Source: Auanema rhodensis
Lineage: Eukaryota; Animalia; Nematoda
Assembly: GCA_964057225.1 (NCBI GenBank)
Contig: OZ059898.1
Coordinates: forward strand, 4,402,001-4,466,000
Direction of reading: 5' to 3'
DNA length: 64,000 nt
Shown: in pieces, positions 1 through 64,000 of the stretch
Numbering within the stretch: position 1 is the first letter of the stretch
Layout: each line of letters begins with the position of its first letter
Translations under genes and position numbers: made by a program
Notes under the pieces: model-generated
Database searches by the model: none
What the model was told of the DNA's origin: nothing
Seen by the model: only the letters and a program-made list of their open reading frames with translations

Positions 1-916
1 ATAATAGGGATTATGAAAGAGATAAACTTGTCGTATCGGGACCAAAAAAAGGATTTCTTTACATTCTTGAGCATCATGCATGATTATGGATGATCGTGTC
101 ATTTGGAATAGCTTGAACAACTCAGGAGCACATAATACTAAACAATACCAAAAACAAAGTAATTTGATTATAAATTGAAAAAAGTGCAATTTAATGTAAA
201 ACTTTTTAAAATTTCATGGTTGACAAAAAAAATTCGATAGACCACCCATAATATAATTGGTCATGAGTGCATGATAAGAATACCAAATCTCTTGCATTCA
301 TCAATGATTAGTAAGTCAAACTTGAAATTACATCATAATAATACAATCGTAAAGTTGATTAATAAAAAGTTTTACTATCAAATATGAAAATTATACTTTT
401 AGAGAAAAGGAAATTATGAGTTATTCTAACGCAGATTTTGCATGTGAGCGGTTGTTGTCAAAGGCTTTAAAAGAATGGAACATTTGATTTAGATAAAAGC
501 TTTAAATTCAAAGAGTTTTAAATGTCTTTTTCTTTCTTCATTTCAGGTTTTTATATTCGGCTCAAAAATCTAGTCATTTATATCTTATATGTTTTACACG
601 ATTACGCATAAGAATAGACTAACGTGATATATGGTTGCGAATAACCTTGTCTTTGCCGCATTATGTCTTCTATCTTATACATTTTTTTAGTTTTTCTTCA
701 TTTCTTTTTTTTTATAAGTTTATATAGATATGTATATAAACTTATACAAAAACATACATGTTTGTATAAAAATTGAAAATTATACATCATCTGCATTTCA
801 TTTTTTGAAGAAAAAAAATGAAAAAGAAAAGAAATTTGAATGAAATATTTTTCTTCAAATCTTTTTCTAATTTCATGAGTCCTACAAATTGATACCATGC
901 ACACATGAACATATAC

Positions 917-1713
917 GCATCTGCAGAGATTGAATACAGGAGAGGTTTACGACTATTGTTTCCCGCTGTTCAAATCAATTCATCTGCTAATGAGAAATAG
1001 ACTTAAATCTATTCTATATTCTATATATATAAATATCTTAATTTTTACTTTTTAAAGTTTTTAATATTATTGCCTTTCTACTTAAATTAGCATAAAGATT
1101 GTCAAAAGACTATTTAACTGTAGGGATGGATAGATAGATGCTACACTTATATAGGTCTCGGATTAGGCTTAGCCCCCAGCGCGTTTATCCTTTTTTTTTT
1201 CTTCTACCCCCCACCTCATCCAGCATCTATTATGACCTATGTTGACATATAGAATCATGATCAACTAGTAAAAAAGCGGTAACGAACAGCTTTGACAGTT
1301 TTGATTTGTTGCAACATAAGTAAGTAAAACATAAAACAAACTAAGAATAAATAAATAAAGATTAAAACATATAGTTATATGTATATTTGACTAATTAAAT
1401 ATATAAATTATTATCAATATATGATATATTTCACTATTATCCAGACTTCTTATATAAGTAGTAGTAATATGTTAAACAAACTTACGTTGTATCGTATTAT
1501 CAAGTGTAAAGCCTATCACCGGTGGCCGAGAAACCGTTTGGTACATAGCTACAGGCTGTGCTGGCGTTATCTGAATAATTTGTTTGTTAAAAACATAAAA
1601 TATATCATATCCAAACATAATAATATAATTAAAATAATTTTTATGAATCTTACCTGTAATGGACCAGTAGGCAATGTCATCCTGGCCAACTGATTCTGTT
1701 GCTGTAGCAACAT
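917..1713 (-). CDS. 5' coding exons of an unidentified gene (Q/P-rich N-terminus); continues beyond the left edge
   Basis: Exon 1714-1654 (ttttag|G ATG...CAG|gtaag) gives MLLQQQNQLARMTLPTGPLQ. Exon 1570-1486 (attcag|...|gtaag) gives ITPAQPVAMYQTVSRPPVIGFTLDNTIQ in frame. A possible exon 965-917 (aacag|...|gtatat) gives PGNNSRKPLLYSISAD. No recognisable domain in the window. Confidence 0.6.
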
Positions 1714-3038
1714 CCTAAAACAGAAAATGAATAAATGATATGAAACTTTTTTTTCTTATAGAAAAAATAAATTTTTGTACATATTTGTGAATATAAATTA
1801 ATATATATATATATAGATATAGATATATATAGATCTAAATATATATATATATAGATATTGATATAAATATATAAAAAAAATAAATAATATCAAAAGATCT
1901 TTTAATATAGGTTATAAATAGGTAGGTTGCTTGATCGATTTGAAGGACATAAAAATACAAATATCACGATTTATTGCTTATATTAACGGAGGAAGATATT
2001 GCAAATGCTTTAAAGGTGCTGGGCGGATTAGAGAGTGAGAGAGCGAGAGGGGTTATGCTGATGGATGGTTACATGGCTGAGGGCAGGCCAACATGGGAGA
2101 TGGGAGGGCAACATGAGGACCAGAAGGAAGAACGAAAGGCTAAGAGAGTAGGTGATGATCGTTTCCTAAGCAGTAGGGTACATGGCATAGAGTCTTCCCG
2201 TAAGCCGTAATGTCAGACAGAGTGGGTGAGGAGGTAGGGGGGGATACAAATTACCGAAAAAGGAAATTGACCGATGACGGTAAGCCCCTGACAGGTGCAT
2301 GCAATGCTGTATAGTCAGCGAGTTAGATTTGATCATGAGGTCAAAATTAGTAATAATAGACATATAATGAAAAAAAAGAAAAGAAAACTCAATAAATACC
2401 AATATATATATAAATATATATAAATAAAGATAAATTATAAAATAAAAAAAAAATATTTTCGAGTTAAAATAATCAAAAATATTTGTAGTTTGTATGATCA
2501 TGTGTTCATATTTGATTGATAGTTATTTTATGAACAGAAAACAATGATGTGTATGTATGTATATGTTGAATTATAAGAATTCAAGTAAAACTTTCTAGCA
2601 TTTCCTTGGATATGTATTGAAAGATAGAAATGCTTGATCTTACTCTCTCTCTTCCTTCTCTTTCAGCTTAGAAAATGTCGCGTTGGTTTGCCTACACACC
2701 AGCTCATAAATATTTCTAAATAGAAAAGGAAACTAATGATGACGTGGTTGTATGAGAATAATCGAAAACGTGAGATGATGTATTTGAAAAAGTGAAATAG
2801 AAGAAAAAGTAAGTATGTATCTATCTATCTATCTATCTATATAGATGATGATGGATTATAAAATAATATATATAATAATATTATTTAATCATTTATAGTA
2901 TATGAATGTAAAAGATGATCAAAAGAAGAAGAAGAATGGGTGGCCTATTTTAGTAATTAAAGAAAGAAGCTCAAAGTTAACCTTCATATAAGAGAATAAG
3001 AGAAGGATGAAATCCAATTAAGGATATGTGGCAAGATC

Positions 3039-3041
<3 letters not shown>

Positions 3042-3076
<35 letters not shown>
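3042..3076. repeat. (AG)n microsatellite
   Basis: Pure AG run. Confidence 0.95.
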
Positions 3077-3080
<4 letters not shown>

Positions 3081-3642
3081 CTCTCGTGTGTAAACCATCT
3101 TACTTTCATTGAAAGTTTAAAAAAAATGAATAAAATAAAGAAAGTGGAAATAAAAAAAAAAAAAAAAATCTATTAATCATAATAAATAATATAAATATTG
3201 ATTATTCTTATAAAAAATGAAAATGATTAAGTGAAATGAAGTAAAAGTAATTTTGAATAAAAATGATAAATAGTTAAGTTATATACATAGATTGATAAAT
3301 ATAATATCTAATGAGATTTTTTCATAAAATACATATATGTATGTATGTATATGTATATTGAAAATATAAAAAATAATATTTAATTTTAAATATTTCATAT
3401 ATATATATAGATTATATACAATACAATCTATACATATGTGACTTTTACTCAATTGTTTTTTTGTTTTAATATTTGGCAGCAAGAGAGAATAAGGATGATT
3501 GGAGGAAAGAACGGCATGCGTGAGCACTCCATCAAGAGCACTTGTCTTCTGACGCAAACTGAGCAGATTTGGCCTCGTGAAATGTTGTGATGATCTTGGA
3601 AATCGCTTCATCTCAACGGCATTAACACTCGTTCAACCTCAC

Positions 3643-3675
3643 TTATTCTCAAGCTTCTCATTTGAAATTGGAAGC
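3643..3675 (-). other. Candidate 33-nt exon (5' UTR, or phase 2-2 coding LPISNEKLENK) of the left minus-strand gene
   Basis: ttctag|GCTTCC...GAATAA|gtgagg; phase-compatible with exon 1714-1654. Confidence 0.4.
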
Positions 3676-4103
3676 CTAGAACAAACATAAAAGAAGAAAA
3701 AGGAAAAAGGATAAAGTAAGAAGGAAGAACTAGATGTTAAGTAGAAACTTAACAAGGAGTTTAAGTGAGCTTGAAAGAGAAGATTAAGAGACGACGGTTT
3801 CCTTTTTTCATTTAACAGTATAAAAATAAGATAAAAATGTTGTATAAGCACTAAAGACAAAAGAAATTAGACAATTTGCAAAAGAACAAAAACTTCTCAA
3901 ATTAGATTGATTGAATAAGATGAAAACCCTATTTGACAGTCAAATTCTTAAAATTGTCATTTGATAATTGCAAAAATATGATTTTTGATATAACAAAAGT
4001 AGTTTTAATTGAAATAAAAACAATATATTTTATAATACTTGTAAAGAAATAATGAAGAAGAAAAGAAAAGTTCAAAATAATAAGAGAAATAGACGTATAG
4101 TAC

Positions 4104-4290
4104 CTGAGTGTCCACTTCGTCTATGATTCGGATCGGGGGCAATACCCCCCAGCACGTTGTCGTTGATGACGATGATGGTGGTAGGGGGGGGGGGGTGTTG
4201 ACCACACATCGATTCGGGTGGTGGAGATAGAGGTTGGAAGAGTGTGGTAGGGTTTTCGAGCTCTTACGGGTGGCTAGTTGAATGCCAGAT
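4104..4290 (-). other. Candidate GC-rich 5' leader exon (5' boundary approximate)
   Basis: Donor CACTCAG|gtacta at 4103, in a GC-rich island. The frame leading into the MLLQQQ ORF contains a TAG, so the exon is non-coding in that frame. Confidence 0.35.
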
Positions 4291-7200
4291 GAGAGAGATT
4301 GATAGATATGAATGACTATAGACAATAGAGAGATTCAGAAACTGATACAGAAGAATAGGTAGAACTTGGAATGATGATGATGGTGAGAGAAACAAGTAAA
4401 CGGAGCGATAAAAATCTATCTGTTATAACGATACGAGGTAGAAACGACGGTCAGGTTTCTTCATTGGAACACGCAACATTATTTTCAAAGAGAAAGAGAT
4501 TGTTCACTGGAAGAGAGGCCAAACAGAACAAGCAGTCTTTCTGTCAACTGTCTTTTGAACAAACTCTCTTATTCGTTGACTTCGGTAATCGCCGATAGAT
4601 GAAGGTGTTGCGAAAAAGCGAATGAGTGTTCCCGTTTCAATAATGGAAAGTTGCAACCACGTGGTGTATGTGTGTTCGTTTCAACGATCACATTACCGAT
4701 TTCGAACAACTATTCATATTAGCTTCATCATGTGTTACTATGATTGAAAGTACACCTGCTATAAGATGAAAATGAAACAACAGTGATGAATTGACTAGAA
4801 ATCATCATTGTTTCATGATTTTCGTCAATTTATATTTTCAAATTTTAAATTTAAAGATATACACATAGTTCAGTTTATTTTATAGTTTTTACTTTTAAGT
4901 TTTCATCCTCATTGTAATAAATCAAAATTAAAGTTGTTAAGTTGCTCATTTTCTCTTCGAAAATAGATAAGTATGTGGGTTTCGTTTATTATATTATATC
5001 ATTGATAAGGTAAAGTAATTAATAATCAACAATGATTATATAAATAATTTCAACCACCCAATATGAAAAAGTTTAAAATAAAGTTTTAATATAATTATAT
5101 ATAGTATATAATAAAGATTTGTTAATCTATTAATATAATGATTATATGATCAAGAAAGAATTTATTTTTCTTTTATATATAATAGAAATTCATTCATTGA
5201 TATATGCCATAAACTTCTTAAATAAAAAAAAAACATTTGGACTATTACATTCATTTTCGCAATTCAAATGATTGCACGTATTCATTTAATTAAAAATAAA
5301 TCAAATATATATATAAATATAAAATAAAATATATAATACATATTATACTATACTATACTATATATAAATTATTTTTATATTTAATTTGATAATTAAAAGA
5401 ATAAAAACAAGAAGAAAAGATTTTTTTAATGAATATACATACATGTACGTATGAATGTAGAAATATGGAAGTGAAGTTAATTATAATTAAAAAATTTTGA
5501 ATCTTCCTTGTAGCAAAACTAACTGACAGCATACATGTCATAAAAATATTTCGGTCAAATTCACAATATTCTTTTCTCATCAGATTATACATATAATCTG
5601 ACCAATGTTAGGCATAATTACCTAAAGTTATTAAAAAAAATAGAAACAATGAAGTTTAAATTAATTCAAAACACACAAAAAGAAAGAAATATTTCATTTT
5701 TCTCATTTGTTCATATTTAATATTTAAAAAAAATTATTTGTTTAAGAAAAATCCTTAAAAGTGCGAGTAACAAGTGAACCTTTTATGAAAAATGGAAATG
5801 ATATTGGTAAAAGGAGAGAAAGAGCTGTGAACTGAAAAAAACTTTCAGAAGATTGAACTTTTGTTTGAACATAGGATATGTTTGTATAAAGACTTGTAAT
5901 ACTTATTAGAATCTTTTTTGTAAATAAAAAGATTCTTGTTGTCTTTTGTATGTTTATTAGACCACCCATATTGAAAAAAGGATAAAAGAATTGAAAAGAA
6001 ACAAGAAATATGTAAACGGATGTTAGATGAAACATAAGAAATATAATATTTTAAAAAAATAAAAAAAGAAAAATTATCAAAAATATAAATTAAAAATTAA
6101 TATTTTTAAAGTTTTTTTTAATTAATTTTTAGTTTTGTTTTTATAAATAGAAATAAAGTTTAATAGAATTAAGAAAAAGTTTAAGAATAGACATAAAGGA
6201 TTTCTAAAATTTGTCTTCAAAATTAGATTCATCATATACATAGCCTATGGCTATGTCACAGAATCAAGATGTAAGGAACTAAATAGACAATTAGATATTA
6301 GTTCATAGGCTTATTTGAAAATCAAATTTATAACTAAATTGAATGTTAATATAAAGTATTTCTGATTTATAATAAAGACAAAGTTATATATATAGTATAT
6401 ATGTAGATGACAGCATATATCTTCAAGCTTTAAAGTTTGAATTTCAGTTATTACATTGAAAAGCATAATATATTGAAATAAAGTTTAAATATAGAAAAGA
6501 AATATATGAATAATACAAAATGTATAAGAAAATTTGATATGTTAATGTTTGATATGATGTGATTATTCACAGGAAAATAATTTAAATCATAAAAAGTGGC
6601 TGAAGTAATTAGTTACAATATTCTTATAAAACATATAGTTATAGTTAACATTTTATGTTTTTATATGTTTCTATATGAATAATATTATGAGTTTTTATTA
6701 AAAATTTGTATTTTTTAAAAGAATAAATTATAAAAAAAACTAACGGAAGTGCTAATCGCTGCTGTGTTGTCATCAATATCTGAGCTAAGTTAGTCTGAAA
6801 GAATATAAATTGTTATAGTATATCAAATACATTTTCAATTTTTTTTATTATGAAAAATGAGTTAAATATACAATTTTTTAACGATAAATCAATAAATATA
6901 TTTGAAAGAATTGATTAGTTTAAAAATTTAAAATTCTTAATTATAATTATTTAAATTTTGTTATTTAATATACTTTATTACATTCCTTTTTTCAAATATA
7001 ACTTAGATCTTTTTGATATTTCTATCTACTTTTAGTTTTTTTTATTTAATAAATATGGAAAATATCATCATAGACATCTTTTACTTTAGAAGGAGAAGAC
7101 TCAGTGAATGAAACGAAATTGGTCTTCAGTATCTTTCTACATTAAGCCGAAGCAGAATTTTGAAAAGAAAGAAGTCGAGAACGACAAGCAGATCCTAATT

Positions 7201-8005
7201 TGGAATTTCCTTTTCAATTGCTCTGCCGAGCCCTCTCAATAACTCGGGCTCTTCTTTAAGTTTGCTCACAACTTCTTTCCATAGCCTATCTCACCTCTAG
7301 ATCTTCTTTGCTTTCCGTTTCGTGCAACTTGTTTCCTAATTCAAAAAGAAAGAAAATGAAGAAATGCAGTAACAAGAGTAGAAAGAAATAGTGAATCTTG
7401 CACGAGTGACATAGCTTGATTAGTGTTGAAACTGCGTACGACATCGGATAAAAATTGAAACATAAAGCAGAATCCCTCCACTCTCAATCATTCCTTTTCT
7501 TTTCTTTTTTCAATCAATATATTATTTATCTATATTAACTTTATTCATTCACTAAGTAAAATAGATTATCTATATTTGAAAAGAAGAAACATCAATTCTT
7601 ATGAGTATTTCAGGATTCTTTATACATTTCTAAGTCTATTCAACTTCCACTGAGTAGTTAAAATAAATTATTTTTAATTTACTCAAGATTTAATAAGACT
7701 AAACAAAAGATAAAAATAATAAAAAACATGATTCTTAGTAAGATAATGAGAATATATTTGTCTTTCATATGTCTGAGATTACCTTATACATTCAACTTTT
7801 TTTTCTATTTATAAGAATATCTCTTATATCTTAATCATGTTATGTATATTTGATGAGAACAAACAAAACAGCAACATGAGATCTATGGTTCGAGCAAAAA
7901 TCGTTGTAATCAAATTATTTTTAAAAATCTTGTGGAAGTAAAGTTTTTGTTTTATAAAATTTATAATTTGAAATAATTTGAAGAGAATTAAAAAATAAAA
8001 CTCAC

Positions 8006-8050
8006 GTTATTTGGTTGAACAACGACTGGTGGATTAGGGGGTGTCATCAT
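8006..8050 (-). CDS. Candidate alternative first coding exon MMTPPNPPVVVQPNN
   Basis: cttcttag|GTAAAAATGATG...AAC|gtgagt (perfect donor). Its phase 0 end joins exon 1570-1486 in frame. Confidence 0.5.
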
Positions 8051-9661
8051 TTTTACCTAAGAAGTTCTTTGATAGACTTTTAAGTTGAATCTTCGTTTGT
8101 TATAGACACACACACACAATCGGTTAAATATATGTAGAAAATTATAGGTAATAAACCGATTTTCTTTAGAATATATATTGTTTGAATAATTAACTTTTGA
8201 AGTTAATTGATGACGTTGAAGGTAATGATGATACACCAAATGATGATGAACAGACAGTATTTTAAGGAAAAAGGCGTGAAAAGTTGGACAATGAGAGCAC
8301 AAATGAAGACAGGTAAATAGAGATTCAGACGGTGATTTCTAAGCTTCTAGATGCATCTAACCGTCTACCCCTGTCTCTCATCCAACAACTACTCACGTAG
8401 TTTTCCGTTATACACGTTCTAATCACTAGTTCGTGTTGACCTCTATAATAATAAATAAATAAATATATAATAATAATAAATACGAATAATATAAGAATAA
8501 AATAAGAATAATATTGATATTATATAAATTAATAATATGAAAAACAAATCAAAAATTGTTGCTAAAAAGCCCAATGGATAACAAACTGGAGGGTCTTGAT
8601 CTATCATTCATATGATAAGGGCATAAAGGGGTTTGGTGTGGTCAGAGAAGAGATGTTGCTAAGTTTTTGTTAATTTCAAAAAGTTATCATTCATATCATT
8701 CATCCGGAAAATGTTTAAAAAATTGGAAAAAATATGAAATATATACTAATGAAATATACAAATTATAAATAAAAAATATGAAACTGATATAAGTATTTAT
8801 AAAGATAAGGAATAGCTTTTCTTTAAAAATCAACAGCGATATTTCAAAAAAAAGAAAGAAAGTTGGATTTTGAATTAAAAAAGATTGAATGAACGAATGA
8901 AATTTGTGAATTGAACACAAAATGAAAACTTATTCATTTTTATTTAATAAAGCTTATATAATTATATTAATATGTTTCAAAAATAATAGGATGCATATGA
9001 GAAAATAAAAAGAATAAAAATCTGATTCATATCCGAAAATGGACATTTAATCACAAAAAGTCAGTTAAAAAGTTCGTTTCATTGTGGTTTGCTAACTGAA
9101 TTAAGAAAATAAAGAACTAGAGTATTGAGAGAAATAGATAATATGAGACAACAGTGCCTCAGGGCATTATGGGAGAAGCTGATAAGAGTAGAGACAGAAT
9201 GTCTTTCTATCATTTTGTCTCGAGTAAGGCTATGAACAATATGGGTGGGAAAGCAGTCAGGGAGGCACTTTGCCGGGCGCAAAGGACATTTCCAGTGTTC
9301 AAATAGGGTTGTATTCAAGTGCTCGGTAGAGGCGGCTGTCGTAGAAGACTTAGTTATACATGGGAAGTTATATGAGAGGTAAGCTTTTAAAGAATCAAAA
9401 TGTTCGAAAGAAACACAGTAGAATCAGAAAAAAAAAGTTTCGCGGAAAGGAAGAGAGTTCTTAAGAAGTAGGATGAACCAGGCTGTGATTGAACTATTGA
9501 GAATTTATGACACGAACTCTCACAAGAAACTGAATTTGTAATTCAAACTCTCTCACATAAAGAAAGAACATTTCTCACAAAATAGCATGTTCGACACTTT
9601 GTGGGAGGCGGGACACGTAAAAAAAAGGGAAAAGCAGACGAAAGAGGAGAATAAAAGATAT

Positions 9662-9767
<106 letters not shown>

Positions 9768-12700
9768 TAAAGATGAAGCTGGAAGCAATGGAGATATGCG
9801 GCTGCCTGGAGAAAAGTTGAAGGGTGAAGAATGGTGAAGAGACGAGAGATAGAAACCACACAGAAGGGTGTGTGTGTGGAAGACATCATGATGAAGACGA
9901 AGTGACGACGAGATCGAAAAGATGATCGACAATTGCGCCTGAGGCTATTCGAAGTGTTCTATTGAAAAGTCAATGCTTTAAGCAACTTTGTCACCATATA
10001 CTTATCAGAAAAATTTCACAACATAAATTAAAAAAAAATGATAAAAGCAAATAGAAAATAGGAAATTTTTAATAAAAATAATTAAAGAAAAATAAAAAAA
10101 TAAAATAAAAAGTAAGAAATTATGAAATTAAGATATTTTAAAGGAATAAAATGAAAAAAAAAACTAATCTAGGAGCTATGAAGGTAACTGATAGGAGGAA
10201 TGATACAAACGACAAAATATATAATATATGAGTTGGCGTTGAAGGATATGAAAAACTGATAAAAGGTGAAAAGAAATTGTTCGACTTGAAATTACTAGGT
10301 AGTAAAATTGCTAAAATGTTACTTAAATTCATGAAAATGATATTATAATCAAAAACATTTTAGACATTTTCAATTATCAATTGAATTATAAAACAAAAAA
10401 AAATATAAAAATGAATAAAATAATTGACAAAATATTATAATTATAGTTTTAAACTTTGTTTTTTGGGCGGTCTTACTAATAACTATATTATTACAAAAGA
10501 GATAATATAATAAAATATATATCATATAGTTAAAATATATATTTTTGAATTAAAATATAAAGAAAACAACTATTCAATCAGAATTTTCATAAAAAAACTC
10601 CCAAGAAAGCAAAATTATGAAACAATGACCGCCCACGAGGAAGACGTTACTAGATGTATCTCAAGCTGTTGAATCGTTATTCTGTCGTTTCGCGACGTCA
10701 GCAACAACCTCTGGAGCAAATTGCTTGACGTGAATTTTTGCGATTCCAGCTGACATTACACAGGAAAAGGACAATTTTCACTTAAAGTGTCAAGAGAAGA
10801 GAAAGATTTAAGCTTAGAGCATTATTCAAGTTAAAAGAATCGTAGAATGCAAACCTAATCTGCGAGACAAAAAAAAGAAAATAAGAAAAATAAATGAAAG
10901 ATGCCGTGTCATGATGAAGAAAGTCTTCAAATTGGAGTTTGGATGAGTCTAACAGGCTTCGTACGTCTCAATCACAACAGTTATGCTGAACTGTAAGAAA
11001 CGGTTTAATCGTTTTTTACAACATCAAATTCGATTCCAGTAATTAAGTCATCAATCGGTGGTCGATTAAGATATATAATGAAAAGGTCAATGCCATAGCC
11101 TATGATCGGATTGTTAAGCCTGTCGAGAACAGCAAAAATAAGAAAGCATACAGATGGAAAGTTGAATAAATGCGTTGTAAAACGATACGAAGAGATGATG
11201 AGATAAATGGAGAAATAGGTATAGAAACGACGAGAAAAAGTCTGAAAAGAGGAATAAAGACAAGAAGGAATACTTAGATAAAGAGAGGTAAGCAACACAG
11301 CAAAAGAAATAGAGTGAGAAATGAAGAAGAAAAGAGAAACATGAAGTAAGATAGAAACAGAGAGAAAGGGGGCAATGGAAAGATAGTTTGATCGTGGGTG
11401 GCCGCTATCTTTCAGTTCTTGTTTGACCGACTGATGAGAAACGATGACAACGGAAGCAAAGAGAGAAGAGAATGTTGTAGACGAAATTGAGACAGAAAGA
11501 TAGAAATATAAAGATGAAGAGAGTACAAGTGAGATAGATACGTTGATATTGAAAAAAAAGAAAAAGCAGAGAACAAGAAAGTCAGAGAGAGAAATAGAGA
11601 GAGATGTCATGTAGAGGGAGAGGAAGGGGGGGGCAAAGATAAGGAAGAAGAAATGATTTGAGAGAAAGAGGTTGTCGTCTGCATAAGAAATATAAAATTT
11701 TCCATGTACTTTCCATAAGATAAATCTCAATCGAGGATATAACAGACACCTTCAGAATAATTATTTTTATTTGATATCTGATTGTTTAATATTCAAATGA
11801 TATCAAATTCATTTACATTAAAACTTCATGAGCAACTGTTATTTTTTTTTTCGTTTTGAATTTAAGCTTTAACTAAGCTTCACTTCCTCTTATTCTTGTA
11901 ATCTCTTCTATGTCTATCCTCCTACAATCTTTTTTTTCTTTTTCTTTTAATAACAGGAGATGATAAATGATATATCTATATATATATATATATATATATT
12001 ATAAATGATAAAGATCTTAAATATTAATAATTTATAACTTTTATATATTATATTTATGTTTTAATTATTTAAATTTCCTTATATCTACTATTTCTTTAAC
12101 AACAAAATGTCTTTTACAAATCCATATGAGCTTGAATGATGTCAAAACAATGTCCTATGTCATCTTCAGATAAGTATATCAATACAGATGGATTTGTTAG
12201 TTATTCTGTTACCTATACCTACTTATTGCTTTGAATGTTGACAAAAATATTGAATATAGAAAACATATAAACATGAAGAGAGAGAGAGAGAGAGAGAGAG
12301 ATAAAAGTTGAGAATGAAAGATCAAATTATTTCCGTTTATAGCAGGTCACATGAGAACTTCTTAGTAATCGAAAGGACGTTGAATATTTTGTTTAAAATG
12401 AGAAGAAAAAAATGAAATTAAGCCACGCATTAATAGTTTCACACAAATGATAAAAAGGTGAGGATGATGAAGAAAAAGAAAAAAGAGAATCAAGATCAAG
12501 AGATATTGGTAAGATCAGAGAACTTTACATAAAGGTTTTGGTTATACATGAAAGATTCTAGTTAAATGAAGACAATCATTGAAGAAGCCAATAGACAGGA
12601 TAAAGAAGCTGAGCAATAAGGACAAGCTTCTACTAGCAGACTCAAGATTGTTCCTTCGCGAAGAATCAACTCTAAGCAGAACATATCCTCTTCTTCACTT

Positions 12701-13178
12701 TTCCTCTAAAACTTTTTTGCCTGTGGCGCAACTCAGACGTCAGACTTAAAGCTAAAGAGAGGAATGTGCTGAAGAAGATTGGAGAACAAACATGATGGAC
12801 AAGAATTTTAATAGTATTATTAAATATAAAACTTATAAAAGAAAAGTTTCAAACTTCTTATTATTTTTCTTTTGAAATATTTAAATATTTGAAAAGAAAA
12901 TTTAAAAAAAACGATGTACTTAGTACTATAAGTATAATCTCTTGGAAAGAATGGATGAGCTCCTTTTAACATTTTGTTGTAATGAAATGTCATATATTTA
13001 GGTATGATATTCTATATTTTAAAGTATTTTTCTATTTTAAAATAATATTTATTTAAAAATATTAAATAGTTTATATAGTTTATAAGAAGATTTGAGCATT
13101 TTAATAATTTTAATTAGAACTATTAATGCATATAAACAACAATATAATTTTTATTTTGTTATTGTTAAAACTTCATAG

Positions 13179-13460
13179 TCTCTCTCTCTCTCTCCCTCTC
13201 TCCTTCTCTCCCTCTCTCCCTCTCTCTCTCTCTCTCTTTCTCGCTCTCTTAATCTTTTTCTCTTAATCTCTCTCTCTCCCTATATATAGAATTTTTGTGA
13301 CCTTAGTTAAATGCGGATTCGCAATAGCAGAAATTGTAAAAGTATGCTTTGAGTTTTATCGTGATATGTATGTATATGCTTAAACATCCAACAGCTTATA
13401 AACTGAGCTAATACATATGTATAGGAAGCCAATAAAGAGGAGTATACAACAAGGGTAATA

Positions 13461-13513
<53 letters not shown>

Positions 13514-13974
13514 ATCTATCTATCTTTTCTTTTTCTCTTTTTCTCTAACGCTCATTGTCACGCCAACTAACCAAAAAAAGATAAGAACTCTCTATACTTC
13601 TATCTCTCAATAAAATTTGCTGCACAAGTTTGATGATGGTCCATATTATAAATACCACACAATTTATCTGCTCTAAATTTCATTTGAATTTTTCTCTTTT
13701 CTGTTACACAGTATAAATTTTTTTTTGATAATTTGTTCCTGTTCATCACTCTTTTCTTTCTCTTATCATTACAACTAGGGAAGTTGAAAAGCGCTTTTAA
13801 TAAGAAGAAAAAAAAGAAATTGCAAATCTTGAATATGAAACAGTTGAAATGACAAACAATGAACCATTTCTCTATATTCTGAAATTCATATATCATTTCT
13901 ATTAAAGCTTTTACTGTACTGAATAAGACTTGTGTAATATCTTAGTTTGGCTTGAAAGGACAACTTGACAAGCA

Positions 13975-14018
<44 letters not shown>
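13179..14018. repeat. Three (CT)n microsatellites (13179-13248, 13465-13512, 13980-14018)
   Basis: Seen directly. Confidence 0.9.
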
Positions 14019-14019
<1 letters not shown>

Positions 14020-17000
14020 ATTCTGAGTACTCTTTCGTTCTCGTTAATTTCGTTCTCTTGTCTACATGTTGTGTCTATCTATCAGTCATTTCTCTTTGTA
14101 GTTTTTTTATCTTCTACTTAAGACCACCCTATAGGCATATCAGAAGCGAACAGTGCAAATAAAGGAAAAATTGAAATGAACAAAAAGAACGATGAGAATA
14201 TGAAGAATGAGGAGAACTGAGAGAATGGTAAAACGTTCATTGAAAATAGGTGGACCATTCGTGAAAATAGTTTGTCAATTGGATTTTGAGCTCAGTTTGT
14301 GTGAGTGTTTCTCACTGCTCATCAGAAATTGCAAGATAGCTCTCATAAAATTTCTTAAAAGAACTACATGTATGAATATGAAAAGAAGATGAGAATCATG
14401 AAAGAACATGATAGAAGTACGTATATGTCTATAAGAGAGAATAGAGAGATGGAAAAAGAAAAATGGGTAAAAGAAATAAAAAATGATGAGGAAAATGATG
14501 TAAAGATATGCAAGTAACAAGAAAAAGAGATCAGACGTTCAATGCATTTACTACGACCTAATTAACACTGAATGACATTTTTGACGTTCACGTATCAAAA
14601 TGTGCAAATACACTTGCCACATGAAATTTTTACTAACAATACCATTTTTTCAAAGAAAAAAAGATTTTAACAATTATATAAATAGATAATTATTTAATAT
14701 AACTTCTTTAGAATGCTCAAAATCTCTCATGGGTAGACCTTCTAGTACTTGAACATGAGACAAGAAAAATCTTGATAGCATCTCACTTGCTTACTCCTTT
14801 TCCCCTTTTTCTCTTTTTCTCACAGCAGAGCTTTGTCCTCTTGAAGTAAAAGTAATAACTGCCTGAGGACATGTAGACCTCCTTCTATTCTCTCAAAGCA
14901 ATCTTTGTTCAAATACATGCTCCGAGAAGATGAAGTCGACGACGATAATGTGGAATGAAGAAGAGAAAGATGTCTCTCACCACCATTCTTTTAAATCTTA
15001 TTCTGAGAGAAGGCCTGAAAGTAAACTTTCAACCTGAATTTCAATGCAATGAAGAAACTACTAACAAAATCCATTGAGACTTCGTAATTCGTCTTTTGCT
15101 CAAATAACTACAAGTTGCAGCTGTTTCAGACAGCAACAGAAGAACTATGTCAAGATAAGGCTCAATGCTCAAGGCGTTCTTTTATCCTTCTATTCATATC
15201 TCTCCTTCTCCATCTATTTCTCTCTTTCATTTCAATTTTTCTCTCCTTCCTGTTATACAGTGGCTTTGTTTTAATTTTTTTTAAAAAGTTCATCTATATT
15301 TACATATGTGTATAGTTGTCAATGTATATGGAAAACAGGAAGCAACAAGTAAAAGAGCAAGTGAGGGGCAAGAAATCTGCTTTTTCTCAACAAAATTTAA
15401 ATAATTTTAATTTTCAAATTAATAGTAGTTTTATAACAATATTCTTTCCGTTTAGAACAATTTCTAAATAGGAATAGTACATATCAAAAAAGTTTTGTCA
15501 CACAGAGAATGAGATGAAACAGCGTCATCAGACGATAAAATTTTGAAAATAAAAAAAGAAAAGTTTGGTGTTGATAGATGAATGAAAAGCTGAAAGGGCA
15601 GACTGATTTAGTGACACGTTTAAGCTTTCAGTCGGCTTCAAACTCGAAATATCTCCAGTTGTTCGTGGCATTTTCCATCAGTCATTCCACCCTTATTTCT
15701 CTTCCTACTCCAACCTCTCTTCCTGTTTCTCTCTCTCTCTCTCTTATCTACATCTGCTAAACTCAGTTAATCATACTATATCGTTGTGAACGAGTGAACT
15801 GACAAAAGTGGATAAAAGCCAGAAAAGGGAGGAAGGAATTTCAGTTTTGAACTGACAATAAAAAACTTAACGAGAAAAAGATTATCTAGATTTATCTATA
15901 TAATATATATATCAATCTATATCAATCTATATTATATATTTATTATTTCTAACTTTTGGATGTGAGGTCTTACTTTCAAAACTTGAGAATATGGGAACGA
16001 AGAAAAAGAAATAAAGAGTGGAAAAGAGAGTGTAAACTAACAACTGAGAAGGATAGAAAGAAAAGCTGGAAAAGAAGAATGGGCTAGGGACTTGCATCGT
16101 TTGCTTTTGAAAATCTATCGTTTTGGGAGGTTCAGTAGAGCGGAATGCTTGGACTTCTGAAGATGAGAGAGAGAGAGAAAGAAACAAAATTGAAAGAACA
16201 GCTGTTAAGATATAAAAGAAACAAGTGATCAAATGAATACGTTTATATACAAAGAAGAAAAGAAACAAGACATGTTGCCCTTAGGAAGCTTATATGGATA
16301 AGTTGCCAAAAGTTGTTACATGGTAGTAATATGAAATTGGTTATGCTACTGAATTAATAGTTTATAAAGGCGATATCACCTACATGTCAGAAAGCAGAAA
16401 TGGGATAGCTGAGTGAATGAGGGATTTTCTTGAGAATGGAATAGATGATAAGCATTGAAGAGTATGAGAGAAAAAAAGTGAGGTAAGTGTTGGTATGTGT
16501 TTGAGGGTAAAAGAAAAAGAAAAAGTGAGAAAACGAAAGATTTTCTTTGAAACGGAATAGGTGATAAGCTTTCCTCCTCATTCGTCCAAAACATAAAAGT
16601 GTGAGGAAAGGAGAGATAGATATTGAGATATTCTGTGAAACAGAATAAATGATAAACTAAAAGGAGTAAAATCAAAAAAGATAGATAAAGAGAGAGAGAG
16701 AAAGAGAGAGATAGAGAGAGAGAGAGAAATACATGAGTATGAACGGCCATCAGAATAAGAGAAAGTAATGGCGAATGACATTGTTACGCAGGTGGAATTT
16801 GAAACAGCGTGAATGAAATCATGACTACGATGAGTTCATAATGTGAGGTCGAGAATCAATAAAAAACTTTTTTCTTTAATGACGTTTGGTAAAGCCGTTC
16901 ATGCAAAAGCAGTTTTCTACCTAGATATGCCCTTAGGTAACTTCAATAAAATCATTTTCTCAATGAAGTGAATAGCATAATTTAAGATATTTAAAGTGAT

Positions 17001-18718
17001 GTGCTATTTTTTCTTCGGAAATCATCACAAAATTTGAAAAAAAAATTGGGGACGACAAAAATCAGTGTCGAAAAATATATTTAAGAATGGTCATAGATCA
17101 TAAGAAACATTGATTGAAGTTTAAAAAATATAATATTTAACCAAAAAGAATGTAATAAACATTCGAAATTAGTTAATTAGGATGACGTTGGAAGAATAAT
17201 GTTGATAGACTTATAGCAACATCCACAATGGCTGCCATCACAATTCGACATAAGATATCATCATCTTAGATTGAATCTACGGTGCGGAATTATGCTTGAC
17301 AAACGAAGCAAGATAGATCTCGTAGCTAAAACTGAAAAGAACGACAAGCGAATATGGGATATCAGAAGGCCTTGCACAACTACGGAGATGTTCCTTCGTT
17401 CGTTCGTTTGCCTACTTGCTTGGCTGTTGCTGAAAAACCGACAGTAAACTGACCTTTTATGGACAGAAGGTCGTCGAGGACGACGGGAAAATGCGATTGA
17501 ACGTCAAAAACGAAAAAAATAAAGAAGAAATGAAACATTAGCAGAAAATGACTGTAACCTGCTGAGAAAGGTAGGTTGGTAGGAAAGAAGAAAAAAAAGT
17601 GCTGCAGGAAGAGACATGAATTGAAAAAGAAGTTTAAGACGATGAAGTAGATGAGGAACTGATTGAACGATAGCACGAAGAAAAAATGTAAACGGCAATA
17701 AAAGGATTGAAAATGGGTGGACAACGATGTGAAATAAAAAAAGAAAAAGTATTGAGGTTGTCAAATTCTTTTTTTAAAAAAAGCCACAGAAATAAAAGAA
17801 TATTTAAAGAAAAGATAAGATGAAAAGAAAATTTGATGGATAAAGATTAGAAAATTTACATAAGTATACGGTAGATTTTAATATAAATTAATTAAAAAAC
17901 TATTATTGATTAATATAATTTTTCAGGTAAATATAAAGATGAAAAAAGTAAAAGTATTCTCATATAGTATATAATATATAATATATATTTGAAAATAGAA
18001 TAATAATAAAAGGAAAACTAATAACATGAGGTCAAGGGATGAGCATGGCAACATCCGGATCATAATGAGCTGTATTAGAGAAAAGAAGCTGTTGAGAATG
18101 AGAAAAGAGGAAGTTATGACAATATGCAATGGCGTTTGATAAATGACACCAAAGACACACACAGACACAATCGGACGGAAGGAAGGAAGAATGAGCTTTG
18201 AAGAAGTTATGAAGACGAAGATGAAGGGAGAAAGTCTTGATGAGCTTGTTATGATGAGCAATAGCTATTATAATTTTCTTTCTCTGTTTTTGAAAAGAAT
18301 GAATACAAGCAATATCAAAATTATTAGAAAAGCTGGATTACATGAAGAGAAGGGGAACTTCAAAATCTGAGAAATGAGGAACGACGATCAAGTTCATCCG
18401 ATAAATTTGAAGAAGAAAAACTGGCTGAGACGTTTTCAATAGGGTTAACAAACCACTGAGATATTAGAATTCGAGTATTCTACTTTGATTCAGAGCAGTT
18501 CAACTGATTCTCAAAGGTCATAAAGATGATGGCGATGCTATACAAGGGGATGAAGAACAGATGAGAAAAACCGAATCTGCTCGAGCTGAAGCAGAAGGAC
18601 GAGCATCAAACGTCTAAACTGATCATGCGAAGGCTTCATCTACTGTGATGGTGACAAGCCGAGTGGAAATGCAGCCCAAGTAGAAAAGGAAAGACTGAAA
18701 AGATAGGAAAATTAAAGG

Positions 18719-18721
<3 letters not shown>

Positions 18722-18772
<51 letters not shown>
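18722..18772. repeat. (AG)n microsatellite
   Basis: Pure AG run. Confidence 0.95.
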
Positions 18773-18775
<3 letters not shown>

Positions 18776-21700
18776 CTAAAGAAAGAACTTTAGAGTCGAA
18801 TGAGGTATATGTATATAGTAAATTTTTTTTTTGAGATATGATAAGGACTTAACAATTTATTTTATCGATGTAAATACATAAGATGTGATTATAACTGATT
18901 CAAAACGATGATTATATTCGGATTCTTCAACGATTCAGTTGTTTCTGATTTGAGTAATAGAACTTATTTTAGAACTGAAAATAAATTCATGTCAGATCCT
19001 CGCTTGTGTGTAAGTGAAATAATAGAAAAAAGTGCAAAATTGACCAAAAAGGGTGAAGTATACTGTGTAGACGAATGGGTTATCCCAATGTTTCTTAACT
19101 CCCATATCCTATACGATTCCCGTCCCACTTTCCTCGTGCTCAATTCTATTCCTCTATCCATCTCCTGTTTTTTTCTCTTTCCCTCTGTCTTATATTTTCA
19201 TTCTATTTCAATTTCGTTTTCTCTTTTCTTCATTTTTCTTTGGCACTTTGACATGTTTCCTTTACGCACTCTCTTTCTTTCTCTCCCTCTTTCCTCTCTC
19301 TTTCTCTAAAGATACTGATATAACTAGACTGGCTCTTTCATAGAGATAAGAAAAGAAGAAAATGAGAAGAAAGACAGACATACTGGTGGGTCTTTGACGA
19401 CAACCATGTTGAGCATTTTGTTCTGAACTCTCAAAAGCATCTTTTCACTATCAATCTTTGTTTTCTCTACCTTTCTCTTCTTTCTTCTTATCTCTATACA
19501 TCCGTAGTTAGAATGTTGCGAGAAGTTGGAATCAAAGAGAGGCATAACTGCTATAGAGAAGATAAAAAGATGAAAAACGAGCAAAAGATGAAGAGAAGCG
19601 GAGAGAGAAACAGAAAAAGAAAAAAAAGGCACAGCCGAAAAAAGAGCAACTGGGAGTTGATGATGGATAGAGAGATCCACTAGCCGACGGTGGCAAGCAG
19701 CACGATAGTCTGCTAGCCATCCGATTCTAGAGTCAGCCAGAAAAGTCCTCGATAACAGCGAAAGATGGAACGTGGAGGTTCTATCGGTGGATATTCTGAG
19801 AAAACAGCGATTACCCAGAGCCTTCAGGCATCTTGCTCGGGTAAATGAATCTTGTGTTCTCATTCTGCCTTTGCTAGACATCAAAGGACAATTCCGCTAA
19901 TGTGCTTACAAGGGAAGGAAGAATTTAGTTTCATCGTAGAATATACTCAGAAATACCAAAAAATGATAAAAGCTCATCTATTTTAGAAAATAGGAATAAA
20001 GAGATTTGATAACACTCATGGGATGTTCAGTTTATTCATTTACAAAAATCTTTCTTGTTTCTAGAGTTGTCAGATTTCTCTCTCTCCCTCTTTCTCATTT
20101 TTTTTATTTTGCCTGTTCATATATCATTCCTCTCAAATGTTTCTCATATATGCTTTGCTATATATATTTCACTTTTCAACATTTGAAAACAAAACGTTCA
20201 AAGGGCTTGTCAGTTATAATACCTTGTTGATAAAATAGCTGGCTATTGCTATCGTCAACTATTCTTTCAAGGCTTTTCCGCTCTCACTAGTCAACCACCC
20301 ATCCAGCTGTCCCTTGACGGACGGAGGACCGCCTGGTCCCACGCAAAGTACACGCCGAGAAAGAGAGTGACAAGCTAAGAGAGAGAATATGTAAAGAATA
20401 GAAAGAGATAATGATAAAAATAAAGAGAAGAAGCATGACAGAGTAAAAAATGAAATAGAAACTGAAGTAAAGAAAGAAAGAGAGAGAAAGAGAGAGATAA
20501 GCTAGCTAGTTAGTGTGATGACGATGAGCCAATATAATGCCGTAGGACACATTTGGCGTTGAAAAACGGCTGCGAGTTATTACTAACGTTGCTCTCTTTG
20601 CTCTCAAACGACTCATTTAGCCATTCCCATTGAATATCTCAAAATTTAACGAGAATAGCATAAGTTTAATTCAAATGATGATGCTGATATTGGCAAAAGG
20701 CTGAATTTCTTTTTAAATTTATCTCTTGAACCACAAAATGAAAAAGGAAATGAATACAGTAGGTAAATCATTCATATTAATAAATGAAGAAGAATAACTA
20801 AATAGTTAGTTAATCATACAATGTAAAGCTAAACTCCTGTTTATGTTCTATGATCTTCCACAGCACATTACTAACTGCACAGCTTTTCCTCGTCTACATC
20901 GTAGGGAAAAGAAACGACAGGAAGCTGAACTCGGTTTAGATTCTTACTGCTGCTGGAGGTCGGCAACAACTTCAGTTAACCCTGCTCGTTTAGAAAAGAA
21001 AAAAAGATTCGTTTGACTCTATCCAATCGGAAGTTGGCTTCTTGGACAAGGGCATATGAGGCGACTAGTGGACTCGTCAACCTCCTCAATTGCTTAGAAG
21101 TCACCTGTCTGTGCTTAAACTTTCAGTACGAATCAAAAAAGTTGCCACAAAAGAATGTAAAAGTAAAATGCATAGTTATAGAAATATTGTGGAAAGAGTG
21201 ATGATCATAATTTTGTTTCCATATTCCTTGTTGGGGGCAGTTTTTGGTGTCCCACGACGATGTTCACTGTATAGCTTTTTCTCTCTCCTAACGACCTCAA
21301 TTTAGCAGTTTGAGTGAAACTCAACCATATATAGATGTCCAACTTGAGCTTCATGTTACAAATTTAAAGAAGAGGGTGGATTAAACCGATGTGAAGATAC
21401 GAAGTAGAGCATTGGATGTAACGATATGTAAGATAAGAATGTTCCGAAATGCGAAAATGAGCAAAAAACAGATCTGTAATTTAAGAAATAAAGGGTTTAT
21501 AGACTCTTATATCTCAAATATTTTGAAAGAATTTAGTACTTCTATAAAGAAACTAATGAGTTTGAATGTTCACCTTTTGAGCATATAATGGGGCAAAATG
21601 AGCATGAAGAGAGATTGAGTGATGAAGATAAAAGAAAAGAAGAAGAGAAGCAGATCACACAAAAGAAAATGTTGAAGTGGCGATGAAAGAGATAGAAGAC

Positions 21701-22069
21701 AGTAAAATGATAATTTTAGAATAAATGAAAGAAAAGAAATATAAAGTTTGTATGTATAAACATTAAATAAGACAAAGAGAGTATAGTAAGTATACTCTCA
21801 TATACTACATGGCTGATATGTGTTGATAATGAAGATGATACATACATTTAGTGAAATCAAACGAAGTATTTGAAGATGACGATAACGTTGGAAGAGGAGG
21901 ACGAGATGAAAGAGAAGGGCAAGAGAACTAGAAACACGGAGCCATGATGTTGAGTGAAAAAGACGAAGAGACACTGGAAAATACGAAAGATGGAGAGAAA
22001 GAGAAGAAAGATAGAGGGAGAAAGGGAAAGAGAGACGAGACTAGTGAAAGAGGATGCTGGAGGGCAGAG

Positions 22070-22232
22070 AATCGAAAAACAGCTGCGGCCAAAGGAGGGA
22101 TCGTGATATTCGAGTAGACTGCAGACGCCCTGAGTGACAAGAGTCCGATGGAATGTTGCGTTCCGCCGCTATTGGAGGTCCAAGCTAGTCGTCGGCCATT
22201 CAGGGCTCACTCGCCCTTTTCTCTCTTTTATA
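22070..22232 (-). promoter_or_regulatory. Candidate TATA-containing distal promoter directed towards the left gene
   Basis: TATAAAAG on the minus strand (22232-22225), followed by a GC-rich island and then a pyrimidine-rich (minus-strand) tract. Contains AATGTTGCG at 22152. Confidence 0.4.
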
Positions 22233-25200
22233 GCCTGAAGGGGTAATGAAGGAAAACACTAGAGTAGAAAGCCAAAGCAGACAGAACTGCTAGTGGTTGA
22301 AGCGGTAGAAATAATGAAAATGACAAATGGGATAGTAGAGGAAAACGTGATGAAAATCAAGTAATCACATATATAATTGAATATGATATAGATAACTATC
22401 TGCCTGACATAAAAGACTTGAGAATCTGTTGAAAAAGTCATTGTAACTTCTTCTTATTAGCTACGCAAATCTTCCTGCAATGAAGCAATTCGATTAGATA
22501 GGCAAGCAGAAACAAATTAATTGCTTCTGGACTCTCTGAGCTTGTCTCGTTTAATAGGTTCTCTTGTTGCACTGAAGGAGGTCTATACACAGACACATGT
22601 GTCACAGAAATTTCAACAGTGACAAGCCCCATAAATGGCTTTTGGGTTCTTCCTTGCAAATCCAGGCTTTCAGAAAAGGCTTAAATTCCGAATTCTATTT
22701 CTGGTCATTGAAAGAATAATCAGTACTATGAAACTAGATAGAGAAATGCTTCCCAGAGAAGAGATCGCCACATTCAAACTTTGGAAGAGATTGAGAGCGA
22801 AGAAACGTAATTAAAGAAATCGAAGGAATAATGGTTTTGTTGATCCCCCGATCTTTATTTGATGGGTTTGACCTAGTTGGAGAACTTTTTGATGAAATAT
22901 GCTCATGTGATTGAAAAGAAGTAACAGCTTAAATTGTAATACTTAGAAACTTTAAAACAGCCTTCATGTAGTTAAGATCCTAACGATGATCACGCACTAC
23001 AGATCTATATATATATTTCATAATATATGTATATATAACTAATGCTTTTATTCTTATATTCTTGATCTTCTCATCGTCTATTCTAAGCTTTTTGTTAGCT
23101 TGGGCTTTTTCTTAACGAAAAACTTGCCAGACGAATAGGGGAACGATGACGATCTTCGAGGCAGCTGATTGGCCCCCGGATGCCCTTTGAAAGAAACGAA
23201 GTGAGGAGTGCATACGAAATCGATGAGAATTAGAGAAGAAGAGACGCAAAAAAGGATAAGTGCCCTGGGGTCTTAGACGCTGTCCGACAGCTTTTGCTTT
23301 AGATGATGATGATGTTGAGTTCATCGGCCGTTTGTGGCAATGTCGTCCGTCATCTTCAATGTGTGTTCGTCGATAGTTTATTGAAATGGCCCGGCAGTTG
23401 TTTCAAGCTGACTTATTTAGAAAAGCCAGAAAGTCGTTCCTTTACATGCCGAACATCTTTGTCCGAAACAGTTACATGAAAAATGAAGAGAAAAGTCCAG
23501 AAAAGTGCATATCAATCATTATATTTATAAATATAGAAATATATTAAAATTTTAATATTTCAAAGAAGTTCTTTTCTTCTAAAAAAAAGTTTCAAATGGA
23601 ATAAATGAATGTGGTGAAGCTAAATCACGCAGAGAACAGCAAACAAAAGGCTTTCCTCTAAAGAATTGAAAACGGAAAAGAGAAGCAGCTAAATAATTCG
23701 AAGTACGCAACTGGTACAAAGTAAATTATTTGAAAAAAAAAAGAAGAAAAGAAAATATAAATATATAAAATATACTAATATATGTATATATGTATATTCT
23801 AATTGCAAAAGGTAATCTGTTTAATACTTAATTGGAAATTTTTCTAATATATACATACTGATTAGAATGATATATGTATATCAATATAATTTATATTAAT
23901 CAAAGAGTACATTGACACTTCCTCAGATATAAGTTGTTCCTAATCTGTAAGTCAGAAGATATCTACGAATAAGGGAAAACGACGACAAGTGTAGGCAGAA
24001 GTGAATAATTCATTGAAAGTCTTCTTTTTCTTTTTTTTTGCAAAGTTACACGAGAGCAAGAAAATGAGAGAAGAAAAGAAGAGAAAGATTAAGTCTGAGA
24101 GAAATGAAATAAGTGAATTCATTTCAAAAGTAAAACTAATATTCTTTTTGATAGTTAAAGATATTTATAAAATTCAAAATGATTATATGATTATAATTAA
24201 TGAATATTTATCATATATTCATCTAAAATTATTATTTTTTTGAATGTTTATATTGGATATAAAGTTAGATAAACCCCCAAAGAAAATAATTCTTCAAAAC
24301 TTCTATCCTTATCTTTCACTGATTTTTTTGGAGTTTGGTTTGAAAAATGATGAAAAACGATAGATTTGTTGAGAAATCCTACTGTAGACGCTGAATGACT
24401 GATAATGGCTAGTACTTGCCGTATAGTTGTGGTTCAGAGCATTTGCTTTTGAAATGATGCTGCCTGAGGGCAAAAAACTCGTTCCCGCGTCATTTAATCG
24501 TTCAAGCCGCAACATCGAAGAGGGTGGTTAAAGAAGACAAGATAAAAAATGTATAGGAAAGGGAGATGGGAGGGGGGAAATAGAGAAAGAAAACAAAGAA
24601 ACCACTGATTTTAGGAAGGAAATGAGGGATTGACATAAAGCTGTTCCAATTTCATTGAAATCAAACGAATATTTCGGTTTTACATCAATTAAATGAGTCA
24701 AAACCTTATATTAAAAATATAAATTAAAAACCCAATATACATATATTTTAAAAAAAAAGTGATGAGTATTTAATAAAAAGAATATTCGTTACGTTGGAGC
24801 TTTTTTTTCAAATTTTAATGTAGTTACAAGTGACAGGAAGAGGAAAAAGTTGAAAAAAAAAGAATAAATGAGAAAATGAGGGCCAGATAGAAGCGAAAAC
24901 GAAAAAAAAAAAGAAAATGAGATGATAGAGAATAAGAGAGAAAGGAATAGGCAACAGAAAGCTTAGTTCATGCTACTGATGTTGTAATGAGCATGATCTA
25001 CACTGACTAATTGAAGATGGAATAACCTCAAGCTGAAAACAAAAAAAATGAAACAGCAATTTAAATAAAATCTGCTTTCGGTCCTAAGGAATAACGTGAA
25101 TATCTTTTTCCTTTTCATCAAACTTTTGATTTTCAGTGGCCACACTTGAAACTATTTTAAATAGTGATGTAACTTGAACAGAGCTATGAAGATAATGTGT

Positions 25201-27227
25201 GAAAAGAGAGAAATAATCAGAAGAAAGACAGCCGTCTATTGACGGTGGGAGTAAATCTAGCTATTAATGATCAGAAGCTAATTAATAATACTTGACAACA
25301 GTCTTTTCTCTTTCCGACACCCTCCTACTGAAAGTGTATTCTGAGAAAATGAGCTTATAGTATAAGAATGTAAGGAAGATGAGAAAACGATGAAATGAAG
25401 ATCTGAGTTTAGCTCGTACGAAGAGACGTTTTTGAAGAAAAAAATGAACAAGAGGTGAACAGATACTTATATCTCGATCCATTACATAAAGTACGAGAGA
25501 CAGCTGTCAAGATACTGAGACATCACTGTTGTGGGTCGTTGTTCCAAGATTCAATGCCAATTAAAAGCACTAACAAGTCTTTATATACATGTATATCAAG
25601 TAATGTTCTAAAGAATATTTACCCGTTAAGCCTTGTAAAACATTAAAAATTCTAAATGTCTATCATGTCTGAATTAGGATTAAATGACCAACAAAAGCTA
25701 AGAATAGTCAGAATAATGAAAGCGCAAAACAAGTACTTGAAAAGCTTGGACATCGTCAATTAATTGAAGGCTTATGTTTGAATGCTTAACTAAAGATTTC
25801 AACGTGAGTCTAATATATAAGAATTAAGGAAGCGTTTCCTAGGAATATGATGATCATTTCTAAAATAACATGTTTTGTGCTCCATATAAGTTATTCAACA
25901 TAGAAGCTTGCAGCATGTAGTATACATTTCTGAAAAAAAAATGTTTTTAAAAGATCGAATATGAAACATTTGTGAAGTATGAAGATGATGGAACGACAGA
26001 AACAAACTAAAACGGAAAAAGTTATAAAGAAATATAACGAAAACTATAAAGAATATTCAAAACTAAAGGTAATAAAGACTAAAATAGGAAAATATTGGTT
26101 TATTCATATGTCAAGGAAACTTAAAAAAAGATGAGAAACAAAGCAAAAATTGTAGATGAACATGATGATTATGGTTCTATGACGTTTTCATTTTAAAATA
26201 AGCTTTATAGAAATGAGCTTTGAGATTATATATAGATTCAACACATGAATCACAACATACATATACAGAATACAATATTTCAAAGCTAATATGAAGGTCA
26301 TTACTTCATTTATAACATGAAAAAAGGACGATTGTTCTACATTGACACTTGTAAATGACAATTGATAGAGATTCTAACGGCTTGTCTGAGCCATATTTCA
26401 CTACAAGACGACATATCGCAGCTAGCCAAAGACTAAGACAAGACGACAACGACGTAAATGGCAACAACGGACGGAAAAACCTGGCCTATTATAGCATTGA
26501 CAGAATTCAACGTCGCCAATAAAAGACAACAAAAGGCTAAGAAAGAGAGGAACGATAGAAATATGTGTGTTTGAACTTCATTTTTCATTTTTGAAATTCA
26601 TATTTTTAGTTTAATTTCATGTAATTAAAGTATTTATTACAGGATTATAAGTTTTAAAATATAAGATTAATGAATAGAAATTGAATTTAGAAAATTCAAA
26701 TAAAATAATTTAAGGATAAAAGTATTTGAATAGTTTCATCTTAATTGGCAAAAGGATTTAACAGACCGCCATTGAAGTGAAATGAGACGCTTCGTTCCGT
26801 CAAATTCAAGAAATCTGCTCAGCTGAATGGAAAGGGAAAATAAAAAAAAGAAATATTTATAATATTCAAATTATGATAATCAATTCTAAAAGATATTTGT
26901 TTAATAATAGTAATTTCATTATGATTTCAAGGATTTCTTCTTTCGTGTTTTTTTTCCAAATTAGAACGAAGCTTATTGAACGGAAAGCAATCAATGAATC
27001 ATCTATATTTCTTAGAAAAGCTAGCAAAGGGCAAAAAAAAAAGAATAAACGATGAGGAACGAGAATGTATGTATCTATCTACCTATATGTACATATTAGT
27101 ACAAAAATGGAAATAAAATGTTGTCTAAAAAAGTACAAATATCAAATAACGATTAAAGAACAAAAAAAAAAGTTTCTTCTTCTTTTTCTAATTTTTATTG
27201 TATCAATTTATAAATTGTGAATAAATA

Positions 27228-27260
27228 GAAGAAGAAGAAGAAGAAGAAGAAGAAGAAGAA
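27228..27260. repeat. (GAA)11 microsatellite
   Basis: Seen directly. Confidence 0.95.
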
Positions 27261-30200
27261 ATAGTAAAAGTAACTATATGTATTTCAAATTAAATAGTTT
27301 GAATATAAGATTAGAATAGTTATTATAGATTTCATTTAAAGTAAGTCAATGAATTAACGAGGAAGAAGAAAATGATGTTGCTTTGGAAAAAGTCATTGAA
27401 ATCGCAACATATGTCCGGTTCTAATGCCACAAGAAAACAGCCATAGCTAGAACAATTCGTCTATCAGTTGGGTCTCCAAGCTAGCTTATCGGCTTGTTGT
27501 GAATGATATGGATAAGATGATGACGATAGGGTAAGTCATAACGCAAATGATCATTATGAAATCAATTTTAAAGTTTAAAAAACAGAGAATTTGAAAGTTT
27601 TGAAAAAGAATTATAAGTTTAATTCATAAGCATTTTGTATTAATCAATTATATATAAATATACATTTACTAAATGAATTCTATATTGTTCATTTAATGAA
27701 AATGAGCTGTGAAATATGCCAGAAGCAGAAAATATTTGGCAATTTTGAAAAGGAAAGATATACGACGATTTACCGTCTTTGCTTTCATTTCAGGACGTCG
27801 TTCAGGGGGTAATTCAGTTCAGTAGTTCAGCATACATCGATATTTATTCATTCAGTAAGATATACCAGATGGTCGTTTGTTCTTTGCTTCCTGAAATTGG
27901 TCCTTTTTTTGGGGGCCGTTTAATTACCCGAATTGTGGATAAAAACCCGTTGATGGGGGTCTTTTGACTGGCAACATTTTGACTGGCCCGGTTCGTGGAT
28001 GATAATGGCGTCTCGATGTCCATCACATTCCTCCAACTGTTTTTTTTTATTTTTTTTTTGTCTCAAATGGCTATATTTCCGTGGAATAGCAATTTTGTTC
28101 TTGATCAGTAAAATGACATGAACGAGATGAGAAAATTTCAATCAAAGGAGAAGCTTTGAAAAAATATTTTTCAATTCTTGGAAATATTCCAAACAAATTA
28201 TTTGGATTTGATCAGTTAAGTTCAATAGAACATAAAAAATATATGATTAAACATATTGATTGTGTATATATACTAGTTATATAGAAGAAAAACTATTTTG
28301 AAGAACTGTAAAAGGGGGGAGGGGATACTGTAGACCATGTCATGGCATGAAGAGGGAGAGGAAATAGGGAATGAACTGTGTGAGATATGTCTGCCTCTCT
28401 ATCATCTATCTGAAGGTTGTGTTGCGATGAGTTGTGGGAGAACCCCACCTCCCCTCCCCCTCGTTCTCTCTCTCTCTTTCTGTCTAAAAGGGACAATCGC
28501 ACTATACCACAAGTTTAAGCCATATAACAGATCGAACGAAGAGAATTGAGAGAAAGAAGCAAGAGAATTCCATTTCACGAAATGGAAATCACTATATAGA
28601 CAACGAAATATTCATGATATTAACGACGATGAAGACAACGACACTGAGGATAAATTTCAAGAATAAATAAAAGGATGTCGGGTTAACATCAGGTGTAGAG
28701 AAAATAAAAACCTTGATAGTTGATAGAAAAACGAAAGATAAGCGAAGAAGAGTATGATATGGACGTCAGATGTGACAGCAATAGGTTGAGCTGACATCAA
28801 CGATATGTCTATCATCTGATGAACACAAACCATAGACACACAACATTCTACACTGAGAAGTTGTCTGATGTAAGTGGCAGTTTTAGTTAAAACTAACAAT
28901 CAGGGTGGCTTGCGCAATAATAGAATGATTATAAAATTTAAGCGAAAACCAGTGACAATAAGAAGAAAAACGATGGAAGAAAAGACAAGTTAACGAGAAA
29001 CTTAATGAAGAAAGCCATAAAGGAAAACTGTGTATGTGTCAACCTCAGTTAAATGAATAAAATTATAAATTGTGTGGAGATTAAGAGAGAAAGAGAGAGA
29101 GGTGGAGGGGGGGGGGGATTGAGAAAGGGATGACATGAGTTTGAAAGACAGGAAATAGAGACGATAAATAGTCGAGTGGGAAAAAGTTTAGTGAAAGAAC
29201 GATTGGATTACAGATGAAACATTATAAACAAAAGAGAGAGAGAAAGAGAACATTTTTTTGTTTTTTTTTCCTTAGTTTAGTAGATAGAAAAAGAGATGAT
29301 GTAGATGATAAGAAGAGTATCAACATCATCATCATCATCATGTAAGCCGATGCTATATACAGAAAAGAAAAAAAACGAAATGAAACATTAAAAGAGAGAA
29401 GGTTATAAAGAGAGAAGAAGAGAAAAAATGAGGGAAAAAAGAAAGACTTATATAGATATGAAGAGAGAGAGAGAGAGAGGGAGAGAGGGAGAGAGGGTAA
29501 AAATGAAGACAGAGAAATGACAATGTGTGTGGTAAACGATAAGCGTTGTACTGAGGTTATTCCAACTTATGTTATACGACTGGAATAGAAAGATCCGACT
29601 TACAGATGAGTATGTAATCCGTATCATTCAGATTATTATTATAATTTATATGATACAAGACGTGAAAAAAGAAGAAATTGAATGCGTAATCATAATAAAA
29701 ATCTATTTAGATACTAAATATACATATAGTTTGTATATAATGTTCTTAATTTAAAAGAAAAAACCTTATATTGATTAGAAAACTTGTAATAAGTTCAATA
29801 ATCCGTTACACCTTTAAGAACTAAGCCAAGTGGAACGGGAAAAAATGAATTATCACTTTCATTTGTCTTTTTTTTTATTAATATAGTTAGTTTTTCTTAG
29901 AAAAATATCCTGTTTAATACATTTTATTATATAAAATAATATTCTTTTAATAATATTTGTTTAAATTAATAATAAATAACTCTTATATCTATCTATATAG
30001 ATAATAGATAACATAGTAATAAATTGAAAATGTTGGAAATTTTCCAAACTAAACAAACATATAACCTAAGTTTCCGGTTCATTAAAGGTCAAAACGAAAC
30101 ATTGATTCATTCATTCACATATATTTTCTCATCATTTAAAGGATTAATGAATTTTCAACAAATAAAATGAAATAATATTAAAATTAAAATAAAAAATTCT

Positions 30201-33200
30201 TTTTATAATATTTAAATAAAAGTTCAAATATATATATATATATATATATATTAATTAATTATTTAAATATAATTAATTATATTTTTTAAAATAAAATAAA
30301 AAGAAATATAAGAAATTATTTTATTTATTTATAAGATATTAATGTAAAACTAGTTCTATCTTTTACACTATATTCAGTGTCAAGGCAATACTACCACACT
30401 AATACTGATGGGCGGGATCAAAGCATACTGTAACTGCAAAAAAAACTGCGCATGACATTATTCATGTCCAATGACGGAATAGCTCTGAGTGCATGAATTT
30501 AATTTGAAAATGATTTTCTAACAAGAAAACTCTAGAGACTTTTGATATAAAAAATATAATTTAAACCATATAAATTATCTTTAAAAACAAAAATATTTAT
30601 AAATTAATAATTGAGATAGAAGATATGTTAAGCTTAAAGATGTTATGTCAACTTGACAAATTTCAATCTAAGTTACGTTTCCCTTTGTAAAAAGGCAACA
30701 GAGAGTATTGTCGTAGAAAAGAAGACGAAGACATCTTGATCGTAAATCAGCATCGTTAACTACGACAATTCGATCGCGGCGGTCATCTGGGGGTACAAGG
30801 AGAAGAAGACGAGGAGGAGGAGGAGGAGGAAACGAAAGAAATATATAGAGGATGAACTGGCAAGGACTGAGATGAGGAAACGGATTGACAAAGAATTAAA
30901 ATACAAAAAAGAGAGAATTAGAAGAGAGAGTTCGGAAATTGCGTCGTGAAAATGTTGCGAAGGAACCAGAGAATTTATATAAGACAGCTTTGAAGAAAAG
31001 AAGTAAAAATAATAAAATATAAGATATTATGGGATTAGTTTCCTTATAGACTATAACGAGAACTATCTTTACTTCTGATTATCTGCTCCATAATCGGATA
31101 AACTGATAATCAATGTCACTTCTTCAGATTTATGAACACACTAAGTGACAATGAAATAACGCTGTAATACTCGTTCTCTATAGTTAGTACTACTTTCAGT
31201 AATCTGCAAGTTCAACTTGATTGCAACGTATTTAACAGGTATAGTCAGCATGATTAACCGGAAATAGGCTAAATGAACAGAGGAGTGTCGTTGGAGCTAC
31301 TCTTTTACTCTTTTACCGACCTCCCTTCTCTCATCAATCCTCTATCTTCCTCTTTTCTACGTCTAGCTACCACATAGGTTGTTGCGGGGTGGCCTCAGAT
31401 CGTTTCAGCTGGTCGTCACGGCTAAATGAACACAAAGAAATGATTCGTGGTCCGGGGTCACAAATGGCCAAGACGAAGAATGCCATAACTTTGAACGAAA
31501 AGGCTCCAATTCTAGTTGAATAGGTAAAGTATAATGCATATAGATATATTATAGAAATAATATAAGGTTAATTTAATGATGAACTATCGAAACAAGCCGG
31601 ATATGGCCAGGTGAGAAAAGGCCAATGATGATTTTATGTTTCATTGTTTGCGATTGACTGACAAAAAAAAGAAGGAAAAAGGATATTTTATTCCAAAAAA
31701 TTAGAAAAAGATGTCTGAGATGAAACATGTACATCAAATCTTAGAGTAAAATTTATATTTTAAATTTCAGAAATAGATGTCGTTTGCCAATATCACTGAA
31801 TAACGCCAAAGGCAAAAACGAATCTACACTGTTGCCATTATCCGGGTTTGTCATGTCAATGAGTCAATCAATCAGCTAGACGAAGAAGGATGATGATGAT
31901 GATGGTATTGGTACATCAACACATCTCAGATTACAAATACACTAAACGTTTTTTTTTGGAAACAAATGAAGAAAAAACAATAAAAATGAAATTTTATAAA
32001 TATTTAATTATATAATTAATATAATATTAATTTCATTATTAAAAATAAATATTCAGTTATTCCTTCAATCTCTTCACTTCACTTGAACTCTTTCATTCAT
32101 CTCACTTTATATATTTAATTCTTTAATAACCAAAATCTCCATTTCATTTTGTGAATTTTCACAGAAAATAAAAATCTACAAGCAAATATAATTTCTGGCT
32201 ATTTTAGTTACGTGAGACATCTGGATGACTGACATCGTGCTGTACAACAATAGGATCAGCTCTTAGATTGCAACTGACTGGTTAGCTGTTAAAATCTATG
32301 CGGGTCTGTTTTGACTCAGACAATACGACAGAATACGGTAGCTCATCTATCTTATTTCTATTTTTTCATTTTTTTTGTATAAAAATTACATTTTTATATT
32401 TCAAAAGGGAAAGAAAAATGAAGAAGAAGATTGCAATATAAGAAAAAATAATTCTGAAAGTTTGTTTTTAACATATATAATATAAATTAAATTATATTAA
32501 TTATATTATCAATTCTGAAACAATTGAATAAATAATTCAAAGAATAAAAATATAATTTTTTTTAAATTTAGTTATAAATGGTCGAAATAGAAAAACTTTA
32601 AAAATTTGATTATTAGATCAAAAGTTGATAGTTTAAAGATGCAAATTATTACATCTTTATCATCTATCATAATGATAATGTAACAAAACAATTTATAAAG
32701 AGAGAAAGAGAGAAAGATAGAAAGATAGAAAGATAGAGAGAGAATACCTTCTATATAGTATTTTTCCTTATTTCAAAAAAAAAACAAGAAAAAGAAAGAA
32801 AGATAAGATAATCTTCTAGCTCCTTGTTTTAAAAAAAAAATTAAATATTGAAATTATATAATAAATCAACTTAACTGTTCAATTAAGAGAAAGCCGACAT
32901 ATATTATATAAACTCATAAATATTTTTGAAAATAAATTCTTTTATAAGTTCCGCTGTTTAGCGACAATTCGACGCCAAACGGCATCTTTCAAGTTACCAA
33001 AGAGTTTTTAAATAATATCAATCATTAGGATAAATGAAATTGAGTTAATCAAAAATAAAAGAAAATTCAGTCAAATTCAAGATATTCACATGAGAACGAC
33101 TAAACAAAAAAAATTTTAAAAAGTATAATGACAACAGTTCCAAGACATATGGTATCACCTACAAAACCTGAGGACAATACTTTCAAAAGAATAAAAAAGG

Positions 33201-35010
33201 CCATAGAAGTGGTCGTTGTCAACCATGTGTTTTAACTCCCAGCTGATGGAACTTCCGTTAAATGGTAAACTATTTTAAAAAGAAAAAAGAAAGGTAAGAC
33301 AAGGAAATTGTGAGTCAGAAATGTTTCCAAAAAAGCTCAGAGTATATAACGATTGAAGAAAATGAGAAATAAAAAGAAATCAAAGTTAAAAAAAAAGGTT
33401 AAAAACTAAAATATATGACAATTCATTGATTCTTAATGAGCTACTAATTAAAATAAAATTTAATTAATGAAGTTGATGAAAAATTGCTGACACATGAGAG
33501 TTAGCAAAAGATGAAAAACAAAAAAAAAAACTTTTCTTCAAAGTTTTCATATCAGTAATGCCGAGTTAATCGGATGATGAGCCCAAATACAAAGTACAAG
33601 ATATACATAGAAGTCATGATAGTTTACGAAACAAATATATTAAAAAATCAATAATATTATAAAAATTTTATAAAAAATATAAAATTATAGTTTAAATAAG
33701 TTTAAATAATTTTAATAAAAAATAATAATAAGCAAAAAAAAAGAAAAAGAAAAGTGAGAATTGTTGAAAAGTGAGTTGAACTGTCAGGTAGACCAATTGA
33801 TATATAAAACTAGTCATATTGAAAGGAATTTTCTCCTTTTGTGGTCAATAATTTAAATATAATGCACTGTTTGATGGTATACCTTGTGAGTCAGATCTAG
33901 GTAGTCGTTTTCAAAATTTCCGATTCAATAGGCTTGTGAGTATAAAACTGATGGACTACTATCCAAATATAAGAGTAACAGTAGTAAAATAATCAAATTT
34001 GATCTATTTTTAACGAAAAAAAAAATTGTTCTTGTAATTGAAAATGACTCAAACGTCATGACAAAGTATAAATTATATTTAATTTAACTATATAATAGTA
34101 CTAGATGTCTATATGAATAAAATATAATATAGTTATCCTGACATCAGACTACATTAACCAACAGCTTGCTTCGGTGAGTAAAGAGCTCTGACTGTCAACA
34201 TCAGTCCTATCACGTAGGTCTAGTTATTGAGCATGAAAACGATTGTGTTATGATAATTGACTTGTCAAGCCGGTTTACATTATTAGACTTTTGACGTTCT
34301 GAGCAGAAAAAAATGTTTCGGAAATACAATTAAGCTGAGATAGATGCTGGATGCTGGTGGACATGTTCTTATAACTTATAAATCATGAACGTTTTTTCAT
34401 TTTCATCTTCTTCAACAAGCCAGAAAAGTATTCTGAAGTATTTGACCACATCTTAGCAAAACGATCACAACCTTACTCCCAGATGTTCTACGAGCGATAA
34501 CGGAGGATCACCTGGTCAGCATCGGTTGTGTCAATGATTTTCTGTCGTCTTTATCGTCTCTTCAGACAATTTTTTTTGTCTTCTCAACCGTTTCCAAACT
34601 CGCAATTTTTTCATCATATGATGCTTCAAACATCTGGATATTGTCAATGTGTTTCTCAAAGAAGTAAAAAACCAAAATGAAATGTGGAAAAAATCAGAAA
34701 AATCAGAGTTCATTTTCAGCTTTCACAGTAAAAAAATAATCAAATTTAAAATAAATTTTATTAACCAATCATTTTGTTAATTTTCATTTGATTGTTGCTA
34801 TATTGAAAGGTGATATAAGATTTCTTTCTTCTCAAATAAACTAAATGTATTTTATAATATATTAACTTGAGGGTTAAATATAATAATTAATAAAGATATA
34901 TATATATTAAACATCTCTATATGACTAATAAAAAGAAAATCAAAAAATCAGTTGTCTTTTCTCCAAATACTGGAACAGTCTAATAAATATTCAGACGAGG
35001 GGAAAGAAAG

Positions 35011-35344
35011 AAATGTTGCGATTCATGGTGCAGGTGGCTTAAATGAAAATGTGTACAGGCAGCCTCGGGAGATGGCTTTCTCCCTTCTCTCTCCAACTTC
35101 TCATACCCTTCCTCTCTCACAATTTATTCTTCGACTTTTCTCTATCTCCTTTTTTTTCTCTACCATTCCACAAAATACAGCATATTTCTCCTTTCCGCCG
35201 AAAACCATTTTTTGCAACAACTAGCCCCCTAGCCAGTCGGGCGGCGATCGTTTGAACGCTCGAAATTGTCTATAAAATGGCTGCGATCGGCACTAAATGG
35301 CCCCAAAACAACTGCACTTTGACCAGAATCGCAACATTTTTCAG
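35011..35344. promoter_or_regulatory. GC-rich regulatory island bracketed by inverted AAATGTTGCGATTC copies
   Basis: Exact 14-nt inverted pair at 35011-35024 and 35326-35339; TATAAAA at 35271; ttttcag ending at 35344. Confidence 0.4.
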
Positions 35345-38208
35345 CCACAAGCCAGCCACCAACAAGTAAAAGAGGGAATGAGAAAGGAGTGGTAGAGGTA
35401 GTAGCGGTACTGAATGAAGAGAGAGAACTATATGTCATTAAGGGAAGGGCACTCAAAGAATAGTAGGATTTGGAAATTAATGATATAGAGAGATGGATGA
35501 ACTAACTGTGAGTAGACAAAAGAGTTGAACAACAGAATATAATAGAAGAAAACAAAGAGATTAATGAGGAAAAGTTAAGATATAATTGGCCCATATTCAA
35601 TATAAATTTATTTGATTGAAGCTTTCATAAATAAGTTTCTTAATAGATGAAGGGATAATCAAAGAAAAAGAAGTAAAAATAATTTAAAAAATGAGTAAAG
35701 ATTCGATAATGAAATTTAAAATTATATAAAAATCATTCGGTATACATTCAACAAAGTTTTAAAAAATATAATTTATATGTAAAGATACAGTATAGCATAA
35801 ATAATTATTTTTTGTTTTATTTAAGTTAGTTGGATTAATAACTTTCAAATCATAGTATAAAACCAAAAGTTTGTTCAACAATTTTTATTTCTCAAGTCCT
35901 TTTAATGCTCTAATTTAATAACCAGTGTGAAAAGTCGTAATCAACATCTTTCAACGCACATGTTTCACCAGAGCTTTTCATCAGATGTCTTGCTTCATTT
36001 CTCTCTTTTCCTTTTATTCTATTTCTTCTTTATATCAAATACAAAGAAATACGTTTTTACAAACAATATTCATATATATATCTTTCTTTAAATATAAACC
36101 ACTTCATTTAGATTATTAGTTTATCTAAACTTTGCCAAGAAAACGAACAATATGATATATCTTCAATCTACACTAATATTATATTAGAGCCCGTTTATAT
36201 GACGAAGACAATTAAATGGTTGGAGCATAATATTTGAGTTTTCTAAGAAAGTTTTAGCCAACATATGTTCTTCATTGTAGATTATGAGTTTAGTTTTCAC
36301 TTCTTGTTAAAAGACAACGTCTTCAACAAGAGAAAAATCATAGATAATCGTGAATTTACTATTCGAAAAAATCTCAAATTTATTGAAATTTCGAATGTCA
36401 ACCATATGATTGTCAGATTTTTTTTTCGTCAAAATGGAACATATAATGAAGACGAAAAAGAAAAAAATGAAACATTTGAAATGGGCGAAATTGCCTATTG
36501 TTGCTTGTTTTTTGAGTTCCTTCAATGGATTTTTCGATTTTCTTTATTATGCAAGGACGATAGAAACATGTTGAAGATTTTGGCAGGCATATTCACACCA
36601 AACAAAGTAATTACTTACTTTTTGATTTTTTTAACGAAAGTATAGTACAGATTAAAGTCAAAAATAAGTGTTTTCATATTTCTGATAGCGGTATTACTCT
36701 GCTTCATAACTACATGAAAAGGTATTAAGTGAATACGAAGTATACAGTTCTGGATATTTTGGACATTTTTGGAATTTATTGGATCTTATTCCTGAATAAT
36801 GAAATCTATTCTTCATTTATCATTCATTCACTTAGCTTTCTTTCCTTTCATACTATTAATTTATCTCACATATGAGAATTGAAATTAAGGAGAGAATAGA
36901 TAATCATAACTCTATGAACTGGAACAATTACCGTAAAAGATGTCGAAACTATCTCAGACAGCAGGTGTTCAGATTGGAATTATACTAATCAGATAAACAT
37001 ATGAATTTGATAAATAAAAATTTAAAACAAGAGTTGAAAAGGGATTCAATCAATATATAATAATATAATAAATATTTTACATATTAAATAAAAAGTCCAA
37101 ATTTGTAGTTACATAAATAGTAGAACAAATGACTAATATTCAAATGCAGTCGTCAAAATTAATGAAATCCATAAAACTCGAAAACAGTACGACATCATAA
37201 CAGTTAAACATGCATTTATGTATATCACCGTCGGATTCCACGACAGAAATCAGTGGTTGTAAAGAAGAATTTGCATGACAACGGTACAAATGACCTCAAA
37301 AAGCGCAAACCCACCTTTCGTCTGGTCTCATCTTCCATGAAAATTCTGTATAAGCAACTCTCATTTATACGGTTTTAGTTTTATGACGACAACTCTTCTC
37401 CCTTCATCGTTTCCTTTCTTAGATTTGAAATATTAACCTTCCTGGCTCAGATTGAGGGATTTCTAGACATTTATAACATAAAAATTTCACAAAGATAAAA
37501 TAAAAATACAAAATTTCGTAGAAAAAAGTCTTCACATAAGTGTTGTAAATGAATAATCAACGATTGATACAGTAGTCCAAGATCATATTCTAGTTGGCGT
37601 CTGAACATAAATTAACAATAACAGGGAACAATAGTTTCTGAAAAATCTTTTTTATAGTATCCAAACATTATATACTTGTATATATGTGTATATTAAACAA
37701 TCAGAATTAAATAAAATTCCAAAATAATGCTTTTAGACAGATTTATAAACTGATAATACTTACTGTTTTCATACAGTTCTCCTCACAATGTTTATAATAT
37801 GAAATAAATAAGTTTCCAGAAACTAAAGCTATTCCTATATCTCCATATCATGTTCCAATTTCAGTGGTTTTTCTCTTCAAATGGAGTAATTCCTTTTAAA
37901 TTACACTAATTTAATGAAAAAATTATAATCATAACTATAATTGGCAATAAAAAATTGTTTTCTAATTAATGTCTCATGCTATATTTATTTCAAAGTTTTT
38001 CTAAAACACTATTATTATTTTCCGATAAGCTCATGTTGACTCACTTCCTTTCAATTATTTAGAAACATTTTTGAACTTCTTTAGAGACTTTCATGATTTG
38101 GCGCATATAGTGTGCTGGCGCTTTTTCTGTTTTTGTTCCTACATTTAAAAATTATTCGTTTAAAATAAAAAATATCTCTTTATTTTCATAAAAATTTAAT
38201 TTCAGAAA

Positions 38209-38785
38209 ATGGCCGGAGTTATATTCGATGATATGTTTTTAGTTAAAACTGTTGATCCTGATGGAAAGAAGTTTGATCGAGTGTCTAGACTTTTTTGCGA
38301 TTCTGAGTCTTTCAAGTTAGTTATCATGATCTCAAGAATACTACTGTATCATTCAGCATGGAGTTGATCTTGGATGTAAACACTCAGCTTTATCCAATGA
38401 ATCTCAATGATAAGTTTCGTCTTATGATTGCTACTTCATTAAGAGACGATGGATTACCAGATGAAGGAGAATATGATGCACAGGTACGATATGATTGCTT
38501 GCGTTGCTGCTAAATATTAGTTGTTAAGGCTCAATACCCTAGAATGAATCAATTTGAATATGTTATGTATGGAAAAGTTTACCGTATCGAGGGAGAGCAA
38601 AGTGAAAATGAACCTCGTTTAGCTGCTTATGCATCTTTCGGTGGTTTGTTGATGAGACTTAAAGGAGAGGTTAATAAAATCTATGAACACTGCAAAACTC
38701 CTATTTTTTATTTTAGGCATTCAATTTACATGGATTCGAACTCGACTCAAATATATACTTGCTAGTAAAAAAAGTTGCTTTTTAA
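38209..38785 (+). CDS. rpb-8: RNA polymerases I/II/III shared subunit RPABC3/RPB8 (POLR2H)
   Basis: 4 exons (introns 38316-38356, 38484-38528, ~38670-38717). [28 protein letters not shown]...[14 protein letters not shown]...[14 protein letters not shown]...YLLVKKVAF*. tttcag trans-splice site at 38205. Confidence 0.97.
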
Positions 38786-38959
38786 TTTTTGCTGTTGACT
38801 ATCCATGTTCGTTTTCGTTATTGTTATCTCTTTCACAATTGCATCACTTTCTTGCAAGAATATGTATAAATAATCTCTTAATTGTACATACATACTGGTT
38901 TCATAACCAATGACAATATTTTATTTTAATGTATTCAATTTATTTGCATATTAACTAAG

Positions 38960-41903
<2,944 letters not shown>

Positions 41904-42378
41904 TCAAAAAGTGCGTAAACAAAAAATGATTAAATGTGTCTAAACTTTAGAGTATTGTTCTTTTTCTTTTTTTTTGAGAAACTCTTATCACGTGTGGAAA
42001 TTTTTATCATTATCGCTGCTCATCAACATGTTGATTACAATGTACAAGTGAAGTCACATGAGTGATTTTCTTTTGTCTGGATAATATCCATTAGCGACCT
42101 TGTTCATTATAAAGAAAATCGAGATTAAAGATTTTATCTTTGTTGAATCTCTCGTCTGCATGTGTACATGGTTTCTTATTTATTTTCATTGTTTTCGCCT
42201 TTGATACATTGTTGAGAATTTAATTGTTGGGTTTTTATACTTTTAGTTTTTCTTGTTTGTTTTTTATTTTGGGACACTTAATAAAATCAAAGAAAATACC
42301 TATAGATATAATCGTGTGGAATTTTCCTGCTTATTCTTTTCGTTTCGCATTATTTGCAACAGTTTTTTCAACCCAGAG

Positions 42379-43868
42379 ATGGAAAAACTAGAAGGTTCAA
42401 GTCAAATTCAAATATCATGTGCATGGACCCAAGGACAAAGAACTCATATGGAAGATAAACATTGTTTTCATATTGAGAGAACTGAATCTGGAAAGGTTTC
42501 AGATCACTACTTCCGGCACAACTAGTTGCTTTTACAGATCAAATTCATACTATTAGGAGTATTTGATGGGCATGGTGGAATTAATGCTGCTGAAAGTGCT
42601 GCTCGCTTATTTCCACATCAAGTAAGCTTGATCAGTAGTAATCAGTGATATAAATTCTTCTAATATCGAGCGAGATACAAAGGTAAAATTTTGTTTCTAG
42701 ATGAGATTGGCACTCGAGGAATTCAGTTGCGTTCGGAAAGCTATGTCCCGAGCTTTTCATAAAACAAATAAATTAATGCTATCTGAATCTAGTAATATTA
42801 TATATTTGTTTAAAACATATTTTCCAATTTAAGAGAATTGGAGGAATTCTTTTGGTACTGTACCAAGTGTAGCTGGTACAACTGCTACAGTTGCCCTTAT
42901 AATGAATAATCACATCGTGGTTGGAAACTGTGGTGATTCCGTAGCTGTGTTAGGAATAAAAAATATATTAGGTTTCACAATGATATTTTAATATTTTTTA
43001 CTCTATTTATTTAAGACGATTCACAACAATGGTATCCTGTCGGTAAACGTGCTTCAGCTCTGCACAGCGTTCGAGGCGACGAAGCTAGAAGAATACGAAG
43101 AATGGGAGGAAAAGTTTGTTAATATTTCATCTAGGATACTGTTTTGTTAATCTGAGTTGATTTAGATTGGATATGGGAAAAGCTCAAATGAGCCTAGAGT
43201 GGTATTTCAACGTTGCGTAGATCATTGTTGGATATCAAGAGCTATATGTAGTCATCATCGTATTGAGACTCCTCTATTAAATATGACGCGAGCTCTTGGT
43301 TTCAATTGTTTTAAGTTGAGTAGAATTAACATTCAATATTTAGGTGATTTTTGGTCTTATCTGCCTGAAGTGGATGATTTTGTTGTCTCATGTGAGCCAC
43401 ACATTGCAACTTATAATACATTAGATGGTTTGTCAATAATATACATTCAGAACTAAACAAATTTTATCAGATTCCATATTTGCTATATGTCTTCATACAG
43501 ATGGTGTGACACTGACTCCAGCTTCAATAGCTCATATGTTAGCTAATCATATAAACGACATTGACAAGGTTGAAAATACTATATTGATCCTCTATATTTT
43601 ATATTTTATTTAGGAAAATATTATAAAAAAGTCAGAATGTTTAGCAAAAGATATATTAGAAAATTCAAATACTTTTTTAAAGCATCAAAAAATAATTAAT
43701 ACGGATAACGCCACAGTTATTACGGTAAATGATAATCAAATTTTATAATATAGATTCAAATAAAACAATTCTTTTATTTAGGTTGTTTTCGAGTGTAAAG
43801 ATGATTGTATTTCAAAAGCTGTTAGTAATGATCTAGCGAACGAAGAAACCATTATTATAACACTGTAA
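42379..43868 (+). CDS. PP2C/PPM phosphatase, divergent PPM1D (Wip1)-like; 3' end uncertain
   Basis: 10 exons. QGQRTHMED, GVFDGHGG, WRNSFGTVPSVAGTTATV, VGNCGDS, EARRIRRMGGK, LNMTRALGDFWSY...FVVSCEP, LHTDGV, DNATVI. The W..PS..GTTA and ALGDxWSY..FVVS.EP segments are typical of PPM1D. Confidence 0.85.
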
Positions 43869-44371
43869 AATTTAGAATTTGTTAAATGTGCCTTAATTTT
43901 TAAATCTCACTTCATAATTCAGGATCTTTTATTTTGATTAAATCTGTCTTTCATTAAAAACGATTCCATACATGTGAATGATCTCAATTATTGCCTATAT
44001 GTTTAATAAATTGTTTTGTTTATTTTTATACAGTACTTTTGTTGAAGAAGAAAGCCTTTGCGTTTTGAAGCGTGCTCTACTTATAACTCTGCTGGTCTTC
44101 CATCTCTCCATCATACATACCCTCTTGGTATGACCCATTCCTGCCATATTGATTTTAACAAAGAACAGTTCTAAGTTCAAACGTTTTAAATTTTTTTTGT
44201 TCATGCTGAAACATTAAAAAGACTTCGTTTTCTTAACAAATTGTCGTTCATATAATTATTTAAATACATATTCTTGTAAATTCTCTAAAGGTTTAGTTTT
44301 TATAAGGTATTTAGTATTTTATTATGTTACAGGTTTTGTAAAACGTTGATCTTCATAAGAATTTGACCGCT

Positions 44372-45152
44372 ATGGTAAGTTTGACTTTTAAAGTTATTTT
44401 GAAAATTTATATTTAAGAGTTCAACGCTTCAACCTTATCTTGATGCTGTCAGAAGTTCCCTTCAGGCTGCTTTGTGCCTAGAACAATTTTCTTCACAGGT
44501 TGTTGAACGACATAATAAACCAGAGGTGAGAGATTAAATAGGAAATTTATGAGTTTTTCAAAACATTTTTAGGTTGAAGTTCGTACTTCCAAAGAACTGC
44601 TTATGACTCCAGTTGTTGTAGCTCGTAATAAGCAGGAACGTGTTTTGATTGAGCCTTCAGTTAATTCAGTTCGGTAAGCATACCGTAATTATTTATTTTA
44701 AATTTTTGTTCAGAATTTCTATTGCTATTAAGAAATCAGATGATATTGAAAATTTTCTTTGTCACAAATTCACTAGATTTATGTGCCAACGTGCAGACAA
44801 CTTTTATGTATTAAGAAGGAAACCAATTGAAGGTTTGTTACATTTTATTCGACGTTTTATATTTTCATTTATATAATCATTTTTTTGAATTTAATTTTTA
44901 ATTGTTTGAAACTCCACTATTTTGGTTTTAGACTACGATATATCCTTCTTGATTACTGCTGCCCATACTGAAACTATGTATAAGCATAAAGTTGTTGATT
45001 TTCTACTTCATTTCATGCAAGAGATTGATAAGGTTAGTTAATTATAAAAACTTTTTAAAACATTTTTTCTGCAGGAAATTAATGATATGAAGTTAGCTTT
45101 GAATGCTAGAGCACGTGTGTCCGCAGAAGAATTCTTGAAACGATTCAATTAA
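44372..45152 (+). CDS. arx-6: Arp2/3 complex subunit 4 (ARPC4, p20)
   Basis: 6 exons; the first coding exon is ATG only (ATG|gtaagt). [40 protein letters not shown]...[17 protein letters not shown]. Confidence 0.97.
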
Positions 45153-45657
45153 AGCTCATGAATTTATGACCGACAAAGAATTATAATTGCTCACTTCAAT
45201 CACTTCGATCTATTAAACGGCTCCTTTTCTCGCTGCCTTATAAACATAACTTTAATTGTCCAGATTATCTATCTTCCATACTTTAATTTATTGCATTAGT
45301 TAATTTTCATACTGTAAATCATTCGTTATACACAGCTTTGTTTCTCTTAAAACAACCGTGGTTAACCATCTATATCATGAGATTGTTCTCACATCATATT
45401 TGTATTTTCTTAGGTACGGCTCTTCCCTACTAGAATAGTATGATGACAATTCATGACTTTAATATTATATTTAACAATCACCAAACTACTGTGTGTGTGC
45501 TTTATGGAGTATTGTTTTTTTAATTTTTACAAAATAACTCAGCTGTTTTAATTTATTATACTGGTTACATCTTTTGTTAATTTAATTCTTTATAAGGGTT
45601 TTTCCCTTAAAATCTATTTCATTGTAGTTGTTCTGTTATAATTTTGATTTTCTTTAG

Positions 45658-46543
45658 ATGCGTATATTAGCATTTCTGGCAGTATTACTTCAATTGTCTT
45701 TTGCGGAAGAAATTTCTGTTCAGGAAAAAGGAGTGTTTAGTATTGAAGGAAATGTAAGCTACTGTATAATATTTATGTCAATTATAATTTTTAATTTAGG
45801 TTATTTTCCCAGCTAATACTAAAGATCAACTTTGGGCTGCTAATTCACGTGTTATTTTGAATCATGGACAATACCTTGGATTTGTACAAGATGATGGCTC
45901 ATTTGTTGTTAATAATGTTCCTTCAGGAAGCTATGTTGTACAGGTGATTTTATCTATTTTTAATTTCATAAATGACTATTTTTATGTCAGGTTGAAAATG
46001 TAGACTTTGTTTTCGAGCCTATTCGTGTTGATATCACAGCTAAAGGCAAAATGCGTGCTCGTAAATTGAATGCTCTTCAGGTTGGTTCACATTTTTTGTC
46101 AGTAATGACATATGTTTTTATAGCCAAACACTGTTAACCAACTACCATATCCATTAAAATTAACAGCTCGGGAATCAACAAAATATTTCCGTAAAAGAGA
46201 AGAATGGAGAGTCACTGACATGTTGATGAGTCCTATGGTTTTAATGCTAGCACTTCCACTTCTTGTGATGCTTATAATACCAAAGTATGTGTTTTCTTGA
46301 AAACTTATGCGGTTTAAGATATTAGTTTCTTAATCTTATAATTGCCCTCAAATTACTCATTACAAAACCAAACTTGTTTTTAGAATCGCAGCTAATGATC
46401 CAAGTCTTCAAAAGGAAATGGAACAAATGCAAATGCCCCGTATGGACATGCCAGATCTTAGTGAAATGTTAGCAAATTATATTGGTGGTTCTAAACCTCA
46501 AAAGAAAAAGACAGGATCTTCGGGAGCTTCTAAGAAAAAGTAG
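45658..46543 (+). CDS. emc-7: ER membrane protein complex subunit 7 (EMC7)
   Basis: 5 exons. Signal peptide MRILAFLAVLLQLSFA; GFVQDDGSFVVNNVPSGSYVV, FEPIRVDITAKGKMRAR, YFRKREEWRVTDMLMSPMVLMLALPLL (TM), MPDLSEM; lysine-rich end. Confidence 0.93.
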
Positions 46544-46762
46544 CAATACTTTGAAAGAATTCTTATTTAATGTTCATCATATTTGAAAAGTGTTTTATCT
46601 ATGTCGTTTCTATCAGGAGTCTCCGTTTTTATTTAATCCGTATTATATTTTATTCTAGTTTCTCATCATATTTAAGATGATTGCTGACATGAATGCGGGT
46701 AGTTTAATAAAATTGAGAACATTAAGTTAGTCAATATTCAAGATTATATAGTTAATATTCTG

Positions 46763-48961
46763 TTATACATCCGGTTTTCCGAATGCCTCTATAATCTGGA
46801 CCATACTGGCATACGTTCCTGTTACAAATCCAAATAAAGCAAAAATCATCAGAGAAATATTTCTTAGCCAGACCCATTTAGTGAGGGCTCCTCTGAAAAA
46901 AACGATTTCATACTAAAATATTATATTCACCATACCTCGAGTAATAACACAATAATTCAATCATGGGAGGGAAGACTAATGTAAGAGAGGTTCCAGCAAG
47001 AGAACCAACTAAAGATATAAAAAGAGCTAGATGAGGGATAAGTTCAGCCATAGCACCTGAAACATTAAATAATTAAAGATATGTTAATCAAAGATGTTTA
47101 CATGTGAATATAACTCCAGCAAATCGTGCTCCGTAGATCAATTTGTCTTGACGTTGCTCTGGGATCTGAATAAATTAATTTAATGTATCATTAATTAAAT
47201 ATAAAACTACCTTTCGTTTAATCCATTTCTCAACACGTTCCATTGGAACATAAAATTGTAATGGATAAGAAACTAATATACATCCAACAAACATAATTTT
47301 AATACATTGATAGAAACTAAAAAAGGATTATTACAATCATTTATTTATAAAAATAAATATATTCTTACTTTGTTTGTGGTAAATTTAATGTTAATGTATC
47401 CATTACAGCATCTCCAAATCGAATATAACCAAAGAAACTGAAAAATTATAATATTTGGTTTCTTTTTGTATTAAAGAATTCATACCCTACAGTACAATAT
47501 AAAAATAAGACAAGTAGACAAGATGTATTCAAAACTCCATTTTTAGTAATAAAATGAATAGGTTCATCCATAAGATTTTCAATAGGAAGAACCTATGTTA
47601 TAAAGATGTTTTATTTTGATTAATGTTATAACTTGCACATACCACAGCTACTCCTTCAAAAGCAAACATTACAGTTCCAAAAAATAGTGGCAAGTTTTTA
47701 ATTTCTCCAATTGCAGGTAATGACCATGATGGACGACTAAAATTTCAAAAATTTTAATTTTACCTAAATGTTTGAACGAACTCAAGTAGGAAAAGTTGTT
47801 GAAGTACTATAACTACAGCAATCAAATAAATAAAATTAGCAACAGCAGCTAATGGAGCCAAAGCCTTAATTATAAGAAAAATCAAAGTTTTTCATTTAGA
47901 AATATTCAATTTTTACTTTAAGCTCACGTATAGTACATAAAGCCAATATAGGTATTAATAGTAATGCAATCCAGCCTGATTGTGAAATATGAATAGATGA
48001 TGTTTGATCGAAGAACTTAAAATTATCTATGAAAATTGAAAATAAGTATGTAATTCAAACTTGTTTAAGGTTATCAGCCATGAAAACAAAATAAACACAA
48101 CAAAATCCAAACTGAGCTACGAACATATTCGTATTAACAACTTGTCTATATATTTCATTAATTTATTTTTTAAAATTAACCCTCACTTCCAAAAGTAGCC
48201 ATAATCTCTAATCCATGATGGTCCAATTTCTACAGCTGAACGCATAACATTGGCATAATCCAGACGCTGCTGAGATTTTCTGAAGCAAATTTTTTTTCAA
48301 AATTTCTTTCTTCTTTTTCTTTTAGTTTTTAAATAAAATAAAATTAGGCATACAAATAAGCAATATAATGCTGAGAGTAGACAAGTTGGCGAGTACAGTA
48401 TATACATATTGAGCAAATAGCAACTAAAAGAACCAATCCAAGCTAGAATAGAAATTATTTTATCTTTTCGTTTTTATAATATATATATGTTTTTTTATTA
48501 TTATATTATATTATTATATAATATAAAATCTTACCCATAAGCCCGCATGTTTGAAAGCTAAAGGCAGAGACAACATTCCAGTTCCCATCATAACCTAAAT
48601 AATGAATTTCCTTATTTGGTTTCGTAAAAAGAAATTTTTTTGAAAGATTTAATGTTTATTTATTTATTTTTCTCACCTTAATCATATGTATAAGGGCTTG
48701 ATCTGCTGTTATAGAACTACTTTCACGGATTCGAGGAGCAAATAATTCATTCATTGGTGGTGATCTGTTACACGAGCCATACGGAGTTATTAAATTAAAA
48801 GTATTTTAAAGAAAATTTTAAAATTTTGAATAAATTCATTTCATTAAAATTCTTTTTTAAAAAAAGTTGTTCTTTTTTTTGCTTTTTAAAATGTTTTACC
48901 TGCTTCCCGCAATAGGTAATAATTCATTTCCAGCCATTGTACTGAACGACGATACAGACAT
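46763..48961 (-). CDS. Proton-coupled amino acid transporter, SLC36 family (Aa_trans)
   Basis: About 15 exons. [98 protein letters not shown]. Ends EAFGKPDV*. Confidence 0.93.
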
Positions 48962-49042
48962 CAGCTTATTACCCTAATTTTTATAAATAAATAAATTTTA
49001 TATATCTATCTATCTATGTATATATCTATATTTATTGAAAAT

Positions 49043-49271
49043 ATTATTGATATAACCGTCGTTGATAAGAATAAAAAAATTTTATCTCAAAAAATATTAA
49101 ACGAATGTTATAATCAAAAAAAGAGAAGTTACTGAAATGAATTTGAAAAAAAAAGTAAAAAAACGAAAATGTCAGATAACAGATTGAAAAAGCTATGTTA
49201 CAATCATGTTAACAAGAAAAAGCCGTAGCTTGAGGAGAATTTTGATAAGAAATGCTAATCAATACTGATAA
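49043..49271. promoter_or_regulatory. Cluster of GATA sites upstream of the SLC36 gene
   Basis: TGATAA at 49043, 49243 and 49266, and AGATAA at 49174, all within 300 bp of the SLC36 5' acceptor. Confidence 0.35.
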
Positions 49272-50031
49272 TACTATATCTATCTAAAAATTGAAGTAGC
49301 ACAGAGAGTTGCTTCCTATGATCTCTTATATCAACGTTCGATCTATATAAAGAATTTTAAGATATTAATATTTGAAAGGGAAATTATATTATTAAGAATA
49401 TCATCTTCTATGCTTTAATGTATAGTTCAATATATATATTTATAGTTTGAACAAGTTCAAATATGAGAAATATATATTAATGATTTACAATACAAATTAT
49501 TAAAAAAAATGAATGGCGCGTAGATATTTTTATAAAAATTCTATAATTCGAATCTCCCGGCTATTTTTACTACGAACTACAACTTTTTGCTAGAAATAAT
49601 AATCAGTTGTCATCATATATCCATATATAGTTAACATCTATTACAAGTTATTTCATTAAGATTAAGAGTTTACTTTTCTTTTTCTCATAATTTATAATAA
49701 TAATCATATATATTTTATGTTCAATTATGTGACAACTTGGTGTGAACATAATAAAACATCTGGCTCTCATAGTTTGTTCATAATCAATCAGCGTTATGTC
49801 TTTGATGTTGTTTAGTGTTAATTATCTATATAACCGTAGGTATGTTCATATAGAGTTCACAAAGCTTATATGGTAACAGATGTACAATCTGAAAAGTATA
49901 TAAAGGATTATTAACATGATGCATGAATCTGTATATTTCACATGAAATGATTGTCTTATACATGTTTTGTAGTTTTTTTTCGTTTTCTTCTTCTTCTTCT
50001 TCTAATGAAATTTTGTTTTTCTTTGTAGACC

Positions 50032-51863
50032 ATGCCTTCAATGTACGTAGTTGTGGACTCTCTTTCAACTCAACAAAGGGAATATCTATCAGGATTATTT
50101 GTATGTTATAAACATTATATTTTAAATTTTTTCTAAATATTTAGCAATATTATAATAAGGATCCTTATGCGATTGTAAATGATTTGAATATATTTTGTAA
50201 TAATAATCAAGAATATCGTACATCTAACGGATTACCACCATCTTCCCCACCACCACAACAGCAGCAGCAGCAGCAAGATGCTCTGGCGCCATTAGAAACT
50301 GTTAGGGCTACTAATGCTGGTACTTCGTCCGGTTTATCTTGTGGAAATTATGCAGAAGGTTTGTTCAAAGAGTTTATATATATATGAGAATTTGTGTTTT
50401 TAGGATATTTCTCTAATAATTATTCAAATTGTTTATCTAATAATTATCTTGAAAACTCACCATATGCTTATGGAGCAAATGATATGAGTAACTTATACTA
50501 TGGATTCAATAATATGCCAAATAATCAAATTTATAATTCAACAATGGCTGTATCTCCTACTTCAAATTACAATGCTAGTGAACAGTATAGTCCAAATATG
50601 CCATATACTACTACTACTACTGCTGGAAACATGAGCAGACATTCTGATGAAGGTTTCTTCTCTGAGTCATCATTTGCTTCTTGCTCAACAACACCTAATA
50701 CGAATTCTTCGTGTAACAGTTCTCCAAGTGATTGTTTTACTCCAGGTTAGTTATTGTCTATTTGTTCGTCTTTCAATATGTTATGTTTTCAGATAATGTT
50801 TGTTCTGAAGAGAAGACAAAGAAATCTTCTGCTGGTAGCAAGTGTGGGTTATCTAGTAAAGAAGATACCTCTGTAACTATTTTATTTTTTCAGTCGTTCT
50901 ATGGGCGGTACTGTGTGATGCCTTTATGAATCCACAATATTCTGGTTCTATTCGCATATATGGGCAGAACTTGGAAAAGATTTCTTTTGTAATCGATGAC
51001 ATGAACCAACTCACTAACATTCTATCAAATTATACAGCTTCGGTATATTTCTCTTAATATTTTAATATAAATAATAATTTTTTTCAGTCTAAACTAAAAG
51101 GACGTATTAGTACATATTTATGGAATGCTGTTCAAAGAGGTTTACTCAAGAAGATCAAGAGAAATAAAAATGTAGCATATGTCCTAACTGAAAGTGCTAT
51201 TGAATGCTTATCACATTTTCTTGAAAAGAAAAATCTTTCACTTGATGATTTCTTCTCTAAAGTAACTTCTTCATCCCAATTACAACATGGTATGTAATTC
51301 TAAAGAAAATATTATATTATAATTATTTTCATTCAAGATATCATGGAAGAAGATGAGGATGAGGATGATGATCAAACAACACGTAAACGTGGAAAGGCTG
51401 GCCTTATCTGGAATATTATAATCGACTGTCTTCTTGATCCTCTTAACCATACTATAGGCTTTTATGGTGGAGAGGGCAACAAATTTGGCTTCTGTATTCG
51501 TAGTGTTGAAGCCTTGTCTGATCAACTGTTTGGATGTCGTGGTTTAACTAGAGTGAGTACTGTAGTTAAATATAATATAATAATATTATAATTTAAGGGA
51601 GAAAAAACCAGAAAGTTACGTATTCTTTTATGGAATGGTACAAACATTCAAAAATATATTGAACGTGTGAATGGTTTGTTTTTGATTAATTGAAATACAA
51701 AATATTTTTATCTTTCTTTGTTTTAGGATCTCTTTCAAATTATCATTTTACTACTCGATCGTTCAAAGTTTTATCTAAAATTTTGACAGCAAGAGATTTG
51801 AAAGTTGAAGATCTGAGGAAAATGTGTCTGGAAAGTTGTTCCAGACATCAACTAATGTACTAA
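50032..51863 (+). CDS. Orphan protein: Q/N/S/Y-rich N-terminus plus two tandem divergent ETS-like winged-helix domains
   Basis: 9 exons splice into one open frame (introns 50101-50144, 50359-50403, 50746-50792, 50844-50893, 51043-51087, 51290-51337, 51553-51597, 51674-51726). Starts MPSMYVVVDSL, ends RHQLMY*. Gene structure is well supported; the domain call is inference. Confidence 0.8.
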
Positions 51864-54800
51864 CGTTTTAAAAATTCTAATAATTTTTTCTCTTTAACAA
51901 ACTGACTAAGTCTCGTCTTTACTAACTATTCCAACTTTTTATTAAGTTGAATAAGTTAGAAGATTGTTTTTTACCCGGTTATTTGTTTTGACATGGATGA
52001 GATTCCTATATTTTTGATTCAATTCGCTATAATAATAATAATTTTTAAGAAAAAATGACAATTTTGTTATTTTTTTAAACGTTTTATTGACTTTATCGTG
52101 TTCAGCTGTTATTGTTGTCTGATATTTACATGTTTTCTAAACATTCAACTTCAGAATGATTTAGTTTATCATCTTTCAACTTGTATCATCTTTTCCTTAC
52201 CAGAACTAACTCTCGGATCTCTTATTCTGGTCATTCACATTTATAATTTCTTACTTAGTGTATATATGAAAAAATAAGCTTAATATCTAAACACTGAATA
52301 AATTGAAAATTTGGCAAAAAATGTTTTTTTTTTTTAATTTTTTAGGATACAATACCATATATATATATCCATATTAATATATAATTCAAATAATTTATAA
52401 CAAATTTAAAATGAAATAGCTTATTAGGTGAAATATTCTTTCAAGATACAAGAAATATTTTTAAAGCTATGTTTAACAGTATGTTTTAGCCTTTATATAT
52501 ATAAAAGGTGGGCTACAGTATAATTCTTAAAAAAAACTTGTAAAAGTATGATTCAAAAACATAATCGTAAGAGGTTAGATGCTTGTCTGAATCACAAAAA
52601 AAAGAACAAGACAAGCCAGACAAAGAGCAATAGGGAGGCGAAATAGGCCAGGAATCAGAGAACGTTTTGAGATGTCTTGGCAGTTAGGCTTGTTTTCATT
52701 TATATTTCTCCTTGTTTGTATCTTTTATATTTATGAGCAATTTCAAAATATTTTTGTGAAACAGGATTAAAAACACGAAGAGCATACAGCTAATGCTATA
52801 ACTTGTATGTTACAACATTTGTTTTGATATTAATTTTTGTAATAATCGGAGGATAAAGCGATATAATCTTTTGGAAAGTTGGTGAATTTTTAACTCTCGA
52901 AACGACATATAATTTAAACATTTATTTTTATTATATTATTTATAATTTATATTTTAATTGAAAGTTATAACTATATAAAAGGTTTTTTTTAAACTTTTAC
53001 ATTTCATATAGCATAAGATGGGTGGAGTCTTATGAGATGTGATGTCCAATAGGGTTGCACCTATGACAGTAACCAATGAATTGATTTAACCTTAAGTTTT
53101 GTATATATTATCATACACATTACATATTTAAATGATTTTTATTAATCTTTTTAATTATTTTTTAATTATTTTAATATATTTCATGAATAATTATACGTTA
53201 ATAACAATTTATATATCTAAAACTTGATAAGTTATCAACGTTTATAAATAATCTTTGTAGGTTTTATAACTATTTTGTAACAAAACTGTCTATATATGTA
53301 AGTATTATATGTTTTCATTCGGAGAAATCATTTAAAACAATTAAAATCAAAATCAATTATCATTTGAATTCTTTGCAAAATTGAAACTGTTTACTTTTAT
53401 GACGTAATGGTTCGCTAATCTAAGGCTAGTCTGATGTTCTTTCATCTTTTCTATCGTGCTTGACTATCGAAGGAAGAGGGAGATTTGTTTGGGTAAATGG
53501 GTCCACACATCGAAAGCGAAATGGGTGTTCGGCCTGAGATTCTCTGTTAAAGTCATAGTTGTCCAAGCGAATTTTCCGTGTTAGGCTTAGCATCATGGCC
53601 GTGACTGTATGTTGTCCCAATTTTCACGCTCAACGCGCTTGAAGGAGAGATGTATCTAGCCCTTGATGACGACAACTTAATTTCTCTCTTTCTCTCTCTC
53701 CCTCTCCCTCTCTATTTCTTTATATTTTTCTCTCTCTGTCTCTTTATCTTTTTTTCTCCCCTTTTCTCGACTATTCCCTCGTGTTCTTCCTCATCCGTTC
53801 TCCTTTCCTCCATCTTCCACCTCCAGTCTATATCAATTTTTTTGTTTTTCTCTTCGCTCTCCTCATTGCATTTCCTTTTGACCCAACTAACCAAAGCCGT
53901 CGTCTTCATCGTAGCAGCAGGTACACCAACAGAGTTTCACATAGTTATGCATGCTCCGGAAGCTTTACAGTAATCATGCGTATCATATATGTTTCCATTT
54001 CAACACTTTTTCCTTAGTCATAGCATCTTCAACAATTTTTTTCATATTCAGATAATAGTTTTTCTTTTATTCATATCTTATTCTTTCTTTTTATATTTAT
54101 CGTTTACAATTTCTAAGTCTCTCACTGCTAACGGTTAATCGTTTATAAAGAAATCTTTTTTTATTAAAAGAATATACAGTATCGTTTTTTTCTTTTCAAA
54201 AATAAATTTGTTGAATACTATTACATATTCTTATTTTGTTTTCTTTAAAATTTTAAATCTTTTTCTTTTCATTTTATGCTTAATTTTAAAATTTGTTTTT
54301 CAAATCAGAATTTTAAATATATTATTATAATTTTCTAATTTAACATATTATACATATATAATTGATTTTTAAACTGTTTCTCTTCTTTTAATGTCCTGTT
54401 TATCTATTTATCAATTGTCGCTTCCGAACAGCTTACCTCCTTATATGGAGATCCCATGACCTTGTGTCTGTTGCCCAATTCGCGATCTGACGAATTTCGG
54501 TCGACACGCACTTAGCACTTCTTCGTCTCTTCGTAGTCATCATCTTCTACTCCTTCATCATGTTCATTAGAAACTTTTAGAATATATATATCTATGCATT
54601 ATATATACTATAGATATACCATATAGTTTAAAATAATTTTTATTAAATATAATATTCATATACGTTTGTATATTCTAAAACAAAATTATTTTTATTTATA
54701 AATATTATTATACAAATGTCTAAAAAAACAAATTTTATAGATAATTAGTTTATATATTAGCTTTTTAAATTAAAAAAAATATAATTAAAATTATATAATT

Positions 54801-57265
54801 AGTATAAATTATCATTTTAACATATAGTATATATGAATACTGTATAATATTCTTAAACAAAAAATAAATGATAATACTTATATGAATATATATAGTTAAT
54901 TACATATAGTATATTATAAAATATATTTTTATTTTTCAATTTTTGTTTCAAATTATACTTCCTTTTCTTAAAAATTTCAAAAAAAAATGATTTTAGCTTT
55001 CCTTGAAAAAAAGCTTTTTTCTCGATTTTTCAATTTATATTACTGGGATGATATAGCATAAGATTGTGTAGTTCTTAATTTTTATTTCATTTGTCTACTA
55101 CGAAATGTGAAAAAAAAAGAGAAACGAAGATATAAAAGAGCTATGTCCTTGATATGATAACTGACTGATCCGACGTTGCCAGTAGACACCTTGTCATATC
55201 AATCTAAGTGTCTGCTTTTGATTTTTTGATTACCTCTGATTAGACACATCCTATAATTCCGTCGTGTCTATTAGCATATATTATTATATTTTCTTATTAT
55301 TATCAGTTAAAAATATTATATTTATCATTATATATCTTATTTTTTCCTTTTAAACTTATCTGTTAAGCTAAGCTTGATTGGGGGAAGGCTAAAAGCCAAT
55401 GCACAAGGAGTTTTATCATCTAGAGTTTCTCTTCTATCCCTTTAGCTTCTCGGTAGTCTAAGAGGATAATAAAGAATGATTGAAAGTAAGAAGGTTTAAA
55501 GCATGTTCCTCTTCCTGTTTCCTATTATTCTCACCCTTTCACTATCTCTGGTATACCGAAGAGACTTATAGTTGTCTCTCTCTCTCTCTATGTATCTTGC
55601 TCGATGTATCGCGCTTTTCCTATTCCCGCAGGTCTATTGGGCTTGGTTTTCCTTACTTATCTTACGTTTAATTTGTATCGCAGTCTACAAAAATACAAGA
55701 GACTCATGCATTACTGGCCTTTTAAATCTCTCCTGCTTTCCTTTTACGTGGTTTCATGCTCTCAAAGAGAGACTACTTCAATATCAAGTCTTCCTCCTTC
55801 TCTCTTCCTCTCTCTCTTCCTCCCTCTCTCTTTCTCTCTTTTTCGTTCTTTATTCTCTTGATTTTTCCAAATCCTATGTAGATTCTTTCATCGTTCTCCT
55901 TGCTTCTTCCTATCCCCTCTGGTACTAGTTTAGTATTTCGGGTCACTGCATTGTCGCTAATCGTCTAACGATTTCTGTGTTGCTGTTCGGTCTCTCTGTC
56001 TCAACTATGTCCCCTTCTTCGTCATCTTTCCTGATCCCTTTCCTTTTCTTTATTTGTTATGTATTTATATGTTTGGAATAAAAAAGAAAATTATTCTTCA
56101 GTTGACCCATCCATTCACCTCTAAGTATGCTTGTTCCATCAATCTAAACCTTCTTCCGCTTTTCCTGCAAGCTGTACTTCAAGTTTAAGAATGCCTTCAA
56201 AAGGTTTTCTGGTATTCTTTTACTAAAAGATACATCTACATTATACTTTTTTAAAGTTTAATGCCAGTCTTAACTCTTTTTTGATTAAATTCGAGTACTT
56301 ATATTCATGAAAATTGTAATTCTTGTGTAATTCATGAAGATTTTCTATTGACATATTCAGAAGTTCAGATGGTGAACTCATTGCTTTTTTAGTCGTTTTC
56401 CCTTTTCCGTTCACAATAATCTCTGCTTTTCTTCCTCATTTTTAGAATGAGGTGCAGTTGACGCATTGTGTCCTCAATCATGATGGCTGAAGCAACGCAA
56501 GGGTTTCTGCCCTCATTACTAATCGTCATTGCCTTCCATTTCGTTTTCACACACTTCTTAGGTCGTTTTTTGGCCACAAATTTTACTTATAATTAATAAT
56601 CTTCTTCATATTCTTATTAATTTTTTTATATTATATGAAATATTCACGAGAAACATGCAACTTGTTTACATCTACCTGTTCAATATTGCAGCTCAAGAGT
56701 ATGAGTTGATGCATCATTTTGTTTTTTTTCCTCCTTTTCCTTATGTAATACCTCAATACCATTTTGAATATTATGCAAATGGACTTCCATGCATAGCTAC
56801 TAGCCTTACCTTTCTTGTCATCTAGTTGTTGTTGTCATACTTTGTTGTCAACCACAGCTATGTCTCCGTCTCCGATATCGTCTTCGTTGTCGCTCTCCCG
56901 TGATGACCCGACTAGTGTACCCTGCCTAATTTCGAGTTCAGGTCTTGCGCTAGTTGCAGGCTGCGCAACTTCTATTCTAATTTAGTATTTCATATTACCT
57001 TCTCTCTAATTGAGGTAAAAGAGGGAAAAAAGAAAAATGTCACTATCTCTTGCTTACTCTGGCTAACGATTTTCAATTTTGATTCTATCCTTTGTTCTCA
57101 ATTTAAAATAATAATTTTTGAGAGTTAACTGTAACTAATCTTCTATTAACCATATAATATGTATTTTGAGTTCAATGATAGTTCGCACTCCTATCTTATA
57201 TTTCTCTCAATTCATATATTATCTATTAGGTTTTTGAGTTATTTTAACAAAACTAATAGCACATA

Positions 57266-57966
57266 CAGTCCTGTGCGAAATAGTTGGGACACCCCTATGT
57301 TAGAGGCCCCAGAAAACCCCTTCAAACTACAAAAAAAAATTTTTTTTTAATTTCAAAAATTTTGCGAGTTCATATAGTTTATATTCAGTCAAAATATATG
57401 TTAATATAACTAAAACTGATTTAAATATTGTTTTCTAAATTTATAAGGAAATTTAGTGTTTTTTGACTATTTTGAATAATCCCTTTTGATTTAACAAAAT
57501 TTGAGATTAGGAACATTTTAATTCATTAAAAAATATTTTAAAATGATTCTAGGCACAAAGCTCAATCAATAACTAAGTTTTTCCTATGGCATAGCTTCAA
57601 ACAAGTAAGCTTCAGCATCTGAATCTTACTGAATATCTATGAAGATAACTTGGTTAACATACAACCAAATTCTCCCGTTCAAAAGAAAAAATGACGTTTA
57701 GTGTACTCCTAACATTCTATAAAAAAATTGTTTCTGAAGTCTTGATGAAACTTCTGAAATTCAAAAAAGAAGACTTCAAGCAGTTTATGAAAATTTCGGA
57801 GACTCCGGAAAATACTTTTAAACATAATTTTTTGATTGTTTTAAATTTTTTCTAAGTTCATTATCATTTTTTAACACTCAAAATATATTTTTTCTGATTT
57901 TTTGTAGTTTGTCTGAGAAGGTATAAGGGATTCTAGTGAGTGTCCCAACTATTTCGCACAGGACTG
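57266..57966. mobile_element. Non-autonomous Tc1/mariner-type element (MITE), 701 bp
   Basis: Perfect 27-bp TIRs CAGTCCTGTGCGAAATAGTTGGGACAC (57266-57292 and 57940-57966). TA target-site duplication (57264-57265, 57967-57968). Subterminal inverted AAACTACAAAAAA (57324-57336 and 57898-57910). No transposase ORF. Confidence 0.93.
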
Positions 57967-59078
57967 TATGTAGTTGGCAAACCAGTTTATATGTGTATAT
58001 TGCCACCATGTTATCCCTGTTTTAGCTGTATCAAATACGCGAGAGTGAGAAAATTCAACCAATACTAACATATAAGTTCAATAAGCTATATATTTTGAGG
58101 TTTTTTCTATTATATATTCTCAAATACTGCGTAAGTTTTAGTTTTATAGATATATAAAATATTTATTTTTTTTTTAAAATGTTATTTCTTATTTCTTTTA
58201 TTTAAAAATTAATATTCATAAATTATCTAAATATGTTGTTATGAATTATAAAATTGTCTATATCTTGACCCCTTGAGGCTATTCTTTATTTACTTAATTC
58301 ATCAACTTATATACTCAAAATAGCATCATAGTTTAGTCCTCAACATCCAATCTTAATATTTGACTATCTTCATCCATTGATTCACTATTTTAAGTGTTAG
58401 TTGATGTAAAGGACCTTCAAATCAAAATTTACACACATCTGTATGTATAAATGGATGTATGTTTCATCGTTATTATATATACATATAATAATATTATATA
58501 AATTGATCTCTTAGGTAATCTGAACCAAAGAAAAAAATTCTATTTTTCAAAATAATTTATATTATAAATAAACTTTTAATAATTAATTATGTATTTATAT
58601 AATTTTTTAAATTCTTCTTTTATTTGTTTTTTTAGTTAATTTTATTATATAAAACTTAAAATAATATTAAATTTATTAAATTGATTTAAATTTTTTTTAT
58701 TCTTATTCTTGTATTTCTTTACTTATATTTCCTCTCTTGTTCGTTATTCTGTATTTCCTCTCTTGTCTTCTCACAACATTTACCTTTCCAAGAGCTATCG
58801 TTATGTCCTTCGTTCATGGTTTGACCGCCTATCCTGACTCCTCCCCCTCTTCATGCATCCGAATCCTCCAGGCCACGTATGTCGTCATCGCACTTTTGAC
58901 TCAGCCTCATTTGGAACTTTCTTGTAGTTTCTTAATAGGTTTTAATATCTATCTGCCTATTTATCTATCTATTTATATTTCTTTATTTTTTAACAAAATT
59001 TTTTACAATATTACTTCTCTTTTCTGTTAAAATAAAATTATTATCTCTTATCGAACCTCAATATTTTAATTGTTGCAG

Positions 59079-59620
59079 ATGGAAACGATTTTACCGACCA
59101 TCGTAAGGCCCATCTTTGCTTCTGTCGGTAACAACCTAGAGCAACCAAATAATCCTGAATATTCGGAAAAAACTGTTGGTCTTGAGGGATGTGCCGATAT
59201 TTATGATGCCGGAAAAGATGAATTTATGGAGATTACATATAGGTATACAATATGCTTTTCATATTACTTGTGTTTATTGGTACAATATAGAGAAATGGAG
59301 GAAGATTCTGGTAGTCCATCATCACCAGATGAGGCACGTATGCCTGTCGATGGGTCTCGAGGAACATCAGACTCCTCACCCTCCGGAAGCTCAAGTGTTG
59401 GAAATGCTTTTCGTGCTGATCTAAAACGTCCTGATCTCAAAGGTACCGTATATTAAAATAAATTGTTTTTCAATATATTTATGAATTATTTTCCTTTCAG
59501 GAACATTTCGTTGTTCTATTTGCTCTAAAGTCTTTTGTCATTCTTCTTCATTATCACGTCATCGAATGCAAGCTCATTTCAAGAGTTACAAATGTACATT
59601 ATGTCGAAAAGATATAACAA
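59079..59620 (+). CDS. C2H2 zinc-finger transcription factor, nematode PAT-9/ZTF-2-like family (5' part; continues beyond the right edge)
   Basis: ttgcag|ATG; exons 59079-59242, 59291-59442, 59501-59620. ...AFRADLKRPDLKGTFRCSICSKVFCHSSSLSRHRMQAHFKSYKCTLCRKDIT|gttagt. The second finger is interrupted and its remainder was not found in the window. Confidence 0.85.
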
Positions 59621-62600
59621 GTTAGTTTAAATTTTCTTTAATTTTTAATTAAAAAAATGAAAATATTGAATACAGTGAATATTAAAAAATATTTTGTATT
59701 TCTATTACTTGTATTACTTAATATTCTAAACTCATTACTGGATAATCTCAAAGTTTTAAATATTTTAATTTGAAAATTTCTAAATTTCCATATGTAAACC
59801 TTTATATTAAAGCTAGTAGATGTTGATTTAAAAGACTAATAACTTAGATTACCAACATATATAGAACGTAAACCAGCATTACAAAGCTGTTGACCATTAG
59901 TATACATGTTGTTGTGATCTAGCCTAATAAGGAGTAAGACAAGAATAATTCTCATAAACTACTGAAAAATCTTTTTATCTCTTTCTCTCTATATTACATT
60001 CTTCCTCGTTCTATTACCTTCTATTCTTGATTATCTGTTATCACAGTGTTCTTTCCTTTTCCTCTCACAATTTTTTCTTTTCTTGACCCATATTGACCAT
60101 TGAACAAACTTCATTTATGGATAAGGCTTTTCAAACCGTTTAATCGTCATTTCAATTTTTCTTATCATCTTTGTTATATACATATAGCTAGTATATAGGT
60201 ATATACATACATATATCTCTTATTTTCTAATTAAGAATTTAATGATTATTCCTGTTTAATCATTACAACACTTAATACTTGAAAAATTATTTTACTTCAT
60301 GTTTATGGATAGTTCCCACTTAAGCAAATCAATTAGATGGAGACTTAAGGTGAAATATAGTACATCAGCTGATCTTAGAAACAGAGCTAAAAGTGTATGG
60401 ATCATCTAGATGTATCCCGTATGAAAATAAAAAGAACAAAATAGATATAAATGAAAAGAGATATTATAGAGAGAAAGAGAGAGAGAGAGAGAGAGAATAA
60501 ACGTAAATGAATGTTTAGTGAATCTAAAATGAGCTGGTAAATATAGTTTTTGTTCGGAAACAGTTTATCATTTGCACTATTTGGATTAAAACTACTATGT
60601 AGGTATATAGTATCATGATTAAAAACATAAATCAAGCTAATTAATCTATGTTTTCGATGATTTATTGCAATATCTTTACTTCAAATATATAACAAATTAA
60701 ATATTATTTCTGTATTCTATAGAATCAATCATAATTTCCGGTATAGTATTCGTAAAAAGTTTTCAAAATGTTTAGAAAATTGGATGAAGGAAAGTCATGT
60801 TTCTTTTCTAATGATTATGTCCTTATTCTGCGCGAGTTAAGCCTTTTTTTCTTTTTTTGCTTCAAGTCTAGTATCCGCGATAACGTGGCCACTTCACTTT
60901 TCTTCGTTTCCTCTTTTCTGTTTCTCTCTCATATTCTTCTGTCCATCTAAGGATTAGCCAATGATCTTCACCGGAACAACTCCAGATTTTCTAACAAATC
61001 CATGGCTCGGACTGTCACCCGTCAGTGAATTGGAGGTACTGCCTGACACAGTTATGACCAATTATGGAAGGGCGACGAACCGAGAAGATGTTGCTACTGA
61101 CCTGTGCATACGTATATGCCCTAGAGGCGGTTTTGCTGAAAAGTGAATTGACGTTGTCCTCATCTACTACCATGGGTCATTAAAATGACTATGCAAGTTT
61201 CAAAGACTTGAAGAAATAATCAAGACTCTCCTTTCTCTTTTCCTTTTTTTCATTTATGAAGGTAGGACGATGTAAAGACAAAATTATTGGTACAAGCATG
61301 AGTGGATGAAATGGTTGGCGAAAATGTAAGAAGTGACTATTACTGACCTCATCATGAGACAACAATGTGGTTTTATTCCGATTTTCACTTCACTTTCATC
61401 TGTAGAGTTTGATCTCTATATACGGAAACAACTACTTTCTACTCGATTGCATAGTCCCAGTTAGAATATTTGGCTGAACAATTGCCTTCATGAAAATTAT
61501 TCGACCTATGAATGAATTTCAAAAATACGTAACATGCCATTTAACCAATCTATCTAAAAATCTTATAAAGTTTATAATAAAGGTTATATAGTTAATATAG
61601 AAATATTATCATATAGTTTCTATATTTTAAAAGTTTTCAAGCTCTTAGCAATATCTATGTAATCATTAATATTATGGTAGAAAGAGTGATATATTTAGAA
61701 GATCATGTATGACCTAATATCTCTTTAAATGCAGTCATAGCATTCAGGACATAAATCTAGTCAATTGCCTATTGACACATGTCCGAAGCCGCTTATCTGG
61801 AAGAGAAGCAAGCTATTTTACGGTTTATTCACCTATCTCTTTAACTACATGTCAATTTGGTGAAGATCAAGACGACATTGGCGACAATCCTCGCAAATGA
61901 TATCATCTGGATCTTTTCTGAAAAACACATCGAACCAAATATGTCACAGAGATATAGCAATTGAATCATCTTTTGATGTTCAACAACAATTTTGACAAGC
62001 GATATCTTTATTTTTTAAATTATTTTGTATATATAATTATATATTATATTATTATATATATTCATAAGTTTTTAATAGAAATTCAAATTCAAATTTCATA
62101 TGATATTTGTTGTTGTCTTTCGAGTAACCTGATGGAACATGTATCTAATTAGGCTAACAAATTGTCTGATTGCAAAACGAATACTTAAATTCAGCCTGTA
62201 TGCGAGATCACAATCATCAAGCAGAGATATAAATTAGTGGGCAAATGAGAGAGAGAGAGAGAGAGAGTCAGAGAAATAGATATAGAGAGAGGGATAGAGG
62301 GATATAAAGAAGAAAATGTGGATGTGACCTGAGAAGGCCGTCGTTCACAGAATGAAAGTAGTGAGTGTGTTGCGTATTGTATCCAGGCCGTTTTCGCTTT
62401 CCCGTAGATGGTTCGTCGGTTGCTGCTTTGCATCGACGTTATTGTCGCCGTGGGCCGTCAGTTAGCCATTACTTCAGCCACGACCACATGAAGATATCCC
62501 GAAATGGAGCTCGATATGACGCAACAACAATGAATAACAACATTCTGACGATCTCACACAAACATTATAGATATATTAAAGAAGGGACTAAGAAAATGGT

Positions 62601-63071
62601 TAATGTTCAAAACTTAAAACATAAATATTATAGTTTAATAATTAAATAATTAGAAATATAGTAATATTTATATAATAAAAGAATATATTATTATAATATA
62701 ACTTATAATATAAAAAAAACTTTTTATAATTTATTTCCCCTTATATCTAAATTATAAAATATTGTATTATTAAATCAAATATATATATAATACAATTATA
62801 ATTATTATCAAAATAAGGATTACAGTATTTGAATGTTTCATAGTTTTTTCTTTGGAATATTTGATCATATTTCATATTCTGTATTTGACTTTTACATCAT
62901 TACGTCATCACATTTAACGGATTGACCATCATGAGTTCACGCATCAAGCTGAACAATCAAGAAACAAAATATTTCTTTTACTATACTACATCTATAATAA
63001 TAATATTATTTTTTTATTATTAATATAATATTTTTTCTTTTTGATTAAAATAATAATAAAATTATTTTAAA

Positions 63072-63073
<2 letters not shown>

Positions 63074-63108
<35 letters not shown>
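63074..63108. repeat. (AT)n microsatellite
   Basis: Seen directly. Confidence 0.9.
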
Positions 63109-63112
<4 letters not shown>

Positions 63113-64000
63113 AATATATATATATTTCCCTCATAATTTTATATAAACATACAAGTTGTAGTTAAAAAAATATTTTTTATACTGGTCAGTATCCGGTTTT
63201 TCTTACATTTTCATTTGGTTTAAAATAAAAAAATAACCCGCATGTTTTGAAAGCAAAGGTCTGTTTTCTCCTCACATAATATGCACAAGGTTTATCTCTA
63301 GAGGAAAAGCCGATTGACACATATTAGAGACCAGCCAGCTCATGTACTCCAAACTAGGCCAAATGCATTTGAACGGTTTTTTTTGAGATGAGGCTTGATT
63401 CTACCTTTAGGATTATTGCAAAACTTTCTCTTGCCTCTCCCTTTTCATGTCCACTTTCATCCAATCTTTTCCTCAAAGCATATCTCTTTAGTCGTCCTGA
63501 CTACCGTAGTCTATATAGTTAATACCGTTGTGTCAATGAATTGTACATGAGTTGTAAGCATATAACAATAAAGGAAAAGAAGAAAAAAGAAAAAAGAAGC
63601 AATAGAAAAGAAGATTCAAGTAACTAGACATTTTCTTTTTTTTTCCATACCTTCATAGTTACATTCAATCTTGTCTGCTTTTTTCAATCCTCGAACTTCT
63701 GAATCAAACCTAATCTCCTTATCGTATATTCTTTTAGCCATTTTAAACTTTTTACTCTTTATCTTTCTTTTCTCTCATAGATTGTTGTCATGAAATTAGA
63801 CCTGTTAGTCGTTTGAATAAAACTAGTCAGATTATCAAAAGTCTGATGAGCCACATTCCATGACCTGTCCCTATGATTCTGATACGAGACAAGGCATGAA
63901 GTAGTAGCAGTTAATGTGCTAACTACCTGATACAAGCAGATTTCCAGTTAGACCAGATTTTAGTTTGTCATGAGTTGTTCGGTCATTTTTAAAGTTTTGA

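Follow-up and report, generated by a model that had tools for sequence, protein, structure and literature searches.

A nine-exon gene of the nematode Auanema rhodense encodes a real, conserved and previously undescribed protein, whose C-terminal half is an internal duplication of one intron-bearing unit. Both units are predicted to fold as winged helices of the ETS type. In both, to judge from alignment, the two arginines that read GGA in ETS domains have been replaced, and the altered recognition helix is under strong purifying selection. A literature search on the twin-unit protein, on an arginine-less tandem ETS fold and on Auanema together with ETS, in which few subscription journals were covered, returned no description.

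Gene structure

The gene lies on the + strand at positions 50032-51863 of the window, the 64,000-nucleotide stretch that was analysed (contig C6:4402001-4466000), and has nine exons with about 484 codons (485 with the stop). All of its introns are GT-AG, measure 44-53 nt and are consistent in phase, and the frame closes on a single terminal stop. The exons and the open frame were found where the initial annotation had placed them, and the splice model agrees with the annotated ortholog of A. melissensis, in which 8/8 introns match in position and phase. This match settled the one doubtful site, the intron-4 donor at 50844; the alternative donors at 50835 and 50856 would keep the frame but disagree with the ortholog. 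The features of the gene are as follows.

50020..50028, + strand: acceptor-like pyrimidine tract and AG, 3 nt before the ATG; an AG stands at equal distance in the ortholog locus
50032..50100, + strand: exon 1, 23 codons, opening the conserved N-terminal segment (16/23 identical to the ortholog)
50145..50358, + strand: exon 2, end of the N-terminal segment (first 24 codons 79% identical), then Pro/Gln-rich low complexity
50404..50745, + strand: exon 3, Asn/Ser/Tyr/Thr-rich in composition with basic residues nearly absent (60% identical to the ortholog)
50793..50843, + strand: exon 4, short linker; its donor, 50844, was picked from the ortholog intron at the same K/F junction
50894..51042, + strand: exon 5, unit 1 (helix 1, strands 1-2, helix 2)
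51088..51289, + strand: exon 6, unit 1 (recognition helix 3, wing formed by strands 3-4, helices 4-5)
51338..51552, + strand: exon 7, acidic linker and RKRGK, then unit 2 from helix 1 to helix 2, starting at 51403
51598..51673, + strand: exon 8, unit 2 (recognition helix, strand 3; 24/25 identical to the ortholog)
51727..51863, + strand: exon 9, unit 2 (strand 4, helices 4-5) and the stop (41% identical to the ortholog)

The tract at 50020..50028 is probably the acceptor of an SL trans-splice or of a 5' UTR intron.

Internal duplication

The two tandem repeats that had been proposed are both present. Exon 5 aligns with exon 7 at z=7.2, a score reached in 0/5000 shuffles, and in the ortholog unit 1 aligns with unit 2 over ~118 residues (E=1e-5, 22% identity). 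The phase-0 intron described just before the putative recognition helix is likewise there in each unit, exactly 10 codons ahead of the Leu of a common L-W-N. Since this intron occupies the equivalent place in both units and the units align with one another, the C-terminal half is a true internal duplication of one intron-bearing unit. The extent of the repeat had to be revised. Exon 6 and exon 9 align more weakly (p=0.03), and this similarity indicates that the unit extends past the wing; it is therefore longer than first quoted, ~115-120 aa, and includes two further C-terminal helices.

Predicted fold and relation to ETS domains

Both units are modelled as an alpha-beta-beta-alpha-alpha-beta-beta winged helix followed by two helices. 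For unit 2, the AlphaFold2 model (pLDDT 76, pTM 0.71) has the ETS-type topology, and its input was a six-row alignment with no ETS sequence in it. A single-sequence model of the C-terminal half of the ortholog gave the order H-E-E-H-H-E-E-H-H at a pLDDT of 38 (~50 for unit 1). When the unit models were compared with 48,161 solved chains, ranks 1-10 were all ETS, with Z 7.0-8.2 for unit 1 and Z 6.8-8.6 for unit 2, a structural Z of 8 being a middling score. The best match of unit 2 is ETS1 (Z 8.6, rmsd 3.3, 102 aligned residues, C-terminal helices included), ahead of IRF4 at 6.7 and HSF1 at 5.0. The best match of unit 1 is ELF2 (Z 8.2, rmsd 2.8, 84 aligned, 24% identity), tied with other ETS chains, and HSF2 reaches Z 5.8. 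The winged helix expected of each repeat is thus well supported by the predicted models, with ETS chains as the best matches.

Foldseek placed ETS chains mostly first for the units, but 0 of them at E<=0.001. In the ESM Atlas, unit 1 leads to Ets by features (0.82, at lead level) and unit 2 leads to Ets by the Atlas's own model (TM 0.60-0.67); the AlphaFold2 model of unit 2, and unit 1 when searched by structure, returned generic winged helices there and not ETS.

In sequence, unit 1 can be aligned over its whole length (p=0.003) with an ETS profile made from separate exons of six A. rhodense ETS genes, and unit 2 alone gives p=0.11 against the same profile. In profile-profile comparison with hhalign, the units match ETS with pairwise E=0.002 and 0.0006, above 200/200 shuffles, at a probability of 13-28%. 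The curated cut-off of PF00178 is reached neither by single exons, nor by the full-length ortholog, nor by the gene in a genome scan. The same scan recovers six ordinary ETS genes, whose motifs are of the ELK, ERG (two), ELF, ESE and DETS4 types. With all six present, the idea that the twin-unit gene is a standard ETS gene otherwise missing from the genome, in diverged form, was set aside, and the position of the units' phase-0 intron is common to 0/6 of them. The units retain the helix-1 LW..L..P pattern typical of ETS as well as the wing Lys and Tyr; of the ETS tryptophans in helix 1, strand 1 and helix 2, only that of helix 1 is kept in both. On these predicted models and weak profile scores, the descent of the units from an ETS gene is likely.

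Contig C6 also carries an ELF-type ETS gene (L008, C6:3858465), some 0.6 Mb from the twin-unit gene. This gene is a possible parent of the units, yet it has no intron position in common with them.

Recognition helices

The two recognition helices were located as follows.

51094..51135, + strand: recognition-helix block of unit 1, 14/14 identical between the species; the ETS Arg, Arg and Tyr are aligned with Thr, Trp and Asn
within exon 8, + strand: recognition helix of unit 2; the ETS Arg, Arg and Tyr are aligned with Ile, Trp and Asn, and an Arg stands one place earlier

The ETS family motif, MNY(DE)KLSR(GA)LRYYY, has two invariant arginines (PMC2789578). In the gap-free alignment of unit 1 with the ETS profile, S-R-A-L-R-Y-Y stands opposite S-T-Y-L-W-N-A, and unit 2 carries R-I-L-L-W-N-G in the register of the shared L-W-N. 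The replacement of the RxxR arginines (STYLW, RILLW) reported in the initial annotation is therefore confirmed in register, for unit 1 by alignment with the ETS profile and for unit 2 through the shared L-W-N, and by this reading both GGA-reading arginines are replaced in both units. The replacements (Thr/Ile, Trp, Asn) are identical in A. rhodense and A. melissensis, and helices 1 and 3 of each unit hold one Trp apiece. As L-W-N is present in both units, the change would be older than the duplication and would have been retained since then in four domain lineages.

The change is not decay, because the helices are 14/14 and 24/25 identical between two species in which synonymous sites are saturated (pS about 0.78). 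The remainder of both units is ~50% identical. The conservation of the helix block against the rest of the unit is significant (Fisher p=2.5e-4 for unit 1 and 1.1e-6 for exon 8), for blocks that were picked after the alignment had been viewed, though at the place predicted by the fold. By this two-species comparison, the new helix 3 is under strong purifying selection. Both unit cores are basic (pI 9.2 and 9.5), and the positions in helix 3 and the wing at which ETS lysines contact the DNA backbone are Lys or Arg in both units. With both arginines lost, the units are predicted not to bind the GGA(A/T) core. Of the altered or lost DNA specificity that had been suggested, the conservation of the recognition helix favours the altered one.

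N-terminal half and linker

The first ~47 residues (window 50032-50216) are 70-79% identical between the species, a conservation equal to that of the DNA-binding units, have no Pfam match and possibly form a small helical interaction domain. They are followed by ~190 low-complexity residues with almost no basic residue, a candidate activation region by its composition. The Q/N/S/Y-rich N-terminus, the acidic linker and the RKRGK of the initial annotation are all present in the translated exons; the poly-Q run itself is not conserved in the ortholog. The acidic linker between the units is conserved there. Two short motifs are found in these regions.

50625..50678, + strand: 18-aa Ser/acidic block with DEGFFS, 16/18 identical to the ortholog
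51382-51396, + strand: RKRGK, candidate nuclear localisation signal, conserved in the ortholog

DEGFFS resembles non-canonical beta-TrCP degrons of the DEGxxS type, and the Ser/acidic block is a candidate phospho-degron or cofactor motif.

Ortholog and search for relatives

Searches were made with single exons of the A. rhodense gene or with the public ortholog protein as queries. A profile of exons 5 and 7, run against 1.84 billion representatives, found a single relative (E=2e-20), CAI4230399.1 (P0001) of Auanema sp. JU1783, which is A. melissensis (PMC9984802). This unnamed protein of 492 aa has no Pfam domain and is 56% identical to the A. rhodense protein (261/464); its gene is syntenic, with a neighbourhood that is collinear on both flanks. 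Two further entries of the search (P0002, P0003) were set aside as long repeat proteins matching over 17-19 residues only. A word search with an exon frame gave no match, and those with ortholog regions 232-492 and 405-470 returned the ortholog itself only. Pfam searches, exon by exon and with the full-length ortholog, gave no relevant match, and sequence searches of the PDB gave chance matches only.

The gene is single-copy in the A. rhodense assembly (180,911,798 bases), where a search for a paralog found none; one weak match on contig C7 (E=0.13) was rejected, as it falls in a stretch rich in Lys and Glu that looks non-coding. The term orphan is not strictly correct, as there is one ortholog. 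No known family claims the protein in Pfam, profile or word searches. The rapid evolution of the protein may conceal wider relatives: because identity is 56% between close species, and because the exhaustive profile search spanned the first half of each unit only, little weight can be given to the lack of further relatives.

Comparison with known winged-helix proteins

Like ETS factors (PF00178: ETS1, ELF1/2, FLI1/FEV, ETV1/4, ELK4, GABP-alpha), the units have the predicted topology alpha1-beta1-beta2-alpha2-alpha3-beta3-beta4, a Leu/Ile-Trp in helix 1, a basic helix 3 and wing and a Tyr in strand 4, and the protein has a low-complexity N-terminus. In the structural alignment, their C-terminal helices match the part of ETS1 that runs to residue 436. 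Unlike ETS factors, the protein has two domains in which the helix-3 arginines and the following Tyr are replaced and only the first conserved Trp is retained; identity is 13-24%, and the intron is not that of the six ordinary ETS genes. Given the score below the Pfam cut-off, the two arginines and the tryptophans, the units are called ETS-derived or ETS-like here and not members of the ETS family.

The earlier statement that ETS proteins normally have a single domain describes the usual case, but two ETS domains were found in 1/321 ETS proteins in a ten-species survey, and that one is a C. elegans protein, unnamed in the text (PMC2789578, Table 1). This "ETS + 2" protein resembles the twin-unit protein in being a nematode protein with two ETS domains; unlike the units, its domains were found by PF00178 and so are close to canonical (PMC2789578). 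It is not among the matches of the profile search with exons 5 and 7.

The units also belong to the same four-stranded winged-helix class as the IRF and HSF DNA-binding domains (Z 5.0-6.7). Against IRF they score lower structurally than against ETS, they are without the IRF tryptophan cluster, and neither single exons nor the full-length ortholog has a Pfam IRF match. The Arg of unit 2, three places before the helix-3 Leu, stands where IRFs have their guanine-reading Arg. The units differ from HSF in having neither its signature nor a coiled coil, they do not align to the HSF of the genome, and a PF00447 genome scan found hsf-1 elsewhere only and not the twin-unit gene. E2F7 and E2F8 carry tandem winged-helix DNA-binding domains in one chain and keep the base-reading residues of their family. 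The twin-unit protein is analogous to them in its tandem winged-helix duplication within one chain, although its winged-helix class is different.

Expression and genomic neighbourhood

Words of 49500-52500 are present at shares of 0.58, 0.54, 0.54 and 0.26 in the assemblies of four runs from a single 2019 study; these are probably RNA, and each amounts to about 20 Mb of contigs. The expected share is 0.53-0.57 for a spliced transcript carrying 400-500 nt of UTR and nearly 1 for DNA. Three of the four shares (0.54-0.58) are as expected for spliced mRNA with UTR, which is indirect evidence of expression. The 3' region contains one conserved short element.

51973..51980, + strand: conserved 8-mer in the presumed 3' UTR, matching nt 3-9 of a miR-35-family candidate of the same genome (shuffle p=0.012)

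This 8-mer mismatches nt 2 of the miRNA and would be a non-canonical site at best, which makes it a weak lead. A second conserved block is located at 52221-52233 in the otherwise diverged 3' region. A mir-36-like hairpin (L025 1501-1597, G000:C7:5856580-5856676) scores 31.6 bits (E=0.004), under the Rfam cut-off, and has a canonical miR-35-family seed.

The upstream neighbours (window 44400-48960, L015 1-8941) are ARPC4, EMC7 and an amino-acid transporter, and those of A. melissensis also include S11, EI24, L36e and acyl carrier protein. In C. elegans these are genes of chromosome III, which suggests that the locus is autosomal. Window 49160-49275 (L015 9115-9215) is a conserved non-coding block that contains several GATA sites (TGATAA, CAGATAAC); it lies about 200-300 bp upstream of the divergently transcribed transporter gene, and is probably the intestinal GATA-factor promoter of that gene rather than a promoter of the twin-unit gene. 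Further on, window 53485-63850 holds a run of blocks that are strongly conserved in A. melissensis, among them 54427-54520 (95% identical), 61033-61101 (91%) and 63785-63850 (91%). Several of the blocks have no open frame, and they may be small RNAs or regulatory elements belonging to a neighbouring gene.

Proposed function

We consider it reasonably probable that the protein is a transcription factor with two ETS-derived domains that read a new, non-GGA site. An ancestral ETS domain, together with its two C-terminal helices, would have diverged so that in helix 3 a small or aliphatic residue took the place of the first Arg, Trp that of the second and Asn that of the Tyr, and would then have been duplicated inside the gene, phase-0 intron included. 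The resulting protein would be a nuclear, sequence-specific transcription factor. Helix 3 of each unit would enter the major groove, the Lys/Arg that helix 3 and the wing have kept would hold the backbone, and both units would jointly read a two-part site other than GGA(A/T), the second domain compensating for the loss of contacts between Arg and guanine. Cofactor recruitment or activation would fall to the low-complexity N-terminal half, whose conserved phospho-motif may control turnover.

A bolder form of this proposal is tentative at most. It would see an ETS fold with a fully rewired base-reading code (the L-W-N helix), used in tandem on a new two-part DNA motif, as the founder of a hidden, fast-evolving family of nematode transcription factors missed by profile annotation and having a developmental role in Auanema.

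As the new helix-3 residues Thr/Ile and Trp are hydrophobic, a face that binds protein could be formed by them just as well. It is possible, though we think it unlikely, that the units are ETS-derived pseudo-DNA-binding domains, with helix-3 faces that bind a protein partner or each other and with weak or no specific DNA binding, the protein serving as a cofactor, a scaffold or a decoy for real ETS factors. The guanine-reading arginines are absent from both units and an exposed Trp is found instead, and Arg394 is described as essential in Ets-1 (PMC5062964). Against this, conservation is centred on the helix and on the basic residues that face DNA in ETS, and the cores are basic. The positions of the helix-3 and wing lysines, which contact the backbone in ETS, stay Lys/Arg.

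Even less probable is an origin of the units outside ETS, from the wider ETS/IRF/HSF four-stranded winged-helix class, as an older unrecognised nematode family diverged beyond detection. The absence of a Pfam Ets match would fit such an origin, as would the ETS lead over IRF of only about 2 Z for unit 2 and the presence of all six ordinary ETS genes, none with the units' intron. The protein also evolves fast, at 56% identity between both Auanema species against mostly 80-100% for its upstream neighbours. However, separate methods rank ETS first, the helix-1 LW..L..P pattern, the wing Lys and the Tyr are retained, and the HSF domain of the genome remained unaligned (E=0.63, in a weak single-sequence control with the first helix absent and intron letters included).

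A structural chromatin or nucleic-acid-binding role, such as RNA binding or the reading of the 29-bp palindromic elimination motif of programmed DNA elimination, is very improbable: two binding units would suit a two-part site, and A. rhodense cuts at a palindromic motif for which the available part of a preprint names no reader (bioRxiv 10.64898/2026.08.27.747507), but no observation ties the gene to elimination, it has no nuclease domain and an activation-like N-terminus, and a similar motif is described there for Oscheius, yet no Oscheius homolog was found among the profile and word search matches.

Significance

ETS is the standard case of near-fixed specificity, in which an Arg-x-x-Arg helix reads GGA(A/T). 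With both arginines swapped, the domain duplicated and the helix frozen, the twin-unit protein would be a natural test of whether the ETS fold can be reprogrammed, and its two units also probe whether a second domain can replace lost affinity. Should the units not bind DNA, the protein would count as a pseudo-ETS scaffold, a less striking case and still an undescribed one. Auanema is a three-sex model with RNAi and transgenesis, and the protein suggests that transcription factors invisible to Pfam sit among its unannotated genes.
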